Sequence record: PP400782 | From: Escherichia phage FL31 | Length of the DNA stretch: 64,000 bases | Strand: one strand, 5' to 3' | In this document: one piece after another, positions 1 to 64,000 of the stretch | Position numbering within the stretch: the stretch's first letter is position 1 | Layout of the letters: every line of letters begins with the position of its first letter | The notes under the pieces: generated by a model | Databases searched by the model: none | What the model saw: the letters and a program-made list of their open reading frames with translations, nothing else | What the model was told of the DNA's origin: nothing | Made by a program: the position numbers and the translations under genes

Positions 1-41
1 ATGTTTCCTTTAAATGTAAATAGGTCTGAGTATTAGCTTTA

Positions 42-620
42 TTAGGAATTACGGGCTGCATTAGCAACGGCGTAAGCGTACTGAACATTAGCGTCTTTAA
101 ACGTGCCCTTAGTTGTATCTAGTTCTACCTTAAAACCGCCTTTAGCCATAACATCGGCAAATTCTTTACGGAAAGCCATTGCATCAAGACCTTTCCATGA
201 TGATTTATGCTTGGCAAATTCAAGACCTGCGAAGTTGACAGCTTTAGCTAATTTATTATCAATGACCCATTTACCTGCTTTAGGCACAAACTTCGGACCT
301 TTTTGTTTAGAGAACAGTTTTAAATTCCAGCGACGAAGGTCACTGTCGGCTTTAACAAAAGCTGCGTCTAAGTTACTAGCAACAACATCTTCAATATGAG
401 CAAATTTAAGTCCGTCAACTTCAATATTTAGATCATTACGCCAGCGTAGTCCTTCCCAAGCGAAGGCTTTAAAGTCGGAAGCCTTTGTAGCTAAGTACCG
501 TTCAATAGGAGCAGTTTTAGGGTCAAAGCCGTTTCCGCCACGATAAGTCCACTCGTCTTTATTAATGCCTTGAGCTTTTCCTGCAAAGGCCTCGGCGATA
601 AATTCTTTATATGTTTTCAT
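42..620 (-). CDS. ipIII: Internal protein III-like capsid-packaged protein with N-terminal capsid-targeting sequence (CTS)
   Basis: 192 aa; N-terminus MKTYKEFIAEA matches the T4 IP leader (MKTYQEFIAE) cleaved by gp21; size and body match T4 IPIII as recalled; ATG at 618-620. Confidence 0.7.
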   Translation of the reverse strand: MKTYKEFIAEAFAGKAQGINKDEWTYRGGNGFDPKTAPIERYLATKASDFKAFAWEGLRWRNDLNIEVDGLKFAHIEDVVASNLDAAFVKADSDLRRWNLKLFSKQKGPKFVPKAGKWVIDNKLAKAVNFAGLEFAKHKSSWKGLDAMAFRKEFADVMAKGGFKVELDTTKGTFKDANVQYAYAVANAARNS

Positions 621-645
621 TTTGTTCCTATTGATTTAATTTATG

Positions 646-960
646 TTATTCTTTAGGGAAGTTTTTAGAGTATGCGTCATAAAGTTTATTACCGATGCGA
701 CGGAAGACTTTAGCTGCAAAACGGTTTTCAGGGTTTTTAATCATGATTTGCATCATGTAAGTTCCTGCATCCGAAAGAGCTTCTTCATAGTACCCATTAA
801 TTTCTTTAAGAGTCCTACGTTTACCACCAGGACCATCAACAGTAATTTTCCATTTACCAGTAGAAGTGCGGCTCGGTGGTTCAACTTGTTCAATCCAAAT
901 ATAACCACCTTCAACGCGTTGGTTGGCGGATTCTGCAATAAATTCTTTATACGTTTTCAT
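646..960 (-). CDS. CTS-bearing internal-protein candidate (104 aa), function unknown
   Basis: N-terminus MKTYKEFIAES; ATG at 958-960; early promoter GTTTAC-N18-TATAAT and RBS AAGGAAA upstream. Confidence 0.55.
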   Translation of the reverse strand: MKTYKEFIAESANQRVEGGYIWIEQVEPPSRTSTGKWKITVDGPGGKRRTLKEINGYYEEALSDAGTYMMQIMIKNPENRFAAKVFRRIGNKLYDAYSKNFPKE

Positions 961-990
961 TTTTGTTTCCTTGTTTGTTTTGATAGAGTA

Positions 991-1020
991 ATTATACCAT
1001 ATTAATACTTAAGCGTAAAC
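991..1020 (-). promoter_or_regulatory. Early promoter GTTTAC-N18-TATAAT for the CTS-gene run 960 to 42
   Basis: Minus strand GTTTACGCTTAAGTATTAATATGGTATAAT. Confidence 0.55.
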
Positions 1021-1023
1021 AAT

Positions 1024-1284
1024 TTAAGCTTTACCGTCAGAAATAATTCCGAAGTTGTTAAAATCGTATCCAATATCGTCAACATCTACTTTAGGACTTG
1101 CTACAACATAAGCAATTTCACTACGTTTTGCATAGGTGTTGATTTCTTTACCATCGCCACCTAAGAAAGAATACCCATTACGTTTTAATGAGCCAAAGTC
1201 TTCCGCATCACCAATGAAAGCTTTAACTTTAAATTTAGGACCTTTGACATCTGTTTCAATGATAAATTCTTGATACATTTTCAT
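1024..1284 (-). CDS. CTS-bearing internal-protein candidate (86 aa), function unknown
   Basis: N-terminus MKMYQEFIIE; ATG at 1282-1284; directly downstream of denV on the minus strand. Confidence 0.55.
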   Translation of the reverse strand: MKMYQEFIIETDVKGPKFKVKAFIGDAEDFGSLKRNGYSFLGGDGKEINTYAKRSEIAYVVASPKVDVDDIGYDFNNFGIISDGKA

Positions 1285-1290
1285 TTTTCC

Positions 1291-1704
1291 TTAGTAAATT
1301 GATTTACCATAGTATTTGTACCAAGTAGGACGCTGAGCAATTTTTTCATCTAAGCGTGCTTGACTTATCGCAATGGACGCTTCGGACGGGACATAATTAT
1401 TACGAAATTCTACAGGAATATCGGAAATATCCTGGACAGTCGTGTCCTTGATTTTGAAACCACGTTTCAAACATTCGGCTATTAGCTCGATTTGACGTAA
1501 ACGTAAAAATTCGAGTTTGTCGTAAAAGAATGTTACGTGACCTGTGCCTAAGATAAATGTTGGAGAGATTTTAAAATCCTTTACACGTTTACCGTTTTGA
1601 ACATGTTTACGGACTGCACCAAATACGCGTGGTAATTCACGATACTCAGCCATAAGATGTTGGTCGGTCAGTTCAGAAACAAGTGTTAAATTGATACGGG
1701 TCAT
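1291..1704 (-). CDS. denV: Endonuclease V, pyrimidine-dimer DNA glycosylase/AP lyase
   Basis: 137 aa from internal ATG ([12 protein letters not shown]...), near-identical to T4 DenV as recalled; RBS GGAGGAAATT; ORF-track start is upstream non-ATG. Confidence 0.9.
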
Positions 1705-1709
1705 AATTT

Positions 1710-1761
1710 CCTCCAAGTAGTTGATGAATGTATAGTATCAAAGTCCTTGGAGGAAGTAAAC
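1710..1761 (-). promoter_or_regulatory. Early promoter for denV wrapped in an 8-bp inverted repeat
   Basis: GTTTAC-N18-TACTAT; arms CCTCCAAG (1710-1717) and CTTGGAGG (1746-1753) enclose the -10. Confidence 0.5.
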
Positions 1762-1762
1762 A

Positions 1763-2044
1763 CTATTTTTCTGAAGCGCCTGAAATATATTTTTCAAGAC
1801 GCTGTTTCATCAACGAGCCGTTCTTAGCGATTTCTTCCGGTTTATCGCACATACGCAACAATGCTTCAAGCTTAACGATATCACTGGTGCGCTCAAATTT
1901 GCGAGTATCTATCTTACTAGCAAGTTCAGAAATACGTGCTAATAGACTTTCGGCTTCAACCAAAGCTGCACCTAGCTTAGTTGCAAATGTGTCAGTAGCT
2001 TCGTTAAGAATAGATTCCGATAAAAATTCACTATATGTTTTCAT
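1763..2044 (-). CDS. CTS-bearing internal protein (93 aa) in the ipII/ipIII position between e and denV
   Basis: Starts [10 protein letters not shown] at ATG 2042-2044, overlapping the e stop (ATGA); track start is an upstream in-frame ATG. Confidence 0.55.
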
Positions 2045-2529
2045 ATATACGCTTTCCAAGTTCCTGTTTTAAATGTTGAGATTACGCGTTTCGCGCGATT
2101 AGGTGTCTGACGATACCATTTAGATTGGGCTAGATTTACTGCCGCTTCGTCCCAACGTTTCTGTTGAAGCATACGAAGAGAATTAGTAAAACCGGCGACG
2201 CCTGCTACACCCATTTGGAAGACCATATTGACCAATGCACAACGACGAACCGCATCTAAAAAATCATATACCGGTTTAAGTTTAGCATTACCCAAGATTC
2301 CGCGAACGGCTTTATCAACGTCTTCATTAAATAGCTTTTCAGCCTCATCAAGGGTAATTGTACCGTTGCATTTACGACCGATCATTCTGTCAAGTTCAGC
2401 TTTAGCTACGGCTAAAGACGGGTTCTTTGTTACCAAATGGCCTATGCCAATCGTCCAAAAGCCTTCAGTGTCTTTGTATAAAGTCAGTCTAAGACCTTCG
2501 TCATTACGAAGCATTTCAAATATATTCAT
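2041..2529 (-). CDS. e: Lysozyme (endolysin, glycoside hydrolase family 24)
   Basis: MNIFEMLR...GIGHL...; near-identical to T4 lysozyme as recalled; start trimmed to ATG 2527-2529 with RBS GGGAGGTA. Confidence 0.95.
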
Positions 2530-2563
2530 AATACCTCCCACGTTTATAGGAGGTATTTATTAC

Positions 2564-3022
2564 TTATAGGAGGGTAGTGAGCACCTTATATAATGATTTG
2601 CCCATTACATATTCCCATTGAGAAGGTTTAATTAAAGCGAATGCATCAAATTCAGGAATCTGTCGTCCGTCTGGGAATGTATGATAGGAATTACAAACAC
2701 TGTTTCTGAATTGCTCGTGCTCTACAGGGATGGTATATTGGAACAGATGAATATTCTTATTGTCTGAGTAATGATGTTCACCTAGGTCTTTCAGGAAGGC
2801 AGGGTCATATTGTGTAAACCCAGTTTCTTCTTCGCATTCACGAATAGCGGCTTCAATAGGAGATTCGCCAGGTTCGACACGGCCTTTAGGAATATCCCAC
2901 CGATGAGCTAAAGAACCTTTAGGACGAGAACCAGTTACACGGCCCATGAATAATTCTTTATCTTCGGTAAGGAAAATAATACCAGCTGATAGTTCTTTCA
3001 CTTTATTTTTCTTACTCATCAT
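2564..3022 (-). CDS. nudE: Nudix hydrolase NudE
   Basis: Nudix box GRVEPGESPIEAAIRECEEETG; position immediately after e as T4 e.1; ATG 3020-3022 overlaps upstream stop (ATGA). Confidence 0.85.
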   Translation of the reverse strand: MMSKKNKVKELSAGIIFLTEDKELFMGRVTGSRPKGSLAHRWDIPKGRVEPGESPIEAAIRECEEETGFTQYDPAFLKDLGEHHYSDNKNIHLFQYTIPVEHEQFRNSVCNSYHTFPDGRQIPEFDAFALIKPSQWEYVMGKSLYKVLTTLL

Positions 3023-3417
3023 CTCAAATTCCTGCATTCGGTGATAAAACGTTCAACTTCATTATTCTTGGCTTTTATCTTGTCTTTACGTTCCTGTAAA
3101 CTACTTTTAACAAGATTAATAATGATGCCTACAGTACCTCCACCAATAATACCACCAATAATACTTACGATAGTAGATGCTAATAAGATAGCGATAATAT
3201 CTAGTATAGCAAAGGCACTTACTTTAGTACTAAAAAACCACACTGACGGTACAAATATAATCCATCCTGTTATCCATTGACACTTATTGAAAAACTTTTC
3301 AAGCTCAGCTTGAGTTGTTCGTATTACTTCATCGATAGGTTGATATCCATTAATGTATCTGTTCACGATAATACCTGCTGGCTGGTTGATTTTAAATTCT
3401 TGGCAAATATGTTTCAC
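3019..3417 (-). CDS. Hypothetical membrane protein (C-terminal hydrophobic, Gly-rich segment)
   Basis: 132-aa ORF with no ATG anywhere in frame; only possible start is GTG at 3415-3417 with in-frame TAG directly upstream; weak RBS. Confidence 0.4.
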   Translation of the reverse strand: MKHICQEFKINQPAGIIVNRYINGYQPIDEVIRTTQAELEKFFNKCQWITGWIIFVPSVWFFSTKVSAFAILDIIAILLASTIVSIIGGIIGGGTVGIIINLVKSSLQERKDKIKAKNNEVERFITECRNLR

Positions 3418-3499
3418 TAAGTAGGATGGACATCCTGTCCAATCTACTGAATAATACGAAATACCTTCGTTGCATTAGACCAATATGTTTTGTTAATCA

Positions 3500-4186
3500 T
3501 TACCAGCCTTCCATAGGGAATTCCAGATAAACTTGAGCGTTGACACGAATTTCATTGGTAATCTTTTTAACTCGGTCTGTATTACGAGATACACGTCCAA
3601 ACCAACGCCATCCGTTACTAATTGCACGAGAACCAGTGTGCCATGTTTGCCAATCAAATTGAAGAAGAGTACGGTCTGGAGCTTCCCATTTCTCTAGTTC
3701 GCCTTTTTCGATTTTTTCGAGGACTTCTTTGTGCCACTGGCGATAGATAAGTTCGCCATCAGGAATCTGACTGAACTCTGCAGTTCCTGTTGCAAAATGA
3801 GTAGGACACACATCAGCGTTAACAAGACCAAGAATATGTTCAGACAAATAGCGAGGATTGTCATAGTCAGGTTGTCCTGCAGTAATAAAGTGTTGACCAA
3901 CTGGAATATCAGGGCGTGGAACATCGTCATGGTGATATCCAGGAATAGCAGGGTACCAGCCAGGCATCAGCATGTGGACTCGTGAATCAAATACAACCTG
4001 GTCGGTGTTCCAATCATCCGGCAAGTTCATGATGAAGCTGCGAGTAATAGGACCGCCGTTATTATAAGCAAATTCTAAACTACAGTTGAAGAACATAGGC
4101 TCGTTCTTGATTTTATCATTAGAAATACCGCCGGCAAAACCACCTACTGCACGAGCTTGACTATTAAACACTTTAGAACTATTCAT
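3500..4186 (-). CDS. Hypothetical protein (228 aa)
   Basis: ATG 4184-4186; long ORF in early block; His/Asp-rich motif GYHHDDVP; no family recognised. Confidence 0.55.
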   Translation of the reverse strand: MNSSKVFNSQARAVGGFAGGISNDKIKNEPMFFNCSLEFAYNNGGPITRSFIMNLPDDWNTDQVVFDSRVHMLMPGWYPAIPGYHHDDVPRPDIPVGQHFITAGQPDYDNPRYLSEHILGLVNADVCPTHFATGTAEFSQIPDGELIYRQWHKEVLEKIEKGELEKWEAPDRTLLQFDWQTWHTGSRAISNGWRWFGRVSRNTDRVKKITNEIRVNAQVYLEFPMEGW

Positions 4187-4187
4187 A

Positions 4188-4493
4188 TTATTTTCCTCGA
4201 CATTCTTTAATGAAATTTTCTAGATTGGTAGATTCAATAGCTTTTTTACGAGCTTCTGCGTGTTCTTCTTCGGTCAATTTATGTTTATAATTGACCCAGA
4301 CATTATGGTCGAAACTAGTCGTGGCATATAATAACAAAGCTCCGACGAATAATAAAAACGGTGATAAGAATATACAACCAGGCACACCATCCATACTGTA
4401 AGCCTTTTGTAATACTGCAACAGAAAGAGTTGCGTAAAAAAGTGATGCAAATATTGTTAAAAGACCAATTCGGTTGGTTTCGCCTAATTTCAT
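4188..4493 (-). CDS. Hypothetical small membrane protein (two predicted TM helices)
   Basis: ATG 4491-4493 preceded by GAGGAG RBS and palindromic early promoter. Confidence 0.55.
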   Translation of the reverse strand: MKLGETNRIGLLTIFASLFYATLSVAVLQKAYSMDGVPGCIFLSPFLLFVGALLLYATTSFDHNVWVNYKHKLTEEEHAEARKKAIESTNLENFIKECRGK

Positions 4494-4513
4494 AATATTC
4501 TCCTCATGTTTTG

Positions 4514-4550
4514 GTAGGACTACTATAACATAGTCCTATAATTGTGTAAA
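4514..4550 (-). promoter_or_regulatory. Early promoter with stem-loop (TAGGACT..AGTCCTA around -10 TATAGT)
   Basis: Minus strand GTTTACACAATTATAGGACTATGTTATAGTAGTCCTACC. Confidence 0.55.
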
Positions 4551-4563
4551 CAGTTTTGCGAAA

Positions 4564-5520
4564 TTATTTGAAAGGTTTTACCATATGGAAATTTTGTTTG
4601 AAACGTTTGACGTAATCGTCATGTCCTAAGCTTTGGTACATACTTACTACTTTGCTGTAGTTTTCCCAGGCGTATTCACGGAACCAACCGGAGGTGATGC
4701 TTGTACAGACCTTTTCCAATGCCGTCATAAAACTGGCTTCAGGGTTAATTTTAAAGTCATTAGGAATCTGAGAACGTTCTAATGCTAATACACATGATTC
4801 TTCATATACACCGGCCAATTTGACCATTTCCGGTAATGATTCGAACTTCTCGCGTGAGGTCATGACTTCAGAACCATCTTTCATGTAAAATGTATACGCT
4901 GGACGGTCTGTTAGTGCAATGGCTTCATGAATAGTATCATGGTCATATGTATAGATGTCATCTTTAAAGAATGCGCTTTTAGAAGTGTCAAGAACCGGGT
5001 GAGCATAATTCAAGGTTTCTTTCTGGCGTTTCAGCATAATTTCAGTAAGTTCATCGTTCAGTGTAACACCTTTACCACGAAGATACTGAATATGGTTCAT
5101 AGTCTTTAAAAAGAATGGATTATTTTTCTTGAAACGATGAGACATCTTAATTGCAAGACACATCTCAGGAGTTGCCCAGTAAAACCCGTTAAAACGATCT
5201 TTAGTCAAATTTTTCTTGGCGTATTTTAAAAGGTCATAAGAAGACGTGAAATCTTCAGGAGTGAGTTCACCGACTAATTCACGGACATTAGTGATTGCCG
5301 GAACAATATATGCTTCAAAATGAGTTTCGCGTCCATTATGGAAGCATTTGAAAACTTGGACATCAGGGTTATCTTGGTGAACATATACACCCATCATTTG
5401 ATTTTTGAATGCATTCCAAGAACCTTGGTCCGCAATAAAGTCCCAATCACTATTTTTAATAGCGCTAGAATCAATAAGACCGTGATAGTGAAGTGCACGA
5501 GAACCAATAACTAACATCAT
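4564..5520 (-). CDS. Hypothetical protein (318 aa), possible nucleotidyltransferase-like N-terminus
   Basis: ATG 5518-5520; N-terminal IGSRALHYHG...DWDF loosely resembles G[GS]...DxD; no confident family. Confidence 0.55.
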   Translation of the reverse strand: MMLVIGSRALHYHGLIDSSAIKNSDWDFIADQGSWNAFKNQMMGVYVHQDNPDVQVFKCFHNGRETHFEAYIVPAITNVRELVGELTPEDFTSSYDLLKYAKKNLTKDRFNGFYWATPEMCLAIKMSHRFKKNNPFFLKTMNHIQYLRGKGVTLNDELTEIMLKRQKETLNYAHPVLDTSKSAFFKDDIYTYDHDTIHEAIALTDRPAYTFYMKDGSEVMTSREKFESLPEMVKLAGVYEESCVLALERSQIPNDFKINPEASFMTALEKVCTSITSGWFREYAWENYSKVVSMYQSLGHDDYVKRFKQNFHMVKPFK

Positions 5521-5548
5521 AATATTTTCCTCGGATTAATTCATTAAC

Positions 5549-5800
5549 TTAAATTTCACGACATGCGATATTATATTCATCCCAGAGGTCATCGTGTGAA
5601 GCCTCTACTAATGGAACGATTGTACCATTTATGTCTTCATTATAAGGGCAAATTGTACAATGTGCATCTTCGAATCGGATGCCTTTGTGTTCAGATTTTT
5701 TATAACGCATATCGAATATCTTTGCAAACTTTTCACGAGTAATGGTTTTACCAACCACTTCGGTTCCGATACTTTCGTAATAAATCATTGTGGACTCCAT
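5549..5800 (-). CDS. Hypothetical protein (83 aa)
   Basis: ATG 5798-5800; palindromic early promoter upstream (5817-5846). Confidence 0.5.
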   Translation of the reverse strand: MESTMIYYESIGTEVVGKTITREKFAKIFDMRYKKSEHKGIRFEDAHCTICPYNEDINGTIVPLVEASHDDLWDEYNIACREI

Positions 5801-5808
5801 TTAATTTG

Positions 5809-5846
5809 ATAGGACTACTATAACATAGCCCTATCTTGTTGTAAAC
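5809..5846 (-). promoter_or_regulatory. Early promoter with stem-loop, same family
   Basis: ATAGGACT..AGCCCTAT arms (one mismatch) around TATAGT; GTTTAC at 5841-5846. Confidence 0.5.
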
Positions 5847-5851
5847 TGTTT

Positions 5852-6049
5852 TTAGCAAGAATAACTAGATGATACCCAGCCTTGAACAGTAATACTATTG
5901 TGGGATAATGAGATCGCGTCCTGGAGATTCAGACCTGCGTTATCTTCAATCCATAATGTAACTTCTTCGCGTTCTTCTGTTGCAATTTGGAACAGGTTTT
6001 CTAGAGCAGCTACTGCGGTACGTACAGCACAATCTAATTCACGAGACAT
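5852..6049 (-). CDS. Small acidic protein, paralogue 1 of tandem triplet ending WVSSSYSC
   Basis: 65 aa; ATG 6047-6049 with RBS TAAGGAAACC; C-terminal GWVSSSYSC shared with two upstream paralogues. Confidence 0.5.
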   Translation of the reverse strand: MSRELDCAVRTAVAALENLFQIATEEREEVTLWIEDNAGLNLQDAISLSHNSITVQGWVSSSYSC

Positions 6050-6058
6050 ATGGTTTCC

Positions 6059-6331
6059 TTAGCAAGTGTGAGAAGATGCAACCCAACCACCAGTTTCGAG
6101 GCTCAGGTTGTAGTCATATTGGTAAACGTCCGCCCATTCAGCATAGCCGTTTTTTGTACAACGTTCAAGATCGGCTTTAAGATGTCCGGGTGAATGATAG
6201 GTTCCACCCATACCATAAGCTGGGTACAAGTTGAATGTTGTGTTTTGTTTATCAGCAATTTCTTTGGCAGCCTCAATAGCTGCATAGATTTTTGCTACAG
6301 CTTCGGCCAGTTCGGTTTGTTCTTTAGACAT
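6059..6331 (-). CDS. Small acidic protein, paralogue 2 of tandem triplet ending WVASSHTC
   Basis: 90 aa; ATG 6329-6331 with RBS TAAGGAATC; Ala-rich N-terminal helix; C-terminus GGWVASSHTC. Confidence 0.55.
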   Translation of the reverse strand: MSKEQTELAEAVAKIYAAIEAAKEIADKQNTTFNLYPAYGMGGTYHSPGHLKADLERCTKNGYAEWADVYQYDYNLSLETGGWVASSHTC

Positions 6332-6340
6332 AATGATTCC

Positions 6341-6646
6341 TTAGCACAACGCAGAAGACGAAACCCAAGCACCTTCAGTAATAACGTATCCATTACCTTC
6401 ACGCTTAACATCGCCGCCATTATTTTCAATTTCATCTTTCATCCACTGGGATACGATTTCACCCTTAGGATAATAAGTACGACCGCTACCATAATCACCT
6501 ACAGAAAATGATACGGCATATTGGTCTGCGATCTTTGTTGCTTCTTCTTCGATACGTTCAGCTTGATTCAGAAGTTTATAAATTGCATCTGAAGCGGATT
6601 TGGCATCATTAAACTCTGGTACTTTAATTTCAATAATCTTACTCAT
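6341..6646 (-). CDS. Small acidic protein, paralogue 3 of tandem triplet ending WVSSSALC
   Basis: 101 aa; ATG 6644-6646; early promoter GTTTAC-N18-TATAAT at 6706-6735; C-terminus GAWVSSSALC. Confidence 0.55.
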   Translation of the reverse strand: MSKIIEIKVPEFNDAKSASDAIYKLLNQAERIEEEATKIADQYAVSFSVGDYGSGRTYYPKGEIVSQWMKDEIENNGGDVKREGNGYVITEGAWVSSSALC

Positions 6647-6744
6647 TTTCTACATTCCTTAATAAAGTTTTCGATTGTTTCATTTTCACGTCTAGCTAGG
6701 AGTTCATTATAACTAATCATTTGAGAAGCGTAAACAGCATAATT

Positions 6745-7137
6745 TCAGTTGAGGCTTTTGCATCTTATTTCCTTAACGAATTCCATAGCTTCTTCATATT
6801 CATACTTTTTAACAGCTTCATCATACTGAGCTTGGGCTTTTGCGCACTGAACTTTCCATTCTCTTAATCTGGCTCTGTGATGACGTCCTTGGTACCAATA
6901 TCCCATCCAGTTAATAGGCATTAATAAAAACGGTATAATAAGTGGTGCGACGAACATTAATGAAAATGCTGCATCAGACGATATAACTTCACTAGAATCT
7001 AAAACAGCTCCTATAATCATAAAGATTAAAAATGCTAAAGCTAAAATAGGGCCAAATAATACTTCATTTGGGATTAATTTACGCTTGTATTCATACGCCC
7101 AGGGCTTAATTGGCATGTATAGGGTTGGCTTTGACAT
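6745..7137 (-). CDS. Hypothetical membrane protein (2 TM helices, basic C-terminal tail)
   Basis: Trimmed to ATG 7135-7137 (MSKPTLYM...); ORF-track start is TTG. Confidence 0.45.
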   Translation of the reverse strand: MSKPTLYMPIKPWAYEYKRKLIPNEVLFGPILALAFLIFMIIGAVLDSSEVISSDAAFSLMFVAPLIIPFLLMPINWMGYWYQGRHHRARLREWKVQCAKAQAQYDEAVKKYEYEEAMEFVKEIRCKSLN

Positions 7138-7708
7138 ATTCTCTACATTCCATAATAAATTGCTCAAGGATTAAATTGTTAGTGAAATTAGGACTAACAA
7201 CCATAGTTTCATAAAGCGCATCAATAGCACTTAAAGCATCAGCTCTTTTAAGCAAAGGCTTGCCTTCATACATAGTTTCAGAATCGACGATTAACGTAAA
7301 GTAATATTTTTTATTATCGACTAGAACTTCTGTATCGATATAAAACATATTAGACCTTAAAAGCTTATCTCTAAAACCATAATAATCTTCAGAGCGTTCG
7401 CTGATATATTCCCATTCAGTGTTTAAACAACAAACAGACCATGTAGGAGCAACGAAATCAGTGAATCTAATATCATGGTCTGCAACTAGTTTAGCAATAG
7501 CTCCGATATCATGAATCATAATACCTGGGGCTAATAAAGATTTTCTGTTATGGCTAGCCGTTTTCTCGGTGGTCTCATAAGAAGCCGACCAGTACCATTT
7601 ACGACCGGTTGCGGCATATCGTAATGAATCAACTAAAGACGTAGGTGGATTTACCTTATTTCGGAACTCTTCGAACATTGAGTCAATATCATTATTTTGG
7701 TTTCGCAT
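7106..7708 (-). CDS. Hypothetical protein (200 aa)
   Basis: Trimmed to ATG 7706-7708 with RBS AAAGGAG; track start is TTG. Confidence 0.55.
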   Translation of the reverse strand: MRNQNNDIDSMFEEFRNKVNPPTSLVDSLRYAATGRKWYWSASYETTEKTASHNRKSLLAPGIMIHDIGAIAKLVADHDIRFTDFVAPTWSVCCLNTEWEYISERSEDYYGFRDKLLRSNMFYIDTEVLVDNKKYYFTLIVDSETMYEGKPLLKRADALSAIDALYETMVVSPNFTNNLILEQFIMECREYVKANPIHAN

Positions 7709-7731
7709 GTTAACTCCTTTATTATCCAAAA

Positions 7732-7749
7732 GGAGGACCGGAGTCCTCC
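7732..7749 (-). terminator. Hairpin plus T-run after ORF 7758-8351
   Basis: Minus strand GGAGGAC-TCCG-GTCCTCC then TTTTGG. Confidence 0.5.
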
Positions 7750-7757
7750 GTATTATT

Positions 7758-8351
7758 TTATTTCAAAGAGTTAATATATTCTTGTACATCAGCAGAAGTG
7801 GTTTCGACACCGACCGGAGTGCCATTGAATGTTTCGACACGAGTCAGAGTGTCTTCGATATCAACCTTAGTCAGTGCAGCGATTTCAATTACATCATCGG
7901 CCGTAGAGATACCAAGGGCATTGGCTGCTCGAGTTTCACGAATGTATTCGAGTTTGATTGCCAGGTTCTGACGAGCATCGTCAAGTTCAACCACCTTACG
8001 AGCAATTTCAATTCGCATAGCGGCATACCCGTCAGCTTTTGTATTAAGTTGTTCGGCAGTTCGACGATACAGAAGACCAAGCTTAGCATGCATGGTAACA
8101 TCTTGTCCTTCGGCCAGGAGCTTACGAATTTCACGTTCCTTAGAAGCGGCTTGCTTGTTCTTTTCATTAACAAGTTCGCGAATACGTTTTTCTTCATTAA
8201 TAGATTTAACAGAAGCCGTTTTTAGTTCTTTGATTTGGGTAATCAACTTATCTGCAGCTGCGTTATACTGTTCTTCAACAGTCAGATTTTTAGCCATAGC
8301 AGTACCCAGTTTAGTGCGGATGAATTCAACAAGTTTCTTCAGTGTGTTCAT
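7758..8351 (-). CDS. Hypothetical coiled-coil protein (197 aa), faint PspA/IM30-like character
   Basis: Trimmed to ATG 8349-8351; heptad-rich Lys/Glu/Ala/Arg composition; hairpin terminator directly downstream. Confidence 0.5.
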
Positions 8352-8421
8352 ATTATTACCTTTCAATTGGTGGTTTATTATCCAACGAGAGCATTATACT
8401 CTGCTCTCAAGAGTTTGTAAA

Positions 8422-8649
8422 TTATTTTTTAATCAAATTGACATAAAACTTGGCGTCTTCGGGGTGCATGCCTTCGCAGTATTCTTCAACCATGAACTTC
8501 TTAATAGCTTCATAAGGACCACTCAGATTAAGCTCAGTTGTCCAGAACTTGGAATCTTGGGCTGAATCGATACGAACTTCAGGGTGACGGTTGCGAATAA
8601 CTTCTTCGGTGTATTCATAATCAACGACATCAATACTAACTGTAGCCAT
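8422..8649 (-). CDS. Hypothetical protein (75 aa)
   Basis: ATG 8647-8649; GAGGAAAA RBS; early promoter TTTACA-N17-TATAGT at 8680-8708. Confidence 0.5.
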   Translation of the reverse strand: MATVSIDVVDYEYTEEVIRNRHPEVRIDSAQDSKFWTTELNLSGPYEAIKKFMVEEYCEGMHPEDAKFYVNLIKK

Positions 8650-8697
8650 TTTGTTTTCCTCTTGATTTGATAGGAGACTACTATAACATAAACTTAC

Positions 8698-8862
8698 TTA
8701 GATGTAAATTATTTCAACGTCACCTTTAGCTGCTTTATAACCTTCAGCCCAAGATACAACAGAGTTTTTATCTGAGGATTCAAATTCAGGCATTGGACTT
8801 TCACCAATATTCACACAGTATGTTTCTTCATTTTCATCGAACCAAATAATTAAAGTAGTCAT
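8698..8862 (-). CDS. Small ORF (54 aa) below ORF-track cutoff, driven by the duplicated 47-bp cassette
   Basis: ATG 8860-8862; MTTLIIWFDENEETYCVNIGESPMPEF...; promoter, GAGGAG RBS and first codons identical to 45012-45058. Confidence 0.4.
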   Translation of the reverse strand: MTTLIIWFDENEETYCVNIGESPMPEFESSDKNSVVSWAEGYKAAKGDVEIIYI

Positions 8863-8902
8863 TTTGTTTACTCCTCTGTAGTTGATAAGTCTATAGTATC
8901 AC
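8856..8902 (-). repeat. 47-bp exact direct repeat, copy A (early promoter -10, 5'UTR, RBS, ATG and first codons)
   Basis: TAGTCATTTTGTTTACTCCTCTGTAGTTGATAAGTCTATAGTATCAC read on the plus strand; identical at 45012-45058. Confidence 0.85.
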
Positions 8903-8930
8903 CATCCTTGGTGCTTGTACATCATTATTT

Positions 8931-9236
8931 TTAATTTTTCCAACTTAACAACTTGTAGTGTCCTTCATTCATACGTGGTTTATCCCAAGAAATACTAATA
9001 TATGATTCGCTGTCAATAGAAGTCGCCGGGTTTTTCTCTACCGTAAGACCTTCACTTTCCAGCCATTCAATAGTATTTGCGCATAAATCAGAAGAACACC
9101 TAATCGGAAACCGGCAAGATTTTTCACCTTTAGCTGCAGTGTTATACATCTTTTCTAAAATACGCTTTTGCACGTTTTTAAAAATAGTTTCAGCAGATTC
9201 TTCAGATTTTTTATTCAGTTCAGTGTAAAGACTCAT
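8931..9236 (-). CDS. Hypothetical protein (101 aa)
   Basis: ATG 9234-9236; GAGGAG RBS; early promoter GTTTAC-N17-TACTAT at 9265-9293. Confidence 0.5.
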   Translation of the reverse strand: MSLYTELNKKSEESAETIFKNVQKRILEKMYNTAAKGEKSCRFPIRCSSDLCANTIEWLESEGLTVEKNPATSIDSESYISISWDKPRMNEGHYKLLSWKN

Positions 9237-9323
9237 AATATTCTCCTCATGTTTTGATAGGTCTATAGTAACACATCTAGGGAAGAAGTAAACAACTTTT
9301 TCAGTAAGTTATAGACCCCCTAA

Positions 9324-9339
9324 AGGGGACCGAAGTCCC
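9324..9339 (-). terminator. UUCG-tetraloop hairpin after CTS gene 9346-9972
   Basis: Minus strand GGGGAC-TTCG-GTCCCC immediately after the stop. Confidence 0.45.
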
Positions 9340-9345
9340 CATTCT

Positions 9346-9972
9346 TTACTTACGAGTTTTTGCATACTGAGCAGCGTCAGCAGCCAAACGACCTGCCTGA
9401 CGAAGTTTTTCTTTAATCGCATCGTGAAGTGGTTGAGTGTACTTCAAACCTTCGATAGTCAAATAAAGACGATAAAGGTCCGGGGTATCAAGGTTGTTGA
9501 TATGTTGGCCATTACGAAGAATATTGAATTCACGAACGAGTGAAGATGTATCGGATTCAATATCACGAACAAGCGAAGATAGTTGTTTATATTTTTTTTC
9601 CAGACTAGAAGTATCAAACTTAAGAGCAGGAGCTTTAGGAGTTGCTTTTACTTCAGGCTTAGGCTCAGGTTTTGCTATTGCTTTAGGGGTCGCAGGTTTA
9701 GGAATGGAAGGAGTAGGTTTTACTTTAGGCGAACCCGATTTAGCAGAAACACCACCACTAACAATATCTTTGAATGCTTTAGAAGCTCTGTAATATTCTT
9801 TTTGGCTGGAAGTGTCGATACCGTACATGGCTTGAACGTTTTTGAAAAACTCTGTACTAGTTTTTGTACCAGAAATAGCATCGTAAGCAGCTTGCCATTT
9901 CTCTTTTGTCATACGTACACCGGCTTCGGTGATTACTTCCGTTTCGGCTAAAAATTCATTAAAAGTATACAT
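9346..9972 (-). CDS. CTS-bearing capsid-packaged protein candidate (208 aa) with Pro/Lys-rich linker
   Basis: Trimmed to ATG 9970-9972 (MYTFNEFLAE...); RBS TAAGGA; minus-strand TATAAATA at 10008-10015; linker PKVKPTPSIPKPATPKAIAKPEPKPEVKATPKAP. Confidence 0.6.
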   Translation of the reverse strand: MYTFNEFLAETEVITEAGVRMTKEKWQAAYDAISGTKTSTEFFKNVQAMYGIDTSSQKEYYRASKAFKDIVSGGVSAKSGSPKVKPTPSIPKPATPKAIAKPEPKPEVKATPKAPALKFDTSSLEKKYKQLSSLVRDIESDTSSLVREFNILRNGQHINNLDTPDLYRLYLTIEGLKYTQPLHDAIKEKLRQAGRLAADAAQYAKTRK

Positions 9973-10007
9973 CAATGGTCCTTAGAAAGTAGGTTTATTG
10001 TTTACTA

Positions 10008-10015
10008 TATTTATA
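10008..10015 (-). promoter_or_regulatory. Late promoter TATAAATA upstream of CTS protein 9346-9972
   Basis: Minus strand reads TGTATAAATATAG about 36 nt before the ATG, directly after hairpin plus T-run. Confidence 0.5.
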
Positions 10016-10021
10016 CAAAAA

Positions 10022-10045
10022 AGCCCCAACCTTTCGGAAGGGGCT
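10022..10045 (-). terminator. Hairpin plus T-run terminator ending the tRNA/structured-RNA transcript
   Basis: Minus strand AGCCCC..GGGGCT followed by TTTTTTG. Confidence 0.55.
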
Positions 10046-10345
10046 ATATACCTTGTCGGGGTTCCACCTGCTAAGGCAAGTGTTTGTACGAAACGCCGGG
10101 ATTCGAACCCGGTTATTAAGTAGTTGACGCTACTCAATATTTTTAAAAGGCCATATCTCGACCATATCCGAACGTTCCGTCAAAAACGCTACTCGGCTTA
10201 CGGCAAAGATATTTCCTCGAATCGATAATTCGGTGCGCCGTTTCTGCTGTGATATAAGGGGGCATTAACAAAACATAAAGATTTATTAATGCCAGTCCTT
10301 ACTCAGGGAACATCAGTCCGACGACTTACCGGTAGCGACCCGGCT
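10046..10345 (-). ncRNA. Possible stable structured RNA(s), tRNA-like T-arm element
   Basis: No ORF; minus strand contains CCGGGTTCGAATCCCGG (perfect T-arm) but no cloverleaf could be built; position matches where T4 encodes small stable RNAs (recall). Confidence 0.25.
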
Positions 10346-10347
10346 TC

Positions 10348-10692
10348 TTATTTTGGCATATCATCAATTTGCTCTCGACGCCGACGCCATAGATTAATCG
10401 CTTCATAAACACATTCTGCGTTTGGTATATGACGGCAATAATATAATGATTCGCGTTTCTGGAATCGATGTTGCAATGGGATTTCGTTTAAAAGGTCTTT
10501 ACGGTCAAAGTATTCAAAACTAGTTAACCCGGAACGGTTTTTAATGAACTTCCAATGACCAAATTCATTTTGAACATAGATGTAATCTGCATGTTGGTAT
10601 AACAAATTAATCAATCGGTCTGAAATAACTGTATCATGTTCGTTAAAATAAAACGTTAAATCATGAACTACTAAGTAAACATTACCTTTCAT
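10348..10692 (-). CDS. Hypothetical protein (114 aa) within the tRNA region
   Basis: Trimmed to ATG 10690-10692 with RBS GAGGAAA; track TTG start would overlap tRNA-Arg. Confidence 0.5.
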   Translation of the reverse strand: MKGNVYLVVHDLTFYFNEHDTVISDRLINLLYQHADYIYVQNEFGHWKFIKNRSGLTSFEYFDRKDLLNEIPLQHRFQKRESLYYCRHIPNAECVYEAINLWRRRREQIDDMPK

Positions 10693-10710
10693 ATTTTCCT
10701 CACTTAAAAT

Positions 10711-10787
<77 letters not shown>

Positions 10788-10887
10788 ATGATGCGGCTTT
10801 GGGTGTTTCAGTGTTACTCGTTTGTAGGTTCTACTTTTAACCCTTATTCGAACAACTTACCTACCTAAGAGCGTACTCACCGCGAAT

Positions 10888-10962
10888 TGGTGGCCCTGGC
10901 TGGTTTCGATCCAGCTACCTATCAGTTATGAGCTGACAGCTCTCCCATTGAGCTACAGGGCC
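10888..10962 (-). tRNA. tRNA with CAU anticodon (Met, or Ile if lysidine-modified as in T4)
   Basis: Minus strand: acceptor GGCCCTG/CAGGGCC, D-arm GCTC-AATGGGA-GAGC, anticodon arm GTCAG-CTCATAA-CTGAT, T-arm GCTGG-ATCGAAA-CCAGC, encoded ACCA. Confidence 0.8.
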
Positions 10963-11058
10963 TAAATAACTTTCTATTATGAAAGGCACTTGAGGGAGCA
11001 CCTTTGGTAATAGAGGGTAGATTAATAATAACACATAATTCTTAAAGCAAATTACGTT

Positions 11059-11349
11059 TTACCGTACCATATTAATGTAGTTATATTCAATGCAACGTAA
11101 TTTCAAAGGGTTCTTGAAAATATCATATTCAAGAGGGCCTTTTTCTGTTTCAATAAAGAAATCAAAGTTAACTGTGTTAAATTTAACGTCTTCACAGAGT
11201 AATTTAACTTGTGAAGATGAACGGTCGATATAAACCTTTTCAACCTCAAAGATAGTCAGAATACCGTAGTCATTAACCAGTGCTTTAGCTGCACGTTGGT
11301 CGCTTTCATATCCGTTCTCAATGGACGATACTTTAGCATAAAGAATCAT
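11059..11349 (-). CDS. Hypothetical protein (96 aa)
   Basis: ATG 11347-11349 overlapping upstream stop (ATGA). Confidence 0.5.
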   Translation of the reverse strand: MILYAKVSSIENGYESDQRAAKALVNDYGILTIFEVEKVYIDRSSSQVKLLCEDVKFNTVNFDFFIETEKGPLEYDIFKNPLKLRCIEYNYINMVR

Positions 11350-11708
11350 GAATGTTCCACCATTTCAAAGGTATGAGCATCAACAATATGATACCAGTCA
11401 AAATTTTCTTCCGCGTTTTTATAAATTTCGCGAAGAGCTTCAACAGTTTTTCCTGTAGCAACAAGATCGTCAATACCACCAAGAGGATAACAGTAATAAC
11501 CAGCAAACAGAAGGAAATTAATAGTTTCTGTAGGTTCTGGATGCAGAACTCCGTTATCGTCTACCACTTCAAAGAAAGTGTAAGAAGGAGTACAAGTTTT
11601 AATCCAAGCCCATGCTTGAGCTGCCGAATCAAATGGTTTGCGTATCAAACGACAATCAGGGTCTTTAGAAGGATTTGCTTCAAAATCTGCATATACATGA
11701 TATTTCAT
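11346..11708 (-). CDS. Hypothetical protein (120 aa)
   Basis: ATG 11706-11708; no recognisable motif. Confidence 0.5.
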   Translation of the reverse strand: MKYHVYADFEANPSKDPDCRLIRKPFDSAAQAWAWIKTCTPSYTFFEVVDDNGVLHPEPTETINFLLFAGYYCYPLGGIDDLVATGKTVEALREIYKNAEENFDWYHIVDAHTFEMVEHS

Positions 11709-11894
11709 TTACTCACCTTTTGCAATTTTATCCATAACAATAGCGATTAAACCGATTAGAAATGCTACTACCAATGAGATAGAATTTTCTGTTGTTGTCA
11801 GTAGTCCACAAATGAATCCTACAAACATCGAAAAACTAAAAGCCATTGAAGCAATTACTACAGCAACATTACGAATCAGTTCAGCGCGTTTCAT
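11709..11894 (-). CDS. Hypothetical small membrane protein (61 aa)
   Basis: Trimmed to ATG 11892-11894 (MKRAELIRNV...) with RBS GGAGA; early promoter at 11932-11960. Confidence 0.45.
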   Translation of the reverse strand: MKRAELIRNVAVVIASMAFSFSMFVGFICGLLTTTENSISLVVAFLIGLIAIVMDKIAKGE

Positions 11895-12057
11895 TTTATT
11901 TCTCCATTTACTCATTTGTTTTGATAGGACTACTATAACATATCCCTATAGGCTTGTATACCTTTATTTCAAATATATTGCGTATTTTTTATAGCCACCA
12001 GGCTCGTGTCGAAGACCTTTATCATTCGCAAAACGTTGAATGTTATTGAACTGGTTT

Positions 12058-12228
12058 TCATCAAGTTCGGATGTGTTAAATATAAAAAAAGTTTCGTTTG
12101 TTACCAAGCGTGATATGCGGAGTTAAGTCAATGTTATACAAATTAAGAATATCAGCAATAACCTGATTAACCGCTTTGTTAATTTTCACGCCAGACGATT
12201 CTGAGATGAATTCGTTGAAAGTTTTCAT
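12058..12228 (-). CDS. Small CTS-bearing ORF (56 aa) below ORF-track cutoff
   Basis: ATG 12226-12228; MKTFNEFISESSGVKINKAV...; early promoter TTTACA-N17-TATAGT at 12261-12289. Confidence 0.4.
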
Positions 12229-12252
12229 TTTAGGTTCCATTTGGTTGTTTTG

Positions 12253-12289
12253 ATAGGACTACTATAACATAGTCCTATCATGTTGTAAA
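12253..12289 (-). promoter_or_regulatory. Early promoter with perfect 8-bp stem-loop (ATAGGACT/AGTCCTAT)
   Basis: TTTACA-N17-TATAGT; arms at 12253-12260 and 12271-12278. Confidence 0.55.
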
Positions 12290-12601
12290 TTATTTTATGC
12301 CTTTAGAAGAAATGGTATTTTGGCGTTTGGCCCCTGTTTGTGAAAAATCGTGGTTATCGATTTGGTCAACTCTCATAACACCAAATGCGGATTTAATTTT
12401 GGCTTTTGAACCTTTTTTGATACTAATTATCATATAAGTATCATTTTTCTTATATTCGAAATTTGTTACTTCAACGCCTTGATTAGAAATTGACTTAATA
12501 ATAGCATTAGCGTATTCATCATCTAATGGACCGGTAGTGTTAATAATAAAATTTTTATCTGGTTTAGTAGCTTCAGCGATAAACTCTTGATAAGTTTTCA
12601 T
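12290..12601 (-). CDS. CTS-bearing internal protein at the ipI locus (103 aa)
   Basis: Trimmed to ATG 12599-12601 (MKTYQEFIAEATKPD...), exact T4 IP leader; sits where T4 encodes ipI. Confidence 0.6.
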   Translation of the reverse strand: MKTYQEFIAEATKPDKNFIINTTGPLDDEYANAIIKSISNQGVEVTNFEYKKNDTYMIISIKKGSKAKIKSAFGVMRVDQIDNHDFSQTGAKRQNTISSKGIK

Positions 12602-12630
12602 TTGTTTTTCCGTTTGGTTTGTGATTTGAT

Positions 12631-12666
12631 AGGATGATAGTAACACACCATCATCCTTATGTAAAC
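12631..12666 (-). promoter_or_regulatory. Early promoter with 8-bp stem-loop (AGGATGAT/ATCATCCT) for the ipI-locus CTS gene
   Basis: GTTTACA-N18-TACTAT; arms 12631-12638 and 12650-12657. Confidence 0.5.
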
Positions 12667-12679
12667 TGTTTTGTGAAAA

Positions 12680-13365
<686 letters not shown>

Positions 13366-13369
13366 TTTA

Positions 13370-14104
13370 TTACCTTAAGATTTTTTCAATTTTAGAATAA
13401 AGCTCTTCTAACGAGCCGTCGTTTGTAATAACTAAGTCGCCTTCTTCAATAGGCAACCCAGCTTCTGTAATATGTTTATCAGTGGATTCCGTACCAGAGC
13501 GAACCACATGAATAACTGTAGCACCCATCGCTCTAGCGGTTTCCATTTCATGGACTTGGCGTGTATCGGTCACAACGTAGTAATCGAAATCACTTCCAAT
13601 ATAATCCATATAGTTTAATGCAAAAAGTTTAACCCAATACATACGGTCAAATAAATTAACGACAACATCCGTACCGAGGGCTTGCATAAGACGGCGGATT
13701 GACCACGTGTCGTTGATATTATTTATAGCTTCACGCAGGGCTTCGTACGGTTTAATATCTAGATATGAGTATCCACCTTCTAGTGATGATAATACGTTAA
13801 CACCATTAATTGGCAGGTATTGTCGTTGTAAATAAATTAGCGTTTCTTCCATTAATTCAATAACATCCAATTTATTGAGATTTAATGGTGTTTCACGGTC
13901 GTATCCAATGCCTTCAAAGTATTCATATTTCAACTCGGTGAATACATCAGGGTTTTCGGCATGTTTACGCTCCCAAGCTATTGCTAGAGCGTCTTTAATT
14001 GGATACGCTAATTGATATTTTATAGATTTAAAGTTTGAATTGATGTAATCAGCAGTAGTGTCTTTACCACTACGTTTGATGCCGCTTAAAAAGATTAGCT
14101 CCAT
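13370..14104 (-). CDS. 1: Deoxynucleoside monophosphate kinase gp1
   Basis: 244 aa; P-loop LSGIKRSGKDT; matches T4 gp1 along length as recalled. Confidence 0.9.
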   Translation of the reverse strand: MELIFLSGIKRSGKDTTADYINSNFKSIKYQLAYPIKDALAIAWERKHAENPDVFTELKYEYFEGIGYDRETPLNLNKLDVIELMEETLIYLQRQYLPINGVNVLSSLEGGYSYLDIKPYEALREAINNINDTWSIRRLMQALGTDVVVNLFDRMYWVKLFALNYMDYIGSDFDYYVVTDTRQVHEMETARAMGATVIHVVRSGTESTDKHITEAGLPIEEGDLVITNDGSLEELYSKIEKILR

Positions 14105-14158
14105 AGGTTTTTCCTCATATAATTTATGAACGATTATAACATATGGAGCTAGAAGCGA

Positions 14159-14743
14159 TTAGCGCAAGGAAGGGTGTCTAGAAATGGATTTAGATTCGGC
14201 AGCCTGACGTGGTTGTTGAGATACAATGACTTCGCCATCCTTTTCTATCGTCATATACGCGTAATGAATAGTTGCTACGCAAGTAACGGCAGGGTCAGAG
14301 TCTTCGGTGTAACTAAATTCAATTTCACTCAAATCAGAAATCCATGGTTTATAGAAATTCGCCGTCAAAACTACTTCAGTCTTATTGTTGTTTAAAATGT
14401 GCAAAGTAACAAACTCAGGACCATCGGAGTGTGCCGTATTATGTCCGGTTATATAGTTATTAGTGCTGAGCATCCATTTATACATGTTCATCCAGGACGT
14501 CATGTCTTCATCAACTATAAATCGTACAACAAAAGGGTCATATTCAAATGTGGTGCCTGCACGCATTGCACGTCCTAACCCCATTGTGCCTGTCACAGTT
14601 TCAACAACAGGAATTCTCACACCTGGCAATGGAGCCGTTTGGGCATTGAGCACAAAACCTGAAGTTCGTGTACTATCCGGGATATCCACAACAAAGTTTG
14701 TTATATTTGTTTGGTTAAAAATCTGTCTCGCTGGACGAGTCAT
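14159..14743 (-). CDS. 3: Tail completion and sheath stabiliser protein gp3
   Basis: Trimmed to ATG 14741-14743; NQTNITNF...APLPGVRIPV matches T4 gp3 as recalled; track start is GTG. Confidence 0.8.
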   Translation of the reverse strand: MTRPARQIFNQTNITNFVVDIPDSTRTSGFVLNAQTAPLPGVRIPVVETVTGTMGLGRAMRAGTTFEYDPFVVRFIVDEDMTSWMNMYKWMLSTNNYITGHNTAHSDGPEFVTLHILNNNKTEVVLTANFYKPWISDLSEIEFSYTEDSDPAVTCVATIHYAYMTIEKDGEVIVSQQPRQAAESKSISRHPSLR

Positions 14744-14845
14744 AAGCACCTCAAAAACGCTTTAATAAAAATGCAGTATAATGGTTTTAGGTCTCTTCCA
14801 TTAATCCGGTTTAACAGAATATCAGACGAACGGAAGAGAATAGAA

Positions 14846-15667
14846 TTAAGATTTCCAAACAGTATTTGCAGAGAAACGTTTTCCTTTTGACATAAACTGC
14901 TGAGTAGGTAACATGATTATGTTAGCCCAGTCTTTAGGAGCTATTTCTGTTATTGTTCCTCTAATGTGGCCTGGCAGGTATGCTTTAATCATTTTGTCAG
15001 CACCTTGAAATCCTTTCACCTTGCTCCAGTCTATCTTCAACTTTGTGTTATTAGTAATAGTAGTTGTGCTAGCATATTGCTTCAGCAATTCTTCAAGAAA
15101 CTGTTGACGTGCTTTAGGTGGGATATAGTGCAAGTTTAACCCATACATCAAATTATGTTTACCTAATCCTAAATAAATAATCAAAGGATATCTGTCCCAA
15201 TACGGTAGAGTATCTTTATGTTTAGCATCATACACGTAAGTATAAATTTTGCCTGGCGTAGGCTTGACTACTTTATGACCTTTTACACTTTTCTTAATTG
15301 TTTCAACAAACCACTTGGATGATTTGTTGTTTACTGCTGCGCCTTCATTTCTAATCTTTTCTCGTATTGAACTGCGAAACGAGTTTATCATCAGAAGTTG
15401 ACGTTCTTGCTTATTGAGTTTATTTTTAGGTTTAGATTCAAGCGTTTCAATTTTCTGTGCAGTCTTAATAGATGATGCATATCTAGACATTGCAGATGTA
15501 AACGACGAGTATTTTATTCCTTTTGATTCTGCAAATGCTTTTGCAGTGATTCCTTTCTCTTTAGCTTTCTTGTATTCTAATCCTATCTCAATCCATTTTC
15601 TTTCATTCATAGACTGAGCAATCTTAGGGGCTTGTACGCCTTCAGATATAATTTGGAATATGCTCAT
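14846..15667 (-). CDS. 2: DNA end protector protein gp2
   Basis: 273 aa; ATG 15665-15667; synteny 4-2-3-1-57 as in T4. Confidence 0.85.
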
Positions 15668-15669
15668 AA

Positions 15670-16119
15670 TTACCCCTTGTATCCGAGTTTTCTAAGTCCG
15701 TCTTCGGTTAGAACTCGAAATTTTATATTTCTCTTTTCAGCAACAGCTGAGGCAGCTTTCCATTTGTCACAGTTCACAGACCACGTGTAGATTTCATTCA
15801 TATAACGTTTCTTAGCCGCAGTTGTAAGATTCACCGGTTTAATAGGCGGCTGAGTTTCTTTCTTTGGTTTTATTTCTACAAAGAACTCTTGACCTGATGC
15901 ATCTTTCATCCATATGTCCATATAGTATCGACGTTTCTTACCTTCGGCATTACAAAAATATGGAATTACTGCTGTTTCACTACCCCATGCAATAATTTCT
16001 GGATTTTTATCCAACCATTCGAAAAAGAATTTTTCCCAGTTTGAACGATACGTTATTTTGGTATGGTCTCCACGGTATTTTTTTAAATTTTTTGGGACCC
16101 ATTTACCAGAGTAGGCCAT
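15670..16119 (-). CDS. 4: Head completion protein gp4
   Basis: Trimmed to ATG 16117-16119 ([11 protein letters not shown]...), 149 aa; RBS GGAGG; minus-strand TATAAATA at 16146-16153. Confidence 0.85.
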
Positions 16120-16130
16120 GTTGTCCTCCT

Positions 16131-16138
16131 TATAAATA
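16131..16138 (+). promoter_or_regulatory. Late promoter TATAAATA for gene 53
   Basis: TATAAATA 43 nt upstream of the gp53 ATG. Confidence 0.6.
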
Positions 16139-16145
16139 GTATTAT

Positions 16146-16153
16146 TATTTATA
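16146..16153 (-). promoter_or_regulatory. Late promoter TATAAATA for gene 4 (divergent from the gene 53 promoter)
   Basis: Minus strand reads GGTATAAATAATAA; gp4 ATG follows. Confidence 0.55.
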
Positions 16154-16180
16154 CCAATTTCATATTGGAAGGAGACTATC

Positions 16181-16756
16181 TTGTTATTTACATTCTTCGA
16201 CCCAATAGGATATAGTGCTAAAACAGTTGATAAGAATGCACCTACTATTCCTATGACAGACATATTTCGTAACTATAAAGAGTACTTTAAGCGTGTTGCT
16301 GCCAATTATAGATTACGTTCTTATTATATTAAAGGCTCTCCACGTCCTGAAGAACTAGCGAATATCATTTATGGCAACCCTCAATTATACTGGGTCCTTT
16401 TGATGTGTAATGATAACTATGATCCGTATTATGGTTGGATTACATCTCAGGAAGCAGCGTATCAAGCTTCTATTCAGAAGTATGCAAATGCAGGTGGAGA
16501 CCAAATTCTTTATCATATTAACGAAAAACGCGAGAAATTTTACAACTTAGTTTCATATCCAGATGAGCCATTAGTATGGTATGATAAAGGCGACAAAGCT
16601 CGTAAGTATCCGCAATATAAAGGACCTTTAGCTGCAGTAGATACTTATGAAGCGGCAGTATTAGATAATGAAAAACTTCGTAAAATAAAAATTGTTGCAA
16701 AAGAAGATATAAACTCATTTATCACTGATTTGATTCGTGAGATGGAGATTGCATAA
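16181..16756 (+). CDS. 53: Baseplate wedge protein gp53
   Basis: 191 aa MLFTFFDPIGYSAKTVDKNAPTIPMTDIFRNYK... near-identical to T4 gp53 as recalled. Confidence 0.9.
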   Translation: MLFTFFDPIGYSAKTVDKNAPTIPMTDIFRNYKEYFKRVAANYRLRSYYIKGSPRPEELANIIYGNPQLYWVLLMCNDNYDPYYGWITSQEAAYQASIQKYANAGGDQILYHINEKREKFYNLVSYPDEPLVWYDKGDKARKYPQYKGPLAAVDTYEAAVLDNEKLRKIKIVAKEDINSFITDLIREMEIA

Positions 16757-18489
16757 TGGAAATGATTAGTAGTAGCCTTAATTGGTTTGTAGGTGTTGTT
16801 GAAGACAGAATGGACCCATTGAAACAAGGGCGTGTTCGAGTACGAGTCGTAGGCCTGCATCCGGCGCAGAGAACACAAGGTGATGTACAAGGTATTCCTA
16901 CAGAAAAACTTCCATGGATGACTGTTATTCAACCTATTACGTCTGCATCAATGTCAGGTATTGGTGGTTCTGTTACAGGTCCTGTTGAAGGAACTCGAGT
17001 ATATGGTCATTTCTTAGACAAATGGAAAACAAACGGTATTGTACTCGGTACATACGGTGGAATCGTACGTGAAAAGCCTAATAGACTTGAAGGTTTTTCA
17101 GACCCGACAGGCCAGTATCCACGACGTTTAGGTAATGATACGAACGTATTAAACCAAGGTGGTGAAGCTGGTTATTATTCGAACTCTAACGTAATTCAAG
17201 ATAACAACTTGGATTATGGTATAAACCCAGACGATACAGATTTAGCAAATATTCCAGAAGATGATGACCCAAATTTTACAATAACAGAAATGTTACGTCG
17301 TGACGAAGGTCTTCGTGATAAAGTGTATTGGGACCATCTCGGATATCCTACAGTAGGTATTGGACACCTTATCGTAATGGAAAAGACCCGAGATATGTCT
17401 CGAATTAATAAATTGTTATCCGATCAAGTAGGGCGTGAAGTAACAGGAAATCCAGGGACTATTACATTAGAAGAAGCAACAGCGTTATTTGAGAAAGACC
17501 TTGCTAAGATGCAGAAAGACATTCGTTCTAATTCTAAAGTAGGTCCTGTTTATGCTAAAATGAACAGATCTCGCCAAATGGCATTAGAAAACATGTGCTT
17601 CCAAATGGGCGTTGGTGGTGTAGCAAAATTCAATACTATGCTTAAAGCAATGGCCGAAGGTGATTGGAAAACTGCATACAAATCTGGACGCGATTCATTA
17701 TGGTTCCAACAGACTAAAGGACGCGCTTCACGTGTAACAACAATTATTTTAACCGGTAACATGGAATCATACGGTGTTCCTGTTAAAACACCGCCTTCAC
17801 CAGGAGTTGGTGCCGATTTAGTTACTAGAAATACCGATCCAGAAGACCCGGCTGGTCCTCCTGTTCCATTAGATTCACGCATCCTTTTTAAAGAACCGGA
17901 ATCAAGTTATCGTGGTGAGTATCCATACGTTCATGCTATGGAAACAGAAAGTGGTCATATCCAAGAATTTGACGATACTCCAGGTAATGAACGTTATCGC
18001 TTAGTTCATCCAACAGGGTCATATGAGGAAGTTTCTCCATCCGGGCGTCGTACTCGTAAAACTGTAGAAGACCTTTTTGACATCACTAATGGTGATGGGA
18101 ACTTTTTGATTTCTGGCGATAAGCTTGTTAACGTTGGTGCTAATGAAATATATTATAACATGGCAGACCGCCTCCATCAAATAGATGGCAATGACACAAT
18201 CTTTATTCGTGGCAACCAAGTTAAAACTGTTGAAGGCGATGGAACTCTTTATGTTAAGGGTAATATCAAAATAGTTGTTGACGGAAATGCAGATATTCTT
18301 GTTAAAGGTGATGCTAAAACTCAGGTCGAAGGGAATCATGATTACACCGTAAACGGAAACGTTAAATGGACTGTTAATGGTAATGTTGATATGACTGTTA
18401 CCGGGGATTGGGCAGAGACAATGTCTACAATGAGCTCAATAGCTTCAGGACAATACACTGTTGACGGATCTCGTATTGATATTGGGTAA
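16756..18489 (+). CDS. 5: Baseplate hub and tail lysozyme gp5
   Basis: 577 aa; lysozyme-like core (EGLRDKVYWDHLGYPTVGIGHL) and C-terminal beta-helix repeats; TAATG overlap with gene 53. Confidence 0.95.
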   Translation: MEMISSSLNWFVGVVEDRMDPLKQGRVRVRVVGLHPAQRTQGDVQGIPTEKLPWMTVIQPITSASMSGIGGSVTGPVEGTRVYGHFLDKWKTNGIVLGTYGGIVREKPNRLEGFSDPTGQYPRRLGNDTNVLNQGGEAGYYSNSNVIQDNNLDYGINPDDTDLANIPEDDDPNFTITEMLRRDEGLRDKVYWDHLGYPTVGIGHLIVMEKTRDMSRINKLLSDQVGREVTGNPGTITLEEATALFEKDLAKMQKDIRSNSKVGPVYAKMNRSRQMALENMCFQMGVGGVAKFNTMLKAMAEGDWKTAYKSGRDSLWFQQTKGRASRVTTIILTGNMESYGVPVKTPPSPGVGADLVTRNTDPEDPAGPPVPLDSRILFKEPESSYRGEYPYVHAMETESGHIQEFDDTPGNERYRLVHPTGSYEEVSPSGRRTRKTVEDLFDITNGDGNFLISGDKLVNVGANEIYYNMADRLHQIDGNDTIFIRGNQVKTVEGDGTLYVKGNIKIVVDGNADILVKGDAKTQVEGNHDYTVNGNVKWTVNGNVDMTVTGDWAETMSTMSSIASGQYTVDGSRIDIG

Positions 18490-18492
18490 TAT

Positions 18493-19008
18493 ATGGCACA
18501 AATACTTCCTTTAAATACCGACTTAGGAGAAGACATGGAAGGGGCGTCTATTGACGTCCTTTTTACTCCGCAGTTAGAAACAACCGAAACTTTAGTGTCA
18601 ATAAATATAACAGATTATGAACCGACACAAGGCATTGCGGTAGATGGCAATCGTTTATATGGAACATATGAAAGTGTGTTTAGCTTTTCTTCAGATGCAT
18701 TGAAATACCGATTAAATGATGATTTTGAAACCGCATCTTCATGGGATGATTTACCAAAAGATGAATCCACACAGTTATATTTGTGGAGAGCTCCTCAGAA
18801 TCTTCGTAAAGTGTTTAGTTATACGGTTGAAATGATTTATAACTACCAAGAAGAAAGTTCATCAGGCGGTTCTAGAAGTGACTCTGGTACAGAACCTCCG
18901 CCAGCTCCGATACAAAAAACTCTTACTAAGGTTTATACAAAAACTATAGTAGGAAATTGGAGCAAATGGGCTCAACAATTACGAAACTATGTTTATGCGA
19001 GGCCATAA
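18493..19008 (+). CDS. 5.1: Conserved hypothetical protein, T4 5.1-like
   Basis: 171 aa between gene 5 and the PAAR-like 5.4, as in T4. Confidence 0.65.
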
Positions 19009-19010
19009 AA

Positions 19011-19304
19011 ATGTCTGGATTAAGTTACGACAAGTGCGTTACAGCAGGTCATGAAGCATGGCCTCCTACTGTAATAAATGCTTCCCAATCTAAAGTGTTC
19101 ACCGGCGGTATTCCTGTTCTTGTGGCAGGAGACCAAATAACACCTCATACAGAAATTAAAAAACCATACGAGACTCATGGAGGTGTTACTGAACCTCGTA
19201 CATCTAAAGTATACGTCACCGGTAAAAAGGCCGTTCAAATGGCTGACCCAATTTCATGCGGGGATACTGTTTCTCAGGCCTCGTCAAAAGTCTTTATAAA
19301 ATAG
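19011..19304 (+). CDS. 5.4: Baseplate spike tip protein gp5.4 (PAAR-like)
   Basis: Trimmed to ATG 19011 ([20 protein letters not shown]...), 97 aa; matches T4 gp5.4 as recalled. Confidence 0.85.
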
Positions 19305-19312
19305 GAATTAAA

Positions 19313-21283
19313 ATGGCAAACACTCCTGTAAATTATCAATTAACCCGAACAGCGAATGCTATTCCCGAGATTTTTATCGGGGGCACATTTGCCGAAATCA
19401 AACAGAACATTATCGAATGGCTTAATGGACAGAATGAATTTCTTGATTATGATTTTGAAGGTTCACGCTTAAACGTATTGTGTGACCTTTTAGCATATAA
19501 TACTCTTTATATCCAACAGTTCAGTAATAGTGCAGTGTATGAAAGCTTTATGCGTACTGCTAACTTGCGCAGTTCCGTTGTACAAGCGGCTCAGGATAAT
19601 GGATATCTGCCTGCATCTAAATCAGCAGCACAAACAGAAATTATGCTCACATGTACGGATGCATTAAATAGAAACTATATCACTATTCCACGTGGTACTC
19701 GTTTCCTGGCGTATGCTAAAGGTACTTCTGTAAATCCATATAACTTTGTTTCCACCGAAGACGTCATTGTAGTTAAAGACAAAAATAATCAATATTTCCC
19801 ACGTCTTAGGTTAGCTCAGGGACGTATTGTTCGTACTGAATTAATATTTGATAAATTAAAACCTATCATTATTCGTGATAAGAACATCGACCGTAATTTG
19901 GTTAAATTGTATGTTGACGGAGCAGAATGGATTAACTGGACTCGCAAATCGATGGTTCATGCTGGTTCTACTTCAACCATTTATTATATGCGAGAAACTG
20001 TTGACGGGAACACTGAATTTTATTTTGGTGAAGGTGAAATCTCTATTAACACATCAGAAGGTGCTTTAACATCCAACTACATTGGTGGCCTTAAACCTGT
20101 CCAGGGTTCTAAAATCGTAATTGAATATATTTCTACTAATGGTGCTGAAGCAAATGGTGCAGTAGGATTCTCTTATGCTGATACATTAGCTAATATCACA
20201 GTTATTGGAATTAATGAAAACCCAAGTAATAACCCTGACTTCGTTGGTGCGGATGGCGGTGGCGACCCTGAAGATATTGAACGTATCCGTGAATTAGGTA
20301 CAATTAAACGTGAAACTCAACAACGATGTGTGACTGCGACTGATTACGACACATTCGTCTCTGAACGATTTGGTTCTATTATTCAAGCGGTTCAGACATT
20401 TACGGATTCATCTAAGCCTGGGTACGCATTTATTGCTGCTAAACCTAAGTCTGGGTTATATTTGACTTCCGTCCAACGAGATGATATTAAAAATTATCTT
20501 AATGAGTATAACTTAGGGACGATAACTCCTGTTGTTATTTCTCCTGATTATTTGTTTATTAAAATGAATATTCGCGTTACGTATGCATTGAACAAATTAC
20601 AGGAATCTGAACAATGGTTAGAAGGCCAAATTATTAATAAAATCGACCGTTATTATATTGAAGACGTGGAAATTTTTAACTCGTCATTCGCAAAATCTAA
20701 AATGTTAACGTATGTCGATGACGCGGATATTTCTATCATTGGTTCGTCTGCGACTATTCAAATGGTTCGCGAGGTACAGAACTTCTACAAAACACCTGAA
20801 ACAGGTATTAAATACAATAACCAGATTAAAGATAGAACATTAGAATCTAACGTGTTTTCATTTGATAGTTTACGCGTTGACCCTGAAACGGAAGCTACTA
20901 TTAAATACGACGTTCGCATTGTAGGTTCAGATAGAAATGACCGCGGCATTGGACAAGTTATTATTGGCCCGTTTGCAGATGGCGACGTTATAGAAAACGC
21001 TTATATTCAACCATATACTGGTGACGATTTTAATAAACTTCATGTTACGGACGGAAGAAACAAATATTACTCTATAGGTGAAGTAAATTATCCGGCTGAT
21101 TCAATTTATTGGAATATAGCTAAAATTGATTTAACTTCTGATAGGTTTGAAGTTCAAACTATTGAACTCTATTCAGACCCAGCTGATGATGTTATCTTTA
21201 CTAAAGACGGGTCATTAATTGTATTTGAAAATGACTTACGTCCACAATATTTAACCATAGATTTGGAGCCTATTTCACAATGA
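19313..21283 (+). CDS. 6: Baseplate wedge protein gp6
   Basis: Trimmed to ATG 19313 (MANTPVNYQLTRTANAIPEIF...), 656 aa. Confidence 0.9.
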   Translation: MANTPVNYQLTRTANAIPEIFIGGTFAEIKQNIIEWLNGQNEFLDYDFEGSRLNVLCDLLAYNTLYIQQFSNSAVYESFMRTANLRSSVVQAAQDNGYLPASKSAAQTEIMLTCTDALNRNYITIPRGTRFLAYAKGTSVNPYNFVSTEDVIVVKDKNNQYFPRLRLAQGRIVRTELIFDKLKPIIIRDKNIDRNLVKLYVDGAEWINWTRKSMVHAGSTSTIYYMRETVDGNTEFYFGEGEISINTSEGALTSNYIGGLKPVQGSKIVIEYISTNGAEANGAVGFSYADTLANITVIGINENPSNNPDFVGADGGGDPEDIERIRELGTIKRETQQRCVTATDYDTFVSERFGSIIQAVQTFTDSSKPGYAFIAAKPKSGLYLTSVQRDDIKNYLNEYNLGTITPVVISPDYLFIKMNIRVTYALNKLQESEQWLEGQIINKIDRYYIEDVEIFNSSFAKSKMLTYVDDADISIIGSSATIQMVREVQNFYKTPETGIKYNNQIKDRTLESNVFSFDSLRVDPETEATIKYDVRIVGSDRNDRGIGQVIIGPFADGDVIENAYIQPYTGDDFNKLHVTDGRNKYYSIGEVNYPADSIYWNIAKIDLTSDRFEVQTIELYSDPADDVIFTKDGSLIVFENDLRPQYLTIDLEPISQ

Positions 21284-24200
21284 CAGTAAAAGCGCCAGCA
21301 GTCACGAGTCTCAGATTATCTAAATTGTCCGCAAACCAAGTTCAAATTCGCTGGGATGAGGTTGGCGCTAATTTCTACTATTTTGTGGAAATAGCTGAGA
21401 CCAAAACAGCTAACGGGGAAGTAATTCCACGTAATAGCTATAGATGGACTAATTTAGGATATACCGCTGATAACAATTTCTTTGAGTCCGGTTTAAATTC
21501 ATTAACAACATATATGATGCGTGTGGCTACAGCAGCGGAGGGATTTGAGCAGTCTGATTGGAGATACACCGAAGAGTTTGAAACATTTGAAATAAACGCT
21601 TACACATTCCAACATATGATTGAAATGCAATTAGCTAATGAGTTTATTTCTGAAAAATTTACAAAAAATAATACAAACTACGTTGATTTTAATAATGACA
21701 CGATCATGGCAGCCCTGATGAGCGAGTCGTTCCAATTTAGTCCTGCATACACCGATGTGTCGTCGATTAGAAATTTTATAATTGGTGAAAATCAGTATCA
21801 TGAAATCCAGGGGCATATCCAGGACGTATGTAAAGATATAAATCGAGTATATCTAATGGAATCTGAAGGAATTCTTTACCTTTTTGAAAGATTCCAACCT
21901 ATTGTAAAAGTGTCTAATGATAAAGGCCAAACATGGAAAGCGGTTAAATTGCTTAATGACCGTGTAGGATATCCACTTTCACGAACTGTATATTACCAAT
22001 CAGAATATACGACGTATTTGCTCGGCTATGATAAGATTTTTTACGGGCGTAAATCATCCGATATTCGTTGGTCTGCTGATGATGTTCGTTTCAGTTCACA
22101 AGATGTAACATTTGCTAAAATCGGGGACCGATTAAATTTAGGTTTTGATGTAGAGATTTTCGGTACATACGCGTCATTACCAGGAAACGTATCACGTATT
22201 GCAGAAGCTATTACTTGTAATGATGACTATGTTTATATTGCGGCCAGAGATAAAGTTCGCTTCGTTAAAACCAGTAACGCTCCTATTGATTCAGATCCAT
22301 TATCTCCGACCTATTCCGAACGGTTGTTTGAACCTGAGACGTTTACAATAACAGGCAACCCTAAAGCAGTTTGTTATAAAATGGATTCTGTTGGTGGAAG
22401 AATATTCGCTCTTATTATTGGTGAAGTCGAAAACGTTAATGACGACCCAAGAACAAAGCCTATTTTGGATTCCGTTGATAAAGGTGTATACGTTTTAGAC
22501 CATGACGCTGGAACATTTAAAAGGATATTTGGTAATACCGAAGAAGAACGCCGTCGTATAGAACCGGCTTTCACCAATATGTCTACTGATGGTGTTGAGC
22601 TTTATATCTCTTCTAGTAATTTTAAATTTTTAGAATCTGATATTGTTGACGACCCAGAAACGCAATCTAAGTATGGACTTTTAGAAGCAGTTAAGTATGA
22701 ATATCCTAGAGAATGGCTCGCAGATAAACATTACCATATGATGATTTTCGCATCAAACGAAGAAAGTAATTGGGAAACTTTTTCACCAACTCCTATGCAG
22801 TATTATGCAGAACCTTTCTTTAGTTATTCTAGAAAATCAGGCACACGTTCTTGGATTAATAACTCTGATAGAGCGGTAGTGATTTATTCTGATTTGCTTT
22901 ACACAAAGGTAGTGGAAAGCCACCCTAGCACTTCACCTGATCGCAAAGTTCATGAATACTGGAATGATGGCGATTGTAAGATTGTTATGCCGAATATAGA
23001 ATTCACCGGATTTAAAAAATACGCATCTGGTATGTTATTTTATAAATCATCAGGTGAAATAATTTCATATTATGATTTTAGTTATCGTGTTAGAGATAAC
23101 GTTTCTATAATTTGGAAGCCCACTAACGTATTCTTGACCGCCTCATTACAAAACCAAGAAAAAGAAACTTCTTGGGTTCCTGTTGAAGAGACAGGTCTAG
23201 CTGACCCGGATTTACGCCCATTACTCACTACAATGATGCCAGAGTCTTATCTGTTGGATAATACAAACTTTGAAGCATTTTGTGAAGCGTATATTCAATA
23301 TCTTTCTGATGGATACGGGACTCATTATAATAACTTATTGAATTTGATTAAAAATAAATACCCACGAGAAGAACACGCCTGGGAATATCTTTGGTCTGAA
23401 ATTTATAAACGGAACATTTATTTGAATGCTGAGAAACGTGATTTAGTTTCTAGGTTCTTTGAGTCCAGAAGTTATGATTTTTATTCTACTAAAGGAACTG
23501 AAGCGTCGTATAAGTTTTTGTTTAAAGTTCTTTATAACGAAGACGTTGAAGTTGAAATCGAGTCATCTGCTGGAACAGAGTACGATATCATAATTCAATC
23601 TGATTCTATAAGTGAAGATTTGGTTGGACAAACTATATACACCGCTACAGGTAGATGTAATGTTACATATTTAGAAAGAAGCTATTCTAAAGGTAAATTA
23701 CAATGGACTGTGACTATTCATAACCTTTTAGGTAGGCTTTTAGTCGGTCAAGAAGTAAAAGCCGAAAGACTAGCAGATTTTGAAGGTGAAATAGTTCGCG
23801 GTATTAAAGGTAAAGAACTTGCCCAAAACACTATCGATTATTTTAATCGTGGTAGAGCTTATTACGTCATGAAAATAAAGTCAAATCTTCCATCCTCTCG
23901 TTGGAAATCTGACGTACTACGTTTTGTACATCCGGTAGGATTTGGATTTATTGCAATAACCTTATTAACAATGTTTATTAATACAGGATTAACGCTTAAA
24001 CATGTTGGAACTATTATTAATAAATATAAAAATTATAAGTGGGATTCCGGACTGCCTACGGAATATGCAGACCGAGTCGCTCGTTTAGACCCTCAAGGTA
24101 ATGTGGAATTCAATCCTGTTACAGGTGAAGTAATTTATGATGCTGGTCCTTATGCTGGTATCGAATACCCTTTACCTGCAAATTATAACGAAGAAAATGA

Positions 24201-24378
24201 TAACTCTATTTTCCAAGGACAATTACCGTCCGAACGACGCAAGCAAATGAGCCCATTATTTGATGCATCAGGTACAACGTTCTCTAGATTTAGAGAGCTT
24301 GTTAATGAAAGATTGTTAGATAACGTGGGAAATCCTAGAGACCCGATTAATCCACCACAGGTTAAATTAGATGAATGA
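21280..24378 (+). CDS. 7: Baseplate wedge protein gp7
   Basis: 1032 aa, same length as T4 gp7; ATGA overlap with gene 6. Confidence 0.9.
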   Translation: MTVKAPAVTSLRLSKLSANQVQIRWDEVGANFYYFVEIAETKTANGEVIPRNSYRWTNLGYTADNNFFESGLNSLTTYMMRVATAAEGFEQSDWRYTEEFETFEINAYTFQHMIEMQLANEFISEKFTKNNTNYVDFNNDTIMAALMSESFQFSPAYTDVSSIRNFIIGENQYHEIQGHIQDVCKDINRVYLMESEGILYLFERFQPIVKVSNDKGQTWKAVKLLNDRVGYPLSRTVYYQSEYTTYLLGYDKIFYGRKSSDIRWSADDVRFSSQDVTFAKIGDRLNLGFDVEIFGTYASLPGNVSRIAEAITCNDDYVYIAARDKVRFVKTSNAPIDSDPLSPTYSERLFEPETFTITGNPKAVCYKMDSVGGRIFALIIGEVENVNDDPRTKPILDSVDKGVYVLDHDAGTFKRIFGNTEEERRRIEPAFTNMSTDGVELYISSSNFKFLESDIVDDPETQSKYGLLEAVKYEYPREWLADKHYHMMIFASNEESNWETFSPTPMQYYAEPFFSYSRKSGTRSWINNSDRAVVIYSDLLYTKVVESHPSTSPDRKVHEYWNDGDCKIVMPNIEFTGFKKYASGMLFYKSSGEIISYYDFSYRVRDNVSIIWKPTNVFLTASLQNQEKETSWVPVEETGLADPDLRPLLTTMMPESYLLDNTNFEAFCEAYIQYLSDGYGTHYNNLLNLIKNKYPREEHAWEYLWSEIYKRNIYLNAEKRDLVSRFFESRSYDFYSTKGTEASYKFLFKVLYNEDVEVEIESSAGTEYDIIIQSDSISEDLVGQTIYTATGRCNVTYLERSYSKGKLQWTVTIHNLLGRLLVGQEVKAERLADFEGEIVRGIKGKELAQNTIDYFNRGRAYYVMKIKSNLPSSRWKSDVLRFVHPVGFGFIAITLLTMFINTGLTLKHVGTIINKYKNYKWDSGLPTEYADRVARLDPQGNVEFNPVTGEVIYDAGPYAGIEYPLPANYNEENDNSIFQGQLPSERRKQMSPLFDASGTTFSRFRELVNERLLDNVGNPRDPINPPQVKLDE

Positions 24379-25375
24379 TTCAAGTGTTGTCTATCGTTCG
24401 ATAGTTACTTCAAAATTTAGAACTGAAAAAATGTTGAATTTCTACAATTCAATAGGTGATGGTGATAATAAAAACACCATCTTTATAACGTTTGGTCGGT
24501 CTGAACCATGGGCTGCTAATGAAAATGAGGTGGGCTTCGCCCCGCCGTATCCAACAGACTCGGTTTTAGGTGTAACAGATATGTGGACTAACATGATGGG
24601 TTTAGTTAAAGTTATCCCATCTATGTTAGACTCGGTTATTCCTAGACGTGACTGGGGAGATATTCGTTATCCAGACCCTTATACATTCAAAATAAATGAT
24701 ATAGTCGTATGTAATACAGCCCCTTATAATGCTACTGAAGACGGGGCAGGATGGTTAGTATATCGTTGCGTAGATGTTCCTGATGTTGGGATGTGTTCTA
24801 TTGAGTCTCTCGACAACAAAGAAGAATGTCTTAAATTAGGTGGTAAATGGACTCCATCTGTTAGGTCTTTAACACCTCCTGAAGGCCGTGGAGATGCTGA
24901 AGGGATTATCGAAGTTGGTGATGGATATATATGGGAGTATCTTTATGAGATTCCACCTGATGTGTCTATAAACCGATGTACTAATGAATATATAGTCGTT
25001 CCATGGCCGGAAGAAGTTAAAGAAGACCCTGCTCGTTGGGGATATGAAAACAATCTAACCTGGCAACAAGATGATTTTGGCCTTGTGTATAGAGTTAAAG
25101 CAAACATAATTCGTTTTAAAGCCTATTTAGACTCAGTTTATTTCCCTAATGCAGCACTGCCTGGTAATAAAGGATTTAGACAAATTTCTATTATCACAAA
25201 CCCGTTGGAAGCTAAACTCCGTCCTAATGACCCTAATATAAAAGCTGAAAAGGATTATTATGACCCCAGAGATTTACAGCGTCATTCTGGTGAAATGATT
25301 TATATGGAAAACCGTCCACCTATTATTATGGCAATGGACCAAACCGAAGAGATCAATATTTTGTTTATGTTCTAA
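24371..25375 (+). CDS. 8: Baseplate wedge protein gp8
   Basis: 334 aa, same length as T4 gp8; synteny. Confidence 0.9.
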   Translation: MNDSSVVYRSIVTSKFRTEKMLNFYNSIGDGDNKNTIFITFGRSEPWAANENEVGFAPPYPTDSVLGVTDMWTNMMGLVKVIPSMLDSVIPRRDWGDIRYPDPYTFKINDIVVCNTAPYNATEDGAGWLVYRCVDVPDVGMCSIESLDNKEECLKLGGKWTPSVRSLTPPEGRGDAEGIIEVGDGYIWEYLYEIPPDVSINRCTNEYIVVPWPEEVKEDPARWGYENNLTWQQDDFGLVYRVKANIIRFKAYLDSVYFPNAALPGNKGFRQISIITNPLEAKLRPNDPNIKAEKDYYDPRDLQRHSGEMIYMENRPPIIMAMDQTEEINILFMF

Positions 25376-25379
25376 TTTA

Positions 25380-25397
25380 GGGAGACTTCGGTCTCCC
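25380..25397 (+). terminator. UUCG-tetraloop hairpin after gene 8
   Basis: GGGAGAC-TTCG-GTCTCCC followed by TTT; identical 18-mer recurs at 44721-44738. Confidence 0.55.
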
Positions 25398-25404
25398 TTT
25401 CGTG

Positions 25405-25412
25405 TATAAATA
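25405..25412 (+). promoter_or_regulatory. Late promoter TATAAATA for gene 9
   Basis: TATAAATA 25 nt upstream of the gp9 ATG; AAGGA RBS. Confidence 0.6.
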
Positions 25413-25437
25413 GTATAAACTATTAAGGATTAGCCAC

Positions 25438-26301
25438 ATGTATATTCAAACTCCAAAACAATTGATTGACGTTGGCGAAATTGGTAACGCTTCTACAGGC
25501 GATATCCTTTTTGACGGCGGTGTTAAAATAAACAGTGATATAAATGCTATTTACAACGCGTTTGGTGATCAACGAAAAATGGCAACTGCTAATGGGACAG
25601 GACCAAATGGACAAATAATCCATGCCACTGGATACTACCAAAAAGGAGGTCCTACTGATTATTTCACCCCTGTTCCAGTAGGAAGTAGACATGACATAGA
25701 TGCTTCTACCGGTGGTGTTATTGTTACTGTTGCTAGAGGTGAACTCGGTGATTCCGTGGAATTTATAAATTCAAACGGGTCAATTTCTGTAAACAACCCA
25801 TTAAGTATCCAAGCATTAGATTCTATTAAAGGTGTTGCAGGTAATTTAGTTATAACTACACCTTATACTAAAGTTACTCTTCGTTGTATTTCTTCTGGTG
25901 CAGGCGGTTCAATATGGGATTATTCTACAGAAAGTATGTTTAGTCATACCGAAATTCCTGTAGACGGGACATGGAATATTATTTCAGACTATGTCAATAT
26001 TCCTCTATTTTATAAAACTGAATATAATGCTGCTAAACTTTTGGTTACATGCCAATCTGCCAACGGTAGAAAAATTAAATCATGTGAAATAAATATTCTA
26101 ATAGATACAATTAATTCAAGAGTTATTTCAACCGAATACGCAGTGATGCGCGTTGGAAATGATAACGAAGAAGATGAAATTGCGAATATTAGTTTTTCGA
26201 TAATTAACAATTTTGCCACTATGACAGTTTCTTCACATATAAATGGTCTTCGAGTGGCAGCTAAAGTTATTTCAACTCAGAAAATTAGGGTCGCTCAATA
26301 A
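25438..26301 (+). CDS. 9: Baseplate wedge protein gp9 (long tail fibre socket)
   Basis: 287 aa; IDVGEIGNASTGDILFDGG... matches T4 gp9 as recalled. Confidence 0.9.
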   Translation: MYIQTPKQLIDVGEIGNASTGDILFDGGVKINSDINAIYNAFGDQRKMATANGTGPNGQIIHATGYYQKGGPTDYFTPVPVGSRHDIDASTGGVIVTVARGELGDSVEFINSNGSISVNNPLSIQALDSIKGVAGNLVITTPYTKVTLRCISSGAGGSIWDYSTESMFSHTEIPVDGTWNIISDYVNIPLFYKTEYNAAKLLVTCQSANGRKIKSCEINILIDTINSRVISTEYAVMRVGNDNEEDEIANISFSIINNFATMTVSSHINGLRVAAKVISTQKIRVAQ

Positions 26302-28115
26302 TGAAACAAAATATTAAAATTGGGAACGTCGTTGATGACGGACAAGGCGATTACCTTCGTCGTGGTGGTGCAAAAATTAATGAAAACTTTGATGAGTTGT
26401 ATTATGAATTAGGCGATGGCGAAGTTCCATATTCCGCTGGTGCCTGGAAAACATACCATTCTTCAGATGGACTTAATTTAGCTGCTGAATGGGGTAAATC
26501 ATACGCAATTGATACTTCAACAGGGCGTGTTTCTATAAATTTACCTAAAGGAACAGTGGAAGATTATAATAAAGTAATTAGAGCCCGTGATGTATTCGCC
26601 ACATGGAATATTAACCCTGTAACATTAATTGCTGCCAGCGGTGATACTATTAAAGGTTCTTCTAGCCCAGTAGAAATCAATGTGCAGTTTTCAGACTTAG
26701 AATTAGTTTACTGTTCTCCTGGGCGATGGGAATACGTTAAAAATAAACAAATAGACAAAATTACTAGTTCTGATATTAGTAGTGTAGCTCGTAAAGAATT
26801 TTTAGTCGAAGTTCAAGGTCAAACTGATTTTCTTGATGTATTTGGGTCTGTTTCTTATAATGTGAATAATATCCGTGTAAAACATCGTGGTAACGAATTA
26901 TACTACGGTGATGCGTTCAGTGACAATAGTGACTTTGGTTCTCCAGGAGCTAATCCTGGTGAAATCGTTGCATTAGATGGTAAAAACATCCGTTTAAGAC
27001 AACCATGTAATATTGGCGACACCGTACAAATTGAAACCTTTTTGGATGGGATTACACAATTACGCAGTTCTTATTCTCGCCGCCAAATACGTATTTTAGA
27101 TTCGAAATTAACAACCCGTCCTTCCTTAGAAGGAAGTGTATATGTCGCTGATTTGTCAACTTTGAAATCTATTCCTTTTTCGGCATTTGGAGTTAATCCT
27201 TCAGAACCTGTCAATACTAATTCTTTAGAAGTTCGTTTTAATGGTATTCTTCAAGAATTAGCTGGTACTGTTGGTTTACCTATGTTCAGATGTGAAGGTG
27301 CTGATGCAGAAACTTCTACCGAGTGTTCAGCTTTAGGTGGGACTTGGGTTACATCTAACACCGATTATTCTATTGAATATGATGATAACGATGCAACTAT
27401 TGCACGTGCTTTAGTCTTTGACCGTAAGTTTGAAGACCAAGACATTATTGATATTACATGGTTTAATAACGATTTAGGCACTTTATTAAGTATCGATGAC
27501 ATTTTAGATACAACTGATGAAAGATATGTTGCACAAGGTGCAACCGTAAATGTGACCGGCGATGTGGCTTTGACCGATTTCAATAATATCGGATGGCCTA
27601 ATGTAGAATCTGTTCCGGCATATAGCAGGGAATTCTCATCTATTGCAAATATTTTTAACACTATTTACCCTGTCGGTACTATTTACGAAAATGCAGTGAA
27701 CCCTAATAACCCAGCCACGTATTTAGGATTTGGCTCTTGGAAATTATGGGGACAAGGAAAAGTATTAGTTGGATGGAACGACGATATTAGCGATCCTAAT
27801 TTTGCATTAAATAATAACGACCTTGATTCTAGCGGGAATCCTACACATACCGCCGGTGGAACAGTCGGAACAACGTCTAACACACTAACTAATTCTGATT
27901 TACCTCCTACTCAAACTGACGAGAAAGTTCTTATTTCCGATGAGAACGGTACAATTATTATTGGTGGCTGTCAATACGACCCTGATGCAGAAGGTCCTAT
28001 ATACACCAAATACCGTGAAGGCCACGCCACAACGAATAGTACACACATACCGCCTCAAGCCGTAAATAATATTCAACCGTCAATTACCGTATACCGTTGG
28101 GTAAGGATTGCATAA
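26301..28115 (+). CDS. 10: Baseplate wedge protein gp10
   Basis: 604 aa; synteny 9-10-11-12. Confidence 0.9.
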
Positions 28116-28774
28116 TGACCATACTTAATACTAAAGCGGGAGTAATATCCCGCGAAGCAGATTTTTTAGGATTTAGAAAAAATCCTACTCAAATTGATAT
28201 TTTAAACAACCAAGGCGTAGGTTCTGTAACCATTTCTCAATTGGCAAAAGGATTCTACGATGATAACGTAGAATCTGCAATAAACGATGTTCATAATATT
28301 GCTAGAGCAGATGTAGGAACAGTTACAATTAACACCTCAGGTGTATCTCCTGAAGGAACTTCACAGGTAGATTATTGGTCCTTTAGTGGAAGTGTAACTG
28401 ACCCTAGTTTGCCCGATGGAAGCCCTGTTATTGTAAAAGTTTACGGGCTTCCTGTTAATGCTACTGTAGGTATGACAGCCGACGAATTTGTTGTACAATT
28501 ACGTACTACTCTCCGGAATGCGATTTCCGACCAATTGGCTATTGCAGAGTATAAAGATGACCCTACTGTTGGGACTAAATTACAAATAACATATTTAGAT
28601 AACCAAAGACACGTACTCCCAACGTATTCCTCTTATGGTATCACGGTTTCTCAAGAAATAGTGTCTCAGGCTAAGTCCGGGTACGGCACTTGGAATTTAC
28701 TAGGTGCGCAAACCATTACTCTTGACAACCATATTTCACCTACAACCTTTTATTATTTTGTGAGAACCGCATGA
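28115..28774 (+). CDS. 11: Baseplate wedge protein gp11 (short tail fibre attachment)
   Basis: Trimmed to ATG 28115 ([20 protein letters not shown]...), 219 aa; TAATG overlap with gene 10; track start is TTG. Confidence 0.9.
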
Positions 28775-30321
28775 GTAACAATACATATCAACACGTTTCG
28801 AACGAATCGGTATATGTTGAATTTGACCCGGTAGGGTCAAATTTTGATAGTTCAATAACCAATGTCCAGGCAGCCTTAGCCTCAATTAGCGCATATGGTG
28901 TTAAAGGTGTTCCGGACGCAAGCGAAGCAGAAAAAGGTGTAATTCAATTAGCGACAGAACAAGAAGTTCTTGATGGATTTAATAGTACTAAAGCCGTTAC
29001 ACCCGCCACATTAAATGCAAGACTTCAGTATCCGAACGCGTCAGAAACACAGTACGGCGTAACTAAATATGCAACACAAGAGGAGGCCATTGCTGGCACT
29101 TTAGACACTGTTTCTATTACTCCGCTTAAATTAAACCAAACTATTGATAACACGTTCTCTACTCGTTATTCAACAGAAACAACTAACGGTGTTATTAAAA
29201 TTGCAACTCAAACCGCTGCACTTGCCGGGTCTGATGACACCACAGCAATGACTCCGCTTAAAACGCAGCAATTAGCAATAAAATTAATTTCTCAAATAGC
29301 TCCTAATAACGACCCGGCTTCAGAATCTATTACCGGTGTTGTGCGTTTAGCTACGGTGGCTCAAACACGTCAAGGAACTCTTCGCGAAGGATATGCAATT
29401 TCCCCATATACCTTTATGAATTCTGTTGCAACACAAGAATATAAAGGTGTTATACGTCTAGGAACACAAGCGGAAATTAATAGTAATTTGGGAGATGTTG
29501 CTGTAACAGGTGAAACGCTAAATGGTAGAGGAGCTACCGGTTCTATGCGTGGAGTCGTAAAATTAACGACGCAGGCCGGTATTGCCCCTGAAGGCGATAG
29601 CTCCGGAGCATTAGCATGGAACGCAGATGTAATTAATACACGCGGTGGACAAACTATTAATGGTTCTTTAAATTTAGATCACCTCACAGCAAATGGAATT
29701 TGGTCGCGTGGCGGAATGTGGAAAAACGGTGACCAGCCAGTTGCAACAGAGAGATATGCATCTGAACGTGTTCCTGTTGGAACAATTCAAATGTTCGCAG
29801 GTGATAGCGCTCCTCCAGGTTGGGTTTTATGTCATGGTGGGACCATTTCTGGAGACCAATTTCCGGACTATCGAAATGTGGTTGGAACAAGATTTGGCGG
29901 TGATTGGAATAATCCTGGAATTCCGGATATGCGCGGCCTTTTTGTTAGAGGAGCTGGTACTGGCAGTCATATTTTAAATAATCGTGGCCAAGACGGCTAT
30001 GGAAAGGATAGATTAGGTGTAGGATGTGACGGCATGCATGTTGGTGGTGTCCAAGCACAACAAATGTCATATCATAAACATGCCGGTGGATGGGGCGAAT
30101 ATCAACGTCATGAGGCACCGTTCGGAGCATCCGTATATCAAGGTTATTTAGGTACTAGAAAATACTCTGATTGGGATAACGCATCATATTTCACAAATGA
30201 CGGCTTCGAATTAGGTGGTCACCGCGACGCGCTGGGTACTCTTAACCGTGAAGGACTTATCGGATATGAGACTCGTCCGTGGAATATATCTTTAAATTAT
30301 ATTATTAAAGTCCATTACTAA
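28771..30321 (+). CDS. 12: Short tail fibre protein gp12
   Basis: 516 aa; repeat-rich N-terminal half and His-rich C-terminal receptor-binding region. Confidence 0.9.
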
Positions 30322-30330
30322 GGGTAAAAA

Positions 30331-31773
30331 ATGATCGAATTAAAAAGTCTACCATATGTTGATGGCCCTCCTGACGAGGGTCAAAAACGTTTAAACTGGA
30401 TTAAAAATTCAGAAGAAATAACTGGTGCTGACACGTTATATGGTTCTGAAGGAGTAATGAACCGTCCAATAACAGAAGTTCAACGAAATGTGGAAACAAT
30501 TAACGATAACGTTAAGACTATTGCAGAATCTTTAGATACCGCTAATGCTGATATTGTCACAATTAAAAGTATCTTGGATGTTTCTGGTGACGTAGATGCT
30601 TTAGCACAAATTGGACATAACACTGATGATATTGAAGTATTAAAACATACTGTAAATTCACACGGTGTTGATATTTTAAACACTGAAGAAAAACTAGATG
30701 ATACTATTGCTAATATCGGAGTAGTTAATCCGGAAACAGATTCAGTGTATCGTACGGTGCGTAACGACCTTCTTTGGATTAAAACCGAATTAGGGCAATA
30801 TACTGGACAAGATATTAATGGTGTCCCGACCGAAGGTAATGAAAGCACCGGGATGAAACGACGTATTATTACTAACAGCTCAGTGTTGGTTGACCAAGGC
30901 GTTCGTTTAACCGAGTTGGAAAATAAATTTGCCGATTCTGATGTTGGGGCTCTGACAACTGAAGTTGAAAACCTCCGCCAAGAAATGGGTCCTAGACCAT
31001 CGTTAACAGTACCGGTTTACACTCGTTTATCTAGTATTGATTCATCCATTTCTATCCAAACCAGAGATATTGCGGCATTAAAAGATTTTGTTGGATATCC
31101 TAATTCAACCGCTATTAAAACTCAAGTCGAGGCCAATCGTCTTTCTATATCAACAATAAATTCAGACATTAACTCGCCTGGTGGTATTAAACCACGTTTG
31201 ACAACGTTAGAAACTACTATAGGCTCTCCGGATTTACCGACTACTCTTCAGGGTAAGATCAAATTAAATACCGATTCCATTTCAGGTATTAACACAGTTT
31301 TAGGTGTTGATTCTTCTAGCGGTTTACGTTTTAACGTAGCATGGCTTAATCAGGTGGTTGGCGTCGATTCAAATGGTGGACAACCTGAACCGGCTGGTTC
31401 ACTTTTATATAGGACTCGTATTCTTGAAAATGGTGTTACTGACCTAGGCAATAACATTCAAAACGTTCAAACCGAATTGGGAACTAATTCGTCCGGTATT
31501 AAAGGACAAGTGACTAGTTTAAATAAACTTATAAGCGGCACTAACCCAAACGGTCAAACCATAGAAGAACGTGGTATATTGCCAACAGTTAAAAACCATG
31601 ACACGACAATTACGGATTTAACTACGCGTGTTACCACTTTAGAAACAGACCTTGCTGCAGCAGAAGAAGAAATTCAAGCCCTTAAAGAGGCCGGATATAT
31701 CGAAGACGCTCCTTCAGACGGTAAATTCTATGTTCGTAAAGATGGTGCTTGGGTTGAACTTCCTACAGCTTAA
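30331..31773 (+). CDS. wac: Fibritin (whiskers, neck collar)
   Basis: 480 aa coiled-coil ending in foldon-like GYIEDAPSDGKFYVRKDGAWVELPTA. Confidence 0.9.
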   Translation: MIELKSLPYVDGPPDEGQKRLNWIKNSEEITGADTLYGSEGVMNRPITEVQRNVETINDNVKTIAESLDTANADIVTIKSILDVSGDVDALAQIGHNTDDIEVLKHTVNSHGVDILNTEEKLDDTIANIGVVNPETDSVYRTVRNDLLWIKTELGQYTGQDINGVPTEGNESTGMKRRIITNSSVLVDQGVRLTELENKFADSDVGALTTEVENLRQEMGPRPSLTVPVYTRLSSIDSSISIQTRDIAALKDFVGYPNSTAIKTQVEANRLSISTINSDINSPGGIKPRLTTLETTIGSPDLPTTLQGKIKLNTDSISGINTVLGVDSSSGLRFNVAWLNQVVGVDSNGGQPEPAGSLLYRTRILENGVTDLGNNIQNVQTELGTNSSGIKGQVTSLNKLISGTNPNGQTIEERGILPTVKNHDTTITDLTTRVTTLETDLAAAEEEIQALKEAGYIEDAPSDGKFYVRKDGAWVELPTA

Positions 31774-31778
31774 TGAAA

Positions 31779-31794
31779 AGGGCCTTCGGGCCCT
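31779..31794 (+). terminator. UUCG-tetraloop hairpin after wac
   Basis: AGGGCC-TTCG-GGCCCT immediately after the wac stop. Confidence 0.5.
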
Positions 31795-31805
31795 AAAGGA
31801 TTTAT

Positions 31806-32732
31806 ATGTCAGGTTATAATGCACAAAACCCTAAAGAATTAAAGGATGTAATATTACGTCGTTTAGGCGCTCCTATTGTAAATGTTGAATTAACTACAGA
31901 CCAAATTTATGATTGTATTTCACGGGCGTTAGAACTTTATGGTGAATATCATTTTGACGGATTGAATAAAGGTTTTCACGTATTTTTTGTTGATGACGAA
32001 GAAAAATACCGTCACGGCGTATTTGATATGCGCGGTTCTAATGTATTTGCTGTAACAAGAATTATAAGAACAAACGTTGGCTCTATTACTTCAATGGATG
32101 GTAATGCAACTTATCCTTGGTTCACTGATTTCCTTTTAGGAATGGCAGGTGTTTCTGGTGGTATGGGTAGTAATTGTGGTAAATTCTACGGTCCGAACGC
32201 TTTTGGTGCCGACCTCGGGTATTATTCTCAATTAGTATCTTATATGGGTATGCTTCAAGATATGATTGCTCCTCTTCCGGATTTTTGGTTTAACTCTGCA
32301 AACGAGCAATTAAAAGTAATGGGTAACTTTAGACAGAAAGATGTCATTATCGTTGAATCGTATGTTCGCTCTTATATCGAGACCCATAAGATGGTAGGAA
32401 ATACAGTAGGGTACGGTCAGGTCGGTCCTCGTGATTCATGGTCTATTTCTGAACGTTATGATAATCCAGACCATAATTTGGTAGGACGTCGAGTTGGTGA
32501 AGATCCTGCAACCAAACAAGGCGCGTATAACAACCGCTGGGTTAAAGATTATGCAACTGCATTAGCTAAAGAGCTTAATGGACAAATTCTTGCTAAACAT
32601 CAAGGTATGATGTTACCTGGTGGTGTCACTGTTGACGGTGTTCGATTAATTGAAGAAGCCCGTTTAGAGAAAGAAGCTTTACGAGAAGAGTTATATTTAC
32701 TGGACCCTCCTGCAGGTATTTTGGTAGGTTAA
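31806..32732 (+). CDS. 13: Neck protein gp13
   Basis: 308 aa; synteny wac-13-14-15. Confidence 0.9.
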
Positions 32733-32733
32733 T

Positions 32734-33498
32734 ATGGCAACTTATGATAAAAATCTTTTCGCCAAGCTAGAAAATCGTGGTGGGTATTCTCAGACAAATG
32801 AGACCGAAATCCTCAATCCATTTGTCAATTTTAATAACTATGAGAATAGTCAGACATTAGCCGATGTTCTAGTGGCAGAAAGCATACAGATGCGCGGTAT
32901 TGAGTGTTTTTATGTTCCACGTGAATATGTTGCCGTGGACCTTATCTTTGGTGAGGACCTTAAAAATAAATTTACTAAAGCATGGAAATTTGCTGCATAT
33001 CTGAACTCTTTTGAAGGTTATGAAGGAGCGAAATCGTTCTTCAGCAACTTCGGAATGCAAGTTCAAGACGAAGTTACATTATCTATTAACCCAGGTCTTT
33101 TCAAACACCAGGTCAACAATCAGGAGCCCAAGGAAGGTGATTTAATATACTTCCCAATGGACAACAGTTTGTTTGAGATTAACTGGGTTGAACCATATGA
33201 CCCATTCTATCAAGTAGGTAAAAATGCGATTCGTAAAATTACTGCAGGCAAGTTTATTTACTCTGGCGAAGAAATCAATCCGGTGCTTCAGAAAAATGAA
33301 GGTATCAATATACCTGAATTTAGTGACTTGGAACTTAACCCTGTTAGAAATCTTGACGGTATCCATGACATTAATATCGATGAATATTCTGAAGTTGAGC
33401 AAATCAATTCAGAGGCAAGTGAATACGTTGAACCGTACGTAGTAGTTAACAACCGTGGTAGACAAAATTCACCATTTGACGATGGGTTTATGAATTAA
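32734..33498 (+). CDS. 14: Neck protein gp14
   Basis: 254 aa; synteny. Confidence 0.9.
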
Positions 33499-33521
33499 TA
33501 AATAGATAAGATAAAGCAAAC

Positions 33522-33539
33522 ACCGGCCGAAAGGCCGGT
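33522..33539 (+). terminator. GNRA-loop hairpin after gene 14
   Basis: ACCGGCC-GAAA-GGCCGGT followed by AGGAG RBS of gene 15. Confidence 0.45.
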
Positions 33540-33550
33540 TAGGAGAAATG

Positions 33551-34372
33551 ATGTTTGGCTATTTTTACAACTCGTCGTTCAGGCGATATATCACAATGAT
33601 GGGCGATTTGTTTTCAAATATCCAAGTTAACCGTCAATTGTCTACAGGCAATAAATTAATTAGAGTTCCTATTACGTATGCATCTAAAGAGCACTTTATG
33701 ATGAAACTTAATAAATGGACCTCTATAAACTCACAAGAAGATGTGGCTAAAGTCGAAACTATTCTACCACGTATAAATCTCCAAATGGTAGATTTCGTTT
33801 ATAACCCAACGTTTAAAACGAATATATTGAATAACTCTCTTTTGAGTAAATCGACTAAGGATATTGTAGACCAATACAACCCATCACCAATTAAAATGAT
33901 TTTTGAACTGAGCATCTTTACTCGTTATGAAGATGATATGTTCCAAATCGTTGAGCAAATTATTCCATATTTTCAGCCGCATTTTAATACGACTATGATT
34001 GAGCAATATGGGCAGGATATTCCATTTGAAAGGGATATTAAAGTCGTATGGATGGCAGCAGCAATGGATGAACAAATAGACGGTGATAATTTATCTCGTC
34101 GACGTTTAGAGTGGTCATTAACATTTGAAGTAAATGGATGGATGTATCCTCCGGTAGGCGCAGCAGAAGGCCTTATTAAAACGACTTATCTTGATTTTCA
34201 TGCTAATGAACGAGACCTTCAAACAGCCGCCCACGTTTTTGAATCAGTTGATACAGAAATTAAACCGAGAGACGTTGAAGCACAAGATTGGAATGGTGAA
34301 GTTGAACAAACTTATACTCATGATATTCCAATCCCGACTCCACCAACCCCTCCTGGTCCTAGAAAACAATAA
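33551..34372 (+). CDS. 15: Tail sheath stabiliser and completion protein gp15
   Basis: Start taken at second ATG (MFGYFYNSSFRRY...) for RBS spacing; 273 aa. Confidence 0.9.
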   Translation: MFGYFYNSSFRRYITMMGDLFSNIQVNRQLSTGNKLIRVPITYASKEHFMMKLNKWTSINSQEDVAKVETILPRINLQMVDFVYNPTFKTNILNNSLLSKSTKDIVDQYNPSPIKMIFELSIFTRYEDDMFQIVEQIIPYFQPHFNTTMIEQYGQDIPFERDIKVVWMAAAMDEQIDGDNLSRRRLEWSLTFEVNGWMYPPVGAAEGLIKTTYLDFHANERDLQTAAHVFESVDTEIKPRDVEAQDWNGEVEQTYTHDIPIPTPPTPPGPRKQ

Positions 34373-34381
34373 GAGGTAAAT

Positions 34382-36698
<2,317 letters not shown>

Positions 36699-36725
36699 AA
36701 ATAAAGCAAATTAAGAGGAATTAAA

Positions 36726-38708
36726 ATGGCACTTCTCTCTCCGGGCGTTGAGCTCAAAGAAACTACCGTACAGAGTACTGTAGTTAATAACTCCACTGGT
36801 ACTGCTGCCCTGGCTGGAAAATTCCAATGGGGACCTGCATTCCAGATTAAACAAATCACCGATGAGGTTGCGTTGGTTGATATGTTTGGTACTCCTAACA
36901 CAGACACCGCAGATTATTTCATGTCTGCTATGAACTTCCTTCAATATGGTAATGACCTTCGTGTTGTACGCGCAGTTGATCGTGATACTGCTAAGAACTC
37001 ATCTCCTGTGGCAGGAAACATTAATTTTACTATTTCTTCGGCTGGCACCAACTACAGAGTAGGTGATAAAGTTGTAGTTAAATATTCTACAGATATTATC
37101 GAACCAGACGGTGAAGTTACTTCAGTTGATTCTGACGGTAAAATTTTGAATATCTTTATTCCTTCAGGTAAAATTATCGCTAAAGCGAAAGAAATCGGCG
37201 AATATCCTGAATTAGGTTCAAACTGGACTGCCGAAATGTCTGGGTCTTCTTCTGGTCTGTCTGCAGTAATTACTATTGATTCCGTTGTAATGGATTCTGG
37301 TATTCTGTTGACTGAAGTTGAAACTTCAGAAGAAGCTATTACTTCTCTAACTTTCCAAGAATCTATTAAAAAATATGGTGTCCCGGGTGTAGTTGCTCTT
37401 TATCCTGGTGAACTTGGCGACCAGCTTGAAATCGAAATCGTATCTAAAGCAGACTATGACAAAGGTGCTTCAGCCCAGTTAAAAATTTATCCTGATGGTG
37501 GTACTCGTGCATCTACTGCTAAAGCAGTGTTTGGATATGGCCCACAAACTGATGACCAATACGCAATTATCGTTCGTCGTAACGATGCTGTAGTTCAGAG
37601 CGTAGTTCTTTCTACTAAACGCGGTGAACGAGATATTTATGGTAGTAATATCTTTATTGATGATTTCTTTGCTAAAGGCGCAAGCAATTATATTTTCGCT
37701 ACTGCACAAGGTTGGCCAAAAGGTTTCTCTGGTGTAATCAAACTGAATGGTGGCTTATCATCTAATGAAACGGTTGACGCTGGTGATTTAATGGAAGCTT
37801 GGGATTTGTTTGCTGACCGTGAATCTGTTAATGCGCAGTTGTTTATTGCCGGTTCTTGTGCAGGTGAATCTTTAGAAGTTGCTTCTACAGTTCAGAAACA
37901 TGTTGTAGCAATTGGTGATTCTCGTCAAGATTGCTTGGTTCTTTGCTCGCCTCCACGTGCAGCTGTAGTTGGTATTCCTGTTAATCGTGCAGTTGATAAT
38001 CTGGTTGATTGGCGTACAGCGTCAGGAACTTACACTGATAATAACTTTAATATAAGTTCTACTTATGCTGCTATTGACGGTAACTATAAATATCAATATG
38101 ACAAATATAATGACGTGAATCGTTGGGTTCCATTAGCTGCTGATATTGCTGGTCTTTGTGCTCGAACAGACAATATTTCTCAGCCTTGGATGTCTCCAGC
38201 CGGTTATAACCGTGGACAAATTCTTAACGTTATTAAGCTTGCAATTGAAACTCGTCAAGCACAACGAGATCGTTTGTATCAGGAAGCTATTAACCCTGTT
38301 ACTGGTACCGGTGGTGATGGGTATGTTCTGTACGGCGATAAAACTGCCACTTCTGTTCCTTCGCCATTTGACCGTATTAACGTTCGTCGTTTGTTCAATA
38401 TGGTTAAAACGAACATTGGTTCAGCATCTAAATATCGCCTGTTTGAATTGAACAACGCATTTACCCGTTCTTCTTTCCGTACAGAGACTTCTCAATATCT
38501 ACAGGGTATTAAAGCTCTTGGTGGTGTATATAACTTTAAAGTTGTTTGTGATACTACCAATAACACCCCAGCAGTTATCGACCGTAATGAATTTGTAGCT
38601 ACTTTCTACTTACAACCTGCCCGCTCGATAAATTATATTACGTTGAACTTTGTAGCAACAGCAACTGGTGCTGATTTCGACGAACTGATTGGTGCTGTAG
38701 GTGGTTAA
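36726..38708 (+). CDS. 18: Tail sheath protein gp18
   Basis: 660 aa; MALLSPGVELKETTVQSTVVNNSTG...; matches T4 gp18 as recalled. Confidence 0.95.
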   Translation: MALLSPGVELKETTVQSTVVNNSTGTAALAGKFQWGPAFQIKQITDEVALVDMFGTPNTDTADYFMSAMNFLQYGNDLRVVRAVDRDTAKNSSPVAGNINFTISSAGTNYRVGDKVVVKYSTDIIEPDGEVTSVDSDGKILNIFIPSGKIIAKAKEIGEYPELGSNWTAEMSGSSSGLSAVITIDSVVMDSGILLTEVETSEEAITSLTFQESIKKYGVPGVVALYPGELGDQLEIEIVSKADYDKGASAQLKIYPDGGTRASTAKAVFGYGPQTDDQYAIIVRRNDAVVQSVVLSTKRGERDIYGSNIFIDDFFAKGASNYIFATAQGWPKGFSGVIKLNGGLSSNETVDAGDLMEAWDLFADRESVNAQLFIAGSCAGESLEVASTVQKHVVAIGDSRQDCLVLCSPPRAAVVGIPVNRAVDNLVDWRTASGTYTDNNFNISSTYAAIDGNYKYQYDKYNDVNRWVPLAADIAGLCARTDNISQPWMSPAGYNRGQILNVIKLAIETRQAQRDRLYQEAINPVTGTGGDGYVLYGDKTATSVPSPFDRINVRRLFNMVKTNIGSASKYRLFELNNAFTRSSFRTETSQYLQGIKALGGVYNFKVVCDTTNNTPAVIDRNEFVATFYLQPARSINYITLNFVATATGADFDELIGAVGG

Positions 38709-38740
38709 TAAGACGCCTGATGGGCTATTTCGGTAGCCCA

Positions 38741-38748
38741 TATAAATA
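38741..38748 (+). promoter_or_regulatory. Late promoter TATAAATA for gene 19, preceded by hairpin 38721-38740
   Basis: TGGGCTA-TTTCGG-TAGCCCA hairpin immediately followed by TATAAATA. Confidence 0.6.
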
Positions 38749-38820
38749 TACTATATCGTTTAAAAATTAATTCTATGGGCCTCCGGTTAATCCTAAGCCC
38801 ATATTACTACAGAGGCTAAT

Positions 38821-39312
38821 ATGTTTGTAGATGACGTAACTCGCGCCTTCGAATCTGGTGATTTCGCTCGCCCTAACCTGTTCGAAGTAGAAATCTCTTA
38901 TCTTGGGCAAAACTTTAGCTTCCAGTGTCGTGCTACGGCTCTTCCTGCTGCGATCGTTGAAAAGGTTCCTGTTTCTTATATGAACCGTAAAATTAACGTG
39001 GCCGGTGATCGTACATTCGATGATTGGACTATTACAGTAATGAACGATGATGCTCATAGCATTCGTCAGAAATTTGTTGATTGGCAAGGTATTGCTGCTG
39101 GTCAAGGAAATGAAATTACTGGTGGTAAACCTGCTGAATATAAAAAGTCTGCTATCGTTCGTCAATTTGCCCGTGATGCTAAAACGGTCACTAAAGAAGT
39201 TGAAATTGTCGGCTTGTGGCCTACTAACGTTGGCGAAGTATCTCTTGACTGGGACAGCAATAACGAGATTGAAACGTTCGAAGTAACTCTTGCTCTTGAT
39301 TGGTGGGAATAA
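38821..39312 (+). CDS. 19: Tail tube protein gp19
   Basis: 163 aa, same length as T4 gp19. Confidence 0.95.
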   Translation: MFVDDVTRAFESGDFARPNLFEVEISYLGQNFSFQCRATALPAAIVEKVPVSYMNRKINVAGDRTFDDWTITVMNDDAHSIRQKFVDWQGIAAGQGNEITGGKPAEYKKSAIVRQFARDAKTVTKEVEIVGLWPTNVGEVSLDWDSNNEIETFEVTLALDWWE

Positions 39313-39360
39313 TCTGGTTGGGGAGAAATCCCCAGCTTCCCGTGATGACGGAGAAGTCCA

Positions 39361-39368
39361 TATAAATA
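39361..39368 (+). promoter_or_regulatory. Late promoter TATAAATA for gene 20
   Basis: TATAAATA 28 nt upstream of the gp20 ATG. Confidence 0.6.
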
Positions 39369-39396
39369 TAACTATAATTCCCATTCGGAGAATACA

Positions 39397-40968
39397 ATGA
39401 AATTTAATATCTTAAGTTTGTTTGCTCCATGGGCAAAAATGGACGAACGTGATTACAAAGACCAAGAAAAAGAAAATTTAGAATCTATCACCGCACCAAA
39501 ATTGGACGACGGCGCTAAAGAATACGAAGTATCTGAAAATGAAGCACAGCAAACATATAATGCTATGTTTCAGAGAATGTTCGGTAGTCAAGAACCAGGG
39601 CTCAAATCAACCCGTGAATTAATCGATACGTATCGAAATTTGATGACGAACTATGAAGTGGATAATGCAGTCTCTGAAATAGTTTCTGATGCTATCGTAT
39701 ATGAAGATGATACAGAAGTCGTTTCTATAAATTTAGACAACACAAAATTTAGTCCAAATATCAAATCAATGATGTTGGATGAATTTAACGAAGTGTTAAA
39801 TCATTTATCTTTCCAACGTAAAGGTTCAGATCATTTTAGACGTTGGTATGTGGATTCTCGAATTTTCTTCCATAAAATTATTGACCCTAAACGCCCTAAA
39901 GAAGGTATTAAAGAGCTTCGTCGTTTAGACCCACGTCAAGTTCAATATGTCCGTGAAGTTATTACAACCACTGAAGCCGGTGTTAAAATAGTCAAGGGTT
40001 ATAAAGAATATTTCATTTATGACACATCACACGAATCTTATGCTTGTGATGGTCGCATATATGAAGCTGGCACAAAAATAAAAATCCCTAAAGCCGCGAT
40101 TGTTTATGCCCATTCTGGTTTAGTTGATTGTTGTGGTAAAAATATCATTGGTTATTTGCATCGGGCTATTAAGCCGGCGAACCAATTAAAACTTCTTGAA
40201 GATGCCGTCGTAATTTATCGTATTACTCGTGCTCCTGATCGTCGTGTATGGTATGTTGATACAGGTAATATGCCTTCAAGAAAAGCAGCCGAACATATGC
40301 AACATGTTATGAATACGATGAAAAACCGTATTGCATATGATGCTACTACAGGCAAGATTAAAAACCAGCAGCATATTATGTCGATGACCGAAGATTATTG
40401 GTTACAACGACGTGATGGTAAAGCAGTAACAGAAGTTGACACATTACCAGGTGCAGATAATACTGGAAATATGGAAGATGTACGTTGGTTCCGTAATGCG
40501 CTTTATATGGCTTTACGTATTCCTATTACCCGTATTCCAAGTGACCAAGGTGGTATACAGTTTGATGCTGGTACTTCTATTACACGAGATGAATTGACAT
40601 TTGGTAAATTTATTCGTGAGCTGCAACATAAATTTGAAGAGATATTTCTAGACCCGCTTAAAACTAATTTAATTCTTAAAGGAATTATTACAGAAGATGA
40701 GTGGAATGATGAAATAAATAATATTAAGATAAAATTTCATCGGGATAGTTATTTCTCGGAATTAAAGGATGCTGAGATTCTGGAGCGTCGCATTAATATG
40801 CTTCAGATGGCCGAACCATTTATTGGTAAATATATTTCTCACAGAACAGCTATGAAAGATATTCTTCAGATGTCTGACGAGGAAATTGAACAAGAGGCTA
40901 AGCAAATTGAAGAAGAGTCGAAAGAGGCTCGTTTCCAAGACCCCGACCAAGAACAAGAGGATTTTTAA
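39397..40968 (+). CDS. 20: Portal vertex protein gp20
   Basis: 523 aa; synteny 19-20-67-68-21-22-23. Confidence 0.95.
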
Positions 40969-41198
40969 TGGACGATTTAATTCAAGCTATTAAATCAAAC
41001 GACCTCGTTGCTACTCGAAAGTTTTTTGAAAGTGCAATGGCAGAAAAAACGGTTCGTTTGATTGAAGCACGCAAAGCAGAAATCGCTTCTCAATTTTTGA
41101 TTGAAGGCGAAGAACCCGAAGAAGAAGAGAAAGCTTCGGAAGACGACGCTGATGAAGGCGATGACGACGAAGACGAAGATGATGAGGACGATGAATAA
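40968..41198 (+). CDS. 67: Prohead core protein gp67
   Basis: 76 aa with poly-acidic C-terminus; TAATG overlap with gene 20. Confidence 0.8.
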
Positions 41199-41623
41199 TG
41201 TATCTTATCCCTGAATCTTATGAATTGGTACTCGAAAATGTCGAAGCACTTATTCCTGAAGCACAGGGCCGAATCGATGCATTGTCTTCTGCTCTCGATA
41301 TTGACGATATAAATACTATTATCGAGAACATGCTTGAAACTGAAACGGATTTAGCTGTTGCAATGGCTTCCATTATTAATGAAGAACAGTTAAATGAGTT
41401 TATCGTTAAACATGTTTCTTCTCGTGGTGAAGTCACTCGCACTAAAGACCGTAAAACTCGTGAACGTAACGCGTTCCAAACAACTGGTCTTTCTAAAGCA
41501 AAACGTAGACAAATCGCTCGTAAGGTCGTTAAAGCTAAAAAAGCTAACCCTTCAGGCCAAGTTAAAGGCTTGCGTAAGCGTAAAAAAGCTCTTAAACGTC
41601 GTAAAGCATTAGGATTAAGCTAA
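41198..41623 (+). CDS. 68: Prohead core protein gp68
   Basis: 141 aa with basic C-terminus; TAATG overlaps on both sides. Confidence 0.8.
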
Positions 41624-42264
41624 TGAATAAACCCGAGTTACTTATTGAAACTTGGGGTCAACCCGGTGAGATTATTGATGGCGTTCCAATGTTGGAATCT
41701 CATGATGGAAAAGATTCTGGCTTAAAACCAGGGCTTTATATAGAAGGTATTTTTCTTCAGGCAGAGGTTGTTAACCGAAATAAACGTTTATATCCTAAAC
41801 GCGTTTTGGAAAAAGCAGTAAGTGACTATATTAAAGAACAAGTCGAAACCAAACAAGCCCTTGGAGAATTAAACCATCCACCTCGTGCAAATGTTGACCC
41901 CATGCAAGCCGCTATCATTATTGAAGATATGTGGTGGAAAGGAAACGATGTATATGGACGTGCTAGAATTATTGAAGGCGACCATGGTCCCGGTGATAAA
42001 TTAGCTGCTAATATACGAGCTGGTTGGATTCCAGGTGTTTCCTCTCGTGGTCTTGGTTCTTTAACCGACACCAATAAAGGGTACCGTATCGTGAACGAAG
42101 GATTTAAATTAACCGTCGGCGTAGATGCCGTATGGGGACCTTCTGCTCCAGATGCTTGGGTTACTCCTAAACAAATATCAGAATCAGAAAATTCGGTGGA
42201 AATCACCAAAAACAGTGCTGATGAAGCATTTAAAGCTCTCGCAGAGAGTTTAAAAGCATTATAA
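41623..42264 (+). CDS. 21: Prohead core protease gp21
   Basis: 213 aa; synteny between 68 and 22; this protease cleaves the CTS leaders. Confidence 0.9.
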   Translation: MNKPELLIETWGQPGEIIDGVPMLESHDGKDSGLKPGLYIEGIFLQAEVVNRNKRLYPKRVLEKAVSDYIKEQVETKQALGELNHPPRANVDPMQAAIIIEDMWWKGNDVYGRARIIEGDHGPGDKLAANIRAGWIPGVSSRGLGSLTDTNKGYRIVNEGFKLTVGVDAVWGPSAPDAWVTPKQISESENSVEITKNSADEAFKALAESLKAL

Positions 42265-42267
42265 ATA
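42260..42267 (+). promoter_or_regulatory. Late promoter TATAAATA for gene 22
   Basis: TATAAATA overlapping the gene 21 stop, about 30 nt before the gp22 ATG. Confidence 0.55.
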
Positions 42268-42297
42268 ATAATGTAATCTAAACCACAGGACACTAAA

Positions 42298-43110
42298 ATG
42301 ATCAAAGAACAACTTTTGAAAGAAGCTCAGAATATCGAGACTTCAGTTGCTCTTAATAGTGTTTTCGAATCAGTAGAACTGTCTCCGGACGTTAAAGCTA
42401 ATTTCAGCACTGTATTCGAAGCCACCGTTAAGCAGGAAGCAGTCAAACTAGCTGAATCTCATATCAAAGCTATCGCCGAAAAAGCCGAAGAAGAAGTTGA
42501 AAAGGCTAAAGAAGATGCTGAAGAGAAAGCTGATAAAAAATTGGCTGAACAAGCTTCTAAATTCCTGGACCATCTTGCAAAAGAATGGCTCGCAGAAAAC
42601 CAAATCGCAGTTGATAAAGGCATTAAAGCTGATTTGTTCGAATCCATGCTTGGTGGTCTGAAAGAACTGTTTGTTGAACATAACGTTGTTGTTCCAGAAG
42701 AATCTGTAGATGTTGTAGCAGAAATGGAAGAAGAGCTGGCCGAACATAAAGAAGAAACCGCTCGTTTGTTCGAAGAAGTTACCAAACGTGATGCATATAT
42801 CAATTACGTTCAGCGTGAAACCGCTATTAATGAAAGCGTGAAAGACCTGACTGAATCTCAGAAAGAAAAAGTTATTGGCCTGGTTGAAGGTATGGATTAT
42901 TCTGACGCATTTGGTACTAAGTTAACTGCTATTGTAGAAATGGTTAAAGGTTCTACTAAAGAAGAAGCCGCTATTACCGAAAGTATAAATACAGTTGACA
43001 ATGACGCTGCCGGTCTTAATTTTGTTGCCGAAGCAGTTGACACTACCACAACTCAGGTAGAACAGAATTCTAATGTAAGTTTATATGCGAAAGTCGCATC
43101 TCGTTTCTAA
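42298..43110 (+). CDS. 22: Prohead core scaffold protein gp22
   Basis: 270 aa, acidic coiled-coil-like. Confidence 0.9.
   Translation: MIKEQLLKEAQNIETSVALNSVFESVELSPDVKANFSTVFEATVKQEAVKLAESHIKAIAEKAEEEVEKAKEDAEEKADKKLAEQASKFLDHLAKEWLAENQIAVDKGIKADLFESMLGGLKELFVEHNVVVPEESVDVVAEMEEELAEHKEETARLFEEVTKRDAYINYVQRETAINESVKDLTESQKEKVIGLVEGMDYSDAFGTKLTAIVEMVKGSTKEEAAITESINTVDNDAAGLNFVAEAVDTTTTQVEQNSNVSLYAKVASRF
42984..42991 (+). promoter_or_regulatory. Late promoter TATAAATA for gene 23, inside the 3' end of gene 22
   Basis: AGTATAAATACAG about 137 nt upstream of the gp23 ATG. Confidence 0.55.
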
Positions 43111-43127
43111 TTTAAAGGTTAACACAA

Positions 43128-44696
43128 ATGACTACTATCAAAACTAAAGCTCAGCTCGTAGACAAATGGAAAGAACTGCTGGAAGGTGAAGGCCTGCCGG
43201 AAATCGCTAATAGCAAGCAGGCTATTATCGCTAAAATCTTCGAAAACCAGGAAAAAGATTTCGAAGTATCCCCTGAATATAAAGACGAGAAAATCGCTCA
43301 GGCATTTGGTTCTTTCTTGACCGAAGCTGAAATTGGTGGTGACCATGGTTATAATGCTCAGAACATCGCAGCAGGTCAAACCTCTGGTGCAGTAACCCAA
43401 ATTGGGCCGGCAGTTATGGGTATGGTTCGTCGTGCTATTCCTAATCTGATCGCTTTTGATATTTGTGGTGTTCAGCCTATGAACAGCCCGACCGGACAGG
43501 TATTTGCTCTCCGTGCAGTATATGGTAAAGACCCTATCGCTGCTGGCGCTAAAGAAGCTTTCCATCCGATGTATGCCCCAGACGCGATGTTCTCTGGTCA
43601 GGGTGCTGCTAAGAAATTCCCAGCTCTGGCTGCTGACACTACTACTGTTGTAGGTGATATCTATACTCACTTCTTCCAAGAAACTGGTACTGTATATCTG
43701 CAAGCTTCTGCTGTCGTAACACTTGATTCTGGTGCAACTGATGCAGCTAAATTAGATGCAGAAGTTAAGAAACAAATGGAAGCTGGTGCACTGGTAGAAA
43801 TCGCTGAAGGTATGGCTACTTCTATCGCTGAACTCCAGGAAGGTTTCAACGGTTCTACCGATAACCCATGGAATGAAATGGGCTTCCGTATCGATAAACA
43901 AGTTATCGAAGCTAAATCTCGCCAGCTGAAAGCTGCTTACTCTATCGAATTAGCACAAGACCTCCGTGCAGTACACGGTATGGATGCTGATGCTGAACTG
44001 AGCGGTATTCTGGCTACAGAAATTATGCTAGAAATCAACCGTGAAGTTGTTGATTGGATTAACTACTCAGCACAGGTCGGTAAATCTGGTATGACCCTGA
44101 CTCCTGGTTCTAAAGCTGGTGTATTTGACTTCCAGGACCCGATTGATATCCGTGGTGCTCGTTGGGCCGGTGAAAGCTTTAAATCTCTGTTGTTCCAGAT
44201 TGATAAAGAAGCAGTTGAAATTGCTCGTCAAACCGGGCGTGGTGAAGGTAACTTCATTATCGCTTCCCGTAACGTAGTTAACGTACTGGCTTCAGTTGAT
44301 ACTGGTATTTCTTACGCTGCACAGGGCCTGGCTTCTGGTTTTAATACCGACACTACTAAGTCTGTATTTGCCGGTGTACTTGGTGGTAAATACCGCGTAT
44401 ACATTGACCAGTATGCTAAACAGGATTACTTCACCGTTGGTTACAAAGGCGCTAACGAAATGGATGCAGGTATTTACTATGCTCCTTACGTTGCACTTAC
44501 CCCACTGCGTGGTTCCGATCCTAAGAACTTCCAGCCGGTAATGGGCTTTAAAACTCGTTACGGTATCGGTGTTAACCCGTTTGCTGAAAGTTCCCTGCAG
44601 GCTCCAGGTGCTCGCATCCAGTCCGGTATGCCGTCTATCCTGAACAGCCTTGGTAAGAACGCTTACTTCCGCCGTGTATATGTAAAAGGCATCTAA
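43128..44696 (+). CDS. 23: Major capsid protein gp23
   Basis: 522 aa; MTTIKTKAQLVDKWKELLEGEGLPEIANSKQAIIAKIFENQEKDF...; near-identical to T4 gp23 as recalled. Confidence 0.97.
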   Translation: MTTIKTKAQLVDKWKELLEGEGLPEIANSKQAIIAKIFENQEKDFEVSPEYKDEKIAQAFGSFLTEAEIGGDHGYNAQNIAAGQTSGAVTQIGPAVMGMVRRAIPNLIAFDICGVQPMNSPTGQVFALRAVYGKDPIAAGAKEAFHPMYAPDAMFSGQGAAKKFPALAADTTTVVGDIYTHFFQETGTVYLQASAVVTLDSGATDAAKLDAEVKKQMEAGALVEIAEGMATSIAELQEGFNGSTDNPWNEMGFRIDKQVIEAKSRQLKAAYSIELAQDLRAVHGMDADAELSGILATEIMLEINREVVDWINYSAQVGKSGMTLTPGSKAGVFDFQDPIDIRGARWAGESFKSLLFQIDKEAVEIARQTGRGEGNFIIASRNVVNVLASVDTGISYAAQGLASGFNTDTTKSVFAGVLGGKYRVYIDQYAKQDYFTVGYKGANEMDAGIYYAPYVALTPLRGSDPKNFQPVMGFKTRYGIGVNPFAESSLQAPGARIQSGMPSILNSLGKNAYFRRVYVKGI

Positions 44697-44720
44697 TCTT
44701 AATTGATTAAATCTTATTTT

Positions 44721-44738
44721 GGGAGACTTCGGTCTCCC
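44721..44738 (+). terminator. UUCG-tetraloop hairpin plus T-run after gene 23
   Basis: GGGAGAC-TTCG-GTCTCCC followed by ATTTTTGG; same 18-mer as 25380-25397. Confidence 0.65.
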
Positions 44739-44748
44739 ATTTTTGGTT

Positions 44749-45018
44749 TTATTTCTGTGCAATTTCGATGTAAGTTTTCAAAATATTTTGCCAATTAGGC
44801 ATACCTTCTTGGACATATGCCGGAGAACCATCTTTGTTTTTGAATGATGCAAGTTTATCAGTGGCCCAATAACCTTTAGCTCGAGCTTCAGAATCAACTT
44901 TCATCCATACTTTGTTGAAGGCATTACCATTAACTTTTGCACCGTATTTTTCTACTAACTTAACTGCTTCAGCTTCCAGAACTTTTAAAGTATCTCGTAA
45001 GAAACGTGCTTTAGTCAT
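44749..45018 (-). CDS. Small early protein (89 aa) on the opposite strand in the 23-24 intergenic slot
   Basis: ATG 45016-45018; own early promoter GTTTACA-N17-TACTAT; MTKARFLRDTLKVLEAEAVKLVEKYGAKVNGN...; T4 carries segD here (recall). Confidence 0.55.
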   Translation of the reverse strand: MTKARFLRDTLKVLEAEAVKLVEKYGAKVNGNAFNKVWMKVDSEARAKGYWATDKLASFKNKDGSPAYVQEGMPNWQNILKTYIEIAQK

Positions 45019-45058
45019 TTTGTTTACTCCTCTGTAGTTGATAAGTCTATAGTATCAC
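45012..45058 (-). repeat. 47-bp exact direct repeat, copy B
   Basis: Identical to 8856-8902 by direct comparison of the two stretches. Confidence 0.85.
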
Positions 45059-45078
45059 ATACTAAATACGTTGTAAAC
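45049..45078 (-). promoter_or_regulatory. Early promoter (GTTTACA-N17-TACTAT) for ORF 44749-45018
   Basis: -10 and 5'UTR are part of the 47-bp cassette repeated at 8856-8902. Confidence 0.55.
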
Positions 45079-45084
45079 AATCTT

Positions 45085-45092
45085 TATAAATA
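45085..45092 (+). promoter_or_regulatory. Late promoter TATAAATA for gene 24
   Basis: TATAAATA 27 nt upstream of the gp24 ATG. Confidence 0.6.
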
Positions 45093-45119
45093 ATCTATAT
45101 CACATAAGGAAAAAATGCA

Positions 45120-46403
45120 ATGAGTAAAATCCAAAAATTATTGCGTGAATCTACAACGTCTACTAGCAACTCAATTGGTCGCCCAAATCTCGTTGCTTTG
45201 ACTCGCGCTACGACTAAATTAATATATTCTGACATTGTAGCAACACAAAGAACTAATCAACCTGTTGCTGCTTTTTATGGTATCAAATATCTTAACCCAG
45301 ATAACGAATTCACATTTAAAACCGGTGCTACTTATGCTGGCGAAGTTGGATATGTAGACCGAGAAAAAATTACTGAGCTCACAGAAGAATCAAAAGTCAC
45401 ACTAAATAAAGGTGATTTTTTCAAATATAATAATATCGTCTATAAAGTGTTAGAAGATACACCATTTGCAGATATTCAAGAAAGTGATCTAGAATTAGCT
45501 CTTCAGATTGCAGTCGTTCATTTAAAGGTACGGTTATTTTCAGATGCAGCGGTAACAAGCAAATTTGAAAGCTCTGATAGCGAAATTTCTGATGCAAGAT
45601 TCCAGATTAATAAATGGCAAACTTCAGTCAAATCTCGCAAACTTAAAACTGGTCTCACGGTTGAATTAGCGCAAGATTTGGAAGCGAATGGATTTGATGC
45701 TCCTAACTTCTTAGAGGATTTGCTTGCTACTGAAATGGCTGATGAAATTAATAAAGATATTCTTCAGTCTTTAATTACTGTATCGAAACGTTATAAAGTT
45801 ACTGGAATTACTGACACCGGATTTATTGACTTGAGCTATGCATCCGCTCCAGAAGCAGGTCGTTCATTATATCGAATGGTGTGTGAAATGGTATCACACA
45901 TTCAAAAAGAGACAACTTATACTGCAACGTTTTGTGTAGCCTCAGCTCGTGCAGCTGCTATTCTTGCTGCTTCCGGTTGGTTAAAACATAAGCCAGAAGA
46001 TGACAAGTATCTTTCACAAAATGCTTATGGATTCTTGGCAAATGGATTACCTCTTTACTGCGATACCAACAGTCCGTTAGATTATGTTATTGTTGGTGTT
46101 GTAGAAAATATCGGCGAAAAAGAAATTGTAGGGTCCATCTTTTATGCTCCATACACTGAAGGAGTAGATTTAGATGACCCGGAACATGTTGGTGCATTTA
46201 AAGTTGTAGTTGATCCAGAAAGCTTGCAACCGTCTATCGGATTATTGGTTAGATATGCTTTATCAGCAAATCCTTACACAGTAGCAAAAGATGAAAAAGA
46301 AGCGAGAGTAATTGATGGCGGGGACATGGATAAAATGGCAGGACGTTCAGACTTGTCTGTTTTACTCGGTGTTAAATTGCCTAAAATTATTATAGATGAA
46401 TAA
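45120..46403 (+). CDS. 24: Capsid vertex protein gp24
   Basis: 427 aa, same length as T4 gp24; gp23-like fold expected. Confidence 0.9.
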   Translation: MSKIQKLLRESTTSTSNSIGRPNLVALTRATTKLIYSDIVATQRTNQPVAAFYGIKYLNPDNEFTFKTGATYAGEVGYVDREKITELTEESKVTLNKGDFFKYNNIVYKVLEDTPFADIQESDLELALQIAVVHLKVRLFSDAAVTSKFESSDSEISDARFQINKWQTSVKSRKLKTGLTVELAQDLEANGFDAPNFLEDLLATEMADEINKDILQSLITVSKRYKVTGITDTGFIDLSYASAPEAGRSLYRMVCEMVSHIQKETTYTATFCVASARAAAILAASGWLKHKPEDDKYLSQNAYGFLANGLPLYCDTNSPLDYVIVGVVENIGEKEIVGSIFYAPYTEGVDLDDPEHVGAFKVVVDPESLQPSIGLLVRYALSANPYTVAKDEKEARVIDGGDMDKMAGRSDLSVLLGVKLPKIIIDE

Positions 46404-46411
46404 ACAAAAAA

Positions 46412-46429
46412 AGGGACCGTAAGGTCCCT
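46412..46429. terminator. Bidirectional hairpin terminator between gene 24 (+) and rnlB (-)
   Basis: AGGGACC-GTAA-GGTCCCT flanked by A-run and T-run. Confidence 0.6.
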
Positions 46430-46435
46430 TTTTAG

Positions 46436-47434
46436 TTATGATACTAATTCAATCCATGCAGGACGCAGAACATCTTGCACCATTCGGACTAATTCTTTCT
46501 TAACAAGATTCGGATTATCAGATGATGTTAATACAATACCTTCACGAGAAGTTTCTTCCAGAATATCTTGAACAGTCAATCCCATCACTTTGCCAAAATC
46601 TTTTGGCGTTACAGTCCCAATCTTAGAAATCACATTATTAACACGGTTTAATGTAACATAACAAGCTAGGACATCAAGCAAGTTTTTGTCAATTTCGGTT
46701 AATGGAACCTGAGTTTTAATAGGCTTATCAGACTTTTTCTTTTCACTGAATTTAGAGTTCTTACACTTAATAGCTACACGAGTACCGTTTGGCAGCCATT
46801 TAGGGAAACAAGGCTTCAGAACATAACCTTCTGCCGTATTATCGCCAATAACATTAGCATCAAATACACAATTATTTGCTTCTACAAGGTCTTCTGACGC
46901 AGTAGCATTATAAGCGGCTAAAACGGAATCAAGGTCATTTGGAATCATGATAAGAGAATCAAATGTTCCACGACCAAGCATTGGTGCCATTTTAAAACCG
47001 AATTCATTACAGAAATCTTGCATTTCGTAATCGGTCAAATACGTATTATCACCGCTTTCTGTATTGATAAGGATATCGAACACATAAAAATCTTTTTCAC
47101 CGTAGTCAACACCTTTCTGGATTCCACCACCAGCGAATTCACCAAAGACCTGATATGATACAGCTCGAGAACTACCAATTACTTCTTGAACGTTTTTAAT
47201 AGCCTTATCATACTTCTTGAGTACAATTTCATAACCATAAAAATCTTCTGCTGGAAGAATAGGGCCTGTGCGCTTGGCGCATGTGACGTTGTCACGTTCA
47301 ATTATTAACGAGAAGTTAGTCCCATGGATTTTCTCACGTGCTACCCAAACACCAGTAGTCAAACCATTAGTGTAGAGTTTTTCAATAAACTTAGAGTTGT
47401 AGTGGTTTTCAAGACTGCTGTATTTCTTAAACAT
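46436..47434 (-). CDS. rnlB: RNA ligase 2
   Basis: 332 aa; nucleotidyltransferase motif I KIHGTN; position after gene 24 as T4 rnlB. Confidence 0.9.
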
Positions 47435-47525
47435 AAATCACCATTATAAATAATAATATCAAAATAATTAGCAGAGACTCTATCTCTGACCGGATGTTTA
47501 ATTTGAATGGATAGAACCTAGATTC

Positions 47526-47551
47526 ATTATACCATCAAAAATTGTAAAGCA
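47526..47551 (-). promoter_or_regulatory. Candidate MotA-dependent middle promoter upstream of rnlB
   Basis: Minus strand ATTGCTTTACA (MotA-box-like TGCTTTA) then 12-13 nt then TATAAT. Confidence 0.3.
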
Positions 47552-47553
47552 TA

Positions 47554-47805
47554 TTAGAACTTGATTTCTATCCAATGACCATCACGCTGGTCGTGATTAA
47601 TTTTGTACTGAAAGCCGTTATCACGAAGCCATTGACCGACTTGTTCAGTTATAGTTAAATCATTCTTTGACGGATAGTATGTAAATTGTGTCTGGCCTTT
47701 GTCAGCGGCTTTCTCTGCCATCGCAGAGAAGTTAGTAATAAAATCACTCAACAAATTAGCTTTAGTGGCCAGAGCCCTTTCTCTTAATTCCTGTGCAAAA
47801 CTCAT
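47554..47805 (-). CDS. Hypothetical protein (83 aa), T4 24.2/24.3-position
   Basis: ATG 47803-47805 overlapping upstream stop (ATGA). Confidence 0.5.
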   Translation of the reverse strand: MSFAQELRERALATKANLLSDFITNFSAMAEKAADKGQTQFTYYPSKNDLTITEQVGQWLRDNGFQYKINHDQRDGHWIEIKF

Positions 47806-47996
47806 TTCTTCACCTTTTTGTTAATCAAACGTTTACGGTATACAACTTTTTCTTTTGCTTTAAACTTTGACCGAGCTATCTCGGCTTTAGTCCATAGTAA
47901 TCCAACTTCTTTAGGTTGTAAACCAATTTTTTGAGCAATTTCTACGAATGAAAATCCCGCCTCATGTAATGTATAAACTTCAACTTCAGCTCTCAT
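47802..47996 (-). CDS. Small basic protein with helix-turn-helix-like segment (64 aa)
   Basis: Trimmed to ATG 47994-47996; LHEAGFSFVEIAQKIGLQPKEVG resembles an HTH; Lys-rich C-terminus; weak RBS. Confidence 0.4.
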   Translation of the reverse strand: MRAEVEVYTLHEAGFSFVEIAQKIGLQPKEVGLLWTKAEIARSKFKAKEKVVYRKRLINKKVKK

Positions 47997-48075
47997 AATC
48001 AATCCCGTATTATTTGGTTTGTGCCATTATATACATCAATCTCAAGTTGTGTTTTGTATGCTTTAAAAACGAAGA

Positions 48076-48093
48076 AAGGGGCCGAAGCCCCTT
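48076..48093 (-). terminator. UUCG-tetraloop hairpin plus T-run after hoc
   Basis: Minus strand AAGGGGC-TTCG-GCCCCTT then TCTTCGTTTTT. Confidence 0.6.
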
Positions 48094-48097
48094 ACGA

Positions 48098-49228
48098 TTA
48101 TGGATATGTATAGATGATACCAGTTTCCAAAGCAGTTTTATGGATGATGTATCCATTACGTGATTCTTGAACATCAACTTCCGGATAGTCTTTCATCATC
48201 TTCTGAAGAGTGTAACGATGCAGGTAGTATTTACTATCTGGATCTTCAGTTTTCCAATCTTTACCTTCTTCAGTCATTTTTTGGATTTCATCCATAACCC
48301 ACCAACCGCACCAGATGTAAGCTGAAGTACGATGTGGAAGAGGATGAACATAAGGTAGTTCACCTTCTGGTTCTGGAGCAACTTTATCAGTTACCTGAAC
48401 TTGACCTTCTGCTGTAATAGTTTTGCTATCGTAATCAGTTGCAGTAATAGTTGCAGTAACTTCAATAGTTTGACTTCCAATAGATGAGGTATCAACGGTA
48501 TATACATTAGTTGACCCTTCTACAGGAGAAGAATCTTTCTTCCATGAATACGCAATTTGCGCTTCTTCTGGAGCATCCGTAACATTAGCGGTAAATGTAG
48601 CTGAAGCATCTTGCTGAACGTTAATAGAAGGAGGAGTCAATGTAACCTGTGGATTCATTGTCTTCTTATTAACCGTTAATGATACTTCATTCGAAGTAAC
48701 TTCCTTTGCATCATAATCTGTCGCAGTTACTTGGGCTACACATTTAATTCTTTTTACTCCATTTGTAGTTGGAGTATAATTAAATGTAGAGTTAGTTTCT
48801 CCACTAACTTGAGAACCGTCAACATACCATTGGTACGTAGCAGATGCGCCTGACGGTTGAGAAGCTAAAGCCGCAGTAAATTTAACAGCTGTTCCAATTA
48901 CTCCAGCAGCAGGGCTATCAGGAGTTATAGCCAGAGTAGTTGACTGAGTTTTATTTTTAACCGTGATAGTCGTAGTAATTTCTGCTGTTTCAGCTTCAGC
49001 TTCTGGAACTGTATTTGTTGCAACTACTTTAATAGTCTTTTGACCGGCAGGTCCCTTTAGTATATAACTAAAAGTTGCTTCAGCTCCATCTTGTGGAACA
49101 TCATCCACAGTCCAAGCATATGTAATAGTTCCACCTTCAGCCTGACCACTGGGTGTGGCAGTAAACTGCTGAGTCTGTCCTATAACTCCAGTAGGTGTTT
49201 TAGGAGTTATATTAACTGTAAAAGCCAT
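48098..49228 (-). CDS. hoc: Highly immunogenic outer capsid protein Hoc (Ig-like domains)
   Basis: 376 aa, same length and near-identical sequence to T4 Hoc as recalled. Confidence 0.9.
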   Translation of the reverse strand: MAFTVNITPKTPTGVIGQTQQFTATPSGQAEGGTITYAWTVDDVPQDGAEATFSYILKGPAGQKTIKVVATNTVPEAEAETAEITTTITVKNKTQSTTLAITPDSPAAGVIGTAVKFTAALASQPSGASATYQWYVDGSQVSGETNSTFNYTPTTNGVKRIKCVAQVTATDYDAKEVTSNEVSLTVNKKTMNPQVTLTPPSINVQQDASATFTANVTDAPEEAQIAYSWKKDSSPVEGSTNVYTVDTSSIGSQTIEVTATITATDYDSKTITAEGQVQVTDKVAPEPEGELPYVHPLPHRTSAYIWCGWWVMDEIQKMTEEGKDWKTEDPDSKYYLHRYTLQKMMKDYPEVDVQESRNGYIIHKTALETGIIYTYP

Positions 49229-49237
49229 AAGTTATCC

Positions 49238-49906
49238 TTATTTTAATGTTATGAAAGAAGAATTACGAGTTTCACGAATTAGAACTGATCCATCGCGATT
49301 AATATAATAAATTAAGCTAAATAATGTTTGGTGAGCAGAAGCATGTACAAAACTAGTTGGGCGAGATTTCCAATCTGGGGTTTCGGCTATCCATTGATAA
49401 ATCCACCAAGGAACAGTAACATATCCTGGGGCTTTGCCTAATTTAATGAGTGTAGGACTAAAATTTTCAGGCAGAACAAATTTTACTTCTTTATTTACCT
49501 CTGACTCAGGCTCTTTTTCAGATTCAACAACCTGAGTAATTGCTTCTTCGAATTTATCATGGTCGAATTCTTTTTCTTGTTCGACAACTTCTAATACTTC
49601 AACTTGTTCTGTTGGAGAATCAAACAACAGAATAGCTTCTTCTTTAACTTCTTCGTTGGTGAAATTAACACCGTCCACATCATCTGCGGCAGTAATTAAA
49701 TCAGTGATAGATAATCCATCAGTTTCAGGTAATGGTTCATCAGCCAGTGCGTTAAGAGCTTCTTCGATATCAATAACAATATTATCGAATGATTTTGTTT
49801 TCTTAACACTAATGCCAAATTGTTTCGCATATTCGAACAGTTTAGCTTTGGCTTCCTTTTTATCAGAAAGAGCACGTAACTCTTCAATATAGTCTTTATC
49901 GATCAT
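49238..49906 (-). CDS. inh: Inhibitor of prohead protease Inh
   Basis: 222 aa; position upstream of hoc as in T4; acidic middle region. Confidence 0.8.
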   Translation of the reverse strand: MIDKDYIEELRALSDKKEAKAKLFEYAKQFGISVKKTKSFDNIVIDIEEALNALADEPLPETDGLSITDLITAADDVDGVNFTNEEVKEEAILLFDSPTEQVEVLEVVEQEKEFDHDKFEEAITQVVESEKEPESEVNKEVKFVLPENFSPTLIKLGKAPGYVTVPWWIYQWIAETPDWKSRPTSFVHASAHQTLFSLIYYINRDGSVLIRETRNSSFITLK

Positions 49907-49919
49907 GGTATTTCCTCAT

Positions 49920-49927
49920 TATAAATA
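49920..49927 (+). promoter_or_regulatory. Late promoter TATAAATA for uvsW
   Basis: TATAAATA 29 nt upstream of the uvsW ATG. Confidence 0.55.
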
Positions 49928-49956
49928 TAACTATATTTATTACATGGTAATTTGAC

Positions 49957-51471
49957 ATGACTGACATTAAAGTACATTTTTATGATTTTAGTCACGTGCG
50001 CATTGAATGCGACGAAAGTACGTTTTACGAACTTCGTGACTTTTTTAGCTTTGAAGCTGACGGGTATAAATTTAACCCAAAATATCGCTATGGGCAATGG
50101 GATGGTAGAATTCGACTTTTAGATTACAACCGTTTGTTACCATATGGACTTGTAGGACAAATAAAAAAGTTCTGTAGCAATATGAGTTATTCTGTATGGA
50201 TTGACCCTAAAATCTTTGAGACCGAAGACCTTACCAGAGAAGATTTTGACGCATGGCTTTCTAAACAAGAAATTTATTCGGGCAACGCCAAAATCGAACC
50301 ACATTGGTATCAAAAAGATGCAGTATATGAAGGACTAGTTAATCGTCGTCGAATTTTAAACCTTCCGACATCAGCAGGTAAATCACTAATCCAAGCACTT
50401 TTAGCTCGATATTATCTAGAGAATTATGAAGGTAAAATTCTCATTATCGTCCCTACAACAGCATTGACAACCCAGATGGCTAATGATTTTGTTGATTATC
50501 GCTTGTTTAGTCATTCGATGATTAAGAAAATTGGCGGTGGTGCTGATAAAGCAGACAAATCTAAAAACGACGCTCCAATTATTGTTGGCACATGGCAAAC
50601 GGTAGTTAAGCAGCCTAAAGAATGGTTCTCTCAGTTCGGTATGATGATGAACGATGAATGCCACTTAGCAACAGGTAAAAGTATTTCTTCAATCATCTCA
50701 GGATTAAATAATTGCATGTTTAAATTCGGTTTATCCGGCTCATTAAGAGACGGAAAAGCCAATGTAATGCAGTACGTAGGAATGTTCGGTGAAATCTTCC
50801 GTCCTGTTAGCACGTCTAAATTAATGGAAGACGGTCAAGTAACTGAGCTTAAGATTAATAGTATTTTCCTTCGTTATCCGGACGAATTCACCGTTAAATT
50901 AAAAGGTAAAACATACCAAGAAGAAGTTAAAATTATTACCGGACTAAAACGTCGTACAAAGTGGATTGCTCAACTTTCGGTCAAATTGGCTAAGAAAGAC
51001 GAGAACGCCTTTGTAATGTTTAAACATGTTACACATGGTAAAGAAATATTTGAAGCTATTAAAGAGCTTGGATACGAAAAAGTTTATTACGTATCAGGTG
51101 AAGTTGATACTGAAACACGTAACGCGCTTAAAGTCATGGCAGAAAATGGTAAAGGCATTATTATTGTCGCATCATATGGAGTATTCTCTACCGGTATTTC
51201 AGTCAAGAATCTTCATCATGTTATTTTTGCCCATGGTGTTAAATCAAAAATTATCGTACTTCAAACAGTAGGTCGTGTGCTTCGTAAGCATGGTTCTAAA
51301 GCCGTTGCTACAGTTTGGGATCTCATCGATGACGCAGGTGTAAAACCTAAATCATTAAATACTAAAAAGAAGTATACTCATCTTAATTACTTGTTAAAAC
51401 ACGGTATTGATCGTATCCAGCGTTACGCTGATGAGAAATTTAACTATGTAATGAAAACAATTAATTTATAA
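49957..51471 (+). CDS. uvsW: DNA helicase UvsW (SF2, recombination/repair)
   Basis: 504 aa; Walker A PTSAGKS and DECH box MMMNDECHLA. Confidence 0.9.
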   Translation: MTDIKVHFYDFSHVRIECDESTFYELRDFFSFEADGYKFNPKYRYGQWDGRIRLLDYNRLLPYGLVGQIKKFCSNMSYSVWIDPKIFETEDLTREDFDAWLSKQEIYSGNAKIEPHWYQKDAVYEGLVNRRRILNLPTSAGKSLIQALLARYYLENYEGKILIIVPTTALTTQMANDFVDYRLFSHSMIKKIGGGADKADKSKNDAPIIVGTWQTVVKQPKEWFSQFGMMMNDECHLATGKSISSIISGLNNCMFKFGLSGSLRDGKANVMQYVGMFGEIFRPVSTSKLMEDGQVTELKINSIFLRYPDEFTVKLKGKTYQEEVKIITGLKRRTKWIAQLSVKLAKKDENAFVMFKHVTHGKEIFEAIKELGYEKVYYVSGEVDTETRNALKVMAENGKGIIIVASYGVFSTGISVKNLHHVIFAHGVKSKIIVLQTVGRVLRKHGSKAVATVWDLIDDAGVKPKSLNTKKKYTHLNYLLKHGIDRIQRYADEKFNYVMKTINL

Positions 51472-51496
51472 GGGCTTCGGCCCTTAGGAGATAAAA

Positions 51497-51730
51497 ATGG
51501 TACTTGAATTTAAACAATTTTTATACGAAGCATCTATTGACGAATTCATGGGTAAAATTGCTAGTTGTCATACCTTAGAAGGGCTTGAAGAATTGGAAGC
51601 TTATTATAAGAAACGTATAAAAGAAACGGAATTAAAAGATACAGATGATATTTCTGTCAGGGATGCCTTAGCAGGTAAGCGTGCCGAACTTGAAGGCGAC
51701 GATGATGAGGATGTGGAAGAAGACTTCTAA
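51497..51730 (+). CDS. uvsW.1: UvsW.1 small acidic protein
   Basis: 77 aa immediately after uvsW, with acidic C-terminus. Confidence 0.7.
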   Translation: MVLEFKQFLYEASIDEFMGKIASCHTLEGLEELEAYYKKRIKETELKDTDDISVRDALAGKRAELEGDDDEDVEEDF

Positions 51731-51738
51731 TTAAAAAA

Positions 51739-51761
51739 GGCCCGACCTTTTCGGAAGGGCC
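51739..51761. terminator. Bidirectional hairpin between uvsW.1 (+) and the uvsY operon (-)
   Basis: GGCCCGACC-TTTTCGG-AAGGGCC flanked by A-runs. Confidence 0.5.
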
Positions 51762-51786
51762 AAAAACCATAGGCAAAAAGGTAACA

Positions 51787-51954
51787 CTATAGTAAAAGTT
51801 GGGTTTCGTTCAATTGCTCTTCTGAACTTTCTGAAACCGGCAATTGTTGGACATAGTTATAACAAGGACCAGGATGTGCTGGACCTTTGTCTGTTTCAAC
51901 AACCAATGCAGAATCGATTGGAGTTTTACAGACAACACAAATCTTATCTGACAT
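51787..51954 (-). CDS. Small Cys-containing ORF (55 aa), uvsY.-2 position
   Basis: ATG 51952-51954 with RBS GGAGG; MSDKICVVCKTPIDS...PGPCYNY; below ORF-track cutoff. Confidence 0.45.
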   Translation of the reverse strand: MSDKICVVCKTPIDSALVVETDKGPAHPGPCYNYVQQLPVSESSEEQLNETQLLL

Positions 51955-51986
51955 GATTGCCTCCTAAGTTGAAATTACATATCTAT

Positions 51987-52211
51987 TTATACAACTCTCA
52001 TATGCATATCAATGCCCATATCTTTAGAATAAAAATATTCATCAAGATATCCAGCAAATTTTCCTTTAATATAAAGGACATCTTCACCACACGGGTGGTC
52101 GGCCAGGATACGAATATCCTGACGACGTAGACGATACTTTTCCATTAAGAATTTAATTTCAGTTTCAAATTCTTCGTCATTATTAAAGGCATCTTCAATT
52201 GAATAACGCAT
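51987..52211 (-). CDS. Hypothetical protein, uvsY.-1 position
   Basis: 74 aa; ATG overlaps uvsY stop (TAATG). Confidence 0.6.
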   Translation of the reverse strand: MRYSIEDAFNNDEEFETEIKFLMEKYRLRRQDIRILADHPCGEDVLYIKGKFAGYLDEYFYSKDMGIDMHMRVV

Positions 52212-52624
52212 TATTGCCCCGCTTCAAATTCTCGCATATCCTGGATATGTTTAAGTGCAAAACTACGAGACTTAACTGCGTCAAGTGCACCACTACAGAA
52301 CTCAAGTAAAATTCCCCAGTATTGTAAAGTAGTCTCTATTTTAAGCACATCTTTATCTGCAGCCAGGACAGTTTTCATTTCAGATTTCTCGTATCGGTCC
52401 ATACTGAATTCATCACCGTCACCTCGTCCCGAGTAGTAGTCTAATCTTGCTTTTAGAGCAGTTTTCTTCTGAGTCTCTATACGCAACATTTCTTTACGAA
52501 TAAATGAGTGCTTACGTAGCCATTTGCTGTATAACTTAACATTATTCGCCGTCTCATATTGCAACTTTGTCATATCAATAGCTAAGTCCGCGTCTAACTC
52601 TTCCTGTAAATCTTCCAGCTTCAT
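52211..52624 (-). CDS. uvsY: Recombination mediator UvsY
   Basis: 137 aa; ...RLDYYSGRGDGDEFSMDRYEKSEMKTVL... near-identical to T4 UvsY as recalled. Confidence 0.9.
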   Translation of the reverse strand: MKLEDLQEELDADLAIDMTKLQYETANNVKLYSKWLRKHSFIRKEMLRIETQKKTALKARLDYYSGRGDGDEFSMDRYEKSEMKTVLAADKDVLKIETTLQYWGILLEFCSGALDAVKSRSFALKHIQDMREFEAGQ

Positions 52625-52703
52625 AATATTCTCTCTTTAACTAATAATCTCCCGGCTGTATCGGAAGGACCTAAAACCATTATACATAGGTCGCCTTGAA
52701 GCA

Positions 52704-53102
52704 TTACACTCTATTGCTTGACGCTAACTGAAGTTTAATTTGTTCAATATCGTCAGGGTTGTCTACGACCGAAAATCTAATCTCTACTATAACCGTATAG
52801 TCATCATATACTGGCGTTACACTTACAGAAAGTTTGTCGATGCGTGGCTCATAGTTACGAACAGCTGCCTGGATATTACGCTCAATCGTATCGGCTGTAA
52901 GTGGTGTCATGTTCTCGAAAAGTTCATCAACCAAATCGCATCCAAATTCAGGGTCGAAGGGGCGTGAGCCTTTTCTAGTTGTCACTATGCCAAGAAGACT
53001 ATTTTTAATAGAACGAAGTCCTACAGAACGAGCAACGTCCTTGTTCCAATCCATACGCATTTCTGGGTCGATATCTGAATAAAGTTTATTGATATTAGAC
53101 AT
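52704..53102 (-). CDS. 25: Baseplate wedge protein gp25
   Basis: 132 aa; MSNINKLYSDIDPEMRMDWNKDV... matches T4 gp25 as recalled. Confidence 0.9.
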   Translation of the reverse strand: MSNINKLYSDIDPEMRMDWNKDVARSVGLRSIKNSLLGIVTTRKGSRPFDPEFGCDLVDELFENMTPLTADTIERNIQAAVRNYEPRIDKLSVSVTPVYDDYTVIVEIRFSVVDNPDDIEQIKLQLASSNRV

Positions 53103-53728
53103 TATAGTAACTCAAAGAATTCTTTGAGGCCTCGTATTGTGTGAACGTGTGACGCCCCACATTTGGGACATTTAATAGGGGTTGCCAGATAAATTGATGG
53201 CGACACCAAAAGATTTTTAATATTGATCATATCATCTTCTGTTATAAGGCCGTAAAGGTCGTTTATTTCTGCTTCAGTTAAATCTTCAACAGGGATGGAC
53301 TCTCCATTGACAAAAACGGCCTCAATACATGAAGCAATCATTAATGCGATATTTTTATCGTCAAATAATTTAGGTTGACGGAACTTAATTTTAATACCAC
53401 TAAACGAATACCAGGGATCGGCCTGTCCATCTAATTGAGTGTGCAATAAATTCATATAGACTTGAAATGAATGCCCACAGGAACAATTCCAGGTGTGTTC
53501 TTGATTCACTTCACCTAATGAATGTGCCCACAGATTTACCAACAATAACTCGGCTTCTTGTTTAGTCAAGTTTTTAGCATTAGAGCAATTAGTGATAATA
53601 TTGTTCACTGCGGATTCAATAGTACCGGTAGCCCGCGCACCTATGAGTCCTAAATATTCTTTTAAAGTAAAGGCTCTACAATTCACTTCTTTATCGCCTA
53701 AACGTACTGTAAACGTATATTTGTACAT
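53102..53728 (-). CDS. 26: Baseplate hub protein gp26
   Basis: 208 aa, same length as T4 gp26; TAATG overlap with gene 25. Confidence 0.85.
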   Translation of the reverse strand: MYKYTFTVRLGDKEVNCRAFTLKEYLGLIGARATGTIESAVNNIITNCSNAKNLTKQEAELLLVNLWAHSLGEVNQEHTWNCSCGHSFQVYMNLLHTQLDGQADPWYSFSGIKIKFRQPKLFDDKNIALMIASCIEAVFVNGESIPVEDLTEAEINDLYGLITEDDMINIKNLLVSPSIYLATPIKCPKCGASHVHTIRGLKEFFELL

Positions 53729-53746
53729 GTTAACTCCTTTATTGTG

Positions 53747-53754
53747 TATTTATA
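53747..53754 (-). promoter_or_regulatory. Late promoter TATAAATA for gene 26 (overlapping divergent pair)
   Basis: Plus strand TATTTATAAATA reads TATAAATA on both strands. Confidence 0.5.
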
Positions 53755-53758
53755 AATA
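53751..53758 (+). promoter_or_regulatory. Late promoter TATAAATA for gene 51
   Basis: TATAAATA 17 nt upstream of the gp51 ATG with AAAGGAG RBS. Confidence 0.5.
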
Positions 53759-53775
53759 ATAGAAAAGGAGTAATT

Positions 53776-54528
53776 ATGGCTAATATAATTCGTTGTAAAT
53801 TACCGGATGGTGTTCATCGTTTCAAGCCGTTCACCGTAGCGGATTATAGAGACTTTTTACTAGTTAGAAATGATATCGAACATCGTTCGCCACAAGAACA
53901 AAAAGAAATAATTGCCGATCTGATTGATGATTATTTTGGCGAGTATCCTAAAACATGGCAACCATTTATATTCCTGCAAGTTTTTGCAGGCTCTATAGGC
54001 AAAACAAAAGTTCCCGTTATTTTCACTTGCCCTAAATGCTCTAAAGAAAAAACTGCACCATTTGAGATATATCAAAAAGAACTAGTCGAACCTGAACTTG
54101 ATGTTGCTGGTATAAAAATACGTTTTTCTTTCCCTGAAAAGTTTTATGACAACAAGGCATTAATGATAAGTGAAAACATAAAAGAAATATATTATAATGA
54201 CGAATGGTACCCATGGAATGATTTGACTGAAGAGAACCAAATCCAAGTAATAGAAGCAATAGACATTGACTCGCTCGAGAAGGTTATTGCTTCTATGAAT
54301 CCTATTAATTTGACCCTTAGATTAGGTTGTTGTGAACGACATGTTAAAACATATACCGATATCTTAGAGGTTTTTAAATTGTTAGTTAACCCTGATGAGA
54401 TTTTTACATTCTATCAGATAAACCATTCACTAGTAAAGAGTCAATACACATTGGATTCTATTATGCAAATGATTCCTGTTGAACGTGGTATTGCTTTAAC
54501 ATTAGTAGAAAAGGACCATAAAAAATGA
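53776..54528 (+). CDS. 51: Baseplate hub assembly catalyst gp51
   Basis: 250 aa; Cys pairs [13 protein letters not shown]; synteny. Confidence 0.85.
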
Positions 54529-55697
54529 AAGTATTCCAACGTCCAGGATATCCTAACTTAAGCGTTAAATTATATCAAGATTATTCGGCTTGGCAAGAAA
54601 ATAGATACGTTGAACTCGCGGCAACAATAACAACTTTAACCATGCGAGATTCGCTATATGGAAGAAATGAAGGGATTCTTCAATTTTATGACACTAAAAA
54701 CATCCACACTAAAATGGACGGTAGACAGATAGTTCAAATCTCTGTTTCAAATTCAAACACACCTCTCCAAGTTAGAACTCGAATTTATGGATGTAGACAT
54801 TATTCTGTGTCTGTGGACTCAAAAGGTGACAATATTATTGCAATTGAGCTTGGAACAATACATTCTATAGAGAACCTTAAATTTGGGCGTCCATTCTTCC
54901 CGGACGCAGGCGAATCTATACGTGAAATGTTAGGTGTCATATACAAAGACCGTGCGTTAATTACTCCGCCAATAAACACTATTAATGCTTATGTTCCTGA
55001 TATCCCTTGGACAAGCACATTTGATGATTATTTGGCATATGTCAGAGAATTAGGACTTGCTACAGCGAGTGATAAGTTCGTATTCGTATGGCAAGATATT
55101 TTAGGCGTAAACATGATTGACTACGATACTCTTATTGGACAGGAAGGCATTAAGATGATTGTAGGTGAGCCAAATACTGTAGGTCAGTATATTCAAGAGC
55201 TTGAGTATCCATTAGTATGGGATTTCACCTGGATGACTAAAGCTAACCAATTTACAAGAGACCCTATTAAAAACGCCACGATATTCGCTCATTCATTTTT
55301 AGATACATCTATTCCGGTTATTGTTACAGGCGATGGTGATAATGCTATTCTTGTGTCAAGATCCGGTGGATATTCCGAAATGACCTATCGTAATGGATTT
55401 GAAGAAGCAAGTCGTCTTCAGACAATGGCTCAATATGACGGATATGCTAAATGCACTACTACAGGCAATTTTAACATAACGCCTGCTACTAAAATTATAT
55501 TTGTTGACCAAAAGAACCAATTCAAATCCGAATTTTACGTAGATGAAGTTATTCATGAGTTATCAAATAACAACTCACAAACTCATCTGTACATGTTTAC
55601 CAACTCAATGGTGTTAGAACCTGTTAACCCAGTTAAGGTTAAAAATGAACTTAAATCTGATTCTACCTCTAAAGAAAATAATTCTACCACAGTCTAA
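54525..55697 (+). CDS. 27: Baseplate hub protein gp27
   Basis: 390 aa; ATGA overlap with gene 51. Confidence 0.9.
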
Positions 55698-56178
55698 TAA
55701 AAAGGTAATGATTCCTAAATTAGGGCTCAAACATTATAATCTTTTAAAGGACGTTAAAGGTCCTGATGAAAACATGAAAATCTTAGCTGATTCTATTTGT
55801 AAAAATATGAGTCCCGCAGATTTTGATTTTGCATGTCTACACATATTGGAATTTAATAACAAACTTAAGTCTGAAGTTGAAAAAGATGGATTCACTTATA
55901 AACTAGATGACGTCTATGTATGCCAACGAACAGAATTCCAATTCCAAGGTAATACTTTTTATTTTAGACCACCAGGCAAATTTGAACAATTCGCTACAAT
56001 CAGTGAAATGCTATCAAATTGCTTAATAAAAGTTAATGACGAAGAGAAAGAAATTTCTTTCCTTGAGATGCCTGCTTTTGTAATCAAATGGGCAGAAGAC
56101 CTTTCGACAACTATTGCTATTCCAGGCCCTAATGGTCCTATTAAGGGTATAGCAGAAATTATTGGATTGCTTGAATGA
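55645..56178 (+). CDS. 28: Baseplate hub distal subunit gp28
   Basis: 177 aa, same length as T4 gp28; overlaps 3' end of gene 27 out of frame. Confidence 0.85.
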
Positions 56179-57947
56179 AACCTGAAGAAATGAAATCCAT
56201 GCGTAGAAATAAGGTCATTGCCGATAATAAACCACAAAAAGTAGCTGCAACAGCAGCTACCGATTCATTAGAAGCATTGAATGATATTTCATCAAAACTA
56301 GACGATGTCCAAGCTGCGTCTGAACTCACATCACAAAGTGTAGAAGATAAAGGCAATGGAATTATTGAATCAATTGGAGACTTAAAGAATTCGACAGATA
56401 ATACTGCTGAAGGCACAGAGCTTATCGCAGAAGTTATTGAAAAACAAACTGAAGTCACTAAAAGTATAAACGAAGTTTCTAGTGCAATAAGCTCTAAGTT
56501 AGACCGATTAGCTACATTATTAGAGCAAAAATTACAAACATCTACCGCTATTCAAAATACAGGAGGCACCTCTCTTGAAGTAATTGAGAACGCAATACCT
56601 GTTAAAGTGGTTGAGAATGAAACTTCTGATGAGTTGTTTAAAGCATTCCCTACACCTGAAAAGATTGATAATAAGCCAGACGAAGATTTCTTCCCAGCAC
56701 CGGTTCAAGAAAGTGCTAATTCTACTTCCGATTCTAAAGGCGGAATTAGCTTTAAATTGAGCGATAAAATTGCAATGCTCACCAAAACAGTTCAAACCGG
56801 GTTTAATAAATCAATATCAATTTCAGACAGAATTGCTGGAATGCTTTTCAAATACACTATAACGGCTGCTATTGAAGCAACAAAAATGGCCGCACTTATT
56901 CTTGGTATTGTTATCGGTATTGATTTATTGATAGTCCATTTCAAATATTGGACAGACAAGTTCACTTCTGCCTGGGATTTATTTGATGAAAACTTTACTA
57001 AATTCTCCGATGAAGCTAAAGAGTGGGGTAAATTCTTAAGTGATATATTCACTTCTATTGACTCGATAAAACAATTGTGGGAAGCTGGAGACTGGGGTGG
57101 TTTAACCGTTGCTATTGTCAAAGGTGTAGGAACAGCATTAATGAACTTAGGTGAACTAATTCAATTAGGAATGGCTAAACTCTCCGCGTCTATATTGCGT
57201 GCTATAGGTTTTGGCGATACCGCGGACGAAATAGAAGGACGTGCTTTAGAAGGATTCCAAGAAACTACTGGGAACAAATTAAAGAAAGAAGACCAAGAGA
57301 AAGTCGCTAAATATCAAATGAAGCGTGACGATGGGGAATTAGGAACCGTTTCTAAAGGTCTTGATATGTTACAACGCGGCAAAACATTCGTTACTAACTG
57401 GGTTCGTGGTAATGACAATAAAGAAGAGTTTAGTACAAGCGATGAGCGTGCTGCGGAATCAGCAAAATTAAAAGAGTTACCTGAAGAGGAACGTAAAGAG
57501 GCATACATAAAAGCGAATGAAACTCGTGCGGCACTGGTTAGATTTGAAGATTATATCGATAAAATCGATATGACTAATCCGGAAAATGCTAAAAACGTCG
57601 AGAAGTCTTATGCTGATTTAAGTAAACTTATTAAAGACCCTGAACTTAATAAAACTCCTGTTATTAAAAAGGAATTAGATGCTAGATTTGAAAAGCTAAA
57701 TAATAAAATGGCTGAAGCCAAAAAGGCTCAGACAACAGTTAAGCCTGAATCTTCGTCTAAATCTCCGGAAGCAAAACAAGTTCAGTCAATAGAGAAAGGA
57801 CGTGCTTCTGAATCTAAACAACAGCAACCGGTAGCGGCGATTAGTAACACAAATAATGTCGTCAAAAAGAATACCGTAGTCCAGAATATGACCCCTGTAA
57901 CAAGTACAACGGCTCCTGGAATTTTCCATGCCACCGGTGTTAATTAA
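56175..57947 (+). CDS. 29: Tail length tape-measure and baseplate hub protein gp29
   Basis: 590 aa, same length as T4 gp29; ATGA overlap with gene 28. Confidence 0.9.
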   Translation: MKPEEMKSMRRNKVIADNKPQKVAATAATDSLEALNDISSKLDDVQAASELTSQSVEDKGNGIIESIGDLKNSTDNTAEGTELIAEVIEKQTEVTKSINEVSSAISSKLDRLATLLEQKLQTSTAIQNTGGTSLEVIENAIPVKVVENETSDELFKAFPTPEKIDNKPDEDFFPAPVQESANSTSDSKGGISFKLSDKIAMLTKTVQTGFNKSISISDRIAGMLFKYTITAAIEATKMAALILGIVIGIDLLIVHFKYWTDKFTSAWDLFDENFTKFSDEAKEWGKFLSDIFTSIDSIKQLWEAGDWGGLTVAIVKGVGTALMNLGELIQLGMAKLSASILRAIGFGDTADEIEGRALEGFQETTGNKLKKEDQEKVAKYQMKRDDGELGTVSKGLDMLQRGKTFVTNWVRGNDNKEEFSTSDERAAESAKLKELPEEERKEAYIKANETRAALVRFEDYIDKIDMTNPENAKNVEKSYADLSKLIKDPELNKTPVIKKELDARFEKLNNKMAEAKKAQTTVKPESSSKSPEAKQVQSIEKGRASESKQQQPVAAISNTNNVVKKNTVVQNMTPVTSTTAPGIFHATGVN

Positions 57948-57955
57948 GGATTATT

Positions 57956-59065
57956 ATGATTAGTGTAAAAGAAATAGTAGTAGATGCAAAGGATTTAAAT
58001 AAAGCAATCCCAGTCTCAGAAAGTGCCGGGCAAAGCACTAAAACCGAAACAACTACTAAAACTTATGTTGCTCAATTTCCTACAGGAAGAGCAGCCGGAA
58101 ATGACTCCACAGGAGACTTCCAGGTAACAGACCTTTATAAGAATGGATTATTATTTACCGCGTACAATATGTCTGCACGCGATTCAGGATCCCTCAGGAA
58201 TTTACGTCCGGCGTATGCCGGGACTTCATCTAATGGTATCATATCAGATTTAACTGATAACGTGAAAGATGCAGTGACTAAATTCTCAAATGGCTTGCTT
58301 CCTGCCGGAGCTAATAAGTCTACTATAAACAAAACTCCTGTTGCTAATATACTTTTGCCACGTTCCAAATCTGATGTTGATACAACTTCACATCGTTTTA
58401 ATGATATCGGTGATAGCCTTATTACTAAAGGTGGAGGTACTGCTACAGGTGTTTTAAGTAACATTGCTTCTACTGCAGTTTTTGGTGCATTAGATTCTAT
58501 TACTCAAGGGCTTATGGCTGATAATAACGAGCAGATTTATACGACTTCTCGTAGTATGTATGGCGGTGCCGAGAACCGTACTAAAGTCTTTACATGGGAT
58601 TTAACTCCGCGTTCAACTGAAGACCTTATGGCTATTATAAACATTTACCAGTATTTTAACTATTTCTCATATGGTGAGACCGGTAAATCACAGTACGCCC
58701 AAGAGATTAAAAGTTATTTAGACGAATGGTACCGTTCAACGTTTATTGAGCCTATGACGCCAGATGATGCAGTAAAAAATAAGACATTGTTTGAAAAGAT
58801 TACTGCGTCATTAACAAATGTATTAGTTGTAAGCAACCCTACAATTTGGATGGTTAAAAACTTTGGTTATACATCTAAATTTGATGGATTAACTGACGTA
58901 TTTGGTCCATGCCAAATTCAAAGCGTACGTTTTGATAAAACTCCAAATGGACAATTTAATGGTCTTGCTGTTGCTCCTAACTTACCGTCAACATTTACGT
59001 TAGAGATAACAATGCGAGAAATTATTACATTAAACCGTTCTTCACTTTATGCGGGGACTTTCTAA
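57956..59065 (+). CDS. 48: Baseplate tail-tube junction protein gp48
   Basis: 369 aa; synteny 29-48-54. Confidence 0.9.
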   Translation: MISVKEIVVDAKDLNKAIPVSESAGQSTKTETTTKTYVAQFPTGRAAGNDSTGDFQVTDLYKNGLLFTAYNMSARDSGSLRNLRPAYAGTSSNGIISDLTDNVKDAVTKFSNGLLPAGANKSTINKTPVANILLPRSKSDVDTTSHRFNDIGDSLITKGGGTATGVLSNIASTAVFGALDSITQGLMADNNEQIYTTSRSMYGGAENRTKVFTWDLTPRSTEDLMAIINIYQYFNYFSYGETGKSQYAQEIKSYLDEWYRSTFIEPMTPDDAVKNKTLFEKITASLTNVLVVSNPTIWMVKNFGYTSKFDGLTDVFGPCQIQSVRFDKTPNGQFNGLAVAPNLPSTFTLEITMREIITLNRSSLYAGTF

Positions 59066-60027
59066 TGTACTCTTTAGAAGAATTTAATAACCAAGCTATA
59101 AATGCAGATTTCCAACGAAACAATATGTTTAGTTGTGTATTTGCTACTACACCATCGACTAAATCATCTTCACTAATTTCGTCAATTGGTAGTTTTGCTT
59201 ATAGTAACTTAGGGTTGGATTCCGATTGGCTAGGATTGTCTCAAGGTGATATCAATCAGGGCGTAACAACCCTGATTACAGCAGGAACACAGAAATTAAT
59301 TCGAAAATCAGGTGTAAGTAAATATCTGATTGGAGCAATGAGTCAACGTACGGTACAAAGCTTGTTAGGTGAGTTCACAGTAGGAACTTATCTGATAGAC
59401 TTCTTCAATATGGCATATAATAATACAGGTTTAATGATTTATTCTGTAAAAATGCCTGAGAACCGATTATCTTATGAAACGGATTTCAACTATAACTCCC
59501 CGAACATCCGAATTACCGGCCGTGAAATGGACCCGTTAGTAATAAGCTTTAGAATGGATTCTGAAGCATCTAACTTTAGAGCAATGCAAGACTGGGTAAA
59601 CTCAGTCCAAGACCCTGTAACAGGTCTTCGTGCTTTACCACAAGACGTCGAAGCAGATATTCAGGTTAATTTACATGCACGAAATGGTTTACCACATACC
59701 GCTGTTATGTTCACCGGATGTATTCCTGTTAGCGTCTCTTCTCCTGAGTTAACGTATGATGGTGATAATCAGATAACAGTTTTTGATGTAACATTTGCTT
59801 ATCGTGTTATGCAATCAGGTGCTGTAAATAGACAGGCTGCTTTAGAATGGCTGGAATCAGGACTTATTAGTAGTGTTTCAGGAATGTTTGGAAATAATCA
59901 GAATGATTCTGGACTAGGAAGTGCAGTATCAAGACTTTCTAGATTAGGTGGGACTGCTGGTGGTGTGTCTAATATAAACACATTGACAGGTGTGGTGAAT
60001 TCTGCGTCAAGAGTTTTAGGACTATAA
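59065..60027 (+). CDS. 54: Baseplate tail-tube initiator gp54
   Basis: 320 aa, same length as T4 gp54; TAATG overlap with gene 48. Confidence 0.9.
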   Translation: MYSLEEFNNQAINADFQRNNMFSCVFATTPSTKSSSLISSIGSFAYSNLGLDSDWLGLSQGDINQGVTTLITAGTQKLIRKSGVSKYLIGAMSQRTVQSLLGEFTVGTYLIDFFNMAYNNTGLMIYSVKMPENRLSYETDFNYNSPNIRITGREMDPLVISFRMDSEASNFRAMQDWVNSVQDPVTGLRALPQDVEADIQVNLHARNGLPHTAVMFTGCIPVSVSSPELTYDGDNQITVFDVTFAYRVMQSGAVNRQAALEWLESGLISSVSGMFGNNQNDSGLGSAVSRLSRLGGTAGGVSNINTLTGVVNSASRVLGL

Positions 60028-60032
60028 GAAAA

Positions 60033-60051
60033 AGGGAGACGTTGTCTCCCT
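60033..60051. terminator. Hairpin after gene 54, shared with the convergent minus-strand gene
   Basis: AGGGAGAC-GTT-GTCTCCCT flanked by A- and T-rich runs. Confidence 0.5.
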
Positions 60052-60059
60052 TTAGGGGT

Positions 60060-60353
60060 TTATTTACGGAATGAAAGGAATGCTGGTGCTCGGAATGGAG
60101 TATCATCTTTAGAGTATTTAACTAATACGACCATTGGTACCTCTGTTTCTAAATGACCTGTCACTACACCGATAAAAATTTGATCAGTGTGCTCAGGGTC
60201 ACGAAAGTTTTTAAGAGGTTCCATAGCAATATGGAATGCACCTGGGAATACTCGATTCAATTCGTCAATCACAGCTTCGTTAAAAACATCATCCGCTGGG
60301 ATAGCATCTTCAACTACTAGTTCTTGACCATTAAAGCGAAGCATAGATTTCAT
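60060..60353 (-). CDS. Hypothetical protein (97 aa), alt.-1 position
   Basis: Trimmed to ATG 60351-60353 with RBS GAGGAAAA; early promoter at 60383-60412; track start is TTG. Confidence 0.5.
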   Translation of the reverse strand: MKSMLRFNGQELVVEDAIPADDVFNEAVIDELNRVFPGAFHIAMEPLKNFRDPEHTDQIFIGVVTGHLETEVPMVVLVKYSKDDTPFRAPAFLSFRK

Positions 60354-60382
60354 AACGTTTTCCTCATGTTGTTGATGGGACA

Positions 60383-60412
60383 ATAGTATCACACATCCAT
60401 GTGTTTGTAAAC
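60383..60412 (-). promoter_or_regulatory. Early promoter (GTTTAC-N18-TACTAT) with embedded palindrome ACACATCCATGTGT
   Basis: Overlaps the 3' end of alt. Confidence 0.5.
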
Positions 60413-62499
60413 TATCCTTGGACAAATTTAAACGGAACTGATTCTAAATCCATTAAAGATGCTAACAATTTCAAACCTTTAGGTGCACTAGTTTTTTCTA
60501 CAAATGAGGCAAAAGATACCGGCTCATCTGATTCGATTTCACCCGTCATAGCAACTACCTCGCCTGTTTCCATGAGAACATCACCATCGTAAATGACAGC
60601 TTCGTCCAACTGGTCCGATGACATGACTTCAGCTTGAATAAATTTAAGGTTGGATTCTAAACCTGCACCAGTGTCAGATGACGCATCTGTAATTTTATTT
60701 ATCTGTAAGAGAATGCCTCTAGGCAAAATAATTTCTTGCTCATTAGGGTGATTACTCAACTGCCCCGGATAAATCACGTTAACTTTATGAGCGCCATCAA
60801 TAGCCCATCCAACATTAACACGAATTTGTTCTGGCGCATGCATAGCGGTACGCACCAGGCTAGGAGAAATAGTAACACCTTCGTCATTATTGTCAATGTT
60901 AAGCTCTTTGCGAACTTCTTCAGGAGCAAGTCCAAGGGCAACGTTCTCTTTAAACCCACCGAAAATAATAGGAGCTAGTGAAGTGGAAACATAGTTTCTG
61001 AAGTAGAATACCTTATTTTTAACCATTGCTTCGTAAATAGGCATTCTGATAGACTGAGCTCTATATAACGTTAGTCCTTCAGGTAAACGATCTCCATTTA
61101 AAAACGCTGAATCAAGACCATCAATAGCGCGTTTAACTTCATCTTCATCTGCAACATCGTAAAAATCTGGTTTATAACGACCTAACAACATATTATTGAT
61201 ATCGGTATACGCAGAAGAGGCATATTCACGAATAGCTCGTTTTTCAGCAACAGAGTATTGTTTAGGGTCCCGATTCATTGTTATATTAAAGGTGCCTCTA
61301 GCCGATTCTCGTGCATAAGTATACATCACATTAGACAAGAACGCTGATTTACGTTGTTTCCAAGTTTTTTCAGATACTTCAGCCAAAACATCGTCTGCCA
61401 GTTGGAAATTATCTCGTCTAAAATCTTCAAACCATTCGTCTCTAATAGAGTCTGCAATTTCATTTGCAGCTTCAACAAAAGCAGCTAATGCTTTAACAGA
61501 TGTTGTTTTTTCGGTTTTAATTTTCTTAGCAAACTTTTCTAAAGTTGGCTTAATAACACTACCATAAGAAACTTCATCAGCAAATCTAAAGGATTCATCA
61601 ATACGATTATAAATCTTATTTTCGATATCAGCAACTAAAGTGCCTTTTGCTGTGGATGATGCTTGGGCTAGTACGATTTCATATGCTTCAGGAAGTAATT
61701 CGGCTGTAGCCGGGCCACTAACTTCTTTAGCAGAATTTTCGTATTTCTGGAATAACTCACCTTCTTGGCGGTCAGCTTCTAAAGATTGGCTTGCGGCAAT
61801 AGCGCGCCGAGAAATTTTAGTACGAGCAATAACAGGCTTATCTTTACGTTTTTCTTCTACAGCAGCAATAGAACCAGCGATAGCCGTTTCTTTGGTGACC
61901 GTTTCGCCAGTCTTTTTACTCACATAAACTTCGCCAACATCAGAATCTACTTTCGTGTACAACTCTGTGTTAATGTTAGGGATGCCTTTAATATCTTCAA
62001 TGTTGGCATTTTTACGAACCATCATCACATAAGTGTGTTTACCTGTGAATTGATACATTGCCGACAATACTTTAAAACGACCACCGGTTTTAGTAGAAAC
62101 TAAACGAGCAAGAAGAGTTTGAAGTTGCTGTCCACGTCCTTTCAATTTCTTGGTAGGGAATCGGAACAGAACTGCATCCATACGAAGAGCTTTAACCTGT
62201 TCATACACTGTATTGAAAATGGTGTTGATTGCATCAATAGGAGCAGGGCCAAGGCCATTTTTCAATTCAGCTAGATTACCCTTTTCAGACAGACTCATAA
62301 TAACAACATGAGCGTATTTGTCGCCAAGTTTAACTTGTTTTACAGCGTCGCCTTCGGAAAGGTAAGAGAATAAACGAACTACAATATTTGTATCGATATC
62401 ACCAATTTTCCAGACTTGTGGAACTTTAGCTTTAGGGTTCAAATTGACGACAGGAAGACTGCCTTCAGATTCAAACACTTCATTTAATTGTTCAGACAT
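60412..62499 (-). CDS. alt: Capsid-packaged ADP-ribosyltransferase Alt
   Basis: 695 aa; leader MSEQLNEVFESE; R (YRAQ) / STS (YVSTSL) catalytic signature; position between 54 and 30 as in T4. Confidence 0.85.
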   Translation of the reverse strand: MSEQLNEVFESEGSLPVVNLNPKAKVPQVWKIGDIDTNIVVRLFSYLSEGDAVKQVKLGDKYAHVVIMSLSEKGNLAELKNGLGPAPIDAINTIFNTVYEQVKALRMDAVLFRFPTKKLKGRGQQLQTLLARLVSTKTGGRFKVLSAMYQFTGKHTYVMMVRKNANIEDIKGIPNINTELYTKVDSDVGEVYVSKKTGETVTKETAIAGSIAAVEEKRKDKPVIARTKISRRAIAASQSLEADRQEGELFQKYENSAKEVSGPATAELLPEAYEIVLAQASSTAKGTLVADIENKIYNRIDESFRFADEVSYGSVIKPTLEKFAKKIKTEKTTSVKALAAFVEAANEIADSIRDEWFEDFRRDNFQLADDVLAEVSEKTWKQRKSAFLSNVMYTYARESARGTFNITMNRDPKQYSVAEKRAIREYASSAYTDINNMLLGRYKPDFYDVADEDEVKRAIDGLDSAFLNGDRLPEGLTLYRAQSIRMPIYEAMVKNKVFYFRNYVSTSLAPIIFGGFKENVALGLAPEEVRKELNIDNNDEGVTISPSLVRTAMHAPEQIRVNVGWAIDGAHKVNVIYPGQLSNHPNEQEIILPRGILLQINKITDASSDTGAGLESNLKFIQAEVMSSDQLDEAVIYDGDVLMETGEVVAMTGEIESDEPVSFASFVEKTSAPKGLKLLASLMDLESVPFKFVQG

Positions 62500-62539
62500 A
62501 GTGTTTTCCTTTTAGTAATAATTTATATTTATGCCAAAA

Positions 62540-62555
62540 AGAGCCCGAAGGCTCT
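62540..62555 (-). terminator. UUCG-tetraloop hairpin plus T-run between gene 30 operon and alt
   Basis: Minus strand AGAGCC-TTCG-GGCTCT then TTTTTGG, followed by late-promoter-like ATAAATATAAAT. Confidence 0.55.
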
Positions 62556-62743
62556 TAATCCACAATCGGAAGCAAAGTACGATAAACTTCAAAATTAGGG
62601 CCTTTTTCATACCCATTAACGTTATCTACGAAAACCCGATACGAATTTTCATTAGGAAAATCTAATATAATCTGAGAGCAAGAGGTGGAAACATCTCCAC
62701 CATCCTTCTTAGCTACAATAACTGTTTCTAAATAAGCTTTCAT
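62555..62743 (-). CDS. Small ORF (62 aa) coupled to the gene 30 stop
   Basis: Trimmed to ATG 62741-62743 overlapping ligase stop (TAATG); terminator directly downstream; track start is GTG. Confidence 0.4.
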   Translation of the reverse strand: MKAYLETVIVAKKDGGDVSTSCSQIILDFPNENSYRVFVDNVNGYEKGPNFEVYRTLLPIVD

Positions 62744-64000
62744 TATAAACCTGTCTGGGACCACGGTCCAAATACGTCTTCAAATGAATCCGCTTCTGTT
62801 TTATCAAAACGGAACCCTTTAATAATTGGAAGGAAAATACCTACAGTACCTTCACGGCCTTTAGAATGAACCCAACCATTGCATTCACAATCAGCAATAC
62901 GTCCAATCAATTTACCTTCACGAGCTTCGGTCATTAATCGTTCACGGTCCAAATCATGACGCTCATCTAAAGGAATAAGAACCTTTACACCATCAACTGT
63001 TTTATGAGTTGTATCTTTAAACCCTGAACCACAATCAGTTGTAATACGACGACAACGTGATACGAGTTCGACACCACCTAATTTGTTAGGGTCTTTAGAG
63101 TGTTCATAGTATCCTACAACTTCTAAAGCGATATCAATAACTTCTTTAAATTTAATTAGGTTCTTAGAGCGTTTGTTTTCCCAGTATGAATCACGGTTTT
63201 TAAGGATAATACCTTCAAGACCTTGGTCAACATATTTTTTATAAACCACTTTAGCTTCATCAAGATTACGAACTAACTGGTTTTCGATAGGTTCAATTCG
63301 TTTAAAGCCTTCAGCCATATTTTCAAGAGCAGCAAAACGAACATCGTATTTCTGACCTTTAATTTTGCCGTCAGAATAGACTTCATCTAAAGGAACATAG
63401 TCCCAGGCTTGAAGAACCATACCTTCCGCTTCTTTAGGAGAAATAGTCCCTTGAAGAGATTTATTTGCTAAACCGTTTGAAGTGCTACGGTCTGCAACTT
63501 GTACTTCTTCGGATTCTTCATTATCACCAAATAAGAACGACAAGTCATTTCCTGAGCTCACAGCCTTTTTAATATCAAATGAATGATAAACTAATTCACC
63601 GTCGATTAAAACCCCATTAGGGTGTCTTTCACGAGCTTCTTTAGTCATTTCCATTAGTTCATCCGCTAATAGAGTAAGACCATGGTATTCATTACCAGCA
63701 CGAGAAAAGAATTGAACACCATCATCGCGAACTTCAGCGAAACAACGAGCACCATCTGCTTTTAATTGGGCAAATGCAGGCCATTTAATATTTTTAGTAA
63801 TCAATTTCTCGTCATATGCAGATGCTAACATCTGTGGTTGCAATTGAATAAGTCCAGGCCACACCTTATTCGCGATAGACACTGAAGCACCTACTTCAAG
63901 GTCGCGCATCATTACACGACGAAGGACTTCTACATCATCAGGTTTACCGTCAGCGATATAACCCATGAGCTCTTTAATTGCAGCATTACCAGTGAGTTTA
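62743..64000 (-). CDS. 30: DNA ligase gp30, partial (N-terminal part lies beyond the window)
   Basis: Reading frame runs to the window edge; KADGAR adenylation motif; C-terminal GKILECECNGW-like segment as in T4 ligase (recall). Confidence 0.85.
   Translation of the reverse strand, partial: KLTGNAAIKELMGYIADGKPDDVEVLRRVMMRDLEVGASVSIANKVWPGLIQLQPQMLASAYDEKLITKNIKWPAFAQLKADGARCFAEVRDDGVQFFSRAGNEYHGLTLLADELMEMTKEARERHPNGVLIDGELVYHSFDIKKAVSSGNDLSFLFGDNEESEEVQVADRSTSNGLANKSLQGTISPKEAEGMVLQAWDYVPLDEVYSDGKIKGQKYDVRFAALENMAEGFKRIEPIENQLVRNLDEAKVVYKKYVDQGLEGIILKNRDSYWENKRSKNLIKFKEVIDIALEVVGYYEHSKDPNKLGGVELVSRCRRITTDCGSGFKDTTHKTVDGVKVLIPLDERHDLDRERLMTEAREGKLIGRIADCECNGWVHSKGREGTVGIFLPIIKGFRFDKTEADSFEDVFGPWSQTGL

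Follow-up and report, generated by a model that had tools for sequence, protein, structure and literature searches.

Enzymes of the pol-beta fold nucleotidylate hydroxyls of protein side chains, as GlnE and GlnD do and as MntA does on HepT, and a Ser-x-x-Cys spacing at the C-terminus is known from lanthionine rings and AviCys peptides, the latter being only a lead here. In the MenAT1 system of M. tuberculosis, the 68-aa protein MenA1 is encoded upstream of the nucleotidyltransferase MenT1 and neutralises it; the central helix of MenA1 does the work and its C-terminus is dispensable (PMC10435456). RlaP repairs RNA 3' ends, with no mention of a Cys-tailed partner in the two papers concerned (PMC12776372, PMC7824862). 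Against these systems we set a locus of Escherichia phage FL31 (record PP400782), an RB69-like Mosigvirus, of which a stretch of 64,000 nucleotides (64 kb, here called the window) was analysed. Three small genes of this locus encode proteins with a common C-terminal tail, and they lie upstream of a predicted nucleotidyltransferase with which such genes are linked in very different phages.

The coordinates and sizes (65, 90 and 101 aa) of the three consecutive minus-strand ORFs, which a sequence-only reading had reported and which we call ORF1, ORF2 and ORF3 (Table 1), were confirmed, and direct reading of the sequence bore out their near-identical C-termini ending in Cys at the stop codon. These are QGWVSSSYSC in ORF1, GGWVASSHTC in ORF2 and GAWVSSSALC in ORF3, each followed directly by TAA, giving the common pattern G-W-V-[S/A]-S-S-x-x-C-stop, and no other ORF in the six frames of the window has this motif. 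The codons quoted in that reading are also correct (TCA TCT AGT in ORF1, GCA TCT TCT in ORF2, TCG TCT TCT in ORF3), and its view that the tails are conserved at the protein level holds. Because the tail DNA is 63-73% identical over 30 nt and the Ser codons differ, a recent DNA duplication or gene conversion was rejected as the source of the tails. Each ORF has its own ribosome-binding site as claimed, an AAGGA(A) located 6-8 nt 5' of the ATG. At both 9-nt junctions, which read TGC TAA GGA A and belong to a repeat (D2) with 75% identity over 48 nt, the stop codon lies within the ribosome-binding site, an overlap which suggests that ORF3, ORF2 and ORF1 may be translationally coupled. Upstream of ORF3 lies the remnant of a partly deleted e.3. 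Promoter-like sites number 19 against 14.1 +/- 4.4 in shuffled sequence, which is not above expectation.

Table 1. Positions of the Cys-tail genes, their neighbours and associated signals in the window.
Feature	Position	Strand	Remarks
318-aa DUF7277+DUF7275 protein	4564..5520	-	RB69ORF134c equivalent; phrog_2141; proposed partner of the Cys-tail proteins
83-aa ORF between triplet and enzyme	5549..5800	-	RB69ORF135c, phrog_3723; kept in close relatives only
Promoter-like site TTTACA-17-TATAGT with upstream TG	5817..5845	-	Consensus match only; between ORF1 stop and 83-aa ORF
ORF1, 65-aa Cys-tail protein	5852..6049	-	RB69ORF136c equivalent; phrog_4882
ORF1 tail and stop DNA	5852..5881	-	Direct-repeat family D1
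ORF2/ORF1 junction, 9 nt	6050..6058	-	TAA stop overlapping AAGGAA ribosome-binding site
ORF2, 90-aa Cys-tail protein	6059..6331	-	RB69ORF137c equivalent; phrog_899; family HMM E 2e-25
ORF2 tail segment, equivalent to the ORF1 tail	6059-6088	-	Direct-repeat family D1
ORF3/ORF2 junction, 9 nt	6332-6340	-	Built like the ORF2/ORF1 junction
ORF3, 101-aa Cys-tail protein	6341..6646	-	RB69ORF138c+139c equivalent; phrog_899; family HMM E 8e-22
ORF3 tail segment, equivalent to the ORF1 tail	6341-6370	-	Direct-repeat family D1
Promoter-like site (G)TTTACG-17-TATAAT, upstream of ORF3	6706..6734	-	Consensus match only; in e.3 remnant

ORF1-3 are genuine protein-coding genes under purifying selection within the genus, since synonymous changes far exceed non-synonymous ones within Mosigvirus, where the three proteins are 95-100% identical. 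The suggestion of a diversifying array typical of counter-defence therefore finds no support so far. A PADLOC scan of ORF1-3 gave only a partial match of ORF3 to PDC-S49 (12.5 bits, E 0.01), and the literature searched by gene and domain names yielded no anti-defence links. As paralogues, ORF2 and ORF3 stand (BLASTP E 2e-6 over 73 residues; both phrog_899, with PHROG matches at E 5e-19 and E 1e-22), and both contain an N-terminal helix, an ADxxGxxF strand and a YG(M/S)GGTYYP loop, the middle motif reading YGMGGTYH in ORF2 and YGSGRTYYP in ORF3. The Gly-rich motif in the middle is missing from ORF1, which matches phrog_4882 (E 8e-37). When ORF1-like sequences were left out of the family HMM, its match to ORF1 was confined to the last 15 residues (E 0.04), and profile-profile alignment of the bodies without their tails gave E 0.055, so that the homology of the ORF1 body to those of ORF2 and ORF3 is weakly supported and the claim of a paralogous triplet is not significant for this member; what ORF1 shares with the other two is the tail and the position in the array. 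An Ala/Glu-rich N-terminal helix common to all three, also claimed earlier, is plausible (9/23 identities by eye; residues 15-43 helical in the ORF3 model) and statistically unestablished for ORF1. The remark that the family is not recognisable from T4 agrees with a six-frame search of the whole T4 genome, in which the best tail-family match, tk.1 (E 0.007), has no tail motif and no ORF ends in one. In T4, nothing like the Cys-tail block separates e.2 from e.3, which are direct neighbours, and an origin of the three ORFs as homologues of T4 e.x genes was rejected on these grounds. The same search found no homologue of the 318-aa enzyme (best E 1.4), and T4 thus lacks both.

For the wider comparison, we defined the Cys-tail family operationally (phrog_899 / phrog_4882) by an extreme C-terminus W-x-[S/A/P]-S-S-x-x-C-stop. 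An exhaustive HMMER search returned 618 cluster representatives at E<=1e-3, and ORF1-3 belong to this large, phage-restricted family of small acidic proteins (median pI 4.5). The family is previously undescribed, and its tail, G-W-x-[S/A/P]-S-S-x-x-Cys-COOH, is invariant and lies at the very C-terminus. PHROG 899 and 4882 are recorded without function and as two unconnected families, with no mention of the tail or of a linkage to the enzyme (phrog_2141). The tail did not vanish when true relatives were aligned; it became stronger with distant ones, which removes that objection to the earlier reading: all 14 of 14 diverse sequences keep W, S, S and the terminal C, and 136/145 inspected representatives end exactly in Cys, the others having one residue more or a near-variant. 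Every tail variant, the shorter W-x-S-S-x-C included, has a Ser at position -3 from the terminal Cys. With the tail removed the bodies diverge strongly, and the tail is essentially all that ORF1 has kept. The terminal Cys is the sole Cys in 105/197 members, in which an internal Cys pair is therefore impossible. Searches of Pfam, NCBIfam and PDB gave no match for ORF1-3, PDB-sequence profile searches with the small-protein alignments found nothing, and the N-terminal extensions of longer members appeared by eye helical or coiled-coil with no obvious extra domain. The AlphaFold2 model of ORF3 (pLDDT 90.4) has the tail folded in, as a strand (93-96) and a short helix (97-100) at a pLDDT of about 86; it has no solved structural neighbour, and Foldseek against BFVD matched only uncharacterised members of the family. 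Literature searches on RB69ORF134c, 136c-139c and DUF7275/DUF7277, on the toxic proteins of fHe-Yen9-01, and on phage nucleotidyltransferases with a C-terminal cysteine found nothing relevant.

The triplet (5852-6646) is on the same, minus strand as the 318-aa enzyme, whose gene is two genes downstream. The enzyme has an N-terminal nucleotidyltransferase fold of the pol-beta type with intact catalytic-type residues, G6-S7, D25-x-D27 and E69 being invariant in 25 sequences, followed by a strongly conserved helical C-terminal domain; its activity is predicted from these features. The best structural neighbours are the toxins MenT1, MenT3 and MenT4, and the closest structural relatives have tRNA 3' ends or small molecules as targets, not proteins. 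The only Pfam matches at E<=1 were DUF7275, DUF7277 and a chance match to IZUMO, with none to DUF1814 (AbiEii) at that threshold, and a PDB-sequence profile search with the enzyme alignment found nothing. Among 185,579 species genomes the enzyme had five matches, all on contigs of metagenome-assembled genomes (MAGs).

The linkage between tail genes and enzyme is very strong, and it is strand- and order-specific across unrelated phage groups. The enzyme lies at most about 2 kb downstream in 8/8 tail-anchored loci, and tail genes adjoin it in three of three other loci with a full-length enzyme (Pseudomonas, Stenotrophomonas and Acinetobacter phages). Only two gene families, the enzyme and the Cys-tail family, are common to all 10 diverse loci, and the 83-aa ORF of the RB69ORF135c type is not among them. 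In 85 enzyme-anchored loci, 193 tail ORFs precede the enzyme on its own strand, 2 lie downstream, and the opposite strand has 0; there are one to six tail paralogues per enzyme locus, and a median of 314 nt separates the nearest tail gene from the enzyme start. Counting short-tail variants, 78/84 evaluable enzyme loci have a tail gene; the six without a detectable one are L036, L097 and a single clade (L057, L058, L060, L083). The window triplet fits the general pattern, in which a DUF7277/DUF7275 gene has tail genes on its own strand, no more than about 3 kb upstream. The phage groups that share it (Straboviridae, Stephanstirmvirinae, Otagovirus, Menderavirus and jumbo-phage contigs) otherwise have no common neighbour gene. 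The gene order is reversed in Stenotrophomonas phage Ps15, and tail genes are missing around distant DUF7275-only homologues in phages of Vibrio, Streptomyces, Gordonia and Brevibacillus. In some loci, tRNA and RNA-repair genes are found in the wider neighbourhood.

From the sequences, predicted structures and gene neighbourhoods, on which the functional statements made here rest, recognition of the tail in an enzyme/tail-protein complex included, we infer that the small proteins and the enzyme quite likely work together. On this reading they form a conserved module, probably expressed early, in which a single enzyme gene follows one to six tail genes. The explanation as a whole, in which the enzyme would recognise the tail, probably as a substrate to be nucleotidylated on a tail serine, and the variable bodies would give each paralogue a role of its own, we hold to be somewhat the better bet. 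The earlier suggestion that the tail serves a shared binding, modification or tagging function would fit these data. We are evenly divided between the small proteins being substrates and their being regulators or adaptors, and nucleotidylation of serine specifically is proposed tentatively. In this chemistry, the enzyme would transfer a nucleotide (NMP) to a tail serine hydroxyl near the terminal Cys, which would activate, inactivate or arm several small effectors together. The product might be a stable Ser-O-nucleotide or, after elimination, dehydroalanine or a thioether ring with the terminal Cys. A new phage modification in which the tag W-x-S-S-S-x-x-Cys-COOH is recognised and converted to one of these products is a rather unlikely outcome; by it the enzyme would arm several host-directed proteins, applying a RiPP-like logic to folded phage proteins, in which nucleotidylation would be what activates the tag. 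The predicted folding of the tail in ORF3 would be less typical of an enzyme substrate.

The alternative that survives best, possible in our view though not probable, is that the small acidic proteins are antitoxin-like regulators or adaptors of a MenT/AbiEii-like tRNA nucleotidyltransferase, with the tail inserted in or near the active site so that the enzyme is inhibited, timed or redirected, and the enzyme acting on host tRNAs or in tRNA 3'-end repair. The structured tail of the ORF3 model would fit such a role, as would the low pI, which is as expected of nucleic-acid mimics, the tRNA and RNA-repair genes near some loci, and the MenT toxins as closest structural neighbours, of which MenT1 is neutralised by an upstream-encoded protein of the same size class. 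However, the C-terminus is dispensable in MenA1, where the central helix is active, and it is the sole invariant part of the Cys-tail proteins. One inhibitor would suffice, yet the loci have up to six paralogues with divergent bodies. The enzyme has no AbiEii/DUF1814 match in Pfam, a PDB search with the A2 profile brought up no chain of MenA1, and a toxin that blocks translation would be odd for a lytic phage to conserve broadly.

It appears doubtful that the small proteins are independent effectors on host targets, with the terminal thiol and carboxylate ligating, for example, the metal of a host enzyme, or with oligomers sharing a metal or cluster, and with adjacency to the enzyme reflecting a common early-gene region or joint transfer instead of biochemistry. 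Small acidic proteins do resemble many host-takeover proteins, the location is early-region-like with T4-early-like promoter matches, some enzyme loci have no tail gene, and frameshift losses of single copies (ORF3 in RB69; ORF2 variant P0012) suggest that single copies are dispensable. Mere co-residence nevertheless fails to explain the 193 : 2 : 0 bias in strand and position, and the linkage is kept between phage groups with no other common neighbour gene, while both partners are jointly absent from T4.

A maturation of the RiPP kind, in which Ser -3 would be nucleotidylated, the nucleotide eliminated by the C-terminal domain of the enzyme to leave dehydroalanine, and the terminal Cys added to give a thioether ring, the tandem small genes being precursors for one maturase, seems to us very unlikely as the main explanation. 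Ser-x-x-Cys-COOH is common to the long and short tail variants, its i, i+3 spacing fits lanthionine rings and the C-terminal AviCys motif of peptides like epidermin, members usually have no Cys besides the terminal one, and tandem precursor genes upstream of one two-domain enzyme are the usual layout of a RiPP cluster. To our knowledge, however, Ser dehydration through O-nucleotidylation is without precedent. In Pfam, none of the seven window proteins around the triplet matched a dehydratase, cyclase or decarboxylase of lanthipeptides, and no lyase fold can be recognised in the enzyme's C-terminal domain. At 60-150 aa, the folded bodies are also atypical as leader peptides. Finally, that the ORFs arose by chance or through annotation and share their ending by coincidence, as their shortness and the lack of significant similarity between the ORF1 body and ORF2/ORF3 might suggest, is refuted by hundreds of homologues with the same exact terminus, purifying selection on ORF1-3, a ribosome-binding site before each, the confident ORF3 model, and a motif that is unique to these ORFs in the window and absent from T4, and has virtually no probability.

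Small early genes without an assigned function abound in phage genomes, and the Cys-tail family makes one group of them, comprising hundreds of clusters, with a rigid C-terminal signature and a near-obligate genomic partner that resembles an active enzyme. The module is present in phage groups that are well studied, namely in RB69-like and JS98-like coliphages, in Klebsiella, Enterobacter and Aeromonas phages, in Acinetobacter, Pseudomonas and Stenotrophomonas phages, and in jumbo phages; small proteins and enzyme recur together in these very different phages, and the chemistry may be new. Modification of the tail by the enzyme, if it occurs, would constitute a new type of phage-encoded protein modification, with the tail as a new portable tag for recognition. 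Should the small proteins control a MenT-like tRNA nucleotidyltransferase instead, phages would own a regulated version of a known bacterial toxin enzyme.

Compared with described systems, the locus shares single features with several. RlaP (PF10127), an RNA-ligase-associated nucleotidyltransferase found in phages as well as bacteria, is, like the window enzyme, a phage pol-beta enzyme of similar size. We rejected an identity of the two, since the window enzyme has no PF10127 match and its link to RNA ligase genes is weak: RNA-repair genes (rnlA or pseT homologues) lie less than 5 kb away in 11/85 loci, whereas Cys-tail genes are found in 78/84. Some of the enzyme loci are near Rnl1/PNK genes. 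Lanthipeptides and AviCys peptides of the epidermin type have a terminal S-x-x-C-COOH spacing like that of the Cys-tail, a motif match only, and RiPP clusters have tandem precursors before one modifying enzyme, with a conserved recognition element and a variable rest, as here. Unlike them, the Cys-tail cluster has no LanB, LanM, LanKC or LanD-type enzyme among the seven window proteins nearby, and its proteins are folded and acidic, with the tail as the conserved part where RiPPs have a leader. HepT-MntA, a type VII toxin-antitoxin system, GlnD-PII and GlnE-glutamine synthetase are precedents for the mechanism that we propose, in that pol-beta-fold enzymes nucleotidylate small partner proteins encoded beside them. 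No sequence relation of the window enzyme to HepT-MntA, GlnD or GlnE was found; those enzymes modify a Tyr in a loop of one partner, whereas the candidate here is a Ser in a tail common to several paralogues. MenAT1 resembles the locus in gene order, in that a small protein is likewise encoded upstream of a pol-beta-fold nucleotidyltransferase and the GS and DxD motifs are kept. A search for a sequence or structure match of the small proteins to MenA1 found none; MenA1 is a helical hairpin, whereas the Cys-tail proteins are invariant at the exact C-terminus that it can lose. MenAT systems are bacterial and chromosomal and the Cys-tail module is phage-restricted; a phage enzyme can be accompanied by one to six paralogues, and the window enzyme has, relative to the MenT/AbiEii family, an extra, highly conserved helical domain of 200 aa (DUF7275).

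Three tandem minus-strand genes, ORF1 to ORF3, lie in the window, which is 97–98% identical to RB69 and other Mosigvirus genomes, and both the coordinates and the Ser/Ala-Ser-Ser codons quoted for them in the sequence-only reading proved exact. An AAGGA(A) ribosome-binding site precedes each gene, and at both 9-nt junctions the upstream gene's stop codon forms part of the next binding site (TGC TAA GGA A). The DNA encoding the shared C-terminal tail is just 63–73% identical among the three, and conservation therefore acts on the protein level, as that reading had held. Comparisons between close relatives gave codon counts (synonymous:non-synonymous) of 6:1, 4:0 and 10:1 in ORF1, of 3:2, 5:1 and 10:3 in ORF2, and of 3:0 and 8:0 in ORF3. 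Since nearly all of these differences are synonymous, the sequences indicate that the three are expressed, constrained genes. With this purifying selection within the genus, and with nothing tying the genes to a defence system, the proposed diversifying counter-defence array finds no support. Paralogues from different genera differ greatly, and single copies are occasionally broken, so some redundancy among the array copies is likely.

Coordinates of the Cys-tail genes and of the putative nucleotidyltransferase in the window
Feature	Position	Strand	Length	C-terminal end	Counterpart or match
ORF1	5852-6049	minus	65 aa	QGWVSSSYSC then TAA	RB69ORF136c
ORF2	6059-6331	minus	90 aa	GGWVASSHTC then TAA	RB69ORF137c
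ORF3	6341-6646	minus	101 aa	GAWVSSSALC then TAA	RB69ORF138c+139c
Enzyme ORF, two genes downstream of the triplet	4564-5520	minus	318 aa		DUF7277 + DUF7275

The claim of paralogy was right: ORF2 and ORF3 are clearly paralogues by sequence (BLASTP E 2e-6; both phrog_899). ORF1 is classed here as a member that has the tail in common with the others and a body that would be either very divergent or truncated, because it has its own PHROG (4882), was matched over its last 15 residues only (E 0.04) by a family model built without ORF1-like sequences, and reached E 0.055 in a profile-profile comparison of tail-less bodies. Single-linkage BLAST of such bodies did join 175 of the 201 ORFs with a tail, those of the ORF1 type among them, which is a weak sign of relatedness. 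The YGxGGTYYP segment is absent from ORF1. RB69ORF138c and 139c make up a single Cys-tail gene, which a 1-nt indel in the RB69 record interrupts (4840-5146 of the RB69 locus), and P0012 of phage vB_Eco_mar005P1, an ORF2 homologue, has its C-terminal third out of frame and has lost the tail; evidently, single copies can break, or these are sequencing errors. Upstream of ORF3, 250 bp of e.3 present in RB69 (5236-5485 of its locus) are missing at window 6647-6746, leaving a gap of ~100 nt to an e.4-like ORF. This deletion appears common to G2469, LF82-4 and moha, each of which aligns unbroken with the window; a promoter-like site falls within the e.3 remnant. A perfect GC-rich hairpin (7732-7749, GGAGGAC-CGGA-GTCCTCC) between e.5-like and e.6-like ORFs scores as terminator-like on both strands.

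Searched exhaustively with a family profile, 1.84 billion representatives yielded 618 proteins at E<=1e-3; almost all measure 65-150 aa, and the match extends to the final residue. Cys is terminal in 136 of 145 new representatives, bearing out the significance given to the tail, and the remainder end one residue later or in a near-variant. Tabulated from motif-filtered sequences, the last ten residues have the consensus G-G-W-(V/Q/I)-(S/A/P)-S-S-x-x-C; a shorter variant, W-x-S-S-x-C, also occurs, and a Ser three residues ahead of the terminal Cys is common to all variants. The proteins are acidic (median pI 4.5), and the terminal Cys is the sole one in 105 of 197 members. By tblastn, relatives were found in Dhakavirus, Karamvirus, Phapecoctavirus and Justusliebigvirus and in T4-like phages of Klebsiella, Serratia, Aeromonas and Yersinia. 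As the earlier reading had supposed, the family is absent from T4: a six-frame search of the whole genome, in which e.2 adjoins e.3, found neither it nor the enzyme. JS98 carries a fourth, unannotated Cys-tail gene (8781-8999 of its locus, ~69 aa, ending FWFSSSMSC) between orf127 and orf126. For ORF3, AlphaFold gives a confident model (pLDDT 90.4) with a long N-terminal helix, a small sheet, and the tail as last strand and short helix.

The tail genes are linked to the enzyme. Two distant family members, found by exact-sequence look-up, one on a 361-kb contig and one on a short metagenomic contig, have the same kind of protein adjoining or nearby, and in 8/8 tail-anchored loci the same strand carries an enzyme homologue within ~2 kb downstream. 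Full-length homologues with adjoining tail genes occur in Pseudomonas (Otagovirus), Stenotrophomonas (Menderavirus) and Acinetobacter phages. When ten diverse loci were compared all against all, the enzyme and the tail family were the only families common to all ten, the next-best being in four. In an enzyme-anchored survey (80 IMG/VR and 5 genome-collection loci), the enzyme's own strand carried 193 tail-bearing ORFs upstream and 2 downstream, and the opposite strand none, against six-frame backgrounds of 1902, 1840 and 5537 ORFs, respectively. At least one tail gene, short-tail variants counted, was present in 78 of 84 evaluable loci, with one to six copies per locus and a median of 314 nt from enzyme start to nearest tail gene. 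RNA-repair genes, a possible alternative context, lay within 5 kb in just 11 of 85 loci.

On four IMG/VR contigs of one enzyme clade (L057, L058, L060, L083; enzymes 43-53% identical to that of the window), no Cys-tail gene was detectable within 5 kb; the place directly upstream is taken instead by a conserved 179-aa ORF, and in L060 the enzyme ORF is reduced to 252 aa. Tail genes were not found with the weak homologues in Vibrio, Streptomyces, Gordonia and Brevibacillus phages, in which the similarity covers the C-terminal domain alone. In Stenotrophomonas phage Ps15 (4986-6960 of its locus) the order is reversed, the enzyme preceding two to three Cys-tail genes, one with a degenerate tail (...SNWERSWC). 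Pseudomonas phage PHB09 (2812-4817 of its locus) has up to five tail-bearing genes ahead of the enzyme, with bodies of 90 to 150 aa and long (WNASSQSC, WDSSSMYC), short (WDSSRC) and degenerate (WAASNHNC) tails.

The enzyme has a good model (pLDDT 87.7), and G6-S7, D25-x-D27 and E69 are invariant in 25 diverse homologues, as are, among many others, H194-D195-x-x-H198, C243 and C272; by sequence, the nucleotidyltransferase looks catalytically intact. Its C-terminal helical domain is its most conserved part, and no convincing match to this domain was found. The enzyme is not RlaP (PMC7824862, PMC12776372), as PF10127 gives no match, nor by sequence a DUF1814 member. T4 nrdC.11 (7436-8446 of the T4 locus), annotated as a nucleotidyltransferase, is not matched by the enzyme HMM, and an nrdC.11 homologue lies near the enzyme in 1 of 85 loci. 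The enzyme is essentially confined to phages, with five matches among 185,579 species (one genome each), all on MAG contigs. The assignments of these contigs are to Saccharibacteria, Bacteriovoracales or an unnamed bacterium; they also carry Cys-tail genes, one of them is 167 kb long, and they resemble phage contigs that ended up in MAG bins.

A rigid tail at the exact C-terminus of small proteins with otherwise divergent bodies is linked to the enzyme in a strand- and order-specific way across phage groups without other local genes in common, and T4 lacks both partners. We consider a functional partnership very probable. A conserved tag on diversified bodies, with a varying number of copies ahead of a single enzyme gene, is what one would expect if several client proteins shared one processing enzyme, and this enzyme would recognise the tail. 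Enzymes of the pol-beta superfamily move NMP onto hydroxyls, protein side chains included (GlnE, GlnD, MntA), and because of this we prefer, tentatively, nucleotidylation of a tail serine beside the terminal Cys. Whether the small proteins are substrates rather than regulators is evenly balanced in our judgement. Two observations count against all substrate models: the tail is modelled within the fold of ORF3, and the closest structural relatives of the enzyme act on tRNA or small molecules. In the main rival, the small proteins would regulate a MenT-like tRNA enzyme in the manner of MenA1, a reading with which gene order, size and acidity agree, but MenA1 functions without its C-terminus (PMC10435456). 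A single inhibitor would, moreover, suffice for such regulation. A bolder variant, RiPP-like maturation of the tail, would be suggested only by motif resemblance, the S-x-x-C-COOH spacing being that of lanthionine and AviCys rings.

The tail family and DUF7275/DUF7277 are absent from the searchable literature, and PHROGs records all three families (phrog_899, 4882, phrog_2141) as unknown. ORF1 to ORF3 gave no match in Pfam or NCBIfam and no meaningful one in PADLOC, a PDB sequence search with the small-protein family gave none, and none of the known families compared with these proteins fitted them. The superfamily of the enzyme is known, but no characterised family includes it, and we rate the module, its function read from sequence, predicted structure and gene neighbourhood alone, as probably lying outside the known kinds of system.

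Follow-up and report, generated by a model that had tools for sequence, protein, structure and literature searches.

Gene e.6 occupies positions 7758..8351 of the minus strand (stop codon included) in a 64,000-nucleotide stretch of DNA from Escherichia phage FL31, the window analysed here, and encodes a protein of 197 aa belonging to phrog_1203. Its reading frame runs from an ATG at 8351 to a TAA stop codon at 7758-7760 and is preceded by a ribosome-binding site, read from the sequence, that stands 7 nt upstream of the ATG (GAAAGG, 8359..8364, minus strand). This ATG is the true start, since all homologs start at the same methionine and the alternative upstream TTG, at 8366, overlaps the ribosome-binding site. 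The frame is a real gene, beyond a chance ORF, and, judged by sequence, it is the ortholog in this Mosigvirus-like phage of gene e.6 of T4 and T2: the protein is 88% identical to those of T4 and T2, and e.5 and e.4 flank the gene in FL31 as they do in these two phages. Full-length homologs occur in about 1,100-1,180 phage records spanning Straboviridae and Ackermannviridae, as compared with ~640 phage records each for e.5 and e.4. Between Mosigvirus and Tequatrovirus, identity reaches 88% for e.6, versus 47% for e.5 and 53% for e.4. Most database records label the e.6 product 'conserved hypothetical', many call it 'host specificity protein', and some name its homologs 'tail completion protein'; those that present the homologs as structural proteins carried no supporting evidence in the records seen.

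Expression signals and gene neighbourhood

Upstream of e.6 lies a sigma-70, T4-early-like promoter (8393..8421, minus strand) composed of TTTACA (8421-8416), a 17-nt spacer and TATAAT (8398-8393), with an A-rich stretch preceding TTTACA. It matches the consensus at 11 of 12 positions and is the best site in the region scanned; the total number of promoter-like sites in that region was not above chance, so the call rests on position and quality. Eight nucleotides past the stop codon, between e.6 and e.5, there is an intrinsic-terminator-like hairpin, GGAGGACTCCGGTCCTCC, followed by TTTTGG (7732..7749, minus strand; being palindromic, it was scored on the plus strand too). The record of phage vB_EcoM_G2469 annotates the same element as a terminator, and a terminator after e.6 has been listed for a T4-like phage (PMC5931544). 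With an early-type promoter before it and a terminator of its own after it, e.6 forms a transcription unit of one gene. In T4, e.6 RNA and protein have both been detected in omics data, including proteomics, the RNA being classed as early and the protein as middle (PMC9697503 supplements). The early timing that a previous sequence-only reading had assigned to this protein agrees with both the promoter directly upstream and the class of the T4 RNA.

The same reading had placed the gene among phage membrane mini-proteins, which is weakly true: among the 12 ORFs adjoining e.6, transmembrane-like segments occur in the e.4 homolog (6745-7137) and not in the other 11. Searches of the neighbours by Pfam, NCBIfam and PHROG links revealed no PspB, PspC, PspF or LiaI-like partner encoded near e.6, so that the partner genes found alongside pspA in Psp operons are missing from this locus, and the adjoining ORFs covered by the scan showed no Vps4-like ATPase partner. 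PADLOC models gave no match for e.6, e.5 or e.4, and known anti-defence families gave none for e.6. The idea of a conserved e.6-e.5-e.4 module working as a PspA-anchor system was also considered but discarded, since e.5 and e.4 occur only in Tequatrovirus and Mosigvirus, diverge at a much higher rate, lie on the far side of the terminator from e.6, and have no homologs beside the Ackermannviridae e.6-like genes; most other lineages bearing e.6 lack both.

Relationship of e.6 to the PspA/Vipp1 family

The membrane-remodelling ESCRT-III superfamily has been known since 2021 to include bacterial proteins, namely PspA and Vipp1. The e.6 protein very probably belongs, as a highly diverged member, to the PspA/IM30 (Vipp1) branch. 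Taken as a single sequence, it had no match to Pfam PspA_IM30 (PF04012) even at E <=10 and none in the PDB, Pfam, PDB and NCBIfam searches returning only sub-threshold coiled-coil noise; a PF04012 match was likewise absent in all 23 of its closer relatives (profile A1). The PspA signal emerged only after distant members retrieved by an exhaustive representative search had joined the alignment. Profile A1 retrieved, over their full length, two proteins that have their nearest phage matches in Ackermannviridae, P0177 and P0183 (E 3e-20 and 2.8e-17, respectively). Both pass the PF04012 gathering score of 33.9 bits (with 35.1 and 39.0 bits), a cut-off that the FL31 protein itself does not reach; this cut-off tests membership operationally, through the Pfam model in its present form, and does not describe the structure of the family. 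P0177 also matches T4 e.6 directly (tblastn, 5e-8 across 97% of the length of P0177). In an exhaustive profile search of 1.84 billion proteins, every match at E <=0.001 was either an e.6-like protein (195-209 aa) or a fragment, and no canonical bacterial PspA was among them. The homology of e.6 to PspA/IM30 can be shown through intermediate sequences and profile-profile comparison.

When a profile of 43 e.6-family sequences (A2) was compared with the PDB, the top 8 matches were all Vipp1/PspA (E 4e-5 to 1.4e-3) and collinear from the first residue, with residues 1-146 on 1-147. Against a PspA/Vipp1 alignment, hhalign gave a probability of 92.4% in local mode (E 5e-7) and of 91% in global mode (E 1.3e-7, residues 1-197 on 1-214), values that are probably underestimates because the PspA side was shallow (Neff 1.8): the homolog search with E. 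coli PspA had given only relatives at least 86% identical, and a contig scan only Enterobacterales. A published HHpred comparison of an e.6 homolog gives 99.9% to PspA 4WHE_A (PMC7862958). Composition and heptad pattern do not account for the signal. Vipp1 scored 27.1 bits with the e.6 family profile, whereas a thousand shuffles preserving composition or heptad register reached a mean of -3.3 bits (sd 2.4, maximum 7.3) and the reversed sequence -4.8 bits. E. coli PspA scored only 5.4 bits, a level that the best shuffles also attain (maximum 6.3), and this marginal similarity argues against a recent derivation of e.6 from the host pspA. The PspA-like character that the sequence-only reading had noticed faintly and by eye is thus borne out as remote homology: family profiles matched Vipp1/PspA specifically and collinearly, and of the two outcomes that the reading had named as refuting, a profile search without PspA/Vipp1 and a globular fold, neither came about.

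The identification as such is not new, since the PspA resemblance of the e.6 family has already been published, in passing, by two papers, the one of 2021 that reported the HHpred match and another of 2022 that called phrog_1203 a PspA homolog (PMC9409062). A literature search for experimental work on e.6 or phage PspA found only PMC7862958 and PMC9409062, both in silico. The text of a 2025 review on ESCRT-III-like systems in bacteria and archaea says nothing of homologs encoded by phages; a 2024 paper on PSP evolution has viral lineages only as columns of a phyletic figure. The practical value of our analysis is that it corrects the annotation of e.6 to PspA/IM30-like, away from tail or host-range functions.

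The predicted structure points in the same direction. The protein was modelled in two independent AlphaFold (AF2) runs with an overall pLDDT of 77-79, rising to 85-97 in an antiparallel helical hairpin predicted at residues 25-145 (7917..8279, minus strand) and made of a helix (25-80), a turn (81-85, EGQDV) and a second helix (86-145). It aligns with the alpha1-alpha2/3 hairpin of PspA/Vipp1, the long hairpin that is a core feature of PspA/ESCRT-III, and its turn falls at the matching alignment position; just past the turn, residues 88-98 form the best-conserved stretch of the e.6 family and align with the LAREAL motif of Vipp1. The hairpin is preceded by a predicted amphipathic, cationic N-terminal helix (residues 2-22; 8286..8348, minus strand), modelled at a low pLDDT of 45-57, which aligns with helix alpha0 of PspA/Vipp1, the helix with which PspA/IM30 proteins bind membranes, so that this feature of the family is present in e.6 by prediction and alignment. 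The hydrophobic moment of e.6 residues 1-18 (0.43) resembles those of residues 2-22 in PspA (0.41) and Vipp1 (0.50), and across the e.6 family the N-terminal helix has a mean moment of 0.42, versus 0.25 elsewhere, and a net charge of +3.3. The C-terminal region (residues 146-197; 7761..7916, minus strand) is modelled with low confidence as short helices (pLDDT 44-59 at residues 150-180) and ends with a predicted helix, 186-196, that is conserved, Y192 and L196 being nearly invariant in the family. In the global hhalign alignment, one 12-residue segment of this region aligns with PspA LDEAMARFESFE, the start of alpha4, and another of 13 residues with PspA ADDAISEQLAQLK, the end of alpha5. In PspA/ESCRT-III polymers alpha4 and alpha5 provide the contacts between subunits; this region of e.6 is shorter than that of PspA by about 20 residues, so that PspA-type polymer contacts may not be preserved. 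The protein contains no transmembrane-like segment (maximum KD19 1.06). Foldseek searches of the PDB with the predicted structure placed Vipp1/PspA in all top 10 positions (best E 5e-4), archaeal CdvB2 coming next. Most of the physical description given in the sequence-only reading holds: the protein is fairly called Lys/Glu/Ala-rich (A 12.2%, E 10.7%, L 10.2%, K 9.6%), it is predicted to be mostly helical, and the model shows an N-terminal helix and a long hairpin, not a globular domain. The heptad periodicity stands in part, as the strongest Fourier peak of the hydrophobic pattern of residues 25-145 does lie at period 3.5, but it is modest.

Possible role of e.6 during infection

The in-cell mechanism by which PspA and Vipp1 protect membranes is still debated. 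The best explanation overall, which we favour with some reserve, is that e.6 is a phage-borne PspA/Vipp1-type membrane-protecting protein. By analogy with its relatives it is probably a membrane-binding polymer, and its most likely role would be to stabilise the membrane as a peripheral polymer that the phage supplies early on, once the host has lost the ability to induce its own Psp response. If it behaves as PspA/Vipp1 do, e.6 would bind the inner face of the cytoplasmic membrane soon after infection, via its N-terminal helix and hairpin, and would self-assemble into carpets, rings or rods, stopping proton leakage. It may in this way protect the proton-motive force needed for phage development and prevent premature firing of the holin. 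Possible sources of the damage that it would counter are DNA injection, superinfection, membrane proteins of the phage and abortive-infection systems that depolarise the membrane. The host psp operon is transcribed from a sigma-54 stress promoter, and T4 shuts off host transcription. We propose that, because T4-type phages do so, the sigma-54-dependent psp operon cannot respond and that, with host psp silenced, the phage brings its own effector, e.6. The host operon is in fact only weakly induced by T4 (PMC12795941). A more ambitious version of this idea, which we put forward tentatively and with more doubt than conviction, is that T4-type phages deploy their own ESCRT-III-superfamily membrane-repair polymer early, replacing the silenced Psp response, and that by keeping the inner membrane energised this polymer underlies the holin clock, lysis inhibition and the ability to withstand membrane-depolarising abortive-infection systems.

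The same biochemistry might serve another purpose. By sealing the membrane, e.6 could neutralise abortive-infection effectors that depolarise or permeabilise the inner membrane, the suggested targets being Rex-like systems or transmembrane effectors of signalling systems; such a counter-defence function, which differs from the best explanation only in what e.6 is for, seems to us unlikely, if worth keeping in mind. It has been proposed for the Kuttervirus homolog (PMC9409062), and it fits with the early expression of e.6 from its own promoter, with the patchy occurrence of the gene in Kuttervirus (4/15 genomes in PHROGs, PMC9409062), a pattern typical of accessory arms-race genes, and with the movement of e.6 between phage families independently of its neighbours. 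However, e.6 is broadly and strongly conserved in Straboviridae, at 88% between genera versus ~50% for its neighbours, as is usual for housekeeping-type functions and not for fast-evolving counter-defence genes, and the gene matches neither PADLOC models nor known anti-defence families.

Two other readings dispense with an action on lipids or with the Psp connection altogether. It is quite improbable that e.6 mimics PspA so as to disturb the Psp system of the host, whether by binding PspF or PspB/PspC, by co-polymerising with and poisoning host PspA, or as a decoy that draws off host factors directed at PspA. Its hairpin does align with PspA 1-144, the region crystallised as 4WHE, and this region carries regulatory contacts with PspF. 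Moreover, host PspA has been reported in Bacillus as a conjugation target of a CBASS cyclase (PMC11153139), which indicates that PspA can be tied to immunity. Nevertheless, the similarity of e.6 to E. coli PspA is marginal and within the range of shuffled sequences, and its resemblance to the generic PspA/Vipp1 consensus, not to the PspA of the host, argues against mimicry of host-specific interfaces. In addition, repression through PspF would gain T4 little since it shuts off host transcription, and psp induction by T4 is weak already. About as hard to accept is that e.6 would be a generic long coiled-coil or BAR-like protein, for instance a scaffold, a cytoskeletal element or a virion-associated protein, resembling PspA by convergence or composition and with a function unrelated to Psp. 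The weak noise obtained with the single sequence (spectrin, laminin, HAUS6, Rz-like spanin) and the names 'host specificity protein' or 'tail completion protein' given to homologs in some records would agree with it. Against it, the profile matches single out Vipp1/PspA, run collinearly through the whole protein from residue 1 and score far higher than shuffles in which composition or heptad register was kept; P0177 and P0183 pass the curated Pfam PspA_IM30 threshold, the structural-sounding names come without support in the records seen, and virion proteins are not typically transcribed early.

T4 has been studied more than any other virulent phage. If the more ambitious version of the favoured idea holds, a widely conserved T4 gene that is among the last to lack a characterisation would become the first viral PspA with a defined function and offer a simple genetic system to study PspA-type polymers. 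As a single gene under one promoter, in a phage whose genetics are easy, e.6 is a tractable test bed for membrane sensing and sealing by PspA-type proteins, and it could address whether these proteins counter membrane-targeting phage defences. That a partner-less, minimal PspA-like protein of 197 aa is strongly conserved in two families of large myoviruses suggests that a tight host membrane is generally needed for long lytic programmes.

Comparison with known systems

Several better-known helical families can be set apart from e.6. ESCRT-III proper (Snf7/CHMP, archaeal CdvB) lacks a PspA-type N-terminal helix alpha0, and e.6 showed no sequence-level signal to Snf7 families. Assignment to the BAR-domain superfamily, marked by a banana-shaped three-helix bundle and by sequence-family membership, was rejected. 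Spanins of the Rz kind combine a membrane anchor (signal-anchor or lipobox) with a periplasmic coiled coil, and this reading was also rejected because e.6 has no membrane anchor; the matches were sub-threshold and of the coiled-coil kind only (phrog_1267, E 0.059; TIGR03495 (Rz-like), 15.6 bits for a cut-off of 92.75).

Counterparts outside Straboviridae are the e.6-like proteins of Ackermannviridae (Kuttervirus/Taipeivirus; e.g., Gp_125 of Salmonella phage SeF3a), which belong to the same phrog_1203 family and are full-length profile matches at E 1e-17 to 1e-20. At 202-204 aa they are near e.6 in length, and they are 23-24% identical to the FL31 protein. Unlike the latter, members of this group pass the Pfam PspA_IM30 threshold. 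Their genes also differ in context from FL31 e.6, as they lie between primase/helicase and DNA ligase genes, and the next gene is unrelated, its product having an N-terminal transmembrane helix.

With E. coli PspA (PDB 4WHE; PF04012), e.6 shares the order of helices over its whole length, its last residue being aligned at PspA residue 214. Both proteins are peripheral, and neither has a transmembrane segment. Its C-terminal helices are shorter and, unlike pspA, it has no nearby PspF, PspB and PspC genes and is driven by a sigma-70 early phage promoter, in contrast to the host psp operon. Cyanobacterial Vipp1/IM30 (Synechocystis sll0617; PDB 7O3W, 8QFV, 6ZVR) is both the best sequence-profile match and the best Foldseek match of e.6. 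Identity is only ~17%, e.6 is shorter (197 aa versus 266-277 aa in the Vipp1 PDB chains) and, unlike Vipp1, it belongs to a virulent phage, without thylakoid context. Both proteins have the N-terminal amphipathic helix, the alpha1-alpha2/3 hairpin with its turn at the matching position (..L..GE/Q..) and, just past this turn, a corresponding motif, HAKLGLL in e.6 and LAREAL in Vipp1.

The e.6 gene and its transcription unit

The e.6 gene of phage FL31 runs on the minus strand from an ATG at 8351 to a TAA stop at 7758-7760 and encodes a protein of 197 aa. A longest-frame ORF call places the start farther upstream, at a TTG (8366). This triplet sits within the ribosome-binding site GAAAGG (8364-8359) and all aligned homologs start at the Met of MNTLKK, so that the coordinates proposed by the sequence-only reading are right. 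The protein shares 88% identity with its T2 and T4 counterparts and is followed downstream by e.5 and e.4, as in T4; the window itself is 98% identical to Mosigvirus vB_EcoM_G2469. Full-length homologs occur in 1,101 phage records (tblastn). Time-resolved omics data assign T4 e.6 to the class 'early RNA, middle protein' (PMC9697503, supplementary files 4 and 6), which implies that the protein was detected in T4. This distribution and expression confirm the 197-aa protein noticed initially, and e.6 is a real, expressed gene. Its product is, as described, rich in Lys (9.6%), Glu (10.7%) and Ala (12.2%), with 10.2% Leu and a net charge of about +1.

Directly upstream lies the top sigma-70-type match of the region scanned (TTTACA, 8421-8416; 17-nt spacer; TATAAT, 8398-8393; minus strand), which is preceded by an A-rich stretch and resembles a T4 early promoter in sequence. 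Since promoter-like sites in this region were in total no more numerous than in shuffles, the assignment rests on position, match quality and the T4 expression data. On the same strand, 8 nt past the stop codon, a GC-rich palindrome followed by a T-run forms a terminator-like hairpin (7749-7732), which the annotation of the near-identical vB_EcoM_G2469 lists as a terminator; in another T4-like phage a terminator is also tabulated after e.6 (PMC5931544). With its own promoter and its own terminator, e.6 looks like a single-gene transcription unit. The palindrome is perfect, is flanked by T-runs on both sides and was scored on both strands by the scan, and could thus halt transcription arriving from either direction.

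Many GenBank/UniRef entries of the e.6 family are named 'host specificity protein', and one 'tail completion protein'. As neither the sequence, the predicted fold nor the early expression of e.6 supports a virion or host-range role, these names look like propagated misannotations.

Remote homology to PspA and Vipp1

Used as a single sequence, e.6 matched nothing above threshold in Pfam (coiled-coil noise only) or in the PDB, and among PHROGs it matched phrog_1203, annotated as of unknown function. A profile of 23 homologs (A1) aligned weakly but collinearly with Synechocystis Vipp1 (E 0.4-4; residues 6-139 to 6-141). Its exhaustive search against 1.84 billion representative proteins yielded 45 matches at E <= 0.001, all of them fragments or members of a compact family 195-209 aa in length, with canonical PspA absent. 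The N-termini of some distant members (MGILSRIKEF.., MSIFQRLKSIF.., MNIFKRLFRLF..) resemble MGIFSRF.. and MGLFDRL.., with which PspA and Vipp1 begin. With distant members added (A2, 43 sequences), Vipp1/PspA filled all eight top places in the PDB (E 4e-5 to 1.4e-3), with alignments that began at residue 1 and ended at about 146. Five A2 members individually matched Pfam PspA_IM30, and two of them, P0177 (35.1 bits) and P0183 (39.0 bits), exceeded the gathering score of 33.9. Both have their nearest phage matches in Ackermannviridae (Taipeivirus, Kuttervirus), at 77-85% identity for P0183 and only 42% for P0177, which also matches T4 e.6 directly (tblastn, 5e-8). Aligned by hhalign with a small PspA/Vipp1 alignment, the e.6 family reached 92.4% probability (E 5e-7). 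In global mode (91%), e.6 residues 1-197 aligned with PspA 1-214; in the tail, stretches of 12 and 13 residues paired with PspA LDEAMARFESFE and ADDAISEQLAQLK, respectively, and a gap of ~20 residues fell at alpha4/alpha5. The PspA/IM30 resemblance, originally noticed by eye, is therefore supported as remote homology.

AlphaFold models built from A1 and A2 agreed (pLDDT 76.7 and 78.7), predicting a low-confidence helix (residues 2-22), a helical hairpin (helix 25-80, turn 81-85, helix 86-145; pLDDT 85-97), an ill-defined segment (146 to about 180) and a terminal helix (186-196). This predicted order is that of alpha0, alpha1, alpha2-3 and tail in PspA and Vipp1. The protein is thus predicted to be mostly helical, as anticipated; as to the suggested heptad periodicity, the hydrophobic pattern of residues 25-145 had its strongest Fourier peak at period 3.5, but this peak was modest. 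In a viral structure library, the leading matches were e.6-family proteins from phages of Citrobacter, Erwinia, Serratia and Klebsiella; a Megaviridae Snf7-family protein came next and, further down the list, an Acinetobacter phage protein with a PspA/IM30 annotation. Across the family, the N-terminal segment is amphipathic (mean hydrophobic moment 0.42 vs 0.25 elsewhere; 0.43 in FL31) and cationic (net charge +3.3 over the first 24 residues), and a search for transmembrane segments in the e.6 protein found none. Conservation is highest in an 11-residue stretch right after the hairpin turn, in KLEYIRE near the hairpin end, at G147 and at the C-terminal Y192/L196. In Vipp1/PspA polymers, a subunit's C-terminal helix rests against the hairpin of its neighbour, and the joint conservation of hairpin tip and terminal helix would be compatible with this type of packing.

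That e.6 might be a non-homologous coiled-coil or BAR-like protein is disfavoured by the PDB matches of A2, by the Pfam scores of P0177 and P0183 and by the global alignment over the entire protein. It also fits poorly with a control for coiled-coil bias, in which a thousand shuffles keeping composition or heptad register were scored with A2: Vipp1 obtained 27.1 bits, against a shuffle mean of -3.3 (sd 2.4) and maximum of 7.3, and the reversed sequence obtained -4.8. E. coli PspA reached only 5.4 bits (best shuffle there, 6.3). Set against the Vipp1 score, this shows that the e.6 family matches PspA/Vipp1 as a general consensus and not the PspA of its host; judged from sequence, e.6 was not recently captured from an enterobacterial pspA. 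The weak similarity also makes it less likely that e.6 interferes with the host Psp system as a mimic.

Genomic setting and distribution

The setting among phage membrane mini-proteins, part of the sequence-only reading, proved weak: among 12 neighbouring ORFs, transmembrane-like segments appeared only in the e.4 homolog (6745-7137), which has two, followed by a charged helical tail. None of the neighbours searched in the window had a known function or a link to Psp partners. For e.5 and for e.4, homologs are limited to about 640 records each, all from phages of Tequatrovirus or Mosigvirus type, whereas e.6 is found in about 1,100-1,180 records of Straboviridae (phages of Escherichia, Klebsiella, Aeromonas, Yersinia, Citrobacter and Erwinia) and Ackermannviridae. 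Compared with T4, e.5 is 47%, e.4 53% and e.6 88% identical; e.4/e.5 (6745-7708) diverge much faster than e.6 (7758-8351). Directly upstream, at 8422-8649 on the minus strand, the window encodes a Phage_FRD3 family protein (Pfam PF05798, E 9e-38) where T4 carries e.7, so that this side is not conserved. Given its wide distribution, its identity to T4 and its differing neighbourhoods, e.6 thus has the profile of a self-contained gene under strong constraint.

Farther downstream, three tandem small ORFs on the minus strand (6341-6646, 101 aa; 6059-6331, 90 aa; 5852-6049, 65 aa) hold the position of the predicted T4 membrane proteins e.3 and e.2; a search for transmembrane-like segments in them found none. 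They share G-x-W-V-(S/A)-S-S-x-x-C at their extreme C-termini (..EGAWVSSSALC, ..TGGWVASSHTC, ..VQGWVSSSYSC). Among PHROGs, two were matched to phrog_899 in its C-terminal part and the third to phrog_4882, all annotated as of unknown function.

In Ackermannviridae, the e.6-like gene lies between primase/helicase and DNA ligase genes and is directly followed by a gene for a ~186-aa protein with an N-terminal transmembrane helix (4651-5211 in the Klebsiella phage T751 locus; about 4650-5219 in that of Salmonella phage GEC_vB_GOT). Unrelated in sequence to e.5 or e.4, this protein could be a candidate membrane partner of the PspA-like protein. In GEC_vB_GOT, its annotated start lies about 110 nt inside the PspA-like gene, probably too far upstream.

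Proposed role and earlier identifications

The evidence shows that e.6 is homologous to PspA/IM30, has a predicted architecture like that of PspA, forms an early single-gene unit and is expressed in T4. By analogy with PspA and Vipp1, the protein would most likely use its N-terminal helix and hairpin to bind the inner membrane as a peripheral protein and would polymerise there, limiting proton leakage. T4 shuts off host transcription, so the sigma-54-dependent host response would be unavailable under membrane stress during T4-type infection, whether that stress came from DNA injection or superinfection, from phage membrane proteins or from defence effectors. As holins fire upon loss of proton-motive force, a membrane-tightening e.6 would also safeguard lysis timing. 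T4 triggers psp induction only weakly or partially (PMC12795941). Dedicated counter-defence against membrane-depolarising abortive infection is a rival proposal, put forward in PMC9409062.

The identification of e.6 with PspA is already known from published work: in the Klebsiella phage Metamorpho genome announcement, gp163, a T4 e.6 homolog, was aligned with E. coli PspA 4WHE_A (HHpred, 99.9%; PMC7862958), and a 2022 Salmonella phage study described phrog_1203 (Kuttervirus SeF3a Gp_125) as homologous to PspA (PMC9409062). Our literature search found no experimental study of e.6 or any phage PspA. Phage homologs are not mentioned in the text of a 2025 review on ESCRT-III-like systems of bacteria and archaea, and a 2024 PSP phylogenomic survey names viral lineages only as columns of a phyletic figure. 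To these reports we add an explicit chain of homology with controls, collinearity with PspA along the whole length including the tail, the finding that, of host PspA and the PspA/Vipp1 consensus, the family lies nearer to the consensus, the independent transcription unit and the contrast with fast-evolving, narrowly distributed neighbours. e.6 is a known kind of protein with a putative and potentially interesting role.

Follow-up and report, generated by a model that had tools for sequence, protein, structure and literature searches.

Two unrelated small genes of Escherichia phage FL31 share an identical 47-nt predicted early leader at loci of gene-module exchange

The window analyzed here (64,000 nt of Escherichia phage FL31) comes from a Mosigvirus, an RB69-like T4-type phage; its segment 8300-9600 shares 99.8% identity with Escherichia phage vB_EcoM_G2469 (G2469) and 97-99% with many other Mosigvirus. 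Two of its small ORFs, ORF54 and ORF89, are considered below (Table 1). ORF54 adjoins frd.3 and belongs to an early-gene cluster between the e.8-side genes and frd.3/e.6. ORF89 is an early gene too; it lies in antisense orientation in the short gap that separates late gene 23 (major capsid) from late gene 24 (vertex), where it represents one of two alleles, type A. The two ORFs had been predicted to be unrelated, and paralogy can indeed be rejected: BLASTP yields no alignment between their products, which fall into different PHROG families (5461 vs 6003). A Pfam search with ORF89 produced only a sub-threshold match to DUF4859. In RB69 the genes 188c and 189c together correspond to a frameshifted 89-aa ORF (RB69 locus 45292-45532), to be explained either as a pseudogene or by old sequencing errors.

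A stem-loop with a UUCG loop is situated between the 3' ends of gene 23 and ORF89. The scan called it a plus-strand terminator, and it is conserved in all alleles of the 23-24 gap. From its position, this stem-loop would terminate the ORF89 unit, which is therefore likely to be a self-contained early transcription unit within the late head-gene block. UUCG-loop terminator hairpins (GGGAGACTTCGGTCTCCC) are found at two late-gene ends of the window, 25371-25400 and 44712-44741, and are 90% identical over 30 nt.

Table 1. Features of the two loci and of the neighboring early genes
Feature	Position	Strand	Description
ORF54 (54 aa, starts MTTLII)	8698-8862	-	RB69ORF145c homolog; PHROG 5461; no assigned function
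ORF89 (89 aa, starts MTKARF)	44749-45018	-	RB69ORF188c/189c homolog; PHROG 6003; no assigned function
Leader copy 1	8856-8902	-	GTGA; -10 box TACTAT, 8898-8893; 5'UTR; SD GAGGAG, 8876-8871; ATG, 8862-8860; ACTA
Leader copy 2	45012-45058	-	-10 box TACTAT, 45054-45049; SD GAGGAG, 45032-45027; ATG, 45018-45016
Copy-1 -35 box TGTACA	8916-8921	-	17-nt spacer; preceded by an 85% A+T stretch
Copy-2 -35 box TTTACA	45072-45077	-	17-nt spacer
frd.3 promoter and leader	8647-8714	-	-35 box, 8708-8703; -10 box TATAGT, 8685-8680; ..GAGGAAAACAAAATG
Canonical PeSL	9228-9340	-	Stop codon; hairpin GGGGACTTCGGTCCCC, 9325-9340; AT-rich stretch; TTTACT-16-TACTAT; GAGGAG; ATG of ORF 8931-9236
Type-B leader	9242-9274	-	Within the canonical PeSL; 33/33 identical to the leader of the JK45 23-24 ORF
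Stem-loop TGGGAGACTTCGGTCTCCCA, UUCG loop	44720-44739		Between the 3' ends of gene 23 and ORF89

The 5' ends of ORF54 and ORF89 are covered by the two copies of an exact 47-nt repeat, which lie about 36 kb apart and have the minus strand as their functional strand; read on this strand, the shared sequence is GTGATACTATAGACTTATCAACTACAGAGGAGTAAACAAAATGACTA. Both copies were found where the original prediction had placed them, and its parsing of the repeat into a -10 box TACTAT, a 5'UTR, a ribosome-binding site GAGGAG, the ATG and two codons is correct on the minus strand. The identical block begins 4 nt 5' of the -10 box and ends 4 nt 3' of the ATG. Judged by its motifs, it comprises the -10 box, a leader of about 25 nt, a strong Shine-Dalgarno (SD) sequence, the ATG and codon 2 of a predicted T4-type early (sigma-70) unit. 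In both copies the -10 box is extended (TGnTACTAT), GAGGAG stands 8 nt ahead of the ATG, and the first codons are ATG ACT. The -35 boxes, the spacers and the AT-rich upstream regions differ between the loci and lie outside the 47-nt block. In either case the 20 nt upstream of the -35 box are 85% A+T; at copy 1 the AT-rich stretch overlaps the stop codon of the upstream ORF at 8931, and at copy 2 it doubles as the late promoter of gene 24 on the plus strand (TATAAATA).

The early-promoter consensus of the promoter-early stem-loop (PeSL) cassettes of T4/PST is TTTACW-N17-TAYWAT (PMC4122927). Copy 2, with TTTACA-17-TACTAT, fits this consensus, and copy 1, with TGTACA-17-TACTAT, matches its -35 box at five of the six positions. 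Both promoters are also listed among the independent HMM predictions for RB69, as Pe:72567 (copy 1) and Pe:109605 (copy 2) (PMC1524935), together with the overlapping late promoter of gene 24, Pl:109573 (PMC1524935 supplement). The two copies are thus putative promoters, presumably active early in infection.

The similarity between the loci ends abruptly on both sides, as had been predicted. Over 60 nt, the sequences upstream of the two copies are 37% identical, which reflects the residual promoter consensus, and those downstream are 27% identical. With these flank identities and a repeat search of the window, a longer duplicated block, a possibility raised with the original prediction, is ruled out: the 47-mer stands alone between unrelated flanks. 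A search tolerating up to three mismatches revealed no third copy in the 64-kb window, and no match to the 47-mer occurred in 100 dinucleotide-preserving shuffles. Copies beyond the window were gauged from the BLAST place counts and the best partial matches, the closest of which is the leader of regB (85%). An exact scan of IMG/VR with the core 29-mer of the leader gave no matches, so that the comparative evidence comes entirely from cultured coliphage genomes.

Two further groups of similar 5' regions were observed in the window. A 24-nt block comprising UTR, ribosome-binding site and start (CAAAACATGAGGAGAATATTATGA) is identical at 4490-4513 and 9233-9256 (minus strand) in front of two different ORFs and represents a second example of a shared leader. 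Five small minus-strand ORFs (600-620, 940-960, 1264-1284, 2024-2044 and 12581-12601) start with nearly the same 21 nt, ATGAAAACATATAAAGAATTT, encoding MKTYKEF...; they may be paralogous small early proteins or may carry another shared 5' module.

The window contains 14 recognizable minus-strand early promoters, and we compared their 47-nt segments anchored on the -10 box. The 90 other pairs share on average 22.9 of 47 positions (sd 5.0, maximum 37), while the pair formed by copies 1 and 2 shares all 47, that is, 4.8 sd above the mean of the leader family. In front of other genes in other phages, the nearest leaders are those of JS98 alc, ATK47 regB and T4 denV (85-87% identical). A family of similar early leaders thus exists, and the copy 1/copy 2 pair stands apart from its other members. 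Convergence on an optimal promoter and ribosome-binding site would draw on the likeness among T4-type early promoters, whose extended consensus runs through +1 and the SD sequence and whose identities within the family are 62-87%; however, the best other pair reaches only 37/47. The second source of a spurious repeat, mis-assembly, was raised in the original prediction. Against it stands the recurrence of both junctions at 99% identity or more in independently sequenced genomes: 90 phage records contain the leader-ORF54 junction, and 110 contain the one between the leader and ORF89. Convergence and artefact are effectively refuted by the leader-pair statistics and by this recurrence, and either would now be most surprising.

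We found no stem-loop at either copy. The folds of the 47-mer, of the mature leader and of the 70-90 nt upstream of each -10 box had z-scores between -0.1 and +0.8 relative to shuffles, and no terminator-like site was flagged by the scan at the two promoters. At copy 1 only 9 nt separate the stop of the upstream ORF from the -35 box, too few for an intergenic hairpin. Rfam yielded no match for the leader, and its chance matches were confined to the terminator. Near these loci, stem-loops occur only in the neighboring cassette upstream of copy 1 and at the 3' end of the copy-2 unit (Table 1).

The neighboring cassette, at approximately 9225-9340 on the minus strand and one gene upstream of copy 1, is a canonical PeSL. 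Inverted repeats of another kind were seen at six minus-strand early promoters (-10 boxes at 4527, 5822, 8685, 11937, 12266 and 12642), in which arms of 8-12 bp (ATAGGACTA..TAGTCCTAT) surround the -10 box. The member at 12225-12290 folds with -17.8 kcal/mol (z = -4.2), and the core AGGA..TCCT of this six-member family resembles the 'AGNA-loop-TCNT' stems reported for the PeSLs of the PST type.

Comparison of both loci in related phages, which had been proposed with the original prediction, showed that ORF54 is absent from NHEP11 and SF and that the 23-24 ORF is replaced in JK45, VR5 and LF82-9. The recombinant junctions expected at the borders of the cassette were found as well, and in NHEP11, SF and LF82-9 they lie inside the leader.

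On the frd.3 side, RB69, G2469 and JS09 carry copy 1 unchanged, and JK45 has it with one mismatch. The ORF that precedes it in JK45 is a different one, and the two sequences become alike again about 15 nt ahead of the -35 box, within the AT-rich stretch. In NHEP11 and SF the same promoter and leader, up to GAGGAG, are fused to AAACAAAATG and the frd.3 coding sequence (...ACAGAGGAG-AAACAAAATGGCTACA); this leader-frd.3 junction recurs at 99% identity or more in 10 phage records. The 10-mer AAACAAAATG is present in the window both at the start of ORF54 (8860-8869) and at the start of frd.3 (8647-8656), forming direct repeats that flank the ORF54 module. Recombination between the two 10-mers predicts GAGGAGTAAACAAAATGG, and NHEP11 and SF carry GAGGAGAAACAAAATGG, with one T fewer, so their junction is not the exact deletion product. 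Owing to the missing T, insertion and deletion of ORF54 are indistinguishable, and an extra mutation or another parent has to be assumed. The frd.3 module is flanked in its turn by a 12-nt direct repeat, AAATAATTTACA, made of the AT-rich stretch and the -35 box (8416-8427 and 8703-8714, minus strand).

An ortholog of ORF54 is found outside the genus, in Yersinia phage PST (Tequatrovirus). This gene, ORF130, is 91% identical to ORF54 at the nucleotide level and has an orthologous -35 box and spacer; its leader is about 80% similar to copy 1, with two indels. In PST the ortholog lies directly next to e.6, and frd.3 is absent. The ORF54 protein is 96-98% identical in amino acids to its Tequatrovirus counterparts. 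A recent intergeneric transfer was considered and rejected, as the nucleotide identity to PST is 91% and most differences are, by eye, synonymous; purifying selection on ORF54 fits this pattern better.

In the 23-24 gap, copy 2 is identical to the window in G2469, JS09, NHEP11 and SF and has three mismatches in RB69. The second allele of the gap occurs in JK45 and in the Dhakavirus VR5, where the encoded protein is about 31% identical to type A. Its leader in these two phages, 'type B', is identical over 33/33 positions to a leader found in the window itself (Table 1), and the gene behind the latter, ORF 8931-9236, is the one immediately upstream of copy 1. Conserved sequences delimit the module that varies between A and B: the -35/late promoter at one end and the terminator hairpin at the other. 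In JK45 and LF82-9 a segD-like homing endonuclease gene directly follows the allele-B ORF. LF82-9 is a chimera, consisting of the type-A -35 box, spacer and first 32 nt of the 47-mer, followed by the type-B spacer, the allele-B ORF and the endonuclease gene. The switch takes place exactly after GAGGAG (LF82-9 locus 1130-1290), which places the crossover in the SD sequence. Four genes were thus found behind one leader: ORF54, ORF89, frd.3 (NHEP11 and SF) and the allele-B ORF with its endonuclease gene (LF82-9).

The chimera raises the question of homing-endonuclease traffic, under which the shared leader would be a by-product of break repair, with co-conversion tracts ending in the promoter region. 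The 23-24 gap serves as a homing site (for segD, in T4 and phages of the JK45/LF82 type), the segD-like gene of JK45 and LF82-9 lies immediately downstream of the allele-B ORF, the breakpoint of LF82-9 adjoins the endonuclease module, and homing endonucleases have been named as a parallel source of plasticity (PMC4122927). The LF82-9 chimera could therefore stem from co-conversion by a homing endonuclease and not from a property of the leader. As an account of the repeat, however, homing does not fit FL31 and the other type-A phages, whose gap carries no endonuclease gene, nor the position of the twin leader, 36 kb away in a region without such a gene; moreover, it leaves unexplained the presence or absence of ORF54 and the junctions of the frd.3 module. 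We consider it a very improbable explanation.

We regard it as likely that the leader was copied by recombination and then served as a portable junction for the shuffling of gene modules, in the manner of PeSLs. The leader would confer immediate-early expression on the small ORF that follows it, whichever that may be. One copy may have been made identical to the other through homologous (homeologous) recombination or gene conversion among similar early leaders, the mechanism that we infer for the copying. The converted tract would then correspond to the full stretch over which leaders are alike, from about -14 to just past the ATG, and would end at the unrelated spacers and coding sequences. 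Thereafter the leader could act as a portable junction at which ORF modules are inserted, deleted and swapped among Mosigvirus, with the short homologies GAGGAG and AAACAAAATG inside the leader and the -35/AT-rich boxes as crossover patches. Recombination in T4-type phages is reported to need less than 50 bp of homology (cited in PMC2839356).

The frd.3-side locus was probably the donor and the 23-24 locus the recipient, as the flanks of copy 1 are orthologous in PST and the 23-24 site has varied leaders. As to the age of the event, the perfect identity had been taken to imply a recent exchange, and this part of the original prediction did not hold. Both copies are present in 5/5 sampled Mosigvirus that carry the type-A 23-24 ORF. 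The duplication, found in every sampled type-A genome, therefore predates the split of those lineages, RB69 included. In RB69 copy 2 has diverged by three positions and copy 1 by none, which gives no sign of continuing homogenization.

The same distribution bears on another explanation, in which the leader was copied once and its identity was then kept by selection for a shared trans-acting factor. Candidates would be RegB/S1 cleavage in GGAG, a translational repressor or the phage-modified RNA polymerase, and the repeat would be the signature of a small regulon and not a recombination scar. Consistent with this, both loci keep the block unchanged in five sampled Mosigvirus, and the only decay is in RB69, whose downstream ORF carries a frameshift; leaders 85-87% identical precede alc, regB and denV in other genera; and GGAG followed by an A-rich stretch has the general form of RegB/S1 sites (PMC1702504). 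The RegB/S1 consensus, however, is GGAGRAYARAA, a single-stranded 11-nt site in which C at position 9 never occurs in good substrates (PMC1702504). The corresponding stretch of the leader, GGAGUAAACAA, lies in an unstructured region, matches this consensus at 8/11 positions and has the disfavored C at position 9. The leader has no RNA structure (z about 0) and no Rfam match. Furthermore, the genomes diverge by only 1-3% overall, so an invariant 47-nt block is expected without special selection, and selection would not account for the breakpoints that NHEP11, SF and LF82-9 have within the leader. We hold selective maintenance after a single copying to be unlikely. It is rather improbable, too, that the segment from -14 to the ATG is a selected expression module kept identical by recurrent conversion or by a trans-acting factor reading the leader. 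If it were, regulation of the two orphan genes would be coupled, and the unit of exchange would be the leader and not the promoter with its stem-loop.

The genome also shows mosaicism on a larger scale. The baseplate block at 23000-31000, which in the gene order of RB69 corresponds to gp7-gp12 (baseplate wedge and short tail fibre), shows 97-99% identity to NHEP11, ST2, SF and LF82-1 and only about 77% to G2469, JS09, JK45 and mar005P1. Since this block is nearest to the NHEP11 group and 8300-9600 is nearest to G2469, FL31 combines segments from different Mosigvirus lineages.

Taken together with copying and module exchange as the preferred reading, these data add the RB69 group as a fourth branch of T4-like phages in which small early genes are gained, lost and swapped at breakpoints in promoter/RBS leaders, and one of the swapped small genes resides within an otherwise conserved head-gene block. 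They suggest that the stem-loop is dispensable for a promoter cassette to act as a junction and that the segment between the SD sequence and the ATG is a preferred crossover zone. For annotators and phage engineers, identical leaders in coliphages of the therapeutic type represent natural recombination sites.

Several known systems resemble this pair of loci. The internal-protein (IP) genes of T-even phages reportedly share a conserved promoter, ribosome-binding site and 5'-end segment, and shuffling of the genes behind it is said to have been proposed by Repoila and colleagues in 1994. As at the IP loci, unrelated small genes stand behind one shared promoter/RBS/5' segment; the IP segment, however, reaches into a functional N-terminal targeting peptide, whereas the FL31 repeat includes two codons and implies no such function. 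The segD homing cassettes occupy the same slot in the 23-24 gap, accompany the allele-B ORF in JK45 and LF82-9 and likewise cause modules to be replaced, but the FL31 gap has no endonuclease gene and the leader repeat is not associated with one. The RB69 early-promoter catalogue (Nolan et al. 2006, PMC1524935) includes both promoters; its entries for them treat each promoter singly and mention neither the identity of the leaders nor a role as junction.

The closest relatives are the PeSLs, described for RB49/phi1, T4/PST and KVP40/nt-1 (Arbiol et al. 2010, PMC2839356; Comeau et al. 2014, PMC4122927); the RB69 group is treated in neither paper, and the term 'RB69' has no occurrence in PMC2839356. 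A PeSL is defined as a stem-loop plus an early promoter and ends in the SD sequence and ATG (PMC2839356; PMC4122927). The FL31 copies share with PeSLs a sigma-70-like early promoter, the AT-rich upstream region and the SD sequence and ATG at the 3' extremity. Like PeSLs, they lie beside small genes of unassigned function that differ between close relatives, at sites of insertion, deletion or replacement with the crossover inside the element. The junctions fall between the -10 box and the ATG in both systems, those of PeSLs being known from sequenced mini-circles and those described here from genome sequences. The FL31 copies differ in that they have no stem-loop, in that they are identical over 47 nt as compared with the conservation of PeSLs over about 100 nt, and in that copy 2 stands alone in a conserved head-gene block, antisense to late genes, whereas PeSLs form tandem arrays in hyperplastic regions. 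The PeSL identity originally proposed for the repeat therefore holds for the early promoter and the junctions inside the element, but not for the stem-loop, which is absent, and the identity is restricted to the -10-to-ATG part. Both copies are promoter cassettes without a stem-loop and at best 'half' PeSLs, the term used, along with degraded PeSLs, for such elements in the literature (PMC2839356; PMC4122927). The FL31 pair is a case of PeSL-like modular shuffling in the RB69 group, which is of a known kind and not a new mechanism.

Follow-up and report, generated by a model that had tools for sequence, protein, structure and literature searches.

What does a small, leader-bearing protein do for a T-even phage when its gene lies beside the tRNA region and not at a known locus for internal head proteins (Ips)? 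The question is raised by an open reading frame (ORF) of Escherichia phage FL31 in the window analyzed here, a stretch of 64,000 nucleotides (PP400782). This phage is a Mosigvirus, an RB69-like T-even phage, and is 99.9% identical to vB_EcoM_G2469. The original prediction had placed an ORF for a 208-aa protein with the N terminus MYTFNEFLAE at 9346 to 9972, and the ORF was indeed found there, on the minus strand. It runs from an ATG at 9970 to 9972 to a TAA at 9346 to 9348 (208 codons plus stop), and the protein begins MYTFNEFLAETEV. The ORF listing adds one TTG codon, to position 9975; ATG is the start in all homologues. The ORF is confirmed as a genuine gene. Its precursor protein has a pI of 9.5 and no Pfam match.

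In a PHROG search, the protein matched phrog_2280 only, of which it is a member and which carries the label "unknown function," and GenBank annotates every family member among the matches listed as hypothetical. A word-indexed search returned 18 family proteins; when 1.84 billion representatives were searched exhaustively with an HMM, 13 were returned, all of them phage-like. The family is confined to T4-like phages. No functional homology was found in Pfam, NCBIfam, PADLOC, or a PDB sequence profile. Nothing was matched except a TonB spacer, below the threshold, and ApcG, with an E value of 0.9. Membership in the TonB family was rejected, because NCBIfam gave 16.9 bits against a cutoff of 315 and only spacer residues 80 to 121 were matched. 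The T4 IpIII family (phrog_5341) was rejected as well, since blastp against the IpIII homologue of the window aligned residues 1 to 26 only, with an E value of 0.17.

The N terminus had been described as leader-like, and we compared it with the capsid targeting sequence (CTS) of T4, MKTYQEFIAE. Amber-suppression mutagenesis of T4 IPIII assigned targeting to positions 4 and 7 and processing to positions 8 and 10, and the first 10 residues alone suffice for the packaging of foreign proteins in T4 (PMC9026906). Residues 1 to 10 of our protein (9943 to 9972, minus strand) match all four critical positions with F4, F7, L8, and E10, and they end in the first candidate site for the prohead protease gp21, L8-A9-E10. 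Residue 2 is Tyr, whereas the usual CTS residue is Lys. Residues 11 to 16, TEVITE (9925 to 9942, minus strand), hold a second candidate gp21 site, I14-T15-E16↓A17, according to the alignments; T4 IPI has ITE at residues 17 to 19, and its mature form comprises 76 of 95 residues.

The leader was examined in nine phage orthologues and eight representatives of remote clusters, with identities as low as about 30%. All 17 homologues have an aromatic residue at position 4 and, apart from the Marfa type (Ile), Phe at position 7; [LI]xE is found at positions 8 to 10 in all but one of them and in each of the nine proteins that were aligned. A second [LIV]xE at 13 to 16 is present in most, and E16 is invariant in both alignments. 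Leaderless homologues would have made the N-terminal match coincidental, but every homologue examined has retained the leader. When a six-frame translation of the window was scanned with the leader pattern [FYW]x[ED][FYW][ILVM]xE, seven matches were obtained against 0.47 expected (a maximum of 2 in 100 shuffles), and all seven lie 3 residues after an initiator Met in minus-strand ORFs. Of the other six ORFs, five fall into PHROGs whose name is internal head protein or virion protein. By blastp, our protein aligns with these six only over residues 1 to about 30; T4 internal proteins likewise have no similarity beyond the leader (PMC12373910). A Sec or Tat signal peptide was rejected by direct reading of the sequence, since residues 1 to 16 are negatively charged overall (net, −4) and lack a hydrophobic stretch.

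Proteins that would act on such a leader are encoded in the window as well. The gp21 prohead protease, a partner acting in trans, is encoded at 41623 to 42264 on the plus strand (Pfam Peptidase_S77, E = 2.5e-107), the gp22 scaffolding core protein, which takes up CTS proteins and likewise acts in trans, at 42298 to 43110 on the plus strand (Pfam T4_CASP, E = 1.5e-89), and gp67 (GP67) at 40968 to 41198. The gp23 of the window carries LTE↓AEIGG, and gp24 carries LRE↓S. Because the N terminus is kept in homologues and fits the four mutagenesis positions, and because six other leader-bearing Ip genes, gp21, and gp22 are present in the window, the sequence supports its identification as a capsid targeting leader of the T4 type and not as a coincidental match.

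A late promoter of its own had also been claimed for the gene. Indeed, a T4-type late promoter (gp55/gp33/gp45 dependent), TATAAATA, is present as an exact match at 10008 to 10015 on the minus strand. As predicted, it lies between a hairpin with a T run and the ribosome-binding site, and 35 nt separate its end from the ATG. The motif occurs 18 times in the window, compared with 8.5 occurrences expected, and it lies 25 to 30 nt before the ATGs of the late genes for the portal (39397), gp22 (42298), and gp24 (45120), the geometry that the promoter studied here shares, and likewise 25 to 30 nt upstream of three other large ORFs. [T/G/C]ATAAATA is conserved in position in eight of the eight orthologous loci inspected, whose remaining intergenic DNA is not alignable. 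The T4-type late consensus spans −13 to −6, and −13 is the variable position in T4-like phages (PMC1524935); with this spacing, transcription is predicted to start at 10002 on the minus strand, leaving a 5′ untranslated region of 30 nt. The Shine-Dalgarno sequence AAGGA is read at 9979 to 9983 (minus strand), 6 nt before the ATG; orthologues have AAGGA or GGAAC.

The gene is flanked by hairpins. Upstream, a homologue of rnaC (species 1 stable RNA) at 10087 to 10225 on the minus strand, 99.3% identical to T4 rnaC over 139 nt by blastn, marks the cassette boundary. It is followed by the intrinsic terminator of the tRNA/rnaD/rnaC unit at 10017 to 10045 (minus strand), consisting of a hairpin at 10022 to 10045 and a T6 run at 10017 to 10022. 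A simple terminator scan overlooked this hairpin owing to its internal U-U mismatches, but RNA folding confirmed it (ΔG of −16 kcal/mol; z = −3.25). The same hairpin is found 3′ of rnaC in T4, RB69, ime09, and PhAPEC2, and it is an annotated terminator in MK327934. A missed tRNA at GGTTCGAATCC upstream of the gene was considered and rejected, because GGTTCGAATCC is part of rnaC. Downstream, hairpin scan and folding revealed a hairpin, GGGGACUUCGGUCCCC, at 9325 to 9340 (minus strand), with a UUCG loop and a weak U tract, at the end of the cassette. A hairpin lies 3′ of the stop codon in eight of nine loci (this one and eight orthologues); the exception is fHe-Yen9-01, in which a paralogue lies directly 3′ of the gene instead. 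The next unit, that of the RB69ORF146c homologue, has a T4-type early promoter, GTTTAC-17 nt-TACTAT, read at 9265 to 9293 (minus strand), and an equivalent early promoter precedes e.8 in T4. Thus, the gene is a self-contained cassette of late promoter, ORF, and hairpin. Since the six other Ip genes of the window have early-type promoters and this one has a late promoter only, exclusively late expression is atypical in this genome.

In agreement with the claim that the gene is not at a classical IP locus, it is found neither at 57B-ipI-tRNA.4 nor at denV-ipII-ipIII-e, the two known Ip loci, but in the interval that separates the terminator of rnaC from the early promoter of e.8/ORF146c. The description of the gene as adjoining the tRNA region is correct insofar as it is located just past the terminator of the tRNA/rnaC unit, but this position is no one-off. 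T4 has only a gap of 284 nt at the rnaC/e.8 junction and no leader-bearing gene, whereas the other T-even loci inspected have one or two leader-bearing genes there. In RB69, PhAPEC2, and ime09, a different leader-bearing allele replaces our gene, and in fHe-Yen9-01, the gene is duplicated in tandem. By sequence comparison, T4, phiR1-RT, ValerieMcCarty03, and Jiaodavirus lack the gene; it is carried by approximately 71 of approximately 153 Mosigvirus-level records. Judged from these comparisons, cassettes recur at the rnaC/e.8 junction, which is a third, previously unlisted site for Ip-type genes. Location is a habit of the Ip class and not a functional requirement, and therefore, the off-locus position is no bar to membership.

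The protein is built from three parts behind the leader. Residues 17 to 75 (9748 to 9924, minus strand) are predicted by AF2 to form a small helical N-domain, type A, with an ERMTKxKWQ motif and helices at 23 to 31, 39 to 50, and 57 to 72 (pLDDT of about 85); type A N-domains are fused to other C-domains in CIP9, P0023, and P0026. Residues 76 to 117 (9622 to 9747, minus strand), which include IPKPATPKAIAKPEPKPEVKATPKAPAL, make up the Pro/Ala/Lys-rich linker. The Pro/Lys-rich linker of the original prediction is thereby recovered, with 11 Pro, 9 Lys, 7 Ala, and a net charge of +7, and it is predicted to be disordered (pLDDT of 31 to 48). The likeness of this segment to spacers of the TonB or histone H1 type is in composition only, and the protein has neither the C-terminal domain nor the membrane anchor of TonB. 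Residues 118 to 208 (9349 to 9621, minus strand; FDTSSL…NNLDTPDLY…YTQP) are the C-domain, in which most of the invariant alignment columns fall. The basic, helical character assigned to this region is borne out by a net charge of +4, a pI of 9.4, and predicted helices at 122 to 153, 164 to 177, and 180 to 206 (pLDDT of about 90). Structure prediction, which had been suggested as a check, thus gave a helical C-domain and a disordered linker, but a fold search with the predicted C-domain yielded generic coiled-coil matches only and no fold relatives. A generic helical hairpin, as modeled here, is uninformative on function. Cleavage at the predicted sites would leave a mature protein of 192 to 198 aa with a pI of about 9.7, 25 Lys, and a mass of about 21.5 kDa, nearly equal to the IpIII homologue of the window (192 aa; pI 9.56; 25 Lys). 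An extra I-K-E site at residues 186 to 188 is conserved in no homologue.

Taken together, we consider it likely that the ORF product is an unrecognized internal head protein of the Ip class that is packaged, cleaved by gp21, and co-injected and that probably acts against host defense. As expected of an Ip, the gene is accessory and polymorphic, and the mature part is unrelated to other Ips. Late transcription would start from its own gp55-dependent promoter just past the terminator of the tRNA/rnaC unit. The 10-residue CTS would then recruit the 208-aa precursor into the gp22 core of the assembling prohead, where gp21 would cleave the leader after L-A-E10 and/or I-T-E16 to release the basic protein. 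This would be retained in the head amid the packaged DNA, with the Lys/Pro-rich linker probably lying along the DNA phosphates, and be ejected into the host together with the genome. There, the helical C-domain would most likely bind and neutralize a host factor by which phage DNA is attacked on entry; by analogy with every Ip of known target, we would expect this factor to be a modification-dependent (type IV) restriction system. We infer packaging, cleavage, and injection from the sequence; the host target and the role of the linker as a DNA tether are speculative. A literature search (Mosigvirus, JS98, fHe-Yen9-01, and Kosakonia) found no virion mass spectrometry that covers any family member, and the T4-like virion proteomes of phiR1-RT and ValerieMcCarty03 are both from phages without the gene.

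The protein might be packaged and processed by gp21 but have a structural or physical job, such as histone-like DNA condensation, charge neutralization, or aid in packaging or ejection, with the linker binding DNA and the helical hairpin self-associating. A mature protein that is this basic (pI 9.7; 25 Lys) and has a PAK-rich segment reminiscent of H1 and TonB, a size and charge nearly those of the IpIII homologue, and a predicted C-domain that resembles dimerizing coiled-coil hairpins would suit this role, and solid-state NMR revealed contacts between DNA phosphates and lysines in the internal proteins of T4 (PMC3012670). However, T4 Ip3 is equally basic and proved to be a specific GmrSD inhibitor (PMC12373910). 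Moreover, presence, absence, and allele replacement among close relatives better fit an accessory arms-race gene, and the strong sequence conservation of the C-domain suggests a specific partner. We therefore regard a purely structural role as unlikely.

Still less probable, in our judgment, is an unpackaged late protein, for example, an assembly, lysis-timing, or superinfection factor, whose N terminus is a nonfunctional relic of recombination with Ip genes. The deviation of position 2 from the canonical Lys would be compatible with this, as would the failure to find proteomic support for packaging, and the leader DNA was reportedly described as a recombination handle among Ip genes by Repoila et al. 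in 1994. But a relic would decay, whereas the four critical positions and the second cleavage site persist in different genera even where overall identity is 30%. With a mean column conservation of 0.66, the leader does not fall behind the folded domains (0.61 to 0.64), and the sufficiency of the first 10 residues for packaging in T4 also speaks against a functionless N terminus. The lowest probability, a very small one, is given to a transient accessory of the prohead core or scaffold like gp67 or gp68, which is recruited, degraded, and expelled and thus neither retained nor injected. Late expression, helical structure, the leader, and the one extra I-K-E would be in line with such a protein. 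Core proteins, however, are acidic, with several conserved internal sites at which they are cut, whereas our protein is basic, its IKE is unconserved, and its gene is dispensable in many relatives. Because no [LI]xE site past residue 16 is common to the homologues, the pattern of cleavage sites is Ip-like and not scaffold-like; with this pattern, the pI of 9.5, and the lack of a Pfam match, assignment to the core/scaffold class (gp22, gp67, and gp68) was rejected.

The reading as an Ip-class protein is best judged against the known systems. Like T4 IPI, IPII, and IPIII, which have N-terminal leaders of 10 to 19 residues (MKTYQEFIAE; MKTFKEF…ITE in IPI) with (L/I)xE for gp21 at the end, the protein is small and basic, as those mostly are, and non-essential, and its gene lies in a variable locus of the same genome arm; the mature parts of the T4 proteins are mutually dissimilar. 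Apart from the leader, it resembles them in neither sequence nor fold. It further differs in being encoded at the rnaC/e.8 junction, away from the ipI and ipII/ipIII loci, and in consisting of three parts, among them a long Pro/Lys linker. Bas37_0260, an inhibitor of McrBC, was likewise an orphan recognized solely by its N-terminal packaging signal (bioRxiv 10.1101/2025.11.20.689424). It comes from a different locus, the ipI locus of a Tequatrovirus, and its function was shown by knockout, whereas the role of our protein is argued by analogy. This case shows that a leader-bearing protein without a name can turn out to inhibit type IV restriction. The closest relatives in build are RB69ORF149c/148c and the 187-aa and approximately 155-aa proteins of PhAPEC2 and ime09 (PHROG 2280), which share the locus, the leader, the cassette order of hairpin, [T/A]ATAAATA, ORF, and hairpin, and the plan of leader, N-domain, PAK linker, and helical C-domain. 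Their N- and/or C-domains are different, with blastp matches that are weak (E of about 1e-4) or restricted to the leader, and the RB69 copy is frameshifted, unlike ours. DarA/Hdf of phage P1 and other packaged anti-restriction proteins are loaded into the head at assembly and injected, and they protect the DNA as it enters (PMC12810830), but they belong to an unrelated lineage and use another route of incorporation.

Type IV restriction is the target of Ip1, Ip2, Ip3, and Bas37_0260, each of which inhibits a different system (PMC12373910; bioRxiv 10.1101/2025.11.20.689424). By analogy, our protein probably acts against host defense, most plausibly against type IV restriction. NicPhage, which carries a 97% identical copy of the gene, is restricted by the GmrSD-family enzyme BrxU (PMC13390438); because it has the gene and yet is BrxU sensitive, either BrxU is not the target or the protein is insufficient against it. 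The genera of the family overlap with those listed as arabinosylating. However, the arabinosyltransferase RB69 gp46:47 is found in 342 records, 57 of them Acinetobacter phages without the family, and in Enterobacter-phage records, the family occurs in 24 versus 9 for the transferase. A tie between the family and DNA arabinosylation was therefore rejected as not strict by record counts, and arabinosylation was dropped as evidence.

A wider reading, which we put forward tentatively and consider possible but less likely to hold than the Ip assignment itself, is that the junction is an unrecognized third hypervariable Ip locus. It would consist of late-promoter cassettes bounded by terminator hairpins, encoding modular proteins with the leader, one of at least two N-domains, a Lys/Pro DNA-tether linker, and a swappable helical effector. 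The C-domain present here would be an injected inhibitor of a host defense not yet paired with a phage countermeasure, possibly one sensing arabinosylated or otherwise hypermodified cytosine DNA. If this were true, the tethered build would place the inhibitor on the DNA during entry into the cell.

The known mechanism of capsid targeting is left unchanged by these findings. The protein is, by analogy, a plausible new anti-defense effector and not a new kind of system, and as a late-only, modular variant, it would join the Ip repertoire. Annotation would benefit if the rnaC/e.8 junction were recognized as a site of Ip cassettes; the family and its locus-mates are found in several hundred sequenced T-even phages, therapeutic candidates included. 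Since every solved T-even Ip inhibits one type IV system, each new leader-bearing family is a candidate for pairing with an uncharacterized host defense. Recognition of the junction would also provide a short list of genes to delete in mapping host-range determinants of Mosigvirus and Dhakavirus phages.

Escherichia phage vB_EcoM_G2469, a Mosigvirus of the RB69 group (Straboviridae), matches the window with 99.9% identity. On the minus strand of the window, an ORF running from ATG 9970-9972 to TAA 9346-9348 encodes a 208-aa protein with the N terminus MYTFNEFLAETEV, located and leader-like as the original prediction had stated. Residues 1 to 10 of the T4 internal head protein IPIII (MKTYQEFIAE) are enough to bring a protein into the prohead; mutagenesis of IPIII by amber suppression assigned targeting mainly to residues 4 and 7 and processing to residues 8 and 10, and the prohead protease gp21 cleaves after (L/I)-x-E (PMC9026906). 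At the positions critical in T4, the new leader has F4, F7, L8, and E10. When the six-frame translation of the 64 kb was scanned with the pattern [FYW]x[ED][FYW][ILVM]xE, 7 matches were found, against a mean of 0.47 (maximum, 2) in shuffles, and all 7 lie three residues past the initiator methionine of a minus-strand ORF. Five of the six other leader-bearing ORFs belong to PHROGs named internal head or virion protein. Similarity among the seven proteins is limited to the first 10 to 30 residues; likewise, Ip1 to Ip3 of T4 have only the N-terminal leader in common (PMC12373910). Our protein has no homology with the named Ips.

The six further leader-bearing ORFs start at 12601, 12228, 2044, 1284, 960, and 620 (minus strand) and lie at the two classical Ip loci. 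The IpII-like ORF 646-960 falls into phrog_3966, labelled "unknown function." ORF 12076-12228(-) (50 aa) matches only positions 1 to 52 of phrog_7673, an internal head protein profile with 90 positions, and looks like the remnant of a truncated Ip gene.

Homologues lacking the leader would have marked the N-terminal match as a coincidence, but the leader is kept in 9 of 9 phage orthologues (98 to 30% identity; Mosigvirus, Dhakavirus, Winklervirus, Kagamiyamavirus, Kanagawavirus, Tegunavirus, Karamvirus, and Marfavirus) and in 8 of 8 remote cluster representatives. All of these homologues except one keep [LI]xE at positions 8 to 10. A second candidate gp21 site, after E16 in I14-T15-E16-A17, is kept in most, with E16 invariant, and resembles ITE at residues 17 to 19 of T4 IPI, whose mature form has 76 of 95 residues. 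The leader is as highly conserved as the folded domains. Since no [LI]xE site past residue 16 is common to the homologues, the predicted product has 192 to 198 aa; its pI of about 9.7 and 25 Lys make it nearly equal to the window's own IpIII homologue (192 aa, pI 9.56, 25 Lys). The window also encodes gp21 (Peptidase_S77, E 2.5e-107) and the scaffold gp22 (T4_CASP, E 1.5e-89), among plus-strand head-assembly genes between 39.4 and 46.4 kb (portal, gp67, gp68, gp21, gp22, gp23, and gp24). The anticipated Pro/Lys-rich linker and basic helical C-terminal region were both found: residues 76 to 117 comprise 11 Pro, 9 Lys, and 7 Ala (net charge, +7), and the last 91 residues have a net charge of +4 and predicted helices. 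An AF2 model (14-sequence alignment, mean pLDDT 72) has an N-domain of three helices (residues 23 to 72, pLDDT about 85), a disordered linker (residues 74 to 112, about 35), and a long helical hairpin accompanied by a third helix (residues 122 to 206, about 90). On the features that can be tested in sequence, the protein passes as a candidate member of the Ip class.

Upstream of the ORF, a 6+2-bp hairpin (10022-10045; dG -16 kcal/mol, z = -3.25) is followed by a T6 run (10017-10022), an exact late promoter, TATAAATA (10008-10015), ending 35 nt before the ATG, and AAGGA (9979-9983), 6 nt before the ATG, all on the minus strand and in the order proposed. TATAAATA occurs 18 times in the window (8.5 expected); copies precede the genes for the portal, gp22, and gp24, as well as three further large ORFs, at a distance of 25 to 30 nt from the ATG. 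Directly after the hairpin, [T/G/C]ATAAATA stands at the same place in 8 of 8 orthologous loci, within surrounding DNA that is not alignable; variation at its first position is expected because position -13 is the least conserved in late promoters of T4-like phages (PMC1524935). Since such promoters were reported only before orthologues of T4 late genes (PMC1524935), one belonging to a non-T4 ORF is somewhat unusual. At the remaining six Ip genes of the window, the promoters are of the early GTTTAC...TAnnAT type, and no late box was found. Elsewhere, the palindrome TATTTATAAATA (53747-53758) forms two overlapping, divergent late promoters. They lie 17 to 18 nt from the start codons of a 208-aa ORF, 53102-53728(-), and a 250-aa ORF, 53776-54528(+), whose sizes agree with T4 genes 26 and 51.

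The minus-strand gene order is 1, 57A, 57B, two Ip-like genes, tRNA.4-.2 homologues, tRNA-Met, tRNA-Arg, an ORF150c homologue, rnaD, rnaC, the leader-bearing ORF, an ORF146c homologue, frd.3, e.6 ... nudE, e, Ip, denV, Ip, IpII-like, and IpIII-like. The ORF therefore adjoins the tRNA region and lies outside both Ip loci of the recent literature (PMC12373910), again as expected. The rnaC homologue (10087-10225, minus strand) is 99.3% identical to T4 rnaC over 139 nt, a conservation far above that of the adjoining genes, and the rnaD homologue (10232-10351, minus strand) is 88% identical to T4 rnaD; neither was detected by Rfam or ARAGORN. A 42-aa ORF inside them (10143-10271; "hypothetical protein" in MK327934) is probably spurious. 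The hairpin preceding the late promoter is the terminator after rnaC. In T4, 284 nt without a gene, including the e.8 early promoter, separate the rnaC terminator from e.8; in the window, the late promoter, the ORF, and a UUCG hairpin (9325-9340) stand between these two landmarks, with a T4-type early promoter downstream (9265-9293, minus strand). The ORF therefore forms a late, self-contained cassette with an early unit on either side. The gene e.8, next after the junction in T4, RB69, and JS98, is missing at this place in the window, and the early promoter feeds straight into the RB69ORF146c homologue (8931-9236, minus strand).

The rnaC/e.8 junction also houses leader-bearing genes in further phages. 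ime09 (Tequatrovirus) and PhAPEC2 (Mosigvirus) have two in tandem (about 155 and 187 aa; 902-2064 of the junction loci), each with a hairpin, a [T/A]ATAAATA box, the ORF, and a closing hairpin with a T run. RB69 ORF149c/148c (NC_004928, 13429-13991) corresponds to the 187-aa type but carries a frameshift, whereas the type is intact in PhAPEC2 and ime09; G4500 has another split allele. In fHe-Yen9-01 (1501-2616 of its junction locus), tandem PHROG 2280 paralogues, gp154 (MLQYNEFLKE...) and gp153 (MLEYSEFLKE...), differ in their N-domains, the second beginning 10 nt past the first. T4, phiR1-RT, and a Jiaodavirus have none of these genes. A PHROGs scan matched PHROG 2280 ("unknown function") to our protein, RB69 ORF149c, fHe-Yen9-01 gp153, and, in its N-terminal part, the CIP9 homologue. 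Phage-collection records include 138 of our type, 165 of the RB69 type, and 525 with the N-domain of a third type. Our N-domain is fused to unrelated C-domains in the homologues CIP9, P0023, and P0026, and in P0025 and P0027 our C-domain is paired with a different N-domain; judged by these fusions, the domains are shuffled. As for lineage specificity, HMMER found the family only within T4-like phages. A set of 1.84 billion proteins contained 13 representatives, and one of 5.8 billion contained 18 clusters. Every annotated match among the 60 tblastn matches listed is labelled hypothetical, and a literature search found no paper mentioning the protein.

By T4 precedent, the protein would be synthesised late, recruited by its leader into the gp22 core, and relieved by gp21 of 10 or 16 residues; the mature form would stay among the packaged DNA and then be ejected. 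A purely physical role, binding DNA in the head, agrees with the charge and the linker but is a poor match to the polymorphism, and we consider it unlikely. It is more improbable still that the leader is a relic on a late protein that is not packaged, since exactly the functional leader positions are conserved. The role of a transient core protein is the least credible of all, since this protein is basic and has no conserved internal cleavage sites.

More speculatively, the protein may counter a host defence. Ip1, Ip2, and Ip3 inhibit three GmrSD variants (PMC12373910) and Bas37_0260 inhibits McrBC (bioRxiv 10.1101/2025.11.20.689424); an anti-defence role is suggested because each of the four leader-bearing proteins whose target is known blocks a type IV restriction system and because presence/absence and allele turnover at the locus are typical of arms-race genes. 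The cytosine of Mosigvirus DNA is arabinosylated. BrxU cuts this DNA (PMC13390438). NicPhage carries the gene at 97% identity yet is still BrxU sensitive (PMC13390438), and therefore BrxU itself is unlikely to be the host factor addressed. Compared with known Ips, what is new would be modest: expression confined to the late phase, and a modular build with a linker, encoded at a third cassette site.
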